64,000 bases of DNA from Pristiophorus japonicus (lineage: Eukaryota), in contig NC_091980.1 in the NCBI RefSeq assembly GCF_044704955.1, forward strand, positions 33,790,001 to 33,854,000, in the 5' to 3' direction. This document shows positions 1 to 64,000 of the stretch, in pieces. The notes below the pieces were generated by a model. The model did not search any database and was not told the DNA's origin. It saw only the letters and a program-made list of their open reading frames with translations. The position numbers and the translations under genes were made by a program. Position 1 is the first letter of the stretch. Every line of letters begins with the position of its first letter.

Positions 1-29
1 GCGGTGGTGGTGGGGGGGGGGGGGAGGTG

Positions 30-258
30 GTTGCTAGTGCTGTTGTGGAGGGTTTAAACTAGCTTGGCAGGGGGATGGGAACCTGAGAATAGATTCAGTA
101 GGGGGGGGGAGTAAAGCTGGAATTAGAAAGCAATAATGAAGAAAGTGAGTCTGAAGGACAAAGGAAACGAGCAGGAAAAAAGGGTAAAAAAACAAATTTA
201 AAAGCTCTGTCTAAATGCACGTAGCACTTATAACAAAATAGATGAGTTGACAGCACAA
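30..258 (+). mobile_element. CR1 LINE fragment (ORF1 end/ORF2 start), host of nested insertions
   Basis: GGTTTAAACTAGCTTGGCAGGGGGATGGG and the following endonuclease-start sequence parallel the ORF1/ORF2 junction of the full CR1 at 3430-3700; it resumes at 1296 after a nested insertion. Confidence 0.75.
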
Positions 259-1295
259 ATAGAAACATAGAAAATAAGTGCAGGAGTAGGCCATTCGGCT
301 CTTCGAGCCTGCACCACCATTCGATAAGATCATGGCTGAACATTCCTTCAGTACCCCTTTCCTGCTTTCTCTCCATACCCCTTGATCCCTTTACTGTAAG
401 GGCCATATCTAACTCCCTCTTGAATATATCCAATGAATTGGTATCAACAACTCTCTGTGGCAGGAAATTCCACAGGTTAACAACTCTGAGTGAAGAAGTT
501 TCTCCTCATCTCAGTCCTAAATGGCCTACCCCTTATCCTAAGACTGCGTCCCCTCGTTCTGGACTTCCCCAACATCGGGAACAATCTACCCGCATCTAAC
601 CTGTCCCGTCCCATCAGAATCTTGTATGTTTCTATGAGATCCCCTCTCGTCCTTTTAAACTCCAATGTATAAAGGCCCAGTTGATCCAGTCTCTCCTCAT
701 ATGTCAGTCCGGCCATCCCGGGAATCAGTCTGGTGAACCTTCGCTGCACTCCCTCTATAGCAAGAATGTCCTTCCTCAGACTAGGAGACCAAAATTGAAC
801 ACAATATTCCAGGTGAGACCTCACCAAGACCCTGTACAACTGCAGTAAGACCTCCCTGCTCCTCTACTCAAATCCCCTAGCTATGAAGGCCAACATACCA
901 TTTGCCTTCTTTACCGCCTGCTGCACCTGTATGCCATCCTTCAATGACTGATGAACCATGACACCCAGGTCTTGTTACACCTCCCCTTTTCCTAATCTGC
1001 CACCATTCAGATAATATTCTGTCTTCGTGTTTTTGCCCCCAAAGTGGATAACTTCACATTTATCCACATTATACTGCATCTGCCGTGCATTTGCCCACTC
1101 ACCTAACCTGTCCAAGTCACCCCGCAGCCTCTTAAAGTCCCCCTCACAGCTCACACTGGCACCCAGTTTAGTGTCATCTGCAAACTTGGAGATATTACAC
1201 TCAATTCCTTCATCCAAATCATTGAGGTATATTGTAAAGAGCTGGGGTCCCAGCACTGAGCCCTGCGGCACTCCACTGGTCACTGCTTGTCATTC
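259..1295 (-). mobile_element. 5'-truncated CR1 LINE (RT C-terminus plus 3' UTR)
   Basis: Minus ORFs 975-1283 ([14 protein letters not shown]) and 477-839 (HLEYCVQFWSP); ATAGAAAC tail at the left end. Confidence 0.95.
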
Positions 1296-1880
1296 TGGGT
1301 ATGATCTGATAGCCATTACAGAGACGTGGTTGCAAGGTGACCAGCACTGGGAACTAAATATTCAGGGGTATTTGACAATTCGGTAGGACAGACAGAAAGG
1401 AAAAGGAGGTGGGGTAGCTCTATTGATAAAAGATGGAATCAATACAATAGTGAGGAACGATATTGGCTCAAATGATCAGGATGTTGAAACAGTTTGGGTG
1501 GAAATAAGGAATAATAAGGGGAAAAAGTCACTGGTGAATGTAGTCTATAGGCCCCTTAACACCAAGAATTGGTGGGGACTTGTAAAAAGGGAACAGCAAT
1601 AATCATGGGTGATTTTAACCTCCATATTGATTGATAGGACAAATCAAATTAGTCTGGGTAGCCTTGAAGAAGAGTTCATAGAGAGCATAAGGGACGGGTT
1701 CCTTGAGCAGTATGTAACAGAACCAACCAGCGGGAAGGCTATCTTAGATTTGGTCCTGTGTAATGAGACAGGATTAAAAAAACAATGTCCTAGTAAAGGA
1801 TCCCCTTGGAATGAGTGATTATAGCATGGTTAAATTTCAAATTCAGATGGAGGGCGAGAAAGTTGGATCTCAAACCAGCG
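1296..1880 (+). mobile_element. CR1 LINE APE endonuclease fragment (continuation of the host element)
   Basis: Translates GYDLIAITETWL ... ILDLVLCN ... SDYSMV, with stops and frameshifts. Confidence 0.9.
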
Positions 1881-2345
1881 TTCGTCGAGCAGGCGGAGTG
1901 GGACGTCGGAGAGGCCTACAAGAGGTCCAGCAGTTGGAGGGAGCAGCGGGAGTTCGTCGAGGAGGCGGAGCGGGACGTCGGAGAGACCTACAAGAGGCCC
2001 AGCAGTCAGAGGGAGCAGCGGGTGTTCGGCGAAGCGGAGCGGGACGTCGGAGAGGCCTACAAGAGGTCCAGCAGTTGGAGGGAGCAGCGGGAGTTCGTCG
2101 AGGAGGCGGAGCGGGACGTCGGAGAGACCTATAAGAGGCCCAGCAGTCAGAGGGAGCAGCGGGTGTTCGGCGAAGCGGAGCGGGACGTCGGAGAGACCGA
2201 CAAGAGGCCCAGCAGTTGGAAGGAGCAGCGGGAGTTCGTTGAGGAGGCGGAGCGGGACGTCAGAGAGGCCAACAAGAGGTCCAGCAGTTGGAAGGAGCAG
2301 CGGGAGTTCGTCGAGGAGGAGGAGCGGGACATCGGAGAGGCCAGC
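1881..2345 (+). repeat. GC-rich tandem array of 72/69-bp units (~6.5 copies) at the CR1 5' end
   Basis: Recurring GGCGGAGCGGGACGTCGGAGAG...AAGAGG.CCAGCAG...GGAGCAGCGGG; 24/23-aa periodicity in ORF 1815-2450. Confidence 0.9.
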
Positions 2346-2515
2346 TGGTGCAGCTGCAACAGGGTGAGAAGGCAAAAAAGAAGTAGAAAGAAATCGAAAG
2401 GTGACGTCACAGCCAAGGTGATAAGTGATTGGTTGGTCATTGGTGAGTAGTTTTTCTTTTTGTTTTCTTTATCAGTAAGTAACCTTTAGCATTAAGTTAA
2501 TCTAAGGGTTAAGTC

Positions 2516-3445
2516 ATGGCAGGAGAGCTTGGACATGTGTTATGCTCCTCCTGTACTATGTGGGAAGTCAGGGACGCTTCCAGTGTCCCTGACAAATACA
2601 TGTGCGGGAAGTGTATTCGGCTGCAGCTCCTGACAGACCGCATTGCAGCACTGGAGCTGCGGGTGGATTCATTCTGGAGCATCCACGATGCTGAGAATGA
2701 CGCGAATAGCACGTTTAGTGAGTTGGTCTTACCACAGGTAAAGGTTACACAGTCAGATAGGGGATGGGTGACCAACAGGAAGAGCAGTGGAAGGAAGGTA
2801 GTGTAGGAGTCCCCTGCGGTCATCCCCCTGCAAAACAGATACAACGCTTTGGGTACTGTTGAGGGGGATGACTCATCAGCGGAGGGCAGCAGCAGCCAAG
2901 TCCATGGCACCATGGGTGGCTCTGCTGCACAGGAGAGCAGGAAAAAGAGTGGGAGAGCTGTAGTGATAGGGGATTCTATTGTAAGGGGAATAGATAGACG
3001 TTTCTGTGGCCGCAACCGAGACTCCAGGATGGTATGTTGCCTCCCTGGTGCAAGGGTCAAGGATATCTTGGAGCGGGTGCAGGACATTTTGAAGGGGGAG
3101 GGTAAACAGCCAGTTGTCATGGTGCATATAGGTACCAACAATATCGGTAAAAAACGGGATGAGGTCTTATGAGACCTTAAATTAAAAAGTAGGACGTCAA
3201 AAGTAGTAATCTCAGGATTGCTACCAGTACCACGTGCTAGTCAGAGAAGGAATCGCAGGATAGCTCAGATGAATACATGGCTTGAGAAATGGTGCAGAAG
3301 GGAGGGATTCAAATTTCTGGGACATTGTAAGCAGTTCTGGGAGAGGTGGGACCAATACAAACCGGACGGTCCGCACCTGGGCAGGATCAGAACCAATGTC
3401 CTATGGGGAGTGTTTGCTAGTGCTGATGGGGAGGAGTTAAACTAA
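2516..3445 (+). pseudogene. CR1 ORF1p (CxxC...CxxC zinc finger, leucine zipper, SGNH esterase), disrupted
   Basis: CSSC...CGKC-LQLL..RIAALE; esterase blocks GDSIVRG, HIGTN and DGPH; in-frame stop at ~2804 and a frameshift near 3170. Confidence 0.9.
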
Positions 3446-3619
3446 TATGGCAGGGGGATGGGAACCTATGCAGGGAGACAGACGGAAATAGAAGGGGGGC
3501 AGAAGCAAAAGATAGAAAGGAGAATAGTAAAAGTGGAGGGCAGAGAAACCCAAGGCAAAAAGCAAAAAGGGCTACATTACAGCAAGATTCAAAAGGGGCA
3601 AAGTGTGTTAAAAAGACAA

Positions 3620-6431
3620 GCCTGAAGGGTCTGTGTCTCAATGCGAGGAGTATTCGGAATAAGGTGGATGAATTAACTGCGCAGATAGCAGTTAACGGAT
3701 AATGTGATTGGCATCACGGAGACATGGCTCCAGGGTGACCAAGGCTGGGAACTCAACATCCAAGGGTATTCAGCATTTAGGAAGGATAGACAGAAAGGAA
3801 AAGGAGGCAGGGTGGCGTTGCTGGTTAAAGAGGAAATCAATGCAATTGTAAGGAAGGACATTAGCCTGGATGATGTGGAATCGGTATGGGTGGAGCTGCG
3901 GAATTCCAAAGGGCAGAAAACGCTCGTGGGAGTTGTGTATAAACCACCAAATAGTAGTAGTGAGGTTGGGGACAGCATCAAACAAGAAATAAGGGATGTG
4001 TGCAATAAAGGTACAGCAGTAATCATGGGCGACTTTAATCTACATATAGATTGGGCTAACCTAACTGGTAGCAATGCGGTGGAGGAGGGTTTCCTGGAGT
4101 GTATTAGGGATGGGTTTCTAGACCAATATGTCGAGGAACCAACCAGGGAGCTGGCCATCCTAGACTGGGTGATGTGTAATGAGAAGGGACTAATTAGCAA
4201 TATTGTTGTGCGAGGCCCTTTGTGGAAAAGTGACCATAATATGGTAGAATTCCTTATTAAGATGGAGAGTGACAAAGTTAATTCGGAAACTAGGGTCCTG
4301 AACTTAAGGAAAGGTAACTTCGACGGTATGAGGTGTGAATTGGCTAGAATAGACGGGCAGAGGATACTTAAAGGGTTGATGGTTGATAAGCAATGGCAAA
4401 CATTTAAAGATCACATGGATGAACTTCAGCAATTGTTCATCACTGTCTGGAGTAAAAATAAAACTGGGAAGGAAGGTGGCTCAACCATGGCTAACAAAGG
4501 AAATTAAGGATAGTGTTAAAACCAAGGAAGAGGCATATAAATTGGCCAGAAAAAGCAACAAACCTGAGGACTGGGAGAAATTTAGAATTCAACAGAGGAG
4601 GACTAAGGATTTAATTAAGAAGGGGAAAATAGAGTACGAGAGGAAGCTTGCAGGGAACATAAAAACTGACTGCAAAAGCTTCTATAAATATGTGAAGAGA
4701 AAAAGATTAGTAAAGACAAACATAGGTCCCTTGCAGTCGGATTCAGGTGAATTTATAATGGGGAACAAAGAGATGGCAGACCAATTGAACCAATACTTCA
4801 ATTCTGTCTTCACAAAGGAAGATACAAATAACTTTCCGAATGTACTAGGGGACAGTGGGTCAAGTGAGAATGAGGAACTGAAAGATATCCTTATTAGGCG
4901 GGAAATTGTGTTAAGGAAATTGATGGGATTAAAGGTCGATAGATCCCCGGGTCCTGATAGTCTGCATCCCAGAGTACTTAAGGAAGTGACCCTAGAAATA
5001 ATGGATGCATTGGTGATCATTTTCCAACAATCTATCAACTCCAGATCAGTTCCTATGGACTGGAGGGTAGCTAATGTAACGCTACTTTTTAAAAAAGGAG
5101 GGAGAGAGAAAACGGGTAATTATAGACCGGTTAGCCTGACATCAGTAGTGGGGAAAATGTTGGAATCAATCATTAAGGATGAAATAGCAGCCCATTTGGA
5201 AAGCAGTGACAGGATCGGACCGAGTCAGCATGGATTTATGAAAGGGAAATCATGCTTGATGAATCTTCTGGAATTTTTTGAGGATGTAACTAGTAGAGTG
5301 GACAAGGGAGAACCAGTGGATGTGGTGTATTTGGACTTTCAAAAGGCTTTTGACAAGGTCCCGCACAAAAGATTGGTGTACAAAATCAAAGCGCATGGTA
5401 TTGGGGGTAATGTACTGGCGTGGATAGAGAATTGGTTGGCAGACAGGAAGCAGAGAGCCAGGATAAACGGGTCCTTTTCAGAATGGCCGGCAGTTACTAG
5501 TGTGGTGCCGCAGGGCTCAGTGCTGTGACCCCAGCTCTTTACAATATACATTAACGATTTGGATGAAGAAATTGAGTGTAATATCTTCAAGTATGCAGAT
5601 GACACTAAACTGGGTGGAAGTGTGAGCTGTGAGGGGGACGCAAAGAGGCTGCAGGGTGACTTGGACAGGTTAGGTGAGTGGGCAAATATATGGCAGATGC
5701 AGTATAATGTGGATAACTGTGAGGTTATTCATTTTGCGGGCAAAAACACTAAGGCAGAATATTATCTGAATGGCGGCAGACTGGAAAAAGGGGAGGTGCA
5801 ATGAGACCTGGGTGTCATGGTTCATCAGTCACTGAAAGTGGGCACGCAGGTACAGCAGGCGGTAAAGAAGGCAAATGGTATGTTGGCCTTCATAGCTAGG
5901 GGATTTGAATATAGCAGCAGGGAGGTCTTACTGCAGTTGTACAGGGCCTTAATGAGGCCTCACCTGGAATATTGTGTTCAGTTTTGGTCTCCTAGACTGA
6001 GGAAGGACGTTCTTGCTATTGAGGGAGTGCAGCGAAGGTTCACTGGACTGATTCCAGGGATGGCTGTGCTGTCATATGAGGAGAGACTGGATCAACTGGG
6101 CCTTTATTCACTGGCGTTTAGAAGGATGAGAAGGGTTCTCATAGAAACATATAAGATTCTGACAGGACTGGAGAGGTTAGATGCGGGAAGAATGTTCCCG
6201 ATGTTGGGGAAGTCCAGAACCAGGGGACATAGTCTTCGGATAAGGGGTAGGCCATTTAGGACTGAGATGAGGAGAAACTTCTTCACTCAGAGAGTTGTTG
6301 ACCTGTGGAATTCCCTGCCACAGAGAATTGTTGATGCCAGTTCATTGGATATATTCAAGGGGGAGTTAGATATGGCCCTTACGGTTAAGGGGATCAAGGG
6401 GTATGGAGGGAAAGCAGGAAAGGGGTACTGA
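3620..6431 (+). pseudogene. CR1 ORF2p (APE endonuclease plus reverse transcriptase), disrupted
   Basis: ORFs 3704-4507, 4383-5528, 5559-5804 and 5817-6431: GITETW, MGDFN, SDHN, NYRPVSL, LDFQKAFD, PQGSVL, YADD. Confidence 0.95.
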
Positions 6432-6519
6432 AGAAATGATCAGCCATGATCTTATTGAATGGCGGTGCAGGCTCGAAGGGCCAAATGGCCTACTCCTGCA
6501 CCTATTTTCTATGTTTCTA

Positions 6520-7122
6520 TAAAAGCAGGGAAGTCTTGCGACAGTTATACAGGGTATTGGTGAGGCCACACCTGGAATAACTGCGTAAAGTTTTAGTTTC
6601 CATATTTACGAAAGGATATTCTTACTTTGGAGGCAGTTCAGAGAAGGTTCACTAGGTTGATTCCAGAGATGAGGGGGTTGACTTATGAGGAAAGGTTGAC
6701 AAGGTTGGGCATCTACTCATTGGAATTCAGAAGAATGAGACGTGATCTTATCGAAACGTATAAGGGGGCTTGACAAGGTGGATGCAGAGAGGATGTTTCC
6801 AGTGATAGGGGAAACTGGAACTAGGGGGTATAATCTTAGAATAAGGGGCCGCCCATTTAAAACTAAGATGAGGAGGAATTTCTTCTCTCAGAGGGTTGTA
6901 AATCTATGGAATTCGTTGTCTCAGAGAGCTGTGGAAGCTGGGTCATTGAATAAATTTAAGACAGATAGACAGTTTCTTAACCGATAGGGGAATAAGGGGT
7001 TATGGGGAGCGGGTAGGGAAGTTGACCCGAGTCCATGACCGGATCAGCCATGATCGTATTAAATGGCGGAGCAGGCTCGAGGGGCTGTATGGCCTCCTCC
7101 TGCTCCTATTTCTTATGTTCTT
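6520..7122 (+). mobile_element. CR1 3' fragment of a second subfamily (TCTTATGT tail)
   Basis: RT C-terminal RRNFFSQRVVNLWNSL; ends CTATTTCTTATGTTCTTA. Confidence 0.9.
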
Positions 7123-7124
7123 AC

Positions 7125-8362
7125 GTTCACAGACTGAACGGCATTGACTGTAAGGTACTGACTGACTGTATGGCACGGACTGTATGGCACCAACTGACTG
7201 TATGGCACTGACTGTACAGCACTGACAGACTGTACGGCACTGACTGTATGGCACAAACTGACTGTACAGTACTGACTGTAACATAGAAACATAGAAAATA
7301 GGTGCAGGAGTAGGCCATTCGGCCCTTCGAGCCTGCACCACCATTCAATAAGATCATGGCTGTTCATTCACCTCAATACCCCTTTCCTGCTTTCTCGCCA
7401 TACCCCTTGATCCCTTTATTCATAAGGGCCATATCTAACTCCCTCTTGAATATATCTCACGAACTGGCATCAATAACTCTCTGCGGTAGAAAATTCCACA
7501 GATTCACAATTCTCTGAGAGGAGAAGTTTCTCCTCATCTCAGTCCTAAATGGCTTACCCCTTATCCTTAGACTGTGACCCCTGGTTCTGGACTTCCCCAA
7601 CATCGCAAACCTTCTTCCTGCATTTTAACCTGTCCAGTCCCGTCAGAATTTTATATGTTTCTGTGAGATCCCCTCTCATTCTTCTAAACTCCAGTGAATA
7701 CAGGCCCAGTCGATCCAGTCTCTCCTCATATGTCAGTCCTGCCATCCCTGGAATCAGTCTGGTGAACCTTCGCTGCACTCCCTCAATAGCAAGAACGTCC
7801 TTCCTCAGATTAGGAGACCAAAACTGAACACAATATTCCAGGTGAGGCCTCACCAAGGCCCTGTACAACTGCAGTAAGTCCTTCCTGCTCCGATACTCAA
7901 ACCCCTAGCTATGAAGGCCAACATGCCATTTGACTTCTTCACCGCCTGCTGTACCTGCATGCCAACCTTCAGTGACTGATGTACCATGACACCCAGGTCT
8001 CGTTGCACCTCCCCTTTTCCTAATCTGCCACTATTCATATAATATTCTGCCTTCCTGTTTTTTCCCCCAAAAGTGGATAACCTCACATTATACTGCATCT
8101 GCCATGCGTTTGCCCACTCACCTAACCTATCCAAGTCACCCTGCAGCCTCTTAGCACAGACTGACTGTACAGCACCGACTGACGACAGCGCTGACAGTAC
8201 GGCACTTACTGTTCGGCACTGACTGACTGTACGGCACGGACTGACTGTACGGGAAAGCAGACCTTGTACCTGTCTGACGAAACAACTTGTTGGTTATGAC
8301 TGTAAGGCACTGGCTACTGTACGGCACAGCCTGATTTTACGGCACAGACTGCACGGCACTGA
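7125..8362. repeat. ACTGACTGTA(C/T)GGC-type minisatellite upstream of SRA1, split by a CR1 insertion (repeat parts 7125-7281 and 8156-8362)
   Basis: The same GACTGACTGTAYRGC units occur on both sides of the 7282-8155 CR1. Confidence 0.8.
7282..8155 (-). mobile_element. 5'-truncated CR1 LINE
   Basis: Minus ORFs 7850-8134 and 7554-7868 (RT C-terminus); CATAGAAA tail at 7282. Confidence 0.95.
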
Positions 8363-8620
8363 CGTGCCTGTGATGCTGAGTGACGCCAGCGCGTCGGAAA
8401 CCCGCAGCCGGCGCGGATGTGGCGGCGAGATGTCGGATCTGTTCGTGAAACCAGGTGAAATGACAGAAATAGCAAACAGTGTCGTGGATGGAAACGACAA
8501 TTAGCGTTAAAATCAGCATAGGTGTATGACGGGAGAACAGTGATAGAGCTGCCCGGGGTCCCAGCCCGGCCCCTGACTGTTACCCTGGTTACGTGGCACT
8601 GGGCTGGTCCCAGCACCGGG
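8355..8620 (+). promoter_or_regulatory. CpG-rich promoter/first-exon region of SRA1
   Basis: Local CpG cluster (CCAGCGCGTCGGAAACCCGCAGCCGGCGCGG), CRE-like TGACGT and ETS-like CGGAA just 5' of the ATG at 8430. Confidence 0.6.
8430..8454 (+). CDS. SRA1: Steroid receptor RNA activator 1 protein (SRAP), coding exon 1 of 5
   Basis: ATG at 8430 encodes MSDLFVKP(G), cf. human MAELYVKPG; donor CAG|GTGAAA. Confidence 0.9.
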
Positions 8621-9046
8621 TGGTGATGTCATGCTGTGCAGGAGTCTGGCAGACCAGAGTTTGCTGCTGTTAACAATAATTCATAACTTTGATAATATCG
8701 GCACATTGTAAGATGCATAGGTAAATGGAAACAATTAATGTGTATATATACATCATGAATGAATGATGATGAATGATATATTTATTTTTACAATGTTGTC
8801 CAGTTTATATCTTGTTTTAAATTTCCATGCAGACCATTTAAAAGCAGTACTGTCTTGTCCATGCCTGTACATGTGGCAGCCCTACAACTGGAACGTGTAG
8901 AAGACAAAGGAAGGAGGGTTATAAGAAGGAAGGGTGTTGGGGGGAATGGAAATGCAGTATTAATGGTCACGGAGGAGACAAAGAAAAATGTCACAAGCAA
9001 TTAAAGGAAGTCTTAGCTTTCTGCATCAGATCATCCTTTCCTTTCA

Positions 9047-9260
9047 AGAATTAGGAGCAGGAATAGGACTTGATACTGCTCCGCCATTCAATAAGATCAT
9101 GGCTGATCTTCGACTTTCATTCCACTTTCCCGCTCGATCTCCACATCCCTTGATTCCCCTGGAGTCCAGAAATCTATTTCAGCCTTGAATATAATCAATG
9201 ATTCAACCTCCGCAGCCCTTTGGGGTAGAGAATTCCAAAGATTCACAACCCTCATCTCTC
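9047..9260 (-). mobile_element. CR1 3' end fragment (continues at ~12507-12565 after a nested CR1)
   Basis: AGAATTAGGAGCAGGAATAGG...GGTAGAGAATTCCAAAGATTCACAACC is the reverse CR1 3' UTR. Confidence 0.75.
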
Positions 9261-9262
9261 CT

Positions 9263-12200
9263 GAAGCCTGAAGGCTCTGTGCCCCAATGCGAGGAGTATT
9301 CAGAATAAGGTGGACGAATTAACTGCACAGATAGCAGTTAATGGGTATGATGTAATTGGCATCACGGAGACATGGCTTCAGGTTGACCAAGGCTGGGAAT
9401 TCAACATCCAGGGGTATTCAACATTTAAGAAGGATAGACAGAAAGGAAAGGGAGGTGGGGTGGCATTGCTGGTTTAGAAAGGAAATGAATGCAATAGTAA
9501 GAAAGGACATTAGCTTGGATGATGTGGAATCGGTATGGGTGGAGTTGCGGAATACCAAAGGTCAGAAAACGCTAGTGGGAGTTGTGTACAGACCACCAAA
9601 CAGTAGTAGTGAGGTTGGGGACAGCATCAAACAAGAAATTAGGGATGCATGCAATAAAGGTACAGCAGTTATCATGGGTGGCTTTACATATTGATTGGGC
9701 TAACCAGCGGTGGAGGAGGATTTCCTGGAGTGTATTCGGGATGGTTTTCTAGACCAGTATGTCGAGGAACCAATTAGGGAGCTGGCCATCCTAGACTGGG
9801 TGATGTGTAATGAGAAAGGACTAATTAGCAATCTTGTTGTGCAAGGCTCCTTGGGGAAGAGTGACCATAATATGGTAGAATTCTTTATTCAGATGGAGAG
9901 TGTTTTGGCTAAGATCTGCATAACTAACCTGACCAGCCACCATGACCTCCGGGTGGTTCCTCCCTGGTCAGGAAGGTATATGCTTACATTTTTGTAAACA
10001 GGAGGTGGGTGGGATGGCTTGACCCATCCACCTCCACGGAGGTGTGTGGGGGACCTGACCCATCCACCTCCATGGCACGAACCTGGTATTGCAGTACTTC
10101 CAGGAACGGTGCAGTGGCTCTAGGCCTTTTGGCTAAGAGCATTGGCGCAGAGTGATCCTTGACTGGTGCAGGGTGACCTCTGGCGTTTGTGACTTGACAA
10201 AGAATTGGAAACGATTGGCTACGAATTTATAATTAAAAAAAAAAAAAAAAAAAAATTCAGATGGAGAGTGACCCAGTTAATTCAGAAACTAAGGCCCTGA
10301 ACTGAAGGAAAGGTAACTTCGATGGTTTGAGGCGTGAATTGGCTAGAATAGACTGGCAAATAATACTTAACGGATTGACGGTGGATAGGCAATGGCAAAC
10401 ATTTAAAGATCACATGGATGAACTTCAGCAATTGTACATCCCTGTCTGGAGTAAAAATAAAACGGGGAAGGTGGCTCAACCATGGCTAACAAAGGAAATT
10501 AAGGATAGTGTTAAATCCAAGGAAGAGGCATATAAATTGGCCAGAAAAAGCAACAAACCTGAGGACTGGGAGAAATTTAGAATTCAGCAGAGGAGGACAA
10601 AGGGTTTAATTAAGAGGGGGAAAAATAGATTACGAGAAGAAGCATGCCGGGAACATAAAAACTGACTGCAAAAGCTTCTATAGATCTGTGAAGAGATAAA
10701 GATTAGTGAAGACAAATGTAGGTCCCTTGCAGTTGAATTCAGGTGAATTTATAATGGGGAACAAAGAAATGGCAGAGCAATTGAACAAATACTTTGGTTC
10801 TATCTTGAGAAAGAAGACAAAAATAACCTTCCGGAAGTACTGGGCGACCAAAGGTTTAGTGAGAAGGAGGAACTGAAGGATATCCTTATTGTCAGGAAAT
10901 GGTGTTGGGGAAATTGATGGGATTGAAGGCCGATAAATCCCTGGGGCCTGATAGTCTGCATCCCAGAGTACTTAAGGAAGTGGCCCTAGAAATAGTGGAT
11001 GCATTGGTGATCATTTTCCAACAGTCTATCAACTCTGGATCAGTTCCTATGGATTGGAGGGTAGTTAATGTAACACCACTTTTTAAAAAGGGAGGGAGAG
11101 GGAAAGCGGGTAATTATAGACCGGTTAGCCTGACATCAGTAGTGAAGAAAATATTGGCATCAATTATTAAGGATGAAATAGCAGCGCATTTGGAAAGCAG
11201 TGACAGGATCGGTCCAAGTCAGCATGGATTTATGAAGGGGAAATCATGCTTGACAAATCTTCCTGAATTTTTTGAGGATTTAACTAGCAGAGTGGACAAG
11301 GGAGAACCAGTGGATATGGTGTATTTGGACTTTCAAAAGGCTTTTACAAGGTCCCACACAAGAGATTGGTGTGCAAAATCAAAGCACATGGTATTGGGGG
11401 TAATATACTGACGTGGATAGAGAACTGGTTGACAGACAGGAAGCAAAGAGTCGGGATAAACGGGTCCTTTTCAGAATGGCAGGCAGTGACTAGTGGGGTG
11501 CCGCAGGGCTCAGTGCTGGGACCCCAGCTCTTTACAATATACATCAATGATTTAGTTGAAGGAATTGAGTGTAATATCTCCAAGTTTGCAGATGACACTA
11601 AACTGGGTGGCGGTGTGAGCTGTGAGGAGGACGCTAAGAGGCTGCAGGATGACTTCGACAGGTTAGCTGAGTGGGCAAATGCATGGCAGATGCAATAAAA
11701 TGTGGATAAATGTGAGGTTATCCACTTTGGGGGCAAAAACGCAAAGGCAGGATATTATCTGAATGGCGGCAGATTAGGAAAAGGGGAGGTGCAACGAGAC
11801 CTGGGTGTCATGGTTCATCAGTCATTGAAAGTTGGCATGCAGGTACAGCAGGCGGTGAAGAAGGCAAATGGTCTGTTGGCTTTCATAGCTAGGGAATTTG
11901 AGTATCGGAGCAGGGAGATCTTGCTGCAGTTGTACAGGGCCTTGGTGAGGCCTCACCTGGAATATTGTGTTCAGTTTTGGTCTCCTAATCTGAGGAAGGA
12001 CGTTTTGCTATTGAGGGAGTGCAGTGAAGGTTCACCAGACTGATTCCTGGGATGGCTGGACTGACATATGAGGAGAGACTGGATCAACTGGGCCTTTATA
12101 CATTGGAGTTTAGAAGGATGAGAGGGGATCTCATAGAAACATAAGATTCTGACGGGACGGGGCAGGTTCGATGCGGGTAGAATGTTCCCGATGTTGGGGA

Positions 12201-12506
12201 AGTCCAGAACCAGGGGACACAGTCTTCGGATAAGGGGACCATTTAGGACCTAGATGAGGAGAAACTTCTTCACTCAGAGTTATTAACCTGTGGAATTCCC
12301 TGCCGCAGAGAGTTGTTGATGCCAGTTCATTGGATATATTCAAGAGGGAGTTAGATATGGCCCTTAAGGCTAAGGGGATCAAGGGGTATGGAGAGAAAGC
12401 AGGAAAGGGGTACTAAGGGAATGATCAGCCATGATCATATTGAATGGTGGTGCAGGCTCGAAGGGCCGAATGGCCTACTCCTGCATCTCTTTTCTATGTC
12501 TATGTT
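9263..12506 (+). mobile_element. CR1 LINE with nearly complete, decayed ORF2 in SRA1 intron 1
   Basis: Endonuclease and RT ORF pieces 9356-12043, close to the 3620-6519 copy; tail TTTCTATGTCTATGTT. Confidence 0.95.
9903..10255 (+). mobile_element. U2 snRNA-derived retroposed element (candidate SINE) with poly(A) tail and 16-bp TSD
   Basis: TSD ATTCAGATGGAGAGTG at 9887-9902 and 10255-10270; A-run 10235-10255; U2-like segments TTTTGGCTAAGATC (9903), Sm site ATTTTTG (9988), ACCTGGTATTGCAGTACTTCCAGGAACGGTGCA (10081-10113), GGCCTTTTGGCTAAGAGC (10123-10140). Confidence 0.85.
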
Positions 12507-14631
12507 TCCTCATCTCCGTCTTGCATGGCTAACATCTTATTCTGAGATTACGCCCCCTAATTACGAATTTCTCAGAGGTTCTGAGCAAGAATCCTTCCCG
12601 AGTCCCTGTATGCTTCAGTAAAACGATGTCCTTCAGGGGGTCAAAGGTTACTTCTGAGATTGTTAGCTAAGTCTAGGATTGTAGCTAAAAGTCCTGATCT
12701 AGAAAAGTAAGCTATTGAGTAGAATTTTGATTTAACAAATATGGCTCAACTCAGTTCACCTTGTGTAGAATGACCATATTTCGAGCTGAGAGAGCCAAGA
12801 GTACTGTCCATTGAATAATGTCATTGATACCAGCAACACATTTATGAACAGTTTATATTTCAACAAGATTATGAATACCTAAATTCTATCTTTCAATCCT
12901 GTTCACAGCATGAAAGCATTTTAATGGAAGGAAAAATACATTAAAGCTAACGTCTCCCCCTTCGCGAAAACAATGTTTATAATGATGAATGCTGGAGAAG
13001 AAATAGTTTTCCTAGAGAAAAACTGCCATATTGATCTTCTGACAAGGATAACATTTTGCTGATTGACTTTTCCAACAAGCCCATCTTCACCTGGTTGACA
13101 CTGTTAAACAGGATCAATATTTATTCACAGCACAGAATTGCCACTTGTCTGGTGCATGTTAGTTGGAAAGCTCACTCGAAAATACATTTAAGGGGAAGCT
13201 AGATAAGCACATGCAGGTTCTGATAGGGTTAGATAAAGAGGGGTGGAAAAGGCTCTTGTGGAGCATAAACACCGACACAAACCAGTTGGGCCAAATAGCC
13301 TGTTTCTGTGCAGTAGACTCAATGTAACTCTGACTCAAAAGTTTGGAGTGGAAAGTTTTACACTGATACATTAATGAGTGTTCCTGTGACTTTTGGGCAG
13401 AGTAAGGGGAGCTTTACTTGATACTAACATGATGACAAAATGGAAACATTTATTTCACTGTGCATCACCGATATCCTTACCTTAATGCACACAAACTGAC
13501 TGCTCCAGGCAGCGGAATTTATTTTACAGAAGGTCATTCGGCCCGTCAAGCCCGTGCCGGCTCTCTGCAAGAGCAGTTCAGCTCGTCCCCCTCCCCTGCC
13601 CTTTCCCCATAGCCCTGCAATTTTTTTCCCTTCAGTTACTTATCCAATTCCCTTTTGAAAGCCACGAGCCTGCCTCTACCATCCTTTCAGGCGCTCCTAA
13701 CCACTCGCTGCGTAAAAAAGTTTTCCTTCGTGTTGCCTTTGGATCTTTTGCCAATTACCTTAAATCTGTGTCCTCTGGTTTGTATCCTGCCTCTTGCTAT
13801 TTTAAAAGAAATACGCCACCATTGGGTCATAGGTTGTGTGTTTCTTTCGGTGATTCTTTCCTATTTGAAGACCCGACATCAACACCTTTGCAACAAGATG
13901 AAAAATGACCCAGCGATGATGAAGGAACGGTGATATATTTACAAGTCAGGATGGTGTGTGACTTGAAGGGGAACTTGCAGGTGATGGTGTTCCCATGCAC
14001 CTGCTGTCGTTGTCCTTCTCGATGGGAGAAGTCACGGATTTGGGAAGTACTGTCTAAGAAAGTGAGTGAAGGGTGGCCACCTTAATGGAATGGAGTGCTC
14101 GTGAGCACTGCTATGATAGTGGAGGAAATAGGTTTGAGTTCGTTATCTTGGAAGTAGTAGATTAAATAGAAGTTGTCCATGTCTTCTGTTTGCTAATTGG
14201 GAACAACTCTTGATGCCTGCCTCTGTGTGTCCTCTCATTCACAGTTGATTATTTGCTTAGGGAGACATGGTGTAACAAAAACAGGAGAATGCCTTTCCTC
14301 TGTAATTAATGAACTGCTAATAAGATCATGTTAACGTGTGTCTTTGAAACATGAAGTTTTTGAGAATATGATTTTCATTCATGGTTAATTATGGAGAAAA
14401 ACAGGTTCTTGTGAAAAGGAATTTCATGTTTTAAGGAAATTGGAAAGAAAGTAAAGGATTTGATATTGCCACACAAAGAAAGGTCTTGCCCATTTGTAAA
14501 AATATTCATGACACTTGTAGTTTATTCTGTACATTTCAGATTTTGAATAGGTTACTGAATTTAGTTGTTTGGGGTTTTTTGGTATCATATGAGACTGACT
14601 TGCTTAATTATAAACATTTTTTTTAAATCAG

Positions 14632-14760
14632 GAAACCAGGAGCGAGGCTGGAATGATCCTCCTCAGTTTTCGTATGGTTTGCAGACACAAGCACAGATAG
14701 GACCAAGGAAGCATTTTCTTACTAAGAGGGTACCAGCACCTCAGCTGGATAAGCCAAAAG
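14632..14760 (+). CDS. SRA1: SRA1 coding exon 2
   Basis: TCAG|GA acceptor; [20 protein letters not shown]...LTKRVPAP is the diagnostic SRA1 N-terminal motif; donor AAG|GTGAGC. Confidence 0.95.
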
Positions 14761-15528
14761 GTGAGCATTAGTTACTACATTGCATATACAACCAAAGACA
14801 GAATATCTGCTTGGACTCGGTAGGAATAAATATTTCAGTTACAGTTACATCTAAATTGTGGTCATGACTAGTTTTTTTTCATGTAATCTTCCCCTTTTGA
14901 GTTGGTATCTCCACCAACTGTGCAGAAAATACGAGGAGCAAGTCTGGATTAATTTTTAGTCAAATCAGCACTTCCTTTACAACTGTTGTATTACTGGACA
15001 GCCCCAGTGTAAACATGGTTTTAATTTTTTACCAGTTTGTGTATTTTAAAAGAAAAAAATCTATCTCTTCCTATTGTAATTTGCTCACCTGTTTCACTAT
15101 TCCAGCTTGGGGTGGGGGGGGGGGTGCGGTGACGGCAAACAACCTCTGCATATGCTGATCTTGAGTGTACCATTAGGAGATGCATAGTAGTATGCTGAAT
15201 ACTTTCCTCAACTTCCCTTTCTCCCTCTCCTGAGAGCAATCATCTGTTTTCTGCTCCCCACTTCCTTCTCACCACAATTGAGAATTCACCACAGAGGAAA
15301 ATTAGGCTGGGAAGCTACCTCCTATCATGGAGCTCTCTGGCAACACATGGTTTAATTCAGCAGTATTGCTTAATTCAGAGATTACTCCACTTCCCTCCAT
15401 AAAGTCTGGTACAAACCACTTTTATATGAAACACCCTGTATTGCATTTACTACCAGTGACATAGTGATATAAAGATTTATTTTTCCAATGGCAGGATTCT
15501 AACGATATACTATGCATTTTTCCTGTAG

Positions 15529-15743
15529 TTTGTGGACCAGCTGGAATTCCTCCAGCAATGATACTATCTGGCTCTTCCATAGCCTGCGAGAAGATGCCAC
15601 CACCACCTCCAAAACTCTCCAGTCTTCCCAACACTTCTAAAGCAGAGCAAATCACTACAGTTGTGTCTGATTGTGAAGTAAATGTGGAAGATGTTTTAGC
15701 TCCATTGAATAAGAGACTAGAGGCTTGTAGGACAGCTGTTAAG
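15529..15743 (+). CDS. SRA1: SRA1 coding exon 3
   Basis: TTTTTCCTGTAG acceptor, phase-compatible; proline-rich MPPPPPK...VEDVLAPLNKRLEACRTAVK; donor AAG|GTAAGC. Confidence 0.92.
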
Positions 15744-15954
15744 GTAAGCAGAGAGTGAACGACATTCCTGCAGCAGGGTTCAGGAAATCTGACGCCACCA
15801 GCTTCTAAAAACAATAGCAATGTTACAGATATAATGTTTCCTGATTAAGGTAACAGCACCAGACTGTATTGCTGTTCTCCTGTTCAAATCAATCATGGGA
15901 TACCATGTTAAGCTCTTATCATGATTAATCAACAACACACTACATAGAGGTAAG

Positions 15955-16590
15955 ATAAAAACAGAAAATGCTGGAAATACTCAGCATGTCAGGCAGCATC
16001 TGTGAAGAGAGAAACAGAGTTAATGTTTCAGGTCGATGACCCTTCATCAGAACTCGCAAAAATTAAAAATATTACATGTTTTTAAGTAAGTGTAGGGAAA
16101 GGGTGGTAGGGAAGATAGAACAAAAGTGAAGGTCTGTAATAGGGTGGGGCAGAAGAGATTAAGAGACAAAAGGGATGATGGTGCAAGACAAAAGGAGATG
16201 GTAATGGGACAGGTTAAGAAACAAAAGATGAGTCTAGATAGGGTGTAAATGGAGATGGCAGAATCATCAATAGCTGCCATGGGAAAAAGAAAAAAGCAGA
16301 AAAAAAATAGGGGCAGTGGTTATGGTTTGAAATTGTTGAACTCGATTTTGAGTCCAGAAGGCTGTAAAGTACCTAAACAAAAGATGAGTTGCTGTTCTTC
16401 GAGCTTACGTTGAGCTTCATTGGAACAGTGTAAGAGGCCGATGACGGAGATATCAGAGTGGGAATGGAGTGGAGAATTAAAGTGACAGCCAACCGTAAGG
16501 TTGGGTCATGCTTACGGACTGAACGGAGGTGTTCTGCAAAATGGTCACCCAATCTGCGTTTGGTCTCCCCGATGTAGAGACTATTGACCA
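15955..16590 (-). mobile_element. Penelope-like element fragment (GIY-YIG endonuclease end)
   Basis: Minus ORF 16373-16597 LYIGETKRRLGDHFAEHLRSV; terminal AAAACAGAAAATGCTGGAAATACTCAGC typical of such elements. Confidence 0.8.
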
Positions 16591-16984
16591 GAACCACAGG
16601 AGGACTTGCTGCCCATTGAATAATGATGTAGATGTTGGACTGCTTTTTTTCGTTTTGTTGCTTTAAACGTCAGATTACACACACACTCAGTTGTAGTAAT
16701 GGCAGGATCAGGTCTTTATTGAAACTTCATACTACACAAAAACCAATATGAAAGTTACTGAGACATACACTTCACAAAACCAGTACATGCTCCCTGCTGT
16801 TAAGATGCACACCTTCTGTTTTTCAGTGTCTCTGCTAAAACAGTGTTCACTCACATCTCTTATACAAAAATCAGGTATTTGAACTCTATATTCCATATAT
16901 ACTATCAATAAATCATGTTACATCAAAAGTACATACATATACTTGAAACGTTTCCTCTGTCCATCTTTGGCTCATTTGCCATGA

Positions 16985-17617
16985 AGGAGTTCCGAGTAGA
17001 GCGCTTACTTTGGGAGTCTCGTGTCAGGCATGCAAACAATGTGGCGTGCCCAGCAGAGTTGATCGTGTGGGATCAGTGCTTCAATGCTGGGAATGTTGGC
17101 CTGGTCGAGCACGCTAACGTTGATGCATCTGTCCTCCCAGGGGATTTGCAGGATCTTGCGGAGACATTGTTGGTGGTATTTCTCCAGCGACAGGTGTCCA
17201 CTGTATATGGTCCATGTCTTTGAGCCATACAGGAGGGCAGGTATTACTACAGCTCTGTAGACCATGAGCTTGGTGGCAGATTTGAGGGCCTGGTCTTTGA
17301 ACACTCTTTTCCTCAGTGCAACATCCCCACCGACACCTAGGAGTCCCTGGCCAAAGACCGCCCTAAGTGGAGGAAGTGCATCCGGGAAGGCGCTGAGCAC
17401 CTCGAGTCTCATCGGCGAAAGCACGCAGAAACCAAACGCAGGCAGTGGAAAGAGCGTTCGGCAAAGCAGTCCCACCCACCCTTTCCCTCAACAACAGTCT
17501 GTCCCACCTGTTACAGGGACTGTGGTTCTCGGATTGGACTGTTCAGTCACCTAAGAATTCATTTTTAGAGTGGAAGCAAGTCTTCCTCGACTCCGAGGGA
17601 CTGCCTAAGATGATGAT
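16985..17617. mobile_element. RTE-clade LINE 3' portion in two opposite orientations (minus ~16985-17315, plus ~17316-17617)
   Basis: Minus: TKLMVYRAVVIPALLYG...CLRKILQIPWED; plus: C-terminal CPTC..C.SRIGLFSH and tail GTGGAAGCAAGTCTTCCTCG...GATGATGA. Confidence 0.8.
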
Positions 17618-18670
17618 ACAAATACTAACAGAATGACTATGTACACTAAACAACCAGCCACTCAATCTTCTGAAATCAGGTATTATTGCCACAATCGACT
17701 CTTGCCATGAATTTTATTACTATAACATACAGGTGACCAAATTGACACATTCGAATGGCTTTCCTGTGGAGAAATTCTCTCCTTTGATCTCGTATCTAAT
17801 TTACAATCCATGCTCATCAGAAAAGCTGCTTGAACTTTTAACCTAGCGTATGTCATCTCAGACTGCGCCAAAAGAGAGGTATTCCAGACTTTCGGTCCCA
17901 CGGTAGACACTCTAATCCACCTGAACCATTGCAACAGGCAAGTGGGGCATTGTTTAACGCTATATCTGAAGGAAGGCACCTTCAGGAATGCAGCACTTCC
18001 TCAGTATTGCACTAAAGTGTCAGCCTTGATTGTGTGCTCAAGACCTGGAGTGGGTCTTGAATCTACAACCTTTTGACTCAAAGGCGACAACCAAGCTGAC
18101 CTGCAGGAAAGCAGCAGCATAAACCTATCTTTCAAGTAGTAGTTCTATTCTCCCTTTGTGTTTCTATTCAAAGTGAGTATTAGCTGGGTATAGAAATTTG
18201 GTATTAATGAAGCAATCTGGTAAAAAGTTGCTGTACAAGTACGAGGTGTTATGCAATAAGTGGGAAAATTAATCACTGCCGTGATTGCCCATTTACAGAG
18301 ATCCCAATTTCAAGTTATAAATTGAGGAAGAGGTGCAGAGTGAAAGCCAAGCATTTCCCCAGAAAGGGACAATCCTATGAATCATTCAATGATCACCATT
18401 CTTCCACATCTTCAAGGTGTGAGTTTATTTTGTAGCAAAAATTATAGTTAATAGATTGACTGGCCACAGTTGGGGATTGATGGGCGATGCAGATGGATCT
18501 TAACAAAGACATTTATATTAAAAAACAGTGAAAACAACATTTCTGATTTTATTTTAAAAAAGCACTATTTTGATGGCAGTGAGTAAGTGCCGTGAAGAGT
18601 ATTGTATCATTTTAATAAGTGGCTGTAACAGCTACTAACTGAAGACTTTATTTTCAAATTTCCTGTCTAG

Positions 18671-18779
18671 AAACAAGTTTGTGATGATATTGGCAGACGG
18701 CTAATAATACTCCAGGACATGTGGCAGTCTGGAAAGCTCTCTGCATCAGTGCGAAAAAGGATGCACCTGCTCGCACAAG
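18671..18779 (+). CDS. SRA1: SRA1 coding exon 4
   Basis: [36 protein letters not shown]; CTAG| acceptor and AAG|GTAATC donor. Confidence 0.95.
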
Positions 18780-20828
18780 GTAATCAATTCATTGGGTCTT
18801 GAGATTTATATTTAATTTAATAAGTGGAAACTTGTATATGACGTACTTTGGAATGTGTTGAAAGATGTAATAAAATTCTATATAAATACAAGTTAGGCTT
18901 CTAGAAGTGTAAAAGACCTGTAACTCACAAGTGCCAAAATATGAGTAAGTACTTTTTTCTGTGACCACCCCAAGTAGGATGGACTTATGAAATCCCTAAT
19001 GCCAACCAAGCTATTGCAAAAGACACTGACTGGAGTACAAGTGCTTTATCCCTTGCTAGAAGAAGAATGAAATCAGAAAGTAATTCATTCATGCATCTCT
19101 GAGCAGTTGATTATAATGCCATTGGAAAAAAAACATGTCTTGTGTCTTATTTCCAAGCCAGAAAACTATGTATTTTGTGGAGAAGCTGAAAAGGGGAGAG
19201 AAAAATAATTTTAAAAATGGGAAACCAGGAATTAAGAAAGGTGGCACACTGCCTCAGTGTTTCTCTGAGATGTATTGAATAGGACAAAGACTAATTTCTC
19301 CACACACTGAGCACTCTGTCTCGGCATGCATTAATGTGGAGGTGCCAAGCAGAATGTAGATGCTAGGTATATTTCCTCAGGGACCATAATGTGCAGGGAG
19401 AGACACTTTCTAGCAGCTAAATATAGAATGATGTTGAAAAAGTTATGAGAAAGTCTGCCAGACCTCTCTGGCATGAGGTGTGACTAAGTAAAGGAAATTA
19501 TATTTTTACTTTAGTGCGATTCTTTTAGTAGACCTGAGCCTTTCAGCCAGTTCTGTCATCTTCTCTGCACATAGAAATCATATTATTAATCAGAAAGTAG
19601 TTAAATTGCCCTGTAAATTCAACAATTTCACAACTTGAAGATTTGATTCAATTGAAATGCCATTGAAATCTTCAAAGACATTGCTGATCTGAAGGTTGTG
19701 TAATAAGATAGAAATATGATTTGTTTTTACACCAAGACATGATAAAACATATTTCTAGGTAATAATGCAGCTTGGGTTGGTAAATTGCTCAAGCTTCAAC
19801 TTTGTCATTTCTGATCTCTGAAGCCCCTAACATTTGTATTGATTATCCTGTGTATAATAAATAATTCCAACCAGTAACTATATCAATGTATTTTTAATCC
19901 TGAACAAATTATTGATGACATTAAGCTTTCAGGGCTTTATAGCCCCAATTTAAAACCATGCAGCAGTTGATCCCCTCATTTTGTGGGGGTCCAATTGTTT
20001 AATTTAATTGAGAGACAATAAACTGTTCCTGGTCGTAGCTCATACAGCTGGAAAATAGCTGTATGTAGCATTGGACCCAGTCGTGAGTGTTTGACTTGTA
20101 TAGTGGTATGCTGATAGAGCTTTAAGTACAAAATTATCCATCAAATAGACTCAACACAGAAAACAATGCACCGAAACCTCGATGCAGCCAAAAAAATATG
20201 ACACTCAACCCAATAAATGATTTGTTTATTCAAACTTAGAAATCTATTTGTCAAACCAAGCCAATGAGAAATTATGGCAACCCTATTTAACAAGATTTTT
20301 TTTCCTTTTAGGTCAGCTTTTCATATTGAATGTGTGCTCTATAATGTAACACAGGGGTGTCTAACCTACAGCCCATAGAGCATTTATAGCCCTTGAACCT
20401 GGGAAATTTAGACCATGGAATGCAAGCAATGCAATGTTTATTTATGTATCTATTTTTTATGGCTGGCTTGTCCTGTTTGGAAAGGGTTGTTCTAAATACT
20501 GTTACATAATTGGTGGGTAAGTCCTAAATCGGAAGACCAAAATCTGTTAGCACCAGCAGATAGTGAACTGCAAATTAATGGAAACATTGATTTTAACTGT
20601 TATATCCGGCCTGTGAGGCTCTTTCATATGCATCATAAAAACAAAAATCTTGGCTCCTGATATATGAGAACTAAATCAGAATTGATTTCTCGGAACACAG
20701 CGTTTTCCCCTCGCCTCCAATCTCCTTTCCGTGCCTTTTCTGCACATCTCTGCGTTGTTGTAGTAGCATTTGGTTAAGGACATCTTTTAATTCCTAAAAA
20801 TGTCTAGTATATGTTTGTCTGTTAACAG

Positions 20829-21004
20829 AAATGGAGCACTGCAATTGGGATTCGGCTGATGAAATCCACAGATCTTTGATGGTTGACCACGTGAATGAAG
20901 TGGGGCAGTGGATGGTCGGAGTGAAACGCCTCATTGCTGAAACCAAAAATCTGCCTTCTGACCTTACTGCCTGTGCAAATAAAGGTTGTGAGTCAGAGAA
21001 CTGA
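20829..21004 (+). CDS. SRA1: SRA1 coding exon 5 (stop TGA 21002-21004)
   Basis: [38 protein letters not shown]; spliced CDS is 654 nt = 217 aa. Confidence 0.95.
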
Positions 21005-21594
21005 GATGCTAAGTTGAAACTGCTCATGATGACCCAGCTGACAAAACTGTTCTGCAATGAGAATGCAGTCAAGGACCAAAATTATAAAACCGTGACAATA
21101 GGAATAAAGATGATGCCTGCATTAAGCAGGAGCGAAAGCATGTATTTAGGCTGTACTGCATCTCGAGACTGTTCAAAAGTTTACAAAAGCACTTTAATCT
21201 TAAAGTAATGGACTGAGTTTCTCCATGACTTGCCCAGTCTCAAACCGCCAGGAAGCTGCTGCCATTATCAAATCCTTTCCATATATTATGTTTGGAAGGC
21301 GAGTGTCAAATGTTGACTACATCAGTTTCCTCTTCCACAGAAAATACAGTCACGCTCCATTACTACAAGCACAATCCAGAGACGATTTTTGTCTTATGTG
21401 GCTCATCTTACTGACGTCTGTAGAAATGAGCTTTCCATGTAACTTCACTGCAAGTAATTCAGAAACTGGGGCCCTCCTGCTGCATTTTTATTTTTAAAAC
21501 CATTATTAAAAATTCAAGGTGAAGAGTCATCTTGAAATAACTCTGGGTTGCTGTGTGTGTGTAAAGTCTTTCATTTTATAGTAAACCATTTTCC

Positions 21595-21853
21595 TTTCAA
21601 TCAACGTCACCAAAACATGATCTGGTCATTATCACATTGCTGTTAGTTGGAGCTTACTGTGAGCAATTTGGCTGTCGTATTTCCTACATGACAACAGTGA
21701 CTACACAAATCTGAATGATTTGTTTAGACACATGGCAATTTAAATTTGCACTGCTGATCTCTTGTCTCAAACATTAAAAGTTCTTCATTGGCTGTAAAGT
21801 GCTTTGGGACGTCCTGAGGTTGTGAAAGGCGCTATATGAATGCAAGTCTTTCT
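21595..21853 (+). mobile_element. Deu/SacSINE-like SINE 3' half in the SRA1 3' region
   Basis: CTGGTCATTATCACATTGCTG...CATTGGCTGTAAAGTGCTTTGGGACGTCCTGAGGTTGTGAAAGGCGCTATATGAATGCAAGTCTTTCTT; the reverse copy lies at 60480-60880. Confidence 0.7.
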
Positions 21854-22195
21854 TATACACACCTACATATACCATGTCCTTATTTGGAATGTGTTAGATG
21901 ATTGGATGAGATGAGGATAGCTGCATGCTTGGCTTGTTTGGAGCTGCGCTATGGTGAAGGTTGTTTTCTCTGACGAAACTGAGACTGGGAAGTGCTCTCT
22001 GGGAAAGTAAACACTTTAGATAGTTGCAAATATTCTTGGTCACGATCTCTATCGATGGCTACGAATGATGAGCATACCTTTCAAGTGTCCTGAATTGTCT
22101 GTTCTATCAATTTAAAAAAAAATGCTCGTTGGTATTTCACCATAAAGACTTTTTCTTATGCTTCCTATGGAAGGGGGATCAGAATACTCATCACA

Positions 22196-22201
22196 AATAA
22201 A
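22196..22201 (+). terminator. Candidate SRA1 polyadenylation signal AATAAA (a proximal one lies at ~21103)
   Basis: AATAAA hexamer downstream of the SRA1 stop and upstream of the next gene. Confidence 0.4.
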
Positions 22202-23070
22202 GTGCTCTTAGAGCTAACTGTAGGATATATCATTGTAATTATGCTTTCACAATAGCAAAAGAACAAAATGGAGATGGGGTGAGACTATTAATTAGTGAAA
22301 ATTCCTGTATTTTGGCATACTGGGTACATGGACAGGAATAACCAAAAGAGAACTGGTAAGGATTTTTATATGTAATATTGGCTGTATTTTTACAAATCAT
22401 ATTGGGAATCATGTTTCACTGCCTGCATGAAGTTGAGGAAGGTAAATCTCTGTGCAAGTGCACTTAAACATTTATGGTCTGTTTTTTTCTTATTGTTGAA
22501 GAGGGAGGCATTACAACTGGGCCTGATCTTGTCACATCTGTTGCCCACATATGTCCACATCCAGCTGAGATTACTGAATACTGATCAGTTCTAATGAAAA
22601 TAGATGGAATGCTATCTTTGGATTTCTCGAAAGTATTTTTGACCAATGTCAAATCAGCTTACAGTAAACAATGAAACACCCTACTTAGTTCAAACTGATC
22701 AATTTTTGGGGGAGGGTCAATGGCATGACCCATTCTATTTTAAAGTTTTCACATTTGCAGTTTTATCTGCTTGATTTGTTTAGACACATGGCAATTTAAA
22801 TTTGCACTGCTGATCTCTTGTCTCAAACCTCAAAGTTTGATTCAGTCTAACACATGTTGTATTTATTCATTGATTCTGTTAGTTGTATGCCTGAAACAAT
22901 TTGACATTTTGAAATCTCAGGAATTCTACTTAGAATGTATTTCAATCACTGGACTGAGCATTTTGTTGCATTATCTACAATCTTGCAGCAATAATAGTGA
23001 CCCTGATTTGTTAAGCCTCACACATTTGCAGTGCCATTCATTTTGGTTTACACTTCTAACCTATTGTATT

Positions 23071-23320
23071 GTGGAGGAAGTACATCTGGGAGGGCGCCGA
23101 GCACCCAGAGTCTCATCGCCGAGAACATGCAGAAATCAAGCGCAGGCAGCGGAAGGAGCGTGCGGCAAATCAGCCCCACCCACCCTTTCCCTCAACGACT
23201 ATTTGTCCCACCTGTGACAGGGACTGTGGTTCTCGTATTGGACTGTTCAGCCACCTAAGGACTTTTTTTTAAAGAGTGGAAGCCAGTCTTCCTCGATTCT
23301 GAGGGACTGTCTATGATGAT
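23071..23320 (+). mobile_element. RTE LINE 3' end
   Basis: WRKYIWEGAEH...CPTCDRDCGSRIGLFSHLRT followed by the ATGATGA tail. Confidence 0.85.
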
Positions 23321-23765
23321 TGTATTGTGCTTATGTGTGTCCTCTTGGGAGGGAAACAACAGCTACAGATGTTTAAATGGATTTGTAATTTGTCACTTGT
23401 TGATCACAAATCTCATTCCTGGATGTTGACTGTTGGACTTTCTAGAATACACCCACTAGAAATGAATGTTATTACTGCCTTGCTAATATTTTAATAAGGA
23501 TTTGGATTTTATTATAACGAGTTTCATAAGGAAAAGTTATTGACGTATTTGTTTGGGGATATGGATGTTGAGGGGGGGGGATATGGATGTTGAGGGGAGG
23601 GAAAGGGAAGAGGTGAGCAGGTGCAAGACAATGCTGCAGACAAAGGTGCCGGAAGGGTGGGGGGGGTGCTGGGAACCTTTTTTCCGAGTTGCAGTGGTTG
23701 TGGGGAGTGTTTGGGTGTTGGGGCCGGATGCACACCGTCCTCCTGGTGTTAGTCGTGCAGGGAAG

Positions 23766-23908
23766 ATGCACAGTTTGATGTCGCGGCTTAACTCGCTGTT
23801 CGCCTTCACACTGATGGTGATGGCGGCGCTGACCTTCCTCGTGTTCCTGAGCACAGCGTTCCCGCAACCCCGGGTACCAGTCAGCATCAGTGTGAGCGGC
23901 GTCTCTCT
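23766..23908 (+). CDS. SPCS3: Signal peptidase complex subunit 3-like (SPC22/23 family), exon 1 of 5
   Basis: GAAGATGC start; MHSLMSRLNSLFAFTLMVMAALTFLVFLSTAF (signal-anchor helix), cf. human [32 protein letters not shown]; donor CT|GTGAGT. Confidence 0.9.
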
Positions 23909-24044
23909 GTGAGTGCGGAGGGGCCGAGGGATTGGCTCTGAATAAGGGATTCCCCGGTGTGTGAGAATATGACTGTCCCAGGTTGTAAACTGGGCCCATA
24001 GCTCTTGGTGAAAACCTAATACAATTGATAATGACCAGGAACGA

Positions 24045-24470
24045 CCTGAAAAGGCTTGGGGCTCTTCTCTCCAGAAAAGAGAAGGCTGAGGTGAGGGGTG
24101 ACCTCATTCAGGGCTTCAAAATTATGAAGGCGTTTGATAGGTTAGACGGAGAGAAGATGTTTTTACTTGTGGGGGAGTCCAAAACTAGGAGCAATAAATA
24201 CAAAATTGTCACGAATAACTTCTGTAAAGAATTAGGGAGAAACTTATTTATCTAGAGAGTGGTTAGAATGTAGAACTTGCTACCACACGGAGTAGTTGAG
24301 GTGAAAAGCATAAATGTCTTTAAGGGGAAGCTAGATAAGCACAGAAGGGAGAAAGGAATAGAAGGATATGCTGATAGATTAAGTAAGATGGGAGGAGGCT
24401 TCTGTGGAGCATAAACACTGGCATAAAGCAGTTGGGCAGACTGACCTGTTTCTGTATTAATTCTGTGCAT
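24045..24470 (+). mobile_element. Old CR1 3' fragment
   Basis: RLGALLSRK...RGDLIQGFKIMKAFDRLD; degenerate CR1 3' UTR. Confidence 0.75.
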
Positions 24471-24799
24471 TCTATCTCTAATGTATCTTTGACTAACACT
24501 GCTCAACTGACTCTTAACATCTGAAATTTAGTTTGTCTCCTCTGATAACTTTACTACTCGCCTGTGGGGATGGAGGGTAGAGACTGGGTCATAGCTTTGA
24601 AATATTAATTATTGTCTTTTTAATATGCTTGCCATTATAACTTTAACACTAATTGGTTTGTTACTTTTAATATCCCAGTTACTAATTACATTCTGCCTTT
24701 CACATATATCATAGTTGATCATACAATTCTGACTGAGGACAGATGGTTCAAACTGTGGCATAGTTCTTTATTAATTATATTATATTTGATACAATTTAC

Positions 24800-25430
24800 A
24801 ACAATAAGTTACATTTATTTAGTGCCTTTTATGTAACCAAACGTACTGAGATACTTTACAAATAGTGGGCATCGAGCAGGAAGTAAGGCTGAAATGAAAA
24901 GAAGTGATCAGAAACACAAAAAGGTACATTTTGAGAATAAGGAGAATTCAGGCAAGGCTATGAGGTTTGAGATATTGCATTCAGAGTGCAGGGGCATGGT
25001 GGCTGAAGGCTCTGGCACCCAAGGTGGAGCAGCAGAAAGGCAGAGGTGCCAAGTGGCCCAGTGTTGGAAGAGAACATATAGAACGTAGAACTGGAGAAGA
25101 TTGCAGAGGTAGAATGGAGTGAAGCCATAGAGGAATGTGAAGATTTTGAAATTAATGTGCTGAGAGACAGGTAGCCAGTAGAGATGTTGATGATGGGTGT
25201 TTGGGACAAGATGAAGTCTACAGAATTCTGGATGAGTTGAAGTTTTTGTAGGGTGGAGAAATCGAACCTTGAGTTGACAAAGGTGCAAATAACGGTTTTG
25301 ATGATTGGGAATCTAGGCAAGTTATGTTTGGTAGGTGACTGGTGTTGGATCAATGTAGCATTTGACGATCAGATGGTGCTAAGGAGGCCACTGTAGTTGT
25401 TAACCAATTGCTTCAGGCTGTGTGAGCTTT
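24800..25430 (-). mobile_element. Degenerate L2-type LINE 3' fragment
   Basis: Minus frames give LQLIQNS and LYWLPVSQHINFKI, L2 RT C-terminal motifs. Confidence 0.65.
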
Positions 25431-27078
25431 TTATTAAATAATACTATCCCTTTGGCCCCTCACTTTTGCTTAATGTCATCTTAGTTTTTCATAATGATTC
25501 ATATACTTGGCAGTTCTGTTGGTAGGCTGTTACTGTCTATCTGTCAATGCACTACAGTTTCCATTATCACTATACCAGTTCCTTAATTTCTCATTTATTT
25601 GAATGAGAATTTAAGTGCAGGTGAGTACCTTTCAATTTAGTGTAACTTGGAAAAACCAAGCTATTTATTTTAAATCCTTTACAATTTTGATGTACTAGGT
25701 TTTCCAGCCTCTGATGCCTCTCGATCATCATCTAGGTTCGAAAAAGTGGCCAATCATTGCTGGAATGTTTGGAGCAGATCGATGCAGAGATTGTGATTGA
25801 TATCAACTGCACGCCACCCTGATGTTGCAGGAGAATAGCACAAAGTAGAAGGCTTAAAAGATGTGTTCTGTTCCCTAAATACAAAGGGGAATACTTGAAA
25901 GTATTTTCCCCTGCACCTACCTTCCTTAATATACTTAAGTTTTGGGTGTTTTTGTGTTTTGTTGGTGCGTTTTCTTGTCTTCTGTTCATATTCACTGGCT
26001 GTGCTCCTAGGTGTCACCGAAGCTTTAATCCTCTTATTTTACAGTATATTCTACTGAATTGGTCCATAATCTTAAATATTATGATAATGTTGAGAATGAC
26101 AACTTGTGCTTCAAAACTGGTTGTCATAAGACAGTTTGTGTGTAATTTTGGATAATTATGATTTGTTCCACTAACAACAAGAATGGGAATAGGAAAGGGA
26201 ATTTAAGGTAGGTTAGGTGTACTAAATATTTTACTCGTGTTTTTTCCCAGTATACTGTTTCAATATGTGCAAGAATAATGGTAAAAATGTATAAACCTGC
26301 TTTACTATATACCCATTACTTTTACATATTGTGTGGCAGAAAATTCCCTGGTAATCCCTGCAGTAATGACGCCACAATTGTTACTCTTTCAGTGTGAACG
26401 TTATCATGCATGAACGATGCCGCCACACGGATTTGATTGCTGAGCCCGGATTACAGCACCAGGTGTCAGTTTAAGCAAGGTATTACGTGAGATTTGCTCT
26501 CGCAATTTGTAATATCAGAATTGATTCATTGAATTACTGCCTAGTGGCTCCCTACCAGCCAATTGCTATCTTGTATTCACATTGTCTGTGCCAATGATAT
26601 TTCACAGCAATGAAAATATCCCCTTTATTATTGTGTGAAAGGATCACTGGCAGTCGCCAATACCTGGTGCCGCTTCTCAAAGCTGATTACCTCTCTCTTT
26701 GCCACAGCAGCAAAGAAGTCCAATACGAGCACAAATCTTAACGCCTTCTCACCCTGGGAAATTATGTAAAATGGCTGAATAATTTCTCGCTTTTAAAAAT
26801 GTCCTGTTGCCTTTTCTGTATTTAAACAGTAATGGGTGTATAATAGAACGTTGCCTACGCGGTGTTCGGCTAATGGGTTTTTCAGCCATTAAAATAAGAT
26901 TTTGTGAATTGTGTATCTTTCAAAGTATAAATAAAATACTCCAGATATGTGAAGTGAGAAGGTAAAGCCTCACCTGCTATAAATGAATATAAGAGCATCA
27001 GGCTGGGGGACGGGAAGGGGAAGAGTATTCCCTGTGTTTTGGACTACTTATTTTTTTTGTTTCTATTTTTTATTTCAG

Positions 27079-27143
27079 AAAGAAATATGAAGACTTCACA
27101 GGAAACTATGATTTAGGATCTATAAATTTTAGCGTCAATGTTG
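27079..27143 (+). CDS. SPCS3: SPCS3-like exon 2
   Basis: TTTCAG| acceptor; KKYEDFTGNYDLGSINFSVNV; followed by the U12-type donor ATATCCTTT. Confidence 0.88.
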
Positions 27144-27840
27144 ATATCCTTTTTTGTACTTGATTCTCTGTTATGAGGTGTCAAGATGAGGGTTGTTAGT
27201 GCTGAATAACTGGGACACTTTCCATTTCCTGAATTCCAGGTTAGGTATAGGAACATAGGAATTATTGGATGAAAAAAGACCACGGTCCATCCAGTTCATC
27301 GTCTACCATCTTAGTAGTCGTATGGTACAACGATAATGGTGTTGTAGACTAATTGCCATGATTAGACAAGACATAGGTACATACAAAATCGCAAAAGACC
27401 AGCTGGTCCATCGAGTCTGCCCCTCATATGACACGTGAAACATCACAATTAAGCACTCGTATCCACCTCTCCACCATCAGTCATGTAATCTCCTGGGAGA
27501 GGAAAAAAAACTCGAGGCCAATCAGGAGAAATTTTTTAAAAAATGACACTGTTCCACAGATTTAAGATAATTGGCAATAAAATCCAGAGGAGAAATGGAG
27601 GGCTATGGGGAAAGAGCAGGAGAGTGGAACTAATTGGACAGCTCTTCCAAAGATCTGGCACAGGCATAATGGGCCAAATTGCCTCCTCCTGTGCTGTACG
27701 ATTCTATAAGATGGAGAGCTTTGGGAACCATTGGTCCAAAGTCAGATGTTCTTCCCGAGCATGTTACAGTTACCATGTGTCATATCTCAAATTACTCATA
27801 CTGTATCAAGAGCCCATGTTTCCTTTAACTATATATCTAC
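27144..27840 (+). other. U12-type (minor spliceosome) AT-AC intron
   Basis: 5' ATATCCTTT at 27144; branch site TTTCCTTTAAC at 27819-27829; terminal AC at 27839-27840; splicing here keeps the frame (G|AT = Asp). Confidence 0.92.
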
Positions 27841-27917
27841 ATTTGGGGCCAATATTTAATTGGAATGTTAAGCTGCTTTTTCTGTATCTAGCAGCAGAGT
27901 ATGCTACAGAGAACAAT
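27841..27917 (+). CDS. SPCS3: SPCS3-like exon 3
   Basis: DLGPIFNWNVKLLFLYLAAEYATENN; donor AAT|GTAAGT. Confidence 0.93.
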
Positions 27918-28230
27918 GTAAGTTGAGTTTGCGCAGATGCGATATGCTGATGCTATACAAATTTAGTCTAAGTATACATTTATTTGGATGAGCAGTTTGC
28001 ATATTCTGACCTTTATGCATTATTTGTTTCAGTACTATGTTCCATCATTTCACTAACCGGATTCTGATATAGTTTTGCGCAGCAGTACATTACTGTTTTA
28101 TTCTGTGCCTTTTTAGTAACATTTACCTTCATGGTATAGTGCTTTCTTGAAATTCCTTCCTGCCCTTATTTATATTAATTTCTTGAAATTTGATCATCTT
28201 GTGTTTTTGTTCTGTTAACTTACACCATAG

Positions 28231-28346
28231 GTATTGAATCAAGTGATTTTGTGGGATAAAATCCTTAAGCGAGGAGAGTATCCTAGACTTGATTATCATG
28301 ATATGAGTCCCAAATATTTATTCTTGGATGATGCAAATGGTCTGAA
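28231..28346 (+). CDS. SPCS3: SPCS3-like exon 4
   Basis: CATAG| acceptor; [38 protein letters not shown]; donor GAA|GTAAGT. Confidence 0.93.
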
Positions 28347-28732
28347 GTAAGTGAAAAATACTTATATAAGAAAATGAGAAGAGAAAGAAAGTGAAAAAGT
28401 TGTTGATGAACTATACAACCTTTCTTGCTTGTTACCTGCATTTTGCTGCTGTAGGACTCAATGTTTTGGAGGGTTGACATTTTTGTTCTTCAATATAACC
28501 AGACTTTTCTTATGTTCTAAGCTATAAGTACCAGTGTTTCGAGGTTGTTCTAAAATTGTTATTCTATAAGTTCGTTGAAAGACAGTTGTGGGAAAACTAA
28601 AATTCATAAATCAAGGTCAAATTAGTGAGCATCTATAAATGCATCAAGGACAGCAGCATCCATTTGCTAAAGTTGAGTAATATTAAATAGTGTGCTTTGA
28701 AGTTGGGTAGATAAAAGAGATGTAGTGTAACT

Positions 28733-31700
28733 GACCATCAGTGGCAGGTCGGGGCCATAAAAGGAGCGGCGTGCAGTGGCCCAGGCAGCAGTGTGGAGGC
28801 CCCGACCTGCGAGAAACCATCAGCGGCAGGTCCGGGCCATAAAAGGAGCAGCAGCGGCCGTGGGCAGCGGAGAGGCTGAAAAGTCCCGTCCCCTCAGTAC
28901 AGATTCACACGAGGCATGTAGTGAAGTCAAGGTCACTCTGGACCTGCACCTTTATTTCACAGCTCTGGTATGCTGCACTTGCCTGAGACCTGTCCTTATA
29001 TACCTCTCTCTTGCAAGTACACCCCTGGTGGTAAGGTATGCTGGTGGTTACAGATCATATCTTATTACAGTCATGTATAGCATGTTAGGATACAGTTATA
29101 TATAATAATGTAAGATACATGACATCACCCTCCCCCAAGGTCTTATTGTCTTTATAGATTCAGTCTCTCAGGTGGTCTACGCTCTCGCGTGGAGCGTCTG
29201 AGTTGTGGTTCAGTTGTTTGCCTTGGTGTCTGTTTTTCTTTGGGTGTGGTTGCTGGTATCTCGCCTGGGCTGTCTGTTTCGATTGGTGTGATTGTTGTTG
29301 ACTCGCCTGGGCTGTCTGTTGGGATTGCCCTTTCCTCAGGTTGTTCCCTCTGTCTGTCCACCAGATGTGGTGCGAGTTCCACATTGTAGTCTGCCTCTGG
29401 TTCCGCAGTGTTGGTAAATCTGCTTTTGACTTGGTCTACATGCCTCCGGCAGGTTTTGCCATTGTCCATTTGTACTACCAGTAGCCTGTTTCCTTCCTTG
29501 CCCGTTACTGTCCCTGCAAGCCATTTGGGACCCCTGCCATAGTTTAGTACAAACACTTTGTCCCCTATCTCATTCCATTTCCCCCTCGAATTTCTGTCAT
29601 GGTACTCAGTCACCTTACGGCGCTTTGCCTCAACGATTTCGTGCATGTCTGGGAGGATTAATGAGAGCCTTGTTTTTAAAGTCCTTTTCATCAACAGTTG
29701 TGCGGGGGGGATCCCAGTCAGTGAGTGGGGACGAGATCTGTATGCCAGCAGTAGTCACGACAGGCGACCCTGCAGTGTGGGACCTTGGATTTTAAGCATG
29801 CCTTGTTTAATGATTTGCACTGCTCTCTCCGCCTGGCCGTTGGAGGCCTGCTTGAACGGTGCCGTCTTGACGTGATTTATGCCGTGGTCAATTATAAAGT
29901 CTTGGAATTCTGCGCTGGTGAAGCACAGACCATTGTCACTGACCAATATGTCAGGGATTCCGTGCTTTGCAAACATGGTTGCAAGGCTCTCCACAGTGGT
30001 GGAGGTTGTGCTCGAGTTTAAAATGGTGCATTCTCGATCCACTTTGAAAATGCATCTACAACTACGAGGAACAGTATGCCCATGAATGGGCCCGCATAGT
30101 CTACGTGCACCCGCGACCACGGTTCGTTAGGCCAGGGCCATGGGCTCAGTGGAGCCTCCCTGGGGGCATTGCTGAGTTGGGCACAAATGGTGCACCTTCG
30201 GATGCAGAGCTCCAAGTCCGTGTCAATACCAGGCCACCAGACGTGGGATCTGACTGTGGCCTTCATAAGAACGATCCCCGGGTGCTCGCGGTGGAGCTCC
30301 CGGACAAATGCCTCTCTGCCTCGCAGAGGCATGACTACTCGGCTGCCCCACATCAGGCAGTCTGATTGTAGTGATAGCTCATGCATGCGCCTGTGAAAGG
30401 GTTTTAATTCCTCGGGGCAGGCATCGCACGCCTCTGCCCAGTCACCGGTTAGGACACATCTTTTTACGAAGGATAACGTGGGGTCGCTGGCCGTCCAGGC
30501 TCTGATTTGGCGAGCCATCATGGGCGAACCTGTGGACTTAAAAAGGCATTGATTGCCATGACTATCTCACAGTCCTGTTCGTCAGACCCTTCCGTGGTCA
30601 CCAACGGTAGCCTGCTGAGCGCGTCGGCACAGTTGTCTGTGCCTTATGGTATAGTCGTAGGACGCCAGCATGAGTGCCCACCGTTGAATTCGAGGCGTTG
30701 GCATTTATTGCCTTGCTCTCGGATAGGAGGGACGTGAGGGGCTTGTGGTCCGTTTCTAACGCGAACTTGGCCCTGAAAAGGTATTGGTGCATCTTTTTGA
30801 CACCGTACACGCACGCGAGCACCTCCTTCTCTACCATTCCATACCCGCGCTCTGCCCGCGAAAGTGACCTGGAGGCATAAGCTATCGGTTGTAATTTGCC
30901 CGCACTATTGACATGTTGCAAAACGCACCCGACCCCATACGCTGACGCATCGCATGTGCAAACTAGCTTTTTACCTGGGTCAAAGAAAGTCAAAACACTG
31001 TTAGAACACAGAAGGTTGCATGCCTTATTGAAGGCGCGTTCCTGGGCGTCCCCCCAAAACCAATCGCACCCATTCCTGAGTAGCACGTGGAGAGGCTCCA
31101 GCAGCGTGCATAAGTTCTGCATAAAGTTCCTAAAGTAATTGAGTAGCCCGAGAAAGGCGTGCAGTTCTGAGACATTCCGGGGCCTGGGTGCCAGGTGAAT
31201 AGCTTCTGTTTTGGAATCTGTTGGGCAGATTCCATCAGTGGCAATCCTTCTGCTCAAAAATTCAACCTTGGTTGCGAGAAACAGGCACTTGGATTTCTTG
31301 ACTTATAGGCCTACCCGATCCAACCGCTTTAGTACTTCCTCCAAATTATGGAGATGGGAGTCGGTGTCCCTGCCCATGATAAGTATGTCGTCTTGAAATA
31401 CAACCGTTCCCGGGATGGACTTGAGCAGACTCTCCATGTTGCGCTGGAATATGGCAGCTGCTGACCTGATGCCGAATGGGCATCGATTGTACATGAAAAG
31501 GCCTCGATGTGTGTTGATGGTGGTGAGTAGCTTGGATTCCTCGGTCAATTCTTGCGTCATATACGCAGATGTGAGGTCTAATTTTGAGAAAAGTTTACCT
31601 CCAGCCAATGTGGCAAATAAGTCCTCCACTCTGGGCAGCGGGTACTGGTCCTGTAGGGAGACTCTGCTTATGGTAGATTTGTAGTCCCCACAGATTCATA

Positions 31701-34083
31701 CGGATCCATCAGGCTTCATGACTGGGACGATGGGACTTGCCCAGTCGCTAAATTCCACAGGTGATATAATGCCTTCCCGCAGAAGCCTGTCTAGTTTGTG
31801 TTCAATCTTTTCCCTCATCACATCGGGTACAGCTCTGGCCTTGTGATGGACCGGTCTAACATCCTGTGTGATGTAGATTTTGACTTTGGCCCCTTTTAAA
31901 GTGCCCACACCTGGCTGAAAGAGATGTTCAAATCGCTTTATAACTGTTGAGCAGGAGGTGCGTTCCTCTAATGACATGGCATGGACATCATCCCATTTCC
32001 AGTTTAGTTTTTCCAGCCAGCTTCTCCCCAGCAGTGCTGGGGGGTCTCTGGGGACAATCCACAGGGGAAGTCGGTTCACTGTCCCTTTGTGTGTGACAGA
32101 GAGCATGGCGCTGCCGAGGACTGGTACGATTTCTTTGGTATAGGTCTTTAGTGTGGTGTCGACCCTTGTGAGTTTTGGTCTGTCTCTTTTATGCGGCCAC
32201 AGTTGTTCAAATTGTTGAGCGCCCATGAGAGATTGACTCGCTCCCGTATCCAGCTCCATGTTGACAGATATCACGTTGAGTAGGACCCTCATCATTATAG
32301 GAGGCGTCCTGTTGTAGGAGCAGCGGCCATTGATCGTGTTGACCCGCTGTACATCGGTGTCCCGGGTACTGTCCCCACCATCTTCCGACCCATCCGATTC
32401 ATATACCAACCGAGCTGCCGTTTATTTTGCACATGCGGGCCAAATGCCCTGTATAGTCACAATTTCTGCAAACAGCCTGCTGAAATCGACATCCCCTTGC
32501 TGAGTGCCCACCCCCACACCTCCAGCACAGACCTGTTCCATTGTTCAAAGTATTTCCAAAGAATGAGCTGCGTCTGGCTGATCTCTCTTGAGCTTCTCTC
32601 GGTTTGTAGTTGATTGCTCTCATTGTGAGTTGGTGAGCTGTAAACGGCCGTTCCTGTGGCCCTTGATGGCTTCTGCCTGCTGTCGAGAGCCTGTTCTCCC
32701 GGTTTTGTCTGTGTGTGGGGGTAGCAGCTTGTTTAGTGCTGTGAATTTCTTGTTCCGATATTTCATTAGTTGTCGTACCTGCATTGTAAATCAACCTCAT
32801 TTCTTCTTCCCCCTACCAAGAATGTCTGTGCAACCAGTGCTGCTGCCTCTAAGGTCAGGTTCTTGGTCTCTGAACTTTCGGAATATGCCTGCGTGGCCTA
32901 TTCCTTCAATGAAAAAGTCTCTCAGCATTTCTCTCCTCAGTTCATCGGAGAGCTCACATAAACTAGCCAACCTCCGAAGTTCCGCCACAAAGTCGGGTAT
33001 GCTCTGACCCATACAGCGTCTGTAGTTGTCGAACCTGTGTTTTGCCATGTGTAGGCTGCTCGCTGGCTTTAGGTGGTCTCTTACCAGCGTGCTCAATTCT
33101 TCAAACGACTTGCTTGCTGGTTTCTCAGGTGCCAACAGATCCTTCGTTAAAGCGTATGTTTTCGAGCCACAGCTGGTCAAGAGATGGGCTCTTCTCTTGT
33201 CTGCCTTATCGTCGCCTAACCAGTCTTTGGTTACAAAGCTTTGCTGGAGCCTTTCGATAAAGTCCTCCCAATTGTCTCCCGCATTGTACTTTTCATCTGA
33301 TCCGTTGTTCGCCATTCTGTGGATTCTGTAATCCCATAACTCGTCGCCACTGTAAAGTCCTGTCCCCCTCAGTACAGATTCACACGAGGCATATAGTGAA
33401 GTCAAGGTCACTCTGGACCTGCACCTTTATTTCATAGCTCTGGCATGCTGCAATTGCCTGAAACCTGTCCTTATATACCTGTCTCTTGCAAGTGCACCCC
33501 TGGTGGTAAGGTATGCTGGTGGTTACAGATCATATCTTATTGCAGTCATGTATAGCATGTTAGGATACAGTTATATATAATAATGTAAGATACATGACAG
33601 AGGCCACTGCAAGGTACAGCGCGAGCTGGTGCAGGAGGGCAATGGCAGCGAAGAGTGACGTCAGCAAGGTCCAGGTTGGTGATTGGAGCTTGGGCAGATG
33701 CAGCAGGAGCGGCGAGGTCGGGCCGAAGGAGCGGTGAGAGACTGTGGAGGGATGTGATCGGGGCCCAGGGGAGGCATGAGTTCGAGGCCAGGGGCAGCAC
33801 GGCCAGCCCACACTGCGATATGTGTGCGTACTAGGTCCGTGCAGCAGAGCAGGTCTCCAGTTGTCTTGGGTAATCCTTGCCACTGGACCAAAACCTAGCT
33901 CTGTCAATCCCGTGTGGTGGCTGGTGTGCAACGGCCCCCACACGTTAAAAAAAATCCATGCACAGGCATCTTCCACCCTTGAGGATGTAATTCGGGTTTT
34001 TCATTCGAAACACCTGTGAACTCATCCTTTTTTTGGCGTGGAAGCAAGTCATCCTCGTTTCGAGGGACCGCCCATGATGATGA
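28733..34083 (+). mobile_element. SINE-like non-autonomous element with an RTE-type 3' tail (28733-28876 plus 33600-34083), split by a Gypsy insertion
   Basis: Sequence is contiguous across the GAGGC TSD; ends GTGGAAGCAAGTCATCCTCG...ATGATGATGA like the RTE copies; a reverse copy lies at 54680-55190. Confidence 0.7.
28877..33599 (-). mobile_element. Full-length Gypsy (Mag-like) LTR retrotransposon, decayed, in SPCS3-like intron 4
   Basis: LTRs 28877-29124 and 33351-33599 (TG...CA); 5-bp TSD GAGGC; PBS 33330-33349 resembling the tRNA-Ser(GCU) 3' end; PPT next to 29125; gag with two CCHC-type knuckles, PR LDTGAS, RT FQDD, RNase H, integrase SDNG/SNGQAER; frameshifts. Confidence 0.95.
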
Positions 34084-34589
34084 GTGTAACTGGATTTTCA
34101 GAAGCCATTTTATAAGGTATCTCACAGGAGGCTTGTTTAAAAAAAAAATCAGGCTTATAGTACAGGTATAGGAAAAATGTAGCAGCATAGATTGAATGTA
34201 GGTTCATGGACAGGAAACAAAGGGTTAGGGTTAAACTGTGTTACTTGGATTGGAGAAGGGAAGTGATTTACTCCAAGGGTCAGTGCTGGATCCATTTTTG
34301 TACCACTTGGCAATAGGAACATATCAAAATTTGCTGATGTTACAAAGGTAGGAGGACAGTAAAACAGGTTGGGGAAGTGGGAAGTCACATGGCACAAGCA
34401 ATTTAACACGGAGAAATGTGAAGTAGTAGCATCTTACTGTCATTTATCTCCCATCTCCCCCATGCCCTCTTCGAGATCATCTTGTCATGAGACTGCTCTC
34501 TTTACCCCATTTCCACTAAAATACTTCCACAGTTAAGTATAAGTAATGTGTTTTTGAGCCATATAGATTGCATCAATTCCATCTTTTTT

Positions 34590-36392
34590 AAAACTATACT
34601 ACGTCTACAGAATAAAACAGATGCACTATGAAGATGGAGGATAAGGGGGTTCTCAGTGTGGCGGATAAATCCCCTGGACCTGATGGCTTGCATCCTAGGA
34701 TCTTAAAAGAAGTAGCGGCAGGATAGTGGATGCATTGCTTGTAATTTACCAAAATACCGTGGATTCCGGGGAGGTCCCAGCAGATTGGAAAACTGCAAAT
34801 GTAACGCCCCTATTTAAAAAGGGAGGCAGATAAAAAGCAGAAATTATAGACCAGTTAGCTTAACATCTGTGATTGGGAAAATGTTATTAAAGAAGCCAGA
34901 TCTTGCTGGAGCGGGGCATCTCATGGTGTGCCCTGTGAGTTAGAAATACACGTTTAGGTTTAAAAGAAATCTGCCCACAAAGTTACTGGAAGTGCGAGCT
35001 GATAACGATCAGTACACCTGGGACTACATCAAAGAAGTAGTAGCAGGACAGTTGGAAAAGCATAATTCAGTCAGGCAGAGTCAGCATGGATTTATGAAGG
35101 GGAAGTCATGTTTGACAAATTTGCTGGAATTCTTTGAGGATGTAACGATCAGGTTGGATAATGGGGAACCAGTGGATGTGGTGTATTTGGACTTCCATAA
35201 AGCATTTGACAAGGTGCCACATAAAAGATTACTGCACAAGATAAAAGTTCACGGGGTTAGGGGTAATATATTAGCATGGATAGAGGATTGGCTAACTAAC
35301 AGAAAACAGAGAGCCGTGATAAATGGTTCATTCTCAGGTTGGCAAACAGTAACTAGTGGGGTGCCACAGGGATCAGTGCTGGGACCCCAACTATTTACAA
35401 TCTATATTAATGACTTGGATGAAGGGACTGAGTGTAACATAGCAAAGTTTGCTGACGATACAAAGATGAGAGGAAAAGCAATGTGTGAGGATGACACAAA
35501 AAACCTGCAAAAGGATATAGACAGGCTGAGTGAGTGGGCAAAAATTTGGCAGAGGGAGTATAATGTTGGAAAGTGTGAGGTTATGCACTTTGGCAGAAAG
35601 AAAATCGAAGAACAAGTTATTATTTAAATGGAGAAAAATTGCCAAGTGCTGCAGTACAGCGGGACCTGGGGGTGCTGGTGTATGAAATACAAAAGGTTAG
35701 TTTGCAGGTACAGCAAGTAATCAGGAAGGCCAATGGAATCTCGGCCTTTATTGCACTGGGGATGGAGTATAAAAGCAGGGAAGTCTTGCTACAGTTATAC
35801 AGGGTATTGGTGAGGCCACACCTGGAATGCTGCATACAATTTTGGTTTCCACATTTAAGAAAGGATTATGCTTGCTTTGGAGGCAGTTCAGAGATGTTTC
35901 ACAAGGTTGATTCCGGAGATGAGGGCTTGACTTAGGAGGAAAGGTTGAGTAGGATGGGGATCTACTCAGTGGAATTCAGAAGAATGAGAGGTGATCTTAT
36001 CGAAACATATAAGATTATGAGGGGGCTTGACAAGGTGGTTTAAAAAAAAAGGTTGCAGAGAGGATGTTTCCACTGATAGGAGAGACTAGAACTAGGGGGC
36101 ATAATCTTAGAATAAAGGATCGCCCATTTAAAACTAAGGAGGAATTTTTTCTCTCAGATGGTTGTAAATCTGTGGAATTTACTGCCTCAGAGAGCTGTGG
36201 ATGCTGGATCATTGAATAAATTTAAGACCGAGATGGACGGTTTCTTAACCGATAAGGGAATAAGGGGTTATGGGGAGCGGGCAGGGAAGTGGACCTGAGT
36301 CCATGATCGGATCGTCCATGATCGTATTAAATGGTGGAGTAGGCTCGAGGGGCTGTATGGCCTCCTACTGCTCCTATTTCTTATTCTTATGT
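34590..36392 (+). mobile_element. 5'-truncated CR1 LINE (RT region to TCTTATGT tail)
   Basis: ORF 34992-35627 ([22 protein letters not shown]) and ORF 35639-35935. Confidence 0.93.
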
Positions 36393-36679
36393 TTTTTTTA
36401 AACTGCTACGGACCTATAAGTATCACTCCATGTGCTGGAAGAGTAATTCCCTTCTCCAGATGGCACAGTTAAGAGCAAACAAGAGTGGGAATGTCAGTTA
36501 AGAACAAGTTTAGTATTCCACATTTCCTAATGTGAATACCAGTCCAGTGTTGTCAAGACCATGCTTCTGGAATTGTCATGATAGTGATTTGAACTATGTG
36601 TAGTTGCCGTTAACATTTTTTTTTAACTTTCTTCCTCCTCTCTTTCCACCCTCCCCTCCGCGCCCCCCCCCCCCCCCAG

Positions 36680-36812
36680 AGGAAATAAGAATGTCTCCTT
36701 GTCATTTTCGTGGAATATTATTCCAAATGCTGGAATCTTGTATCTTATACCTGCCTCTGGTCAGACAGTAATTCCATTACCTGAACAATACGAAGAATTC
36801 AGAAGATATTGA
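36680..36812 (+). CDS. SPCS3: SPCS3-like exon 5 (stop TGA 36810-36812)
   Basis: Poly-C tract then CAG| acceptor; KGNKNVSLSFSWNIIPNAGILYLIPASGQTVIPLPEQYEEFRRY*; spliced CDS is 534 nt = 177 aa. Confidence 0.93.
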
Positions 36813-36928
36813 TACAAAAGAGAGGGATGGATACAAGGCTGAACCATGAGACTTTTATATTTGGAAAGCTACTTTCATTGCCATGTCTCGACCTTTTGTA
36901 ACTTAGCTAAACAATGCACAATGTTTGT

Positions 36929-36934
36929 AATAAA
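36929..36934 (+). terminator. Candidate polyadenylation signal of the SPCS3-like gene
   Basis: AATAAA ~115 nt after the stop, followed by T-rich sequence. Confidence 0.6.
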
Positions 36935-37179
36935 AGACTTCTAAAGAAAATGCACCACTCTTTATTTATTAGATTATTTTATTCAATGCTTCGTTGTGGT
37001 TTAGTTCTCTCATCCACCGTGGGTATTATTCTTGCCCAAGGGTGGCATTAATATGTACCTATTGAGGGTAGCATTTTGGTGCAGCATGAGAGCCAAACTG
37101 ATCATGTAATTTAGGAGCCTTCAAGTTTAATTATTACTTTTCGCCTGTGTTATTTTTTTAATAATTAAGGAAATTAAAC

Positions 37180-37721
37180 GTGCTGGATTTTTGGCTTTCG
37201 GGGGTTTTTGGCAAAAACGGTAGCAATGCATGAAACTTACCGTTTTCGCTGCGCTACCATTTTTAGCCCGAACTTTTGGCCTTTAAGTCTGCGCCGGGGT
37301 GCATTGGTAAGGAAGGCATTGCACGAGCATTTGTGGTGCAAACCGCATGTTTCGGCAACTTTTGTCCGGGGCTGGGAGCACTGCGAGAGAGCCCTTGGGG
37401 GGTGGGGGGAGGGGAGGGGGGAACATTCCAAAAACATTTACAAGACCCTTATCGAATCGCTGAAAATAAATGTAAAACTTTGTGTAACTTACCTTTTTTG
37501 CAGGTTTTCATACCGCTGCTGGCAGGGCTGCACCGACAAGTTTGACCTGTCGCTGTTCTGGGCGTGGCGTACAGGTTGAGAGTGAGCCAAAAGTCCTCTC
37601 ATCGGCGGTACTTGGAAGCACAGCTGCAAACGGGGTACCCGAGGATCCTGCCCGGGCTTTGCGACCGGTTTTCGCCACGGAGGGTCAAATTGCAGAGAAA
37701 AAACGGCCAGAAATCTGGCCC
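37180..37721. mobile_element. Degenerate Harbinger-like MITE
   Basis: Imperfect terminal inverted repeats GTGCTGGATTTTTGGC / GCCAGAAATCTGGCCC; the left part resembles the terminus at 40687. Confidence 0.5.
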
Positions 37722-38094
37722 ATTGTACCTTGGCGTCAATTGTTTTTCCAGAAAGTCGCAGCTTTCTGGACAGTTTAGTGGGTGATTGCACTGGCTTGTG
37801 TTATACAGAGAAAGTTCCAAATTCAATCTGCAATGAAATTTTTGTGTGATATTCTTTTTGATCATAGTCAGAACAAGAATTGGGAAGTTACAGTTGACTT
37901 GACTGATCATGGACTGGGGGGGGGGGTGGGGGTGGGCGAGAATCAGGCAGCGTTCCTTCTGATGCTGCAAAGTGTATGTTTTGGACATCGGTTGCAGATG
38001 GGATTAGGTTGCACTGTGTAGGTTGCTGGTGACAGGGTGCAACCTTCAGACTATGGTGATTTGAGTTGCTATCACCAGTGAACCTTTTCTTTTT

Positions 38095-38290
38095 CCTGCT
38101 TATACGCAATTACAGCTTAGTGATATGTTTGATACCACCAATATCACTGAGGCTGCTTATACCCAATTACAACTTAGTGATATGTTTGATACCACCAATA
38201 TGATAGGCTGCTTATATCCAATTACAGCTTAGTGATATGTTTGATAGTACCAATATGATGTCTGCGGCCGCTTATATCCAATCGCAACCT
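38095..38290. repeat. ~56-bp tandem repeat, about 3.3 copies
   Basis: GCTTATA..CAATTACAGCTTAGTGATATGTTTGATACCACCAATAT repeated three times. Confidence 0.85.
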
Positions 38291-38309
38291 TGACGTTTTT
38301 GAGGCGTCC

Positions 38310-39454
38310 TGTACCCCTATCTGGTTCTGACCTCAGAATTTAGGTGGATAGTGAGCTTCCCACAATAAAACACTGAGATGCAAAAGACAAGAAATGTTCC
38401 TGGAAAATTCAGGTATGTCCTACTTTATTAAAACCCAGGTGAGCTTTTAAACAAGTTTACATTGCTAAAACAACACACAGGCTAATACACACATGTATAT
38501 TTGGTACGATCCCCCAAAGTGTGGACCAAGTGAAATACAAGGTCAACGCACTGGCTTGTTTAACCACCTTGAACTAAGAAAAGGTCTATGGGAGGAACGG
38601 ACACATCGAAAGTTTTACACAAGTTTAAAACCTTACACCCACTCTATCACCCACCCCTTCCTTTACACCTAACAAGCCTAAGCTGACAGTTGGGAAAAGA
38701 CTCCAGGGTGATACTCACAGTTTCCCTTTTGACAGGTATAGTGGGTCCCACCTTAAATCGGGCTTCTCCAGTCGTCCTTGAAGGTTTTATCTGCTGCGAG
38801 GCTGAGTCCCTCTCTCTTCCTTTGAGGTGTCGTCGGGTCTCTATCTCTGTCTGACTGTGTCTCCTTCCAAGTGTGTGTCCTTCTCCATCTGTATGTCCTT
38901 CTTGCTCTTTCCTTTATATCCGGTTCGGTTCCGGCCCCTTTTTGCGCCCAAACTGAATCAATATCTCATTGTTTGAGTCGAGGTGGGGATGAGGTGTTAA
39001 ATGTTTCTTGTGCACCTCGGTGCCTAATCTTCTGGCTGGCTTATTGTGTCTGGGTCGGGATGTACTAAGGTGTGAGGCTTTCCCATTGTCTTTATGTACA
39101 TGGGTAATGGGCTGGTAATAGGCTCATCTCCTTGATTAGATCCAGGTAAGCTGTTTACAAAATGGGCCGGGTATTCCCCATTGGTCGACGATTTCCCTGC
39201 TTCTGGCCCGGCTCGATTCACTGATTGGCTGGCCCAGGATGCACTTTCCCGGGATTGGCTGGCTTCTCAGCCTGCCTGTGGCCCCCGAATTCACACAGTG
39301 TCTGGCCACAGACATATTTTCCAGCCTGCCTTTCTTCCTGCGGCTTGCCTTGGCCAAAGTTTGATTAAAAGGGTGTATGGAATGGTCCCATGCTCTGTTT
39401 CCTTGTTACTGGGTGCCTTTTTTTTTGTGTAGCACTGGATTTTCGACCCTTACA
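38310..39454 (-). mobile_element. Possible long solo LTR
   Basis: TGTACCCC...CCCTTACA ends; minus-strand TATAAA (~38913) and AATAAA (~38424) in LTR order; no TSD found. Confidence 0.3.
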
Positions 39455-39464
39455 ACTTTAATTC

Positions 39465-39965
39465 GGGTAGAACAGATGTTAGCGACCTCGATCAGGCCAA
39501 TGTCCCCAGCATCGAAGCACTGACCACACTTGACCAGCTCCGTTAGGCGGGCCACATTGTTCGCATGCCAGACACAAGACTCCCAAAGCAAGCACTCTAC
39601 TCTAAACTACACGGCAAATGAGCCCCAGGTGGGAAGAGGAAACGTTTCGAGGACACCCCCAAAGCCTCCTTGATAAAGTGCTACATTCCCACCAACACCT
39701 GGGAATCCCTGGCCAAAGACCGCCCTAAGTGGAGGAAGAGCATCCGCGAGGGCGCTGAGCACCTAGAGTGTCGTCGCCGAGAGCATGCGGAAAACAAGCG
39801 CAGGCAGCAGAAGGAGTATGCGGCAAACCAGTCCCACCCACCCTTTCCTTCAACGACTGTCCCACCTGTGACAGAGACTGTAATTGGACTGTTCAGTCAC
39901 CTAAGAACTCACTTTTAGAGTGGAAGCAAGTCTTCCTCGATTTCGAGGGACTGCCTATGATGATG
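39465..39965 (+). mobile_element. RTE LINE 3' end
   Basis: RMPDTRLPKQALY...WESLAKDRPKWRKSIREGAEH...; ATGATGATG tail. Confidence 0.88.
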
Positions 39966-40781
39966 AATTCCCCCCACCTAGCCCATGGTTGCAAAACCTG
40001 TCAACTTTAGCTCAGCTTATGACGACTACTGGGAACTGTGGCCGAGAGGGAATTTTTAAAACTTGTCATCGTGAAAGGAATACACACCTCTGCATATAAG
40101 AAATCCTAGAAATGTAGAGCCCGCTGACCATAGACTGTAAATGCGTGTGCGTTGCTTAGGCAGGCACAATGGGATGCCCCAGGTGTGAATTGGTTGAGCC
40201 ATCATATTCAGTTACAAACATCCTTGCCATTATCAACGAATGGTTATCCATTCAATATTCATCTATAAAAATGCAGCCGCCTGTGGATGAATGTTAATGT
40301 AATTATGAAAGATGCAGTTGTCTACTGCCTTTTTTCATATAGGATCAAAATCACTTCTAAGTTATATCATTAAATAACTTGTTTTTAATTTGTGATGGTA
40401 ACTAGGTCAGATGGAAGTTACAGCAAATAAATTGTTTAAAGTCGATGTTTATTTTGATGTTGAATGGCACATTTATTATTTTATGTAATGAAAAGGGTAG
40501 TGAAGAGTATGATTCACTTTTATATCATGATGGCATGTATTGACAGTAAGATTGTGATCCCTGTGTCTCACTATCATTTACCTCAATACTAGGCAGAATA
40601 AGGCACATGCCGGATCATAGAGAATTCAAGGCCCACTTACAAAATTGGCCAGTAACACTGAACCGACAAAATATCTTAACATATTGGGCTAGAAATTCGG
40701 TTTTCAGCGAAAATGGTATTTTTACGCCAAAATTACCGTTTTGCTTCACGACTGTTAGTAGGCCCAATTTTCGGCCTTTAT

Positions 40782-43700
40782 CCGCGTGATCGTGGTACAT
40801 GTTTTGCCGGTGACGCCGGGTTTCCACATGATCATTAAGTTCCAGGTGGACGAAGGAGAGCCTGGTTTTGAGTGCTCTCTTCATTAACAATTCCACCGGA
40901 GGAACCCTGATAAGCAAGTGGGGTCACATCCAGTCGCTGAGCAGAACTGGAGTTAAACAGGTCTGCAGGGAGCCGTCCGTCACGCGTTTCAAGCTCTGCT
41001 TGATAGTTTGAAGTGCCCATTCCGCTTGACTGTTGGATGCGGGCTTAAACTGAACAGACCTGATATGCTTAATGCCATTGCGGGTCATAAACTCGTTGAA
41101 TTCCGAGCTGGTGAAACACGGACCATTGTCGCTGACAAGGACGTCGGGCAAGCCATGGGTGGCGAACATGGCCCAGAGGCTTTCAATGATGGCAGTGGAC
41201 ATGCAGGATGACATAATTACACATTCAATCCATTTAGAGTAAGCACCACTACCGCTAAGAACATCTTTCCTAGAAGCGGGCCAGCGCAATCGACGTGGAC
41301 CCTGGACCACGATTTGGAGGGCCATGACCACAGACTCAATCGAGCCTCCCTTGGTGCATTGCTCAACTGTGAGCAAGTGTTACATTGGTGTACACATGAC
41401 TCCAAATCTGAGTCAATGCCGGACCACCAAACATGCGACCTGGCGATAGCCTTCAGCATGACTATGCCTGGGTGGGTACTGCGTAGGTCGCGTATAAACG
41501 TTTCCCTGCCTTTTTTTTGCAAAACCACGCGATTACCCCATAAGAGACAATCCGACTGGATGAACATTTCATCTTTACGTTGGTGAAGTGGCTTAATTTC
41601 ATCTTGCATTTCCCTGGGAACAGCCGACCAGCTCCCACTGAGGATGCAACTTTTTACTAGTGATAGCACAGGGTCCAGGCTGGTCCAAGTCCTGATCTGG
41701 CGAGCCATGACTGGTGACCCCTCGCTCTCAAAAACATCCATGACCAGAAGCAAGTCTGTGGGTTATGCCATTTCCACCCCGGTGGTGGGCAATGGTAGCC
41801 GACTGAGGGCATCAGCACAGTTCTCCATGCCTGGTCTGTGGCAGATAACATCGTCATAAGCGGACAATGTTGGTGCCCATCTTTGGATGCGGGATGAAGC
41901 ATTGGTGTTTATACCTTTGTTTTATGAAAACAGCGAAATGAGCAATTTGTGGTCGATTTCAAGCTCGAACAGGAGTCCAACTAGGTATTGGTGCATTTTT
42001 TTAAACCCCATGTATGCATGCTAACGCCTCTTTCTCAACCATACTGTAGGCTCTTTCAGCCTTAGATAGACTTCTAGACGTATATGCAACCGGTTGCAGT
42101 TTGCCTGATACATTGGTTTGCTGTAACCCACACCCGACCGCGTACGAAGATGCATCAGAAGCTAGCACTAAATGTTTACACGGGTCATACAATGCAAGTA
42201 ACTTGTTAGAACATAGCGGGTTTCTAGCCTTCTCAAAGGCTGTCTCTTGAGATTTACCCCAAACCCAGTCATCACCCTTGCATAGCAGCATGTGCAATGG
42301 TTCCAGCAAAGTGCTCAAACCCAGGTAGAAAGTTACCAAAATAGTTGAGGAGTCCCAGGAACGAACGCAGCTCCATCACATTCTGTGGTCTGGGTGCGTT
42401 CTTGATGGCCTCTGTCTTTAAGTCCGTGGGTCTGATGCCATCTGCCGCAATCTTTCTCCCCAAAAATTTGACCTCTGGCGCTAGGAAAATACACTTATAG
42501 CATTTCAGCCTGAGTCCCACTCTGTCTAGTTGACTTAAAACCTCGTCCAGGTTGTGCAGGTGTACGGTGGTGTCACGACAGGTGATCAGGATGTCGTCTT
42601 GAAACACAACGGTGCGCGGAACCGATTTCAACAGACTCTCCATGTTCCTCTTGAAAATGGCAGCAGCCGAGCGAATCCCAAAAGGGCATCTGTGGTATAT
42701 AAACAGTCTTTTGGCGTGTTGATGCACGTCAATCTTTTCGAAGATTCTGCCAGCTCCTGTGTCATGTAAGCGGAGGTTAGATCCAATTTAGTGAATGACT
42801 TCCTCCCTGCTAATGTTGCGAACAGGTCACCCGCCTTGGGTAGTGGATACTGGTCCTGTAACGAGACTCGGTTGCTCATTACCTTGTAGTCTCTGCATAA
42901 TCTGACCGTGCCATCGCTTTTCAACACCGGAACAATTGGGCTGGCCCACTCGTTGAACTCAACTGGCGATGTGATTCTCGTTGAAGTCTGTCCAGTTCGA
43001 TCTCTACTTTCTCCCTCATCATATATGGAACTGCTCGAGCCTTGTGATGAATAGGCCGTGCATCAGGGACTAGATGGATCTGCACCTTGGCACCTGTGAA
43101 GTTGCCGATGCCTGGTTCAAATAGCGACGGAAATTTGCTCAGCACTTGAGCGCACAAGGCGTCATCCACCGAAGATAGTACTTTGATGTCCTTCCAGTTC
43201 CATTGAATCTTTCATCGCCAGCTTCTGCCGAACAGCGTTGGGCCATCGCCTGATACAATCCATAGTGGTAAATCATGATCAGCTCCATCGTTCGATACCT
43301 TCACTGCCGCACTGCCAATGACTGGTATGAGCTCTTTGGTGTAAGAACATAAGAACATAAGAATTAGGAACAGGAGTAGGCCATCTAGCCCCTCGAGCCT
43401 GCTCCGAACAAGATCATGGCTGATCTGGCCGTGGACTCAGCTCCACTTACCAGCCCACTCCCCATAACCCTTAATTCCCTTATTGGTTAAAAATCTATCT
43501 ATCTGTGACTTGAATACATTCAATGAGCTAGCCTCAGCTGCTTCCTTGGGCAGAGAATTCCACAGATTCACAACACTCTGGGAGAAGAAATTCCTTCTCA
43601 ACTCGGTTTTAAATTGGCTCCCCCATATTTTGAGGCTGTGCCCCCTAGTTCTAGTCTCCCCGACCAACCTCTCGGCCTCTATCTTGTCTATCCCTTTCAT

Positions 43701-45385
43701 TATTTTAAATGTTTCTATAAGATCATCCCTCATCCTTCTGAACTCCAACGAGTAAAGACCCAGTTTACTCAATCTATCATTATAAGGTAACCTCATCTCC
43801 GAAATCAGCCTAGTGAATCATCTCTGTACCCTCTCCAAGGCTAGTATATCCTTCCTTAAGTAAGGTGACCAAAACTGAATGCAGTACTCCAGGCGCGGCC
43901 TCACCAATACCCTGTACAGTTGTAGTAGGAGGACCTCCCTGCTTTTGTACGCCATCCCTCTCGCAATGAAGGCCAACATTCCATTCACCTTCCTGATTAC
44001 CTGCTGCCCCTGCAAACTAACTTTTTGGGATTCATGCACAAGGACCCCCAGTTTCCTCTGCACCACAGCCTGTTGTAATTTCTCCCCATTCAAATAATAT
44101 TCCCTTTTACTGTTTTTTTACAAAGCTGGATGACCTCACATTTTCCGACATTGTATTCCATCTGCCAAACCTTAGCCCATTCGCTTAACCTATCTAAATC
44201 TCTTTGCAGCCTCTCTGTGTCCTCTACACAACCCGCTTTCCCACTAATCTTTGTGTCATCTGCAAATTTTGTTACACTACACTCTGTCCCCTCTTCCAGA
44301 TCATCTATGTATATTGTAAACAGTTGTGATCCCAGCACCAATCCCTGTGGCACACCACTAACCACCGATTGCCAACCTGAAAAGGACCCATTTATCCCGA
44401 CTCTCTGCTTTCTGTTAGTCAGCCAATTGTCTATCCATGCTAATACATTTCCCCTGACTCCGCGTACCTTTATCTTCTGCACTAACCTTTTGTGTGGCAC
44501 CTTATCGAATGCCTTTTGGAAATCCAAATACACCACATCTATTGGTACACCTCTATTCACCATGCTTGTTATATCCTCAAAGAATTCCAGTAAATTAGTT
44601 AAACATGATTTCCCCTTCATGAATCCATGTTGCGTCTGCTTGATTGCACTATTCCTATCTAGATGTCCCGCTATTTCTTCCTTAATGATAGCTTCAAGCA
44701 TTTTCCCCACTGTGCAGCTCGGTGTGGATCGAGCTTAGTTTTGGCCTTTGTGCCTTGTTGCTGCTCAGTTTCTCAAAAGCCTTCTGGCTCATAATTGACT
44801 GACTCGCCCCGTGTCCAATTCCATGGAAACTGGAATGTCATTTAATTTGACTTTCAGCATTATAGAAGGGCTCTTGTTGGTGAAGGTGTGTACCCCATAC
44901 ATTCTTCCTTGGCCTCGGGTTGAGTTGCCTCTCTTACTCGTTCTGCGTGATCTGCTTCGGATCGACCATCTTCTGCCGACTCTGTCATGTGGTGAGTCGC
45001 AGCATGTTTGCACATTCGCTGGAGGTGCCCCATTGTTTCGCATCTTTTGCACCCGTAGTGCTTGAATCGACATTGATGGGCTCTATGATTACCCCTGCAG
45101 CGCCAACAGGGTGTTAATGGATTCGCACTCATGCCCCACGGCAGACTCTGAGTCATCCTAGGTCTTGCAACTGCAGACGTGTAGGCCCTGCCATGTACAG
45201 TTCTGCCTGCTAACGGTGTTATTTTATGCACAGTACTTGCCGATGAGCTTTGATGCTGAGAAAATATCAGTTTAGTATTATCGTTCGTGGACATGAAAGC
45301 CTGGGATATCGTGATGACCTTGTTCTTGTCTGGGGATTCGGCAGACAGCAGCTTACGAAGAATGACCTCGTGGCCGATTCCAAGC
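40782..45385 (-). mobile_element. LTR-less internal region of a Mag-like Gypsy element (gag C-terminus, PR, RT, RNase H, IN) with a nested CR1
   Basis: Minus ORFs 44860-45294 (CCHC), 44789-45073 (LDTG), 42272-43169 (RT FQDD), 42001-42339 (RNase H), 40924-41753 (IN). Confidence 0.9.
43344..44711 (-). mobile_element. 5'-truncated CR1 inserted into the Gypsy protease region
   Basis: (AAGAACAT)n tail at 43344; RT ORFs 44090-44710, 43818-44093 and 43437-43796. Confidence 0.93.
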
Positions 45386-45877
45386 TAGGAAGCCTTTGAG
45401 AGGGTATGGAACGATCAAGCTGAACGATCCAAGCTGGTCCGGTTCAGGCAAAGCTGCACACCTACACCAAGGAACTGATATCAGTTGTTGGTAGTGCAGA
45501 TGTAAGTGTATCCCATGATGGCGCGGTGCACAATTTACCATTGTGGATTGTTTCAGGTGATGGACCAACGCTACTTGGAGGAAGATGGATGAGGAAGATT
45601 CATTGGAACTGTGAAGACTTCATCCCTCCAGCGATCGACGTCCCCATGCTCAAAGGCAGAGCAAGCCCCCACCTTCAGTTGGACCAGGTATCGGAGAGAA
45701 GATCCGTGCAGCCCCCGAGGCACAGCCCGCTCATCATGACTGTGTGGCGATGATCCGGCCGAGACAACCCGAACGCACCTTCCCGGTTTCAGTGGCAGGA
45801 CTCCTGTGGAGGAAGATTGTATCCGAGGGCGCCTTCCCAGCTTCAGTGGCAGAATCCCTGGGAAAGAAGATCGCGGC

Positions 45878-48800
45878 TGATACATCCTTACTATACAGTA
45901 TAAATGCACACGAGGCCCATGCTTGAGAGAAGGTAGTTTGTGACCTGTCCTTTATTCCTTAGCACTCAAGTGCAGGAAGTGGGTGGAGCTTCCCCTTTTA
46001 TACCTGAAGGTCCAGGTTAGGAGTGTCTCCCACCTAGTGGTCAGTGTTCTCACGGTGTACAACTTAGGTCAGTTTATACATGGGTTACAATGCTGGTTGA
46101 ATACATGACATCACCTCCCCCCCCCCCCCCCCCCCCGCCCCCAAAGTCTTATTGGGATTACAGGTTGAGTCTCTCTGGTGGTTTATGCTCCCTTGTAGAG
46201 CGCCTGAGTTGGGGCTCCGGTTGTTGGGTGCTGGCCTGAGTGTCTGCTGTTTGCGGTGCCTCAGGCCTTTCCAGACTGCCCACAGTGACTGGGCTCTCCT
46301 CCCTTTGGTTCCGATATTTGGTCACCTGTGGTGGAGTGAACTCTATATCGTGTTCTTCCTCTGCTTCTTCTATGGGGTTGCTGAACCTCCTTGTTGTTTG
46401 ATCCACAGGTTTGCGGCAGATTTGTCCATTGGTAAGTTTAACTACCAGAATCCTATTTCCCTCTTTGGCAACCACAGTGCCTGCGAGCCATTTGGGTCCT
46501 GCAGCCTAGTTGAGGACAAAAACAGGATCATTTACATCAATACATCGCGCCCTCGCATTCCTATCATGGTAGTCATATTGTGACTGGCGCCTGCTCTCGA
46601 CAATTTCTTTCATGGTGGGGTGTATAAGGGATAACCAGGTTTTGAGCGTCCTTTTCATTAGCAGCTCTGCGGGTGGAACCCCTGTGAGCGAGTGTGGTCG
46701 GGATCTATAGGCCAACAGGAGGCGTGATAAGTAGGTTTGTCGGGAACCCCCTTGGATTCTGAGCATAACCTGTTTGATTATCTGCACTGGTCGTTCTGCC
46801 TGGCCGTTTGAGGCCGGCTTGAACGGTGCCGTTCTAACATGGTTAATTCCATTGCGTGCCATGAAGTCCTGGAATTCAGTGCTTGTGAAGCACGGGCCAT
46901 TGTCGCTGACCAAGATGTCCGGTAGACCGTGGGCAGTGAACATTGCCCGTAGACTTTCTACCGTGGCAGAGGATGTGCTTAAATTGAAAATGTCACACTC
47001 GATCCATTTGGAGTAGGCGTCTACTACAACCAATAACATTTTCCCCATGAAAGGACCTGCGTAGTCCACATGGATGCGTGACCAAGGCTTGGGAGGCCAT
47101 GGCCAGGAGCTAAGGGGGACTTCCCTGGGCGCATTGCCCAGCTGGGCATACGTGTTGCACCTGCGTACACAAAGTTCCAGATCTGCGTCTATCCCTGGCC
47201 ACCAAACGTGTGATCTGGCAATTACTTTCATTGTGACAATGCCCGGATGCCCATTGTGGAGTTCTCTGATGAACACCTCTCCGCCCATCTGGGGCATGAC
47301 TACGCGGTTTCCACACACTAGGCAATCGGCCTGAATCGAGAGTTCATCCTTGCGCCTTTGAAATGGTTTAGATTTCTCAGGGCATGCCCTGTACGTGGCT
47401 GCCCAGTCCCCATTCAGTACACATTTCTTGACGAGAGACAATAGCGGGTCTCTATTTGTCCAGACTTTAATCTGACAGGCTGTCACGGGTGAGCCTTCGC
47501 TTCCGAAAGCTTCAATAGCCATGACCATCTCAGCAGCATGCTCGGTAGCCCCCTCAGTGGTGGCTAGTGGGAGCCTGCTGAGTGCATCGGCGCAGTTTTT
47601 GGTGCCCGGTCTGTGCCGAATTGTGTAGTCATAGGCGGCTAACCTGAGTGCCCACCTCTGTATGCGGGCCGATGCGTTTGCATTTATGGCCTTGTTATCG
47701 GCCAAAAGGGATGTTAGGGGTTTGTGATCTGTCTCCAGCTCAAATTTCCTGCCAAACAGGTATGGTGCATTTTCTTTACCGCATATACACATGCGAGCGC
47801 CTCCTTTTCTACCATCCTGTAGCCCCTTTCTGCCTGGGACAGACTTCTGGAGGCATAAGTTACCGGCTGTAACTGACCCTTGGCATTGACATGCTGTAAC
47901 ACACACCCGACACCAAGGACGACGCATCGCACATTAACACAAGTTTCTTACATGGGTCATATAGCGTTAACAGATTGTTGGAACATAACAAATTGCGTGC
48001 TCTATTAAAAGCCCTTTCCTGGCTGTCCCCCCAGACCCATTCACGACCTTTGCGTAGGAGCATGTGTAGCGGCTCTAGCAGCGTGCTCAATTTGGGAAGA
48101 AAGTTACCAAAATAGTTCAGGAGCCCCAGGAACGAACGCAGCTCCGTCGTGTTACGGGGTCTGGGTGCTCTCTGGATCACTTCCGTCTTGGACGCAATAG
48201 GGCTGATCCCGCCTGCTGCTACCCTCATCCCCAGGAATTCTACCTCTGGAGCTTGGAAGACGCACTTCGCCTTTTTCAGTCACAGCCCTACCTGGTCCAG
48301 TCTGCGTAGCACCTCCTCCAGATTGTGGAGGTGTTCTTCAGTAGCGTAACCCAAAATGAAAATGTCGTCCTGAAAAACCACTGTCCCTGAAATCGACTTG
48401 AGGAGGCTTTCCATATTTCGTTGGAAGATCGCGGTGGCCGAGCGAATCCCGAACGGACATCTGTTGTACTCAAACAACCCCTTGTAATGTCATGATGGTG
48501 GTTAGCTTCTTCGACTCACTCGCCAGCTCCTGGGTCATGTAAGCTGAGGTCAGGTCCAATTTTGAAAAAAGTTTGCCACCGGATAGCGTCGCAAAGAAGT
48601 CCTCTGCTCTCGGTAGCGGGTACTGGTCTTGGAGTGACACCCGATTGATGGTGGCCTTGTAATCGCCACATATCCTGACCGACCCATCCGCCTTGAGCAC
48701 CGGCACAATCGGGCTCGCCCAGTCACTGAATTCGACTGGCGAGATGATGCCTTCCCTCAGCAGGCGGTCCAATTCGCCTTCTATCTTTTCCCGCATCACA

Positions 48801-49969
48801 TACGGCACCGCCCTGGCCTTGTGGTGTACTGGCCTGGCGTCCGGGTTTATGTGAATCACTACCTTGGCCCCCATGAAAGTGCCAATGGCGAGTTGAAATA
48901 ATGAGTCAAATTTGTCCAGGATCTGTGAGCATGATACTCGCTCCATTTCCAGTTCATGACAGCAAGCCAACTCCTTCCCAGTAGTGCGGGACCGTCCCCC
49001 GGGACAATCCAGAGTGGCAGTCTGTTCTCCGAATCTTTGTGGGTCACGACTACAGTGGCGCTGCCTAGCACCGGAATGATCTGCTTTGTGTAAGTCTGTA
49101 GCTGTGCTTCAATCGGCGATAATTTTGGCCTCCTGGCCTTGGACGCCCACAACTTTTCGAACTGTTTGATACCCATCAGGGACTGGCTGGCACCCGTGTC
49201 TAACTCCATTGATACTGGGATGCCATTGAAGAGCACTTTCATCATTATCGGTGGCGTCCTGGTGTATGAACTGTATATGCTCCACATGAACACGCTGAAC
49301 TTCAGCTTCCAGCGATTTCCCCCAGTGTCCATTTCTGCAATTTCTGCAGGTATTTTGCTCATCTCTGCAAACTCCGGCTGAGTGTGTGCCTTCACGCCTC
49401 CAGCATGAGCTGCAGTTTGAAACAAAAGGTCCCTTGCCAGTCGATCGTCCCTGACTGCCCCTGTTATTGCCCTTGAATGCGCCATTAACAGGTGTTGATG
49501 GCCGCATTGTCCCTTGCAATGGCATGAATCGCCGTTCAGCTTGCCATTGTCTCTGTCGAACTCCCCCTCTGGGTTCGACTCCATGTTGGGGCATGCCCAA
49601 TTACCCTTGTCTGCCTGGAGAACTGTGTGCTGCTTTAACAATGTTGAATCTCTGTCCCAACCATTCATTAACACAGTACCTCTCATCTGCTTGTGGCCCT
49701 GCTCGCGTGGTTTAAATCCAAGTTTCTTGTCGCCACTGATACGTCCTTACTATACAGTATAAATGCACACGAGGCCCATGCTTGAGAGAAGGTCAATCTG
49801 TGACCTGTCCTTTATTCCTTAGCACTCAAGTGCAGGAAGTGGGTGGAGCTTCCCCTTTTATACCTGAAGTCCAGGTTAGGAGTGTCTCCCATCTAGTGGT
49901 CAGTGTTCTCACGGTGTACAACTTAGGTCAGATTATACATGGGTTACAATGCTGGTTGAATACATGACA
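45878..49969 (-). mobile_element. Mag-like Gypsy LTR retrotransposon with an internal gag deletion
   Basis: LTRs 45878-46110 and 49737-49969; 5-bp TSD GCGGC; PBS TGGCGACAAG; G-rich PPT; PR, RT, RNase H and IN ORFs 46158-49686. Confidence 0.95.
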
Positions 49970-51292
49970 GCGGCAGTCGACATCATGGACAGGGAAAAGA
50001 TGGTGTCCAAACCATGAGGTGCAGCGCTAATAGAGCAACGACACGTGGTTCCACGCAAGGAAGACGATTGGGGTAAAAGTAGTAAGGCCATTTTAAAGGC
50101 CAGCAACCCGCCATTTTTGAATGAACTACTTGAAATTGGTTACCAATGTAAAAGTCCAGCTGTAACGAGCAAAATGTTGTTGAGCAATGTCGGGTGCAAA
50201 TTGCAATCAGGCAATGTAGTGGGCGAACACCTAATGGTCGTATACAGGTCCAGCGGGCTAACCAATGCTGTAGCCTGCGTTCCCGGGATCAGAACGATGT
50301 ACCATAGTGTCCCCACAGCTGACAGAAGTAGACAAGCCGCAGAGTAAACGATCCCCGGAGAGCAGAGGCACCGGTAGCGATACCCTGCCTCAGATCGGTT
50401 TAACATTGCAGGCACCGGATGGCAAGAACCGCCACGGGCCAGAAACAGTAAACTGCGCCTATGCTCACAGTTGGCTACTATCACCCACCACCCGGGTGGA
50501 AAAGGCGCAGCCCACAAACCCACTCGCCACCACGGCAATGCCCAAGAGCAAAGGGTCACCCACAACGGCTCCTCCAAATGGGACCTGGACCAGCCAGGAT
50601 CCCAAACTAGAGAGTGCTTACAATGGTGCCCTCAAGGAAAGCGAGTCAGCAGTCCCCTATGAACTGCTAGACAAGACGAGGCAGCCCCACTGTCGCTTAG
50701 ACGAAATGCTCACTCACTCAGACGGCTTCCCAGGGAGCAGCAGCGACACTGTGCAAACGAAAAGGACAGGGAGATCACAGACACATCAGCTGTCTTTGGG
50801 CTTGCCCGACACTGGGAGAAACGGCAAGAGCCCTGAGCTCCGGCAACTCGAGCAAAATGAGCTCACCTCACCCACAGACCCACTAGCATAGGACGGATCT
50901 CATCCACCCGTGCTGGAACTAGATTGTCCTTGTGTACCTGTACTGATCAGGTAAATGTACCACAGAAAAAGAAACACAACTGTAATCCACCCAACTAATG
51001 TACCAAGATGTAAATGTAAAATCCATGTGATGAACTTGAATGCAACTTGCATGTAACGGGCCATTAGCATGATCTCTGTGTGGGGAGGGGGAAAGGGGGA
51101 CAATGGAATAGTCATGGATTCACAACCAGAAACCAGACTGGGACCTCCACAGGCAACAAATCTCACTACCAACCCACCCAAGCTAGAAGCGGCCCTCCAA
51201 TGGTCAACCAGGACGAGCAAACCCCAGGTCACCGTCAATGTACGAGTCAATTTGCATTAAAGACTTAGGGGGAAGTGATGTCATGTATGTAG

Positions 51293-52743
51293 ACATAGAA
51301 ACATAGGAAATAGGTGCAGCAATAGACCATTCGAGCCTGCACCAGCATTCAATAAGATTATGGCTGATCATTCAGCTCAGTACCCCTTTCCTGCTTTCTC
51401 TCCATACCCCTTGATCCCTTTAGCTACAAGGGCCATATCTGACTCCCTCTTGAATATATCCAATGAACTGGCATCAACAACTCTCTGCGGTAGGGAATTC
51501 CACAAGTTAACAACTCTCTAAGTGAAGAAGTTTCTCCTCATCTCAGTCCTAAATGGCTTACCCCTTATCCTTAGACTATGTCCCCTGGTTCTGGACTTCC
51601 CCAACATTGGGAACATTCTTCCTGCATCTAACCTGTCCAGTCCAGTCAGAATTTTATATGTTTCTATGAGATCTTTTCTTATCCTTCTAAACTCCAGTGA
51701 ATACAGGCCCAGTCGATTCAGTCTCTCATCATATGTCAGTCCTGCCATCCCGGGAATCAGTCTGGTGAAATTTTGCTGCACTCCCTCAATAGCAAGAGCG
51801 TCCTTCCTCAGATTAGGAGACCAAAACTGAACACAATATTCCAGGTGAGGCCTCACTAAGGCTCTGTTCAACTGCAGTAAGATCTCCCTGCTCCTATACT
51901 CAAATCCCCTTTCTATGAAGGCCAACATACCATTTGCTTTCTTCACCGCCTGCTGTACCTGCATGCCAACTTTCAATGAATGATGTACTATGACACCCAG
52001 GTCTCGTTGCACCTCCCCTTTTCCTAATCTGCCGCCATTCAGATAATATTATGCCTTTGTGTTTTTGCCACCAAAGTGGATAACCTCAGCTTTATCTACA
52101 TTATACTGTATTTGCCACTCGTTTGCCCATTCACCTAACCTGTCCAAGTCACCCTGCAGCCTTTTAGCGTTCTCCTCACAGCTCACACCGCCACCCAGCT
52201 TAGTGTCATCTGTAAACTTGGAAATATTACACTCAATTCCCTCATCCAAATCATTAATGTATATTGTAAATAGCTGGGGTCCCAGCATTGAGCCCAGCGG
52301 CACCCCACGAGTCACTGCCTGCCATTCTGAAAAGGACCCGTTTATTCCGACTCTCTGCTTCCTGTCTGCCAACCAGTTCTCCATCCACGTCAGAACATTA
52401 CCCCCAATACCATGTGCTTTAACTTCGCACACCAATTTCTTGTGTGGGACCTTGTCAAAAGCCTTTTGAAAGTCCAAATATACCACATCAACTGGTTCTC
52501 CCTTGTCCATTCTACCAGTTACATCCTCAAAAAATTCTAGAAGCTTTGTCAAGCAGGATTTCCCTTTCATAAATCCATCACTGCTTTCCAAATGTGTTGC
52601 TATTTCATCTTTAATAATTGATTCCAACATTTTCCCCACTACTGATGTCAGGCTACAATTACCCGTTTTCTCTCTCCCTCCTTTCTTAAAAAGTGGGGTT
52701 ACATTAGCTACCCTCCAGTCCATAGGAACTGATCCAGAGTGGA
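51293..52743 (-). mobile_element. 5'-truncated CR1 inserted in an LTR
   Basis: RT ORFs 52049-~52745 and 51518-52012; CATAGAAA tail at 51293. Confidence 0.93.
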
Positions 52744-53429
52744 TACTAACTGCATAGTCACATAAGGTGTGCCACCAGAGGGCACTGCGGTGGGAGACCT
52801 GAGGGTCACCTGCAGAGGTGTGCAGGCTCAGTATAAAAGGCTGCTCACCATGCTTGTGTCTTACTCTGGAGTTCCAATAAATGGGATTAAGGTCATAAAA
52901 ACTTAAGTACAATACTAGACCTTGTGGGTCATTCATAAGAGTATTAAAGACATAACAATGAAGAAAAGCTTTAAAAAAAAATTAGACTCTTAAGCCTTGT
53001 GTAAGGCTTTACTTCATTTCCCTTTTAAGAGTGAAACTGGAAAAGTTAATCCTGAGCACTGCTTCAAGTAAGCTACAACTGCCGGTGAATGGAAAATTGG
53101 TTGAAAGCAGTAAAAGGAAGTTCAGAACAGATGTTAGGAAGCTGTTCTTCACTCAAAGGGTAACTAAAACTTGGAAAGGTCTTCTCAGTAGGGTAGAAGA
53201 GTAAAAGCTCTTGACCTTGTTAGGAGGGGGGGAGGGTTTCGCCGGATGGCGAGCCAAATGCACGCAAGCAGTTGGTGACCTGTGCTGAATATCACGGGAA
53301 TGATAATTGTGAGCAGTGACCACAGCAAAGTGATTTAAACCTGTGGATCTATTCATTTTGAAGCAGTACATAAAAGTCAGACTTTGGAGGTTCGCTTATG
53401 TTTAGAGGGCAGTTGTTGCTGCACTTTCC

Positions 53430-53950
53430 ATTACCAACATGGCGATCGAGCGGCTTCAGCCCAGCTACAGTCAGTACTGCGCAGGCGTCGCCGGCTCGGC
53501 GCCCACAGACCGGCATCCTGCAGTCCTCACGGCGTGAATCCACGTGCTTAATACGGCTGCTCTGATAGGCTGGCTTCCGCCAAAGGCAAATTGACGATGC
53601 GATCGGATTGGAGAACCTCAACGTAGCAACGGCGCCATTTTGTTTTTTGGGGGACCCAGAAAGGTGCGGAACTGGAATACAAAATCGTGAACGGCAGCCA
53701 CGGTAAGGCCAACAGTAGCGGCAGAGGCGCGTGTGCGGCGCCCGTTCTTTTAGCTTTAATGCGCGACTGGAATTTGTGCGGCGCGGAGGCGCTAAATTTG
53801 CGGGAATCCCCTCCTCCTTCTCCCCTCCCTCAGTGTGGGCAGAGTTCGCGGAGACACAGGACAATAAGGCTGCAGCTCATTGGCCGTCAGGCGGTGTGTT
53901 TGTGAGTATGTGAGCAGCAGAGAGCCCGGGCTTTGCGGGAGCCGGGAGGG
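53430..53950 (+). promoter_or_regulatory. CpG-island promoter and probable non-coding exon 1 of HMGXB3
   Basis: High CpG density; NRF1-like TGCGCAGGCG (53478); inverted CCAAT (~53606); YY1-type CGCCATTTT (~53633) and AACATGGCG (~53437); donor CG|GTAAGG at 53703. Confidence 0.7.
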
Positions 53951-54390
53951 AGGAGGAGGAGGAGGAGGGGAAGGGGGGAAAAGGGGAGAGGAGAAGAGAA
54001 GGGGAGNNNNNNNNNNNNNNNNNNNNNNNNNNNNNNNNNNNNNNNNNNNNNNNNNNNNNNNNNNNNNNNNNNNNNNNNNNNNNNNNNNNNNNNNNNNNNN
54101 NNNNNNNNNNNNNNNNNNNNNNNNNNNNNNNNNNNNNNNNNNNNNNNNNNNNNNGAGAGGAGAAGGGGGGAAAGGGGAGAGAGAGGAGAAGGGGGGAAAG
54201 GGGAGAGAGAGGAGAAGGGGGGAAAGGGGAGAGGAGAAGGGGGGGAGGAGAAGGGAAGGAGGGGGGAGGAAAGGGAGGAGAGGAGAAGGGAGGGGAGGAG
54301 AAGGGAGGGGAGAGGAGAGGGAGGGGAGAGGAGAAGGGGGAGAGGAGAGGAGAGGAGAGGGAGGGAGAGGAGAAGGGGGGAGGAGGAAGG
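53945..54390. repeat. Polypurine (GA/GGA) low-complexity tract containing an assembly gap (N 54007-54154)
   Basis: Almost pure G/A sequence flanking 148 Ns. Confidence 0.95.
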
Positions 54391-54679
54391 GCACACCTCG
54401 GCGGGGTGAGGTGAAAGGGATCGTCCTTGGGGCGTGACATCCGACAGGAGATCTCCAGTGCCTGAGGACACGAGAAATGGCCTCAGTGTTTGGGACCCTG
54501 AGGGAGCAGCTCCACAAGTTGCAACATGGACATAAAAAACAAATTGCATTTATATTATCATCATAGCGTCTTTCACGACCACCGGATGTCCCAAAGTGCT
54601 TTACAGCTAATGAAATACTTTTTGAAGTGTAGTCACTCTTGGCATCCAATTTGCTCACAGCAAGCTATCTCAAACAGCT

Positions 54680-55190
54680 GCTTCTTAGGCGATCCCTCGA
54701 ATCGAGGATGACTTGCTTCCACACCAAAAAGAGATGTGTTCAATGAGCCCACAGGTGTTTTAATGAAGGACCTAATATTCCAGGTCGCGAACTGCATATC
54801 GAAAGGTGAAAGATGCCTGTGCGTGGATTTTTTTTTTTAATGTGTGCTCGCTTTTGCACTCCAGCCACCAAGCGGGCTTGACAGAGATTGGTCTTGGTCC
54901 AGTGGCAAGGGTTAACCGAGACGACTGGAGACCAGCTCTGCTGCACGGAACAAATGCGCACACGTATCGTAGTGTTGGCTGGCCCGTGCTGCCCCTGGGC
55001 CCACGCCTCTCCTGGGCCCCAAACTCAAGCCTCTCCTGGGCCCCAAACTCGAGCCTCTCCTGGGCCCCAAACTCGAGCCTCTCCTGGGCCCTGATCACAT
55101 CGCACTGCAATCTCTCGCCGCTCCTGCGTCCGACCTCACTGCTCCTGCTGTACCTTCCCACGCTCCAATCACCAACCTGGGTTATGGTGA
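54680..55190 (-). mobile_element. SINE-like element with an RTE-type tail (same family as 33600-34083), with an internal 24-bp triplication
   Basis: Reverse complement of 33660-34070; GCCTCTCCTGGGCCCCAAACTC repeated at 55005-55091. Confidence 0.75.
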
Positions 55191-55550
55191 TGTCCACACC
55201 AAACAGCAAGGTGATAATGGCCAGCAGGGTATTCTCCCGGTCTTGGACCATCATTACTTTGAACCAAACTTGCAGTCATTAATTGGTGGTAAAATAGGTG
55301 GAGATGCCCTGAGGATGTGGGATGTGTTATACAAATACAGTTTCTTCCCTTGTCTGCTGGGATTCCAATGTTATACTTTGGACAATGATGAGGAGACATA
55401 AATTTAAAGTCCTTTATAATGTGAGGGGAGGGAGGGGCAGGTGGGTTAGAGGAGAAGTTTTTGGAGTATAAGTAAGAGAGGGAATAGTATTTTTTTGTGC
55501 TGTAAACATCTGTGATTCTGTGGAATCTAGAGGTAGAAAATACACTCTAT

Positions 55551-56721
55551 GGGCCCAAGTTTCCACATGATTTGCGCCTGATTCTTAGGAGCAACTGGTG
55601 GAGAACGAACGATCTTAGAAATCGCAATTCTCCACATTTTTTTTCCTGCAGTTCTAGTCAGGTAGAACAGTTCTACTTTGGAACAGAATTTTTTCTTCAA
55701 AAGGGGGCGTGCCCGGCCACTGATGCCTGATTTCAAAGTTTGCACAGTGAAAACGTACTCCAAACTAACTTAGAATGGAGCAAGCGAAGATTTTTGTAGA
55801 ACTGAAAAAACCTGTTCTACACATTAAAAAATTAGGCGTCCAGAACGAGGTGGTGCGGGGGGGGGAAGGGAAGTCATTAAATTCTATAATAAATCCTTAT
55901 TTATATTTCTACAAATATTATACAAATAAATCCAACCTGAATAAACATTTATAAGCAAAGAAAAGATTAAATAAACCATCTTCCTACCTGTGTGAAAGTG
56001 CTTCAGCCAGCCTCACAAGTTCGTTCGTTCGTTCCTGACGGCAGAGGGGGAGGAGGAAGCCGTTCCCGACGGCGGGAGGGAGTGCGGGACCGACCGACCG
56101 ACCGCAGGGGGGGGGAGGGGGAGGAGGAAGCCGTTCCCGACGGCGGGAGGGAGTGCGGGACCGACCGACCGACCGCAGGGGGGGGGGGGGGGGGGGGGAG
56201 GAAGCCATTCCAGACGGCGGGCAGGAGTGTGGGACCGATCGACCGAAAGCAGCGGCGGGGGGGGGAGGAAGCCGTTCCAGACGGTGGGCGGGAAGGAGAC
56301 AGTGAGAAGGCTGCAGGAAGCCTGAGAAGTTGAGCAGCCATTGCTTCCTGCAGCCTTCTCTGTGCTGATGGCAATGTGCTTTTATTAAAAAATGTTCAAA
56401 AATTAAACAGCTACAAAGAACTACAAAAATGGCCGAGTGCCAATGTTTCCTTCGCACTGCGCGTGCGCGAACGCTCCAATGCGCACGCGCAGGGTTGCCG
56501 GCAGGAAAAAAAACTAATTTAAATGGTATCCGCCCCCTCCCACCTACAAAATCGGCGCGAGTGGTAGGCTCCGCCCCCTACACGCCGCGCCAGGCAGACA
56601 TGGAGCTGCAAGGCGCTCGAGAATAGTGCGTTTTTTTTTTTTAAGGCGCCGTTTTAGGCGTGAAAAACAGGCGCCCAGCTCGGAGGGGCGCCCGTTTTTT
56701 ATCGTGTGGAAACTTGGGCCC
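55551..56721. mobile_element. PIF/Harbinger-type MITE (~1.17 kb)
   Basis: 21-bp TIRs GGGCCCAAGTTTCCACA(T/C)GAT with one mismatch; 3-bp TSD TAT; internal ~66-bp GC-rich tandem units at 56040-56300; no coding capacity. Confidence 0.88.
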
Positions 56722-56739
56722 TATGTTCCTAGTTATCTT

Positions 56740-58935
56740 CATAGAATCATAGAAAAAAACGACACAGGAGACCATTCGACCCATTGTGTCCGTGCCGGTT
56801 GAAAAGAGTTACCCAGCCTAATTCCATCTTCCAGCACGAGGTTTGTAGCCCTGTAGATTACAGTTCTTTAAGTGCACATCCAAGTACATTTTTAATGTGA
56901 TTAAGGTTTCTGCCTGTACCACCCTTTCAGACAGTGAGTTCCAGATGCCACCATCTGGGTGAAGAAATGCTTCCTCATCTCCCCTCTAATCCTTCTACCA
57001 ACTACTTTAAATCTATGCCCCCTGCTTACTGACCCCTCTGCTAAGGTCCCTCCTATTCACTCTTATCAACGCCCCTCATAATTTTATACACCTCAATTAA
57101 ATCTCCCCTCAGCCGCCTCTGTTCCAAGAATGGCAGCAGATTAGGAAAAGAGGAGGTGCAACGCGACCTGGGTGTCATGGTTCATCAGTCATTGAAAGTT
57201 GGCATACAGGTACAGCAGGCGGTGAAGAAGGCAAATGGTATGTTGGCCCTCATAGCTAGGGGATTTGAGTATAGGAGTAGGGAGGTCTTACTGCAGTTGT
57301 ATAGGGCCTTGGTGAGGCCTCACCTGGAATATTATGTTCTGTTTTGGTCTCCTAATCTGAGGAAGGACGTTCTTGCTATTGAGGGAGTGCAGTGAAGTTT
57401 CACCAGACTGATTCTCGGGATGGCTGGACTGACATATGAGGCGAGACTAGATCAACTGGGCCTTTATACATTGGAGTTTAGAAGGATGAGAGGGGATCTC
57501 ATAGAAACATACAAGATTCTGATGGGACGGGACAGTTTAGATGCGGGTAGAATGTTCCCGATGTTGGGGAAGTCCAGAACCAGGGGACATAGTCTAAGGA
57601 TAAGGGGTAGGCCATTTAGGACTGAGATGAGGAGAAACTTCTTCACTCAGAGTTGTTAACCTGTGGAATTCCCTACCGCAGAGAGTTGTTGATGCCAGTT
57701 CATTGGATATATTCAAGAGGGAGTTAGATATGGCCCTTATGCTAAAGGGATCAAGGGGTATGGAGAGAAAGCAGGAAAGGGATACTGAGGGAATGATCAG
57801 CTATGATCTTATTGAATGGTGGTGCAGGCTCGAAGGGCCGAATGGCCTACTCCTGCACCTATTTTCTGTTTCTATGAAAACAACCCCAGCCTCATCAATC
57901 TTTCCTCATAGCTAAAGTTTTCCAGTCCTGACAACATCCTCATAAATCTCCTCTGCACCCTTTCTAGTGCAATCACATCCTTCCTGTAATGTGACCAGAA
58001 CTGCACGCAGTACTCCAGCTGTGGCCTAAAACTAGTGTTGTATACAGTTCTAGCATAACTTCCCTGCTCTTGTATTCTATGCCTTGGCTAATACAGGAAA
58101 GCATTCTGTATGCCTTTTTAACTACCTTATCGACCTGTCCTATCTTTAAGGATCTGTAGATATAAACTCCAAGGTCCCTCTGTTCCTCCACACCTCTCAG
58201 TATGCTCCCATTTATTGTGTATTCCCTTGCCTTGTTGCCCCTCCCCAAATGCATTACCTCACACTTTTCCAGATTGAATTCCATTCGCCACTTTCCTGTC
58301 CAACTGACCAGTTCATCGATATCTTCCTGCAGTCTAGAGCTTTCCTCCTCATTGTCAACCACACGGCCAATTTTTGTATTATCTGCAAATTTATTTATCA
58401 CGCCCCCTAGATTTAAGTCTAAATCATTAATATATATACTACAAAAAGTAAGGGACTGAGCCCTGTACCTTGCAGTCACAATTGCCCTTAACCATTACCC
58501 TTTGCTTCCTGCCACTGAGTCAATTTTTGATCCAGTTTGCCATTCTCCCTTGGATTCCATGGGCTTTAACATTTTTGATCAGCCTACCATATGGGAACTT
58601 GTCAAAAGCTTTGCTAAAATCTATGTAAAGTACATAAAAAGCACTGCCCTCATCGACCCTTCTTGTTACCTCCTCAAATAACTCAATCAAGTTAGTCAGA
58701 CATGACCTTCCCATAACAAATCCATGCTGACTGTCCTTGATTAATCTGTGTCTTTCTAAATTAAGGTTTATACTCTCCCTCAGAATTGATTCTAGTAATT
58801 TGCCCACCAATGAGGTTGAACTAACTGGCCTATAATTGCTCGGTTTATCCCTTTCTCCTTTTTTGAACAATGGTATAATGTTAGCAGTTCTCCAATCCTC
58901 TGGCACAATTCCTGTAGCCAGGGAGGATTAAAAAA
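56740..58935 (-). mobile_element. CR1 LINE 3' portion (CATAGAAT tail) interrupted by a younger plus-strand CR1
   Basis: RT ORFs 58520-58906 and 57973-58479; tail at ~56740. Confidence 0.88.
57129..57875 (+). mobile_element. 5'-truncated CR1 nested in a CR1
   Basis: ORFs 57156-57395 and 57420-57659; tail CTATTTTCTGTTTCTAT. Confidence 0.92.
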
Positions 58936-58959
58936 TCTTGTATACAATTGATTGCAACA

Positions 58960-59527
58960 ATTACAACTTGCATTTATATAGCACCTTTTGATGTAATAAA
59001 ACATTGCAAGGCACTTCAGGAGTGTTATCAAAAGCAAAATTTGGCACTGAGCCAGATAAGCAGATGTTGGGGCAGATGACCAAAAGTTTGGTCGAAGAGG
59101 TAGGTTTTAAGGAGCATCTTAAAGGAGAAAAGATAAGTAGAGAGCCGGAGAGGTTTAGGGAGGGAATTCCAGAGCTTGGGATGTAGGCCGCTGAAGGCAC
59201 GGTCGGAGCTGTTCAAGAGGTCAGAATTTGCAGAGCACAGAGACCTTGGGGGATTGTAGAGCTGGAGGAGACGACAGAGATAGGGAGGGGCGTGGCCATG
59301 GAGGGATTTGAAAACAAGGATGAGAATTTTAAGATAGAGACGTTGCTTAACTAGGTGACAATGTAGGTCAGCGAGCACAGGGGTGAGGGGTGACGAGTTA
59401 GGTCAAGGGGTGACGAGTTAGGTCAAGGACTGCAGAGTTTTGGATTACCTCAAGTTTATGGAGGATAGAACTAGGGAGGCTGGCCAGGAGTGCATTGGAA
59501 TAGTCAAGTCTAGAAGTAACAAAGGCC
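58960..59527 (-). mobile_element. L2-type LINE 3' fragment
   Basis: Minus ORF 59028-59378 LADLH...LKILILVFKSLHGHAPPYL...LWNSLP...FKMLLKTYLF. Confidence 0.8.
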
Positions 59528-59531
59528 TATA

Positions 59532-59795
59532 CAGGTTGAACCTCTCTCATCCAGCACTCTTGGGACCAGCCCTGTGTCAGATAAGGGATTTTGCCGGACG
59601 ACGGGAGATCACGTTAAATTGGATGGTACAGGTACTGAGCAAGGGGATATCGGGGCTGGCAGGCTTGGGGCTGGGAGTGTGGCAGAGAAATCGCAAGGTC
59701 AGGCCAGCGATTGCGGGAGTCAGCAGCGAGGAAGGGCTTCAATTTGTTCATGTTGATTTGGTCGGGAAGGTACTGGATAAGGGAGGTTCAATCTG
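59532..59795. mobile_element. Tc1/mariner-pogo (Tigger-like) MITE
   Basis: TIRs CAGGTTGAACCTCTCTCATCCAG / CTGGATAAGGGAGGTTCAATCTG (20/23 match), flanked by TA on both sides. Confidence 0.85.
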
Positions 59796-60479
59796 TATAA
59801 TTACTGTTGCAATTTGGGTTTTAAAATGGTATCGCAGCATTTCCTGTGAGAGGACCTTGTCTCATTCCTTCCTCTTTCCCCTGCCCAGCCCCCCCCACCC
59901 CGCCAATAAACTGGAAGCTGTACCTTTGACATATTCTACCATTGCAAATTTGTCCAGTTGCAATAATCTGTGTATTGGACTTTGTACATTGTCAATCAAC
60001 TCAGCATGGCAGAAGAACAAATCACAATTTGAGCTTTTACTGATATGTATGTTGGTTACTTGTATTCAGATTAAAGAAAGGAGTATTGTGCATATGGAAC
60101 AGCACAATACAATAGTTAACCATAAAGGTCTTTTGTAAGAGAATCTGCTAATGAAGTGAGGGTAAAATATTGTAGGTGAAATGGCCTTTTTCTTGTCTCC
60201 TGCACAATGCTTTGTTGACTATCTCCTCTATCAAGATTCAGAGACAATCGCTTCATCGTACCAAAGGTTGTCTACCATTAAGCATTTATCACTCTAGTCT
60301 CTCCAGTTCTATTTTGTACAAATGCAGAGACTTATGTGAGGTAATCTTTTCCCCTCCCCACCAATTCTCTGTTATAATGTTCTATAGTATATTCCAGTGG
60401 AATCTTGGCAAGTGATTTACTCCAGATGAGAAAAAGGGTGCTGCTACCTTTCTCCGATTCTTTTCCCCACATCAATAGA

Positions 60480-60880
60480 TTAGAAAGAAAGAACTTGCAT
60501 TCATATAGCACGTTTCATGACCTTTGGACATTCCAAAGCACTTTGCAGCCAATGTACAGTGGAAGTAGTCACTGTTGTAATGTAGGACGCAAAGCAGCTA
60601 ATTTACACATATCAAGCTTCCACAAATAGCAATGAAATAAATGACCAGATCATCTGTTTTTCTGGTGTTTGGTTGAGGAATAAATATTGACCAGGACACT
60701 GGGGGAAATCCCCTGCTCTTTGAATCGTGCCACTGGATTTTTTACTGTTAGTTGTGAAGGGGCTTCGCTTTAACATTCATCTGAAAAAGGCACCTCTAAT
60801 GAGTTCCTGCATTGAAATGTCAACCTAACCTATGTGATCAAGTCTCTAGAGTGGGGCTTGAGCCCATGACCTTCTGACTA
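60480..60880 (-). mobile_element. Deu/SacSINE-like SINE
   Basis: Reverse complement of the SINE tail seen at 21780-21853, plus the tRNA-like head region. Confidence 0.65.
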
Positions 60881-60904
60881 AAACAAATGTAAGGCTGGTT
60901 ATTC

Positions 60905-61200
60905 TATCTACCTTAGTGGTAGTGCTCTCGCATCTGAATCGTAAGGTTGTGGGTTTAAGTTGTACTCCAGAGACTTGAGCACATAAGCCAGACAGGCACT
61001 TCAGTGCAGTACTGAGGGAATGTTGTACTATCGGAGGTGACGTCTTTCTGATGAGACGTTAAACCGTGGCTGTCTCCCCTTTCATGTGGAAGTAAAAGAT
61101 CCCATGATGCTGTTTGAAGAGCAGAGGAGTTTGCATTAGTGACCGGGCCAATATTTATTCCTCAACCAACACACGAAAACAGATCATCTGGTGGTGATCG
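60905..61200 (+). mobile_element. Deu/SacSINE-like SINE 5' part, head-to-head with the previous copy
   Basis: tRNA-like head TTAGTGGTAG...GTGGGTTTAAG followed by CAGTGCAGTACTGAGGGA...GATGAGACGTTAAACCG. Confidence 0.6.
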
Positions 61201-62262
61201 TCATCTGAAATGCCAGAATGAGGCACCCATATTGTGTTTCAGTATCGTATATGTTCTGTTACTCTGCTTCAAATATTATAAGTGCACTATTATTCTTGGC
61301 TCAACTAGATTTTCTGTCACCTCCAATCCCTTTGCCTTTATGCCTTTCTCCCCCCCGCCCCTCACATTCAACCCAGAAGCCTACAGATTCAAAACCAATC
61401 ACTGGATTGTTGAGTTCTCTATGATAATGGTCCTGAAAAGGAAACTGACAAAAAAAATGGTGGCAAAAGGAAAAAGAGAGACACAAATGACATTTTAATT
61501 TTTCCCCTACACAGATATGATGAAATGAATGTACTAGTCTGTTGGTAGGGAAGAGAGAGGAATAGTGCTCAAATACCATGGAATTGTCATCATCATTTAT
61601 TCAGCAGATATTTACTGGGCACAATCCATATAAAACTTGTGTCGAAAGTTTCAGTTGTACCAGGAATATTGAGTTTTCACTTTTCACGATGGTATGGCAC
61701 TGTTTAAGGAGGCCATACCTTAACACATCGTGAACTACTGAACTTTTACACCAATGTGCTGCCTCTTAAAATAATTCTCAAATTAAGGGTTATTTGGAAA
61801 AGCTTATGGGTGCTTCACACAACAAGGATTTTACTTCTGTATACCTGATCCATGCACTAATGTACCATATTCAATCTACTTTACCCCTAGTTTGTCAAGT
61901 AACACTGATAGAAAGATATCGAGGCCCCACTGTGTACAGTTAATGCTGAAGCTTTCATACTCTGATTGCCCGTTGATAGGCATGCATGATCAAAAATGTG
62001 CCAATCTCACTGGACACTCAAGTTCCTTGTTGCTGAGTCCTAGAGCTGATATTAGTTAAGAAACTTTGAGTTTGGAGACCAAAACTGGCAGGCAACATTG
62101 AATAAATCACATTAATTTGCAAATGTCACTTGTGGGAGCACAGTCCCGCATTTCTAAACTCTTTGCTTCAGCACATGGTCTGAAGTTTGGATTAAGAAAA
62201 CAGGAAGATTGAAGTTTGGATTAAAAAAAAAACAGGAAGTTTGGATCGAAAGAGACTGTTCG

Positions 62263-62592
62263 ACATCATCATCATAGGCTGTCTCTCGGAATCGAGGAAG
62301 ACTTGCTTCCACTCCTAAAGTGAGTCCTTTGGTGGTTGAACAGTCCAATGCGAGAGCCACAGACTCTGTCACAGGTGGGACAGACATTCGTCGAGGAAGG
62401 GGTGGGTGGGACTGATTTGCCACACTCCTTACGCTGCCTGCGCCTGACCTCTTCGTGCTCACGGCGTTGAGATTCAAAGAGCTCAACGCCCTCCCGGATG
62501 CATTTTCTCCACCTAGGGTGGTCTTCGGCCAGGGACTCCCAGATGTCAGTGGTGATGTCGCACTTTACCAGGGAGGCTTTGAGGGTTTCCTT
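62263..62592 (-). mobile_element. RTE LINE 3' end
   Basis: Minus ORF: WESLAEDHPRWRKCIREG...CPTCDRVCGSRIGLFNH; (CAT)n tail. Confidence 0.88.
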
Positions 62593-63582
62593 GTTAGTGT
62601 TAGACAATGTGGTGCCTTTCTGCCATTTAAGTGAGTAACTGGTCATTGTCTGGATGTTAAATATTTGAGTACCTTGGAACTAAACGATGTTAAATATGAG
62701 TACCTTGCTACGGTGGGAATAATAGTAATTCATGACTAAATGATAAGATTTGATGACATCTGTACGTTAATTATTTGTATATCATCGATACTATCTATGC
62801 ATGTTGATCACCTGGTTTGTGCATAGTAATTCACATCATCTGTATGTTAATTATCTTGAATGTACCATTTGTTACTATGCAAGGAAACGATCTGGTAACT
62901 CAGTTAGCAGTTCAGAATAGTAATTCAGAAATCAGTTAGCCGTGATTTCAGGACAATTCTACATCATCTGCATGTTAATTGTCTAAATGTACTATGCAAA
63001 GAAATAAGAGTTCAAAGGCTTTTTCAGTCTAAAGATGAGAGTTTGACATTAGACACTACACACTGGAATCTCAGAAGGTGTGTCACAAGCAGCCACGGAA
63101 ATCGAAGCAAGCTGCCTTTGTGAAGTATCTCAGTAACTTTCACACTTGGTTTGTTTAGTATGAATGTTTAAATAAAAGACCCGATCCTGCCTTTACTATA
63201 ACTGAATGAATGCATACTTTGACTTTTAAAGCAATGAAGCAGAAAGAGCGAGACGGCCGTTTACAACATCGCTCATCAGGAATTCTTGAAGTTCTTTTAT
63301 TAAAAGAGCATTGAATGTAACTATATTGAAAATACGCCGTCACTTTTTAAAATTAAGTACAAAGACAATGTCTGTGTGGTAGATAAAATAATGTTTTGTT
63401 TGAGTTGGAGCCTATAACACATTGAAGTTCAGATCCTAATTGTTTAACATTCCATTTGCAGTTTGCCATTCTTGATTGTGTCAAACTTTAAAAAGTGTGT
63501 ACTGTTATTCAATAGGTTACATATGGCTGCAATTTAGTTTAGAGCAAATGTTTCTTAATATTTTGTATCTTTATCTTAAGGA

Positions 63583-63731
63583 ATGGATGCCCCATATGAT
63601 GGAGCAGAGATAACACTGGTAACAGAAGAAATCGAAGGCTGTTACAGCAGCACAAAAAGCTTTCCACCTAAAAAGAAAAAGAAATGGAAAGATCAAAGTG
63701 AGGATGGAGGTAAAAAAGGCAAAAAGCCCAG
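63583..63731 (+). CDS. HMGXB3: HMG box domain-containing protein 3, first coding exon (gene continues beyond the window)
   Basis: TTAAG|GAATG acceptor; MDAPYDGAEITLVTEEIEGCYSSTKSFPPKKKKKWK...GKKPR, cf. recalled human MDASYDGTEVTVVMEEIEEAYCYTSPGPPKKKKKYK...KKPR; donor AG|GTAAAT. Confidence 0.88.
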
Positions 63732-64000
63732 GTAAATTTGAATTCTTTATCATCCAAAAGGTACTATTCATCTGACATCTCATCCTAAATATTTTAGTTC
63801 TGTCTACTGGTGATGTGTCTGTCATCCTGTTCCTGTGTTTAATGGGTTATATCTGTTGATTAGAGGCAGTCTAGGAGCAGATATTCTGTGCAGGACTCTC
63901 TGCACTTAGAATTCTGTTAATGTGATTACCTGAATGGGTAGGATTCTTTAAAGATGTGCACAACGCTCTCCATAGATTAACTTTAACATGTGAAGCTTTC

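Follow-up and report, generated by a model that had tools for sequence, protein, structure and literature searches.

A U2/U1 snRNA-derived retroposon family of Pristiophorus japonicus with copies inside U2 genes at the Keno target site

Introduction

A 64,000-nt stretch of the Pristiophorus japonicus genome (contig NC_091980.1, positions 33,790,001 to 33,854,000; hereafter the window) contains a short insert, assembled from pieces of spliceosomal snRNA, within a broken LINE reading frame. The locus raises the questions of what this insert is, where its RNA is made and which enzyme copies it. Elements with snRNA-derived heads, termed SINEU, are known from crocodilians; according to Kojima (2015, PMC4494074), none was found outside this group and their transcription was stated to be an open question.

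In our analysis, the window insert is a dispersed copy of a non-autonomous U2/U1 retroposon family, whose copies within U2 genes are probably transcribed from the host's upstream promoter and then probably reverse-transcribed by a resident Keno-type Tx1 LINE. A preliminary description of the window had recognized U2 modules in the insert, and overlooked both its U1 module and the fact that the family enters U2 genes, using the Keno site.

Results

Anatomy of the window insert

All features of the insert lie on the forward strand. It is flanked by a perfect 16-nt target-site duplication (TSD; 9887..9902 and 10255..10270) and ends in a poly(A) tract of 20 nt (10235..10254). The interrupted sequence is a LINE ORF2 (9265..12043), with an endonuclease piece upstream and a reverse transcriptase (RT) piece downstream of the insert. 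This LINE, presumably a CR1 element, is a bystander target.

The layout of the element was derived by aligning a sister copy (L021) to the genome's own U2 and U1 genes. It opens with U2 nt 1-28 and a diverged stretch of U1 nt 2-57, continues with U2 nt 99-186, in which stem-loop III is duplicated, and with a further U2 piece (nt 7-29), and closes with about 95 nt of tail and poly(A); its length is about 345 nt. From its nt 15 onward, a full-length reference copy matches the window copy at 99.7% identity, and the first head of the window copy comprises only U2 nt 15-28 (9903..9916). Complete copies reach back to U2 nt 1, so the window copy is clipped at its 5′ end; the stem-loop I segment from which the insert was originally said to start is indeed a U2 head, but is not the true start of the element.

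The following hairpin (9923..9972), originally described as new, is instead derived from U1 nt 2-57. Its score of 33 against the genome's U1 was reached by none of 300 shuffled sequences, whereas 176 of 300 reached its score against U2, and the U1-derived segment is clearer in older copies, where it is 80-86% identical to U1. As this hairpin replaces U2 nt 29-98, the LINE target site has been removed from the element. A U-run (9988..9994) occupies the place of the U2 Sm site, the A of which is lost in most older copies. Two stem-loop III-like hairpins then follow, the first with a 13-bp stem (10001..10035; located by predicted fold), the second a duplication missing from some older copies (10038..10071). 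U2 stem-loop IV (10081..10114) is a 94% match to nt 153-186 of the genome's U2 and is nearly invariant between subfamilies. A second U2 head, corresponding to U2 nt 7-29 and likely the older head of the family (10118..10140), precedes the family tail (10141..10234), which has no convincing match to the 3′ end of the U2-site LINE described below.

The predicted fold of the insert has a free energy of -139 kcal/mol (z -5.06) that none of 100 shuffled sequences equalled, and it contains hairpins at 10001-10035, 10038-10071 and 10117-10140. With the Rfam U2 model the insert scores 22.9 bits, below the 46-bit cut-off. Rechecking upheld the TSD, A tail, Sm-like site, tandem hairpins, stem-loop IV and disruption of ORF2 much as they had been described.

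A young and recently active family

Exact matches in the 5.92 Gb of genome searched number 5,613 for a family motif, 490 for a 30-mer from the young tail and 354 for a motif of type A, a form in which an internally deleted U2 is joined to head and tail. These counts are lower bounds, and reversed-pattern controls for the three motifs gave no match genome-wide. The many dispersed copies carry their own TSDs and A tails, which contradicts a one-off chimera. Of the 48 matches listed, 41 are 99-100% identical, a proportion biased by their best-first order. Nearest-neighbour divergence has a median of 0 in young groups and is at most about 1% in the others, computed on up to 40 copies per group. 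These data confirm a young, snRNA-headed, SINEU-like family that has recently been active.

A tree built on the 3′ part common to all groups (58 rows, at most 7 per group, bootstrap not settled) separates type A, the older types and a young clade (98/94). The window copy falls inside the young clade, of which copies located in U2 arrays form the most derived branch. The window copy belongs to subfamily yA, 1.6-2.8% from the array copies, which in turn lie a median of 0.3% from dispersed copies of subfamily yB. Insertion order points the same way. Of 161 distinct 3′ junctions, 33 run into another family copy on the same strand. Among 66 tandem pairs, young lies upstream of older in 25 and yB upstream of yA in four, with no case of either reverse order, and the subfamily of the array copies is the youngest by this measure. 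At one locus (L066) at least five family copies form a train, ordered from young to old with the same TSD between them; at another (L290) a U1 fragment lies directly 5′ of a full-length copy, possibly reflecting a fresh template switch.

A strict test detected TSDs of 6-23 nt in 71 of 142 arrays; by eye, the remainder include some TSDs overlooked by the parser and some apparent target deletions. The site motif purine-pyrimidine↓A-A/T (arrow, junction), as found at the U2 site, is present at 43 of 64 dispersed sites of the short element, against a background of 17%, and three dispersed LINE TSDs likewise start pyrimidine↓A. Recurrent targets are U2 nt 38/39, an RNase H-region site in an LTR retrotransposon and a site in a DDE transposase. 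The RNase H hotspot holds 61 tailed insertions genome-wide (L021, L183-L212); the 30 that were read comprise 28 copies of the short element, two short inserts and no LINE, although LINE insertions, having shorter tails, could in part go unnoticed there. This hotspot resembles the U2 site only loosely. By eye, the element tail appears to resemble the flank of this hotspot over 15 nt. The other recurrent site lies in a DDE_Tnp_4-type transposase gene (L155, L169, L180, L360, L369, L378), presumably Harbinger-like.

Family copies inside U2 genes

Eighteen of 96 full-length young heads, that is, copies beginning at U2 nt 1, sit in U2 arrays. In these copies the first nucleotide coincides with U2 +1, the U2 upstream region lies directly before it, and the poly(A) is fused to U2 nt 39. 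Among 78 promoter-led U2 units, 56 are intact, 17 carry the short element, four carry a LINE and one has a small duplication. In 15 of the 17 units with the short element, the 240 nt upstream are identical to those of intact units, and the lowest identity is 98.8%. A young copy is also present behind a second type of U2 upstream region on another chromosome. An older copy and a type A copy likewise occur at U2 nt 39, and another older copy resides inside the U2 head of a LINE, behind the array upstream region. One U2 gene carries the LINE and the short element stacked, and two of 30 dispersed type A copies hold insertions of the short element at the U2 site that they retain. Separate events of three ages have therefore used the nt 38/39 site. 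A model in which sources arise by insertion at the U2 start site itself was rejected, as it yielded no matches.

A tracts are longest in the arrays (median 51, versus 11.5 and 18). In array contigs the element occupies 6 of about 30 units and 4 of 30, compared with none of 62 units in further stretches of another contig; because stretches were chosen for bearing the element, this occupancy is not a genome average. Many of the 17 array insertions may trace back to a small number of events multiplied by recombination. The array copies could also be sinks rather than sources. One dispersed copy shares a variant otherwise confined to array copies, and the transfer could have run in either direction. 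For yA, none of 30 distinct full-length contexts (80 read, with identical array contexts collapsed) lies behind an snRNA upstream region. Since the assembly holds no promoter-linked yA copy, the yA source has presumably been lost or left unassembled.

An octamer is missing from the array-type upstream region, which by eye also lacks a clear counterpart of the proximal element found in the other three promoters; nor does the second type contain an octamer within 300 nt. Given these missing elements in the array upstream region, we assume its activity from the intact, homogeneous genes that it precedes. The U2 genes fall into two classes, one forming a tandem unit of about 750 bp with GTT repeats, the other dispersed on C9 and distinct in both its stem-loop IV and its upstream region (L031-L042 and L081-L082 cover both classes).

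An intact Tx1 LINE at the same U2 site

All 51 junctions of poly(A) with U2 nt 39 were classified: 22 belong to the short element and 29 to a single Tx1 LINE family. This survey reaches elements with a tail of eight A residues; Utopia copies without such a tail would escape it. Among the LINE junctions, 14 seem to be duplicates of a single old fragment. The LINEs in the arrays are 5.7 kb long, begin with a U2 head and are followed by a 3′ flank that starts at U2 nt 39. Of 12 long ORF2 frames in array LINEs, 11 are open over 1,147 codons and at least 99.6% alike; ORF2 encodes an APE-type endonuclease, an RT and a zinc finger. The protein is 39% identical over 97% to Takifugu BAD04856.1, presumably a Keno protein, and has short matches of 71-81% to Heterodontus francisci records. 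According to the main text of PMC4640811, Keno and Utopia share a 3′ flank from U2 nt 39, and the APE endonuclease is the mark of Keno. Intact, near-identical Keno-type LINEs, some of them in tandem, occupy U2 arrays on C19 (69.62-69.73 Mb), C1003 and C4309. They show two types of 5′ junction, and their 5′ UTR carries an octamer of its own beside an ATTGG word. At L249 (7283-7326), a U2 head is fused to the 5′ end of a dispersed LINE near U1 genes.

A Tx1 LINE at the same U2 site makes mobilization by a Tx1-type enzyme likely and CR1 an improbable motor, as had been suggested. No common 3′ end of the short element and the LINE was found in 30 LINE loci or in the intact copy, so we infer that the LINE enzyme recognizes poly(A). 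One weak, 20-nt likeness to the LINE 5′ UTR fails when tested against the whole element, where 18 of 100 shuffles equal it. Two other leads were discarded: short elements in 6 of 20 long LINE loci proved to be regional neighbours and not fusions, and a short orphan insert through which a partner LINE was sought is unique in the genome.

Promoter elements, Sm site and stem-loop IV

A Pol III B box is absent from young and type A copies, with one single-mismatch match in an older copy, and each copy type examined has three T4-T5 runs. The missing B box and the internal T runs argue against Pol III transcription. The tail carries repeated ATTGG words and one A-box-like 12-mer. In 54 non-tandem full-length contexts no 5′ extension was found, and the only shared upstream sequences are those of the LTR-element target and one repeat pair. 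None of four Rfam matches is a ribozyme; as the 5′ end of the element coincides with U2 +1, no ribozyme would be needed.

The 5′ ends are bimodal: of 89, 49 lie at nt 1-20, 29 at nt 107-123 (including three single-hairpin copies remapped into this class) and 11 elsewhere. Those of the clipped copies cluster just before, and in the 5′ arm of, the first 13-bp hairpin. In type A, which has a canonical Sm site, only 2 of 30 ends fall in the cluster, compared with 29 of 89 (p 0.004), and this weak cluster speaks against an Sm ring as the block to reverse transcription; fold-back at the predicted 13-bp hairpin would be the likelier cause. Recruitment of Sm proteins, once proposed for this RNA, is not supported: among 51 longer copies read, 36 have C in place of the A of the Sm site, and the canonical type shows no strong pile-up.

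Across 182 copies from different subfamilies, stem-loop IV has one variable column in 40, whereas 23 of 56 columns vary in the U1 part and, in the tail, 24 of 79, with 18 tail columns, like the head, being fixed by the filter. This near-invariance suggests selection on stem-loop IV. U2B″ binds the loop of U2 stem-loop IV, and the conservation fits, but does not by itself demonstrate, the binding of U2A′/U2B″ proposed earlier.

Discussion

A proposed cycle and its alternatives

Placement at U2 +1 behind an unchanged upstream region, the joint of poly(A) to U2 nt 39 and intact LINEs at the same site are all directly observed, and together they make U2 genes the likely sources and the LINE the likely motor. 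In the cycle that we propose, Pol II would start at U2 +1 and transcribe through the element and its long A tract, probably continuing into the remainder of U2. The LINE ORF2 protein would prime on the element's A tract. At a U2 gene, the U2 head of the element could then pair with the target's own 5′ end, and this pairing would swap out U2 nt 29-38 and create a new promoter-linked source. Loose specificity of the enzyme would scatter most copies elsewhere, with TSDs of 6-23 nt and without a promoter; dispersed copies such as that in the window would then be dead ends that landed off target. As the U2 arrays turn over, sources would be replaced, which would yield successive subfamilies.

It could be argued that U2 genes are only favoured landing sites and that the RNA comes from an internal promoter, a tandem neighbour or flank read-through. 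The 33 same-strand tandem junctions, the ATTGG repeats and A-box-like 12-mer of the tail and the lack of any promoter-linked yA copy would all be at home in such a scheme. Against it stand the missing B box, the internal T runs, the absence of 5′ extensions and of shared upstream sequence beyond the LTR target and one repeat pair in the 54 non-tandem contexts, and the concentration of the longest A tracts and the youngest type in the arrays, so that we judge it improbable. We give still less credence to U2-gene sources driven by another motor, either Utopia or a second Tx1/L1 element. Here one can point to the lack of a common tail, to the absence of LINEs from the 30 insertions read at the LTR-element hotspot and to the targeting of the same U2 site by Utopia, as outlined in PMC4640811, but all 29 nt-39 junctions with an eight-A tail that are not of the short element belong to one Tx1 family, which is intact and adjacent. 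The least credible alternative is a set of unrelated U2/U1 chimeras, each retrocopied on its own, or else a truncated 3′ portion of a LINE that targets U2: the build from snRNA pieces and the shared target would suit it, yet junctions are fixed and diagnostic changes common over hundreds of copies, and the tail differs from the LINE 3′ end, which disposes of the latter possibility as it had been raised at the outset. Host transcription from U2 genes and copying by the Keno-type LINE thus remains our preferred reading.

A broader proposition, on which we are evenly divided, is that SINEU-type elements are in general parasites of snRNA genes. They would be born, transcribed and renewed in U2 arrays at the Keno site, take new U2 heads from their hosts, shed the target site against re-hitting and keep stem-loop IV as a U2 RNP disguise; the cycle would be running now, and crocodilian SINEU would behave alike.

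Significance

Our reading offers a testable and likely answer to the question, posed by Kojima (2015), of what drives transcription of a retroposon that has an snRNA head but lacks an internal promoter. Because one genome contains the likely source loci, an intact candidate motor and offspring that have been dated, each step is open to test. Arrays of the essential U2 gene carry a two-tier parasite, and the young insertions, which number in the hundreds and are nearly identical, could serve as population markers.

Comparison with known systems

The general features of SINEU are all present: a U1/U2 head, a short poly(A)-tailed family, no Pol III promoter and a target in common with a Tx1 element. 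As portrayed in the SINEU sections of PMC4494074, crocodilian SINEU-1, -2 and -3 similarly gained U1/U2 heads repeatedly, are shorter than 500 nt, end in poly(A), contain internal oligo-T and form tandem copies sandwiching a TSD; there, too, the Tx1 partner was deduced from a common target, just as mobilization by a target-sharing Tx1 LINE is deduced here. Those elements target Mariner-N4 (Mariner-N4_AMi), whereas the recurrent targets found for the present family are U2 nt 38/39 and the RNase H and DDE transposase sites. The present family may have arisen independently of crocodilian SINEU. A classical Pol III SINE, unlike our element, has an internal A/B-box promoter.

Keno (Tx1) and Utopia, as treated in the main text of PMC4640811, target U2 with a 3′ flank from nt 39, as does the resident LINE, which has Keno's endonuclease type (an APE endonuclease plus RT). 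Both are autonomous, whereas the element described here is a short passenger without a common tail; neither 'non-autonomous' nor 'promoter' occurs in that main text. Among openly accessible papers, covered through listings and the openings of abstracts, there was no report of SINEU beyond crocodilians or of a SINE that depends on Keno.

The closest parallel in lifestyle may be drawn with the R2 SIDE and R2/R1 SIDE of 28S rDNA, which, as summarized in PMC3414825, are also short, non-autonomous, host-transcribed elements at a LINE site in a tandem RNA gene. R2-type SIDEs are internal deletions of a LINE and carry a ribozyme, whereas the present element is built from snRNA pieces instead of arising from a LINE by deletion, exploits a Pol II snRNA gene and has, in addition, spread through the genome in large numbers. 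The present family extends SINEU-type elements beyond crocodilians, to a cartilaginous fish, and differs from the reported SINEU in having copies in U2 genes behind the upstream region and an intact partner at the same site. What is new is the presence of family copies inside U2 genes at nt 39, the site of Keno and Utopia.
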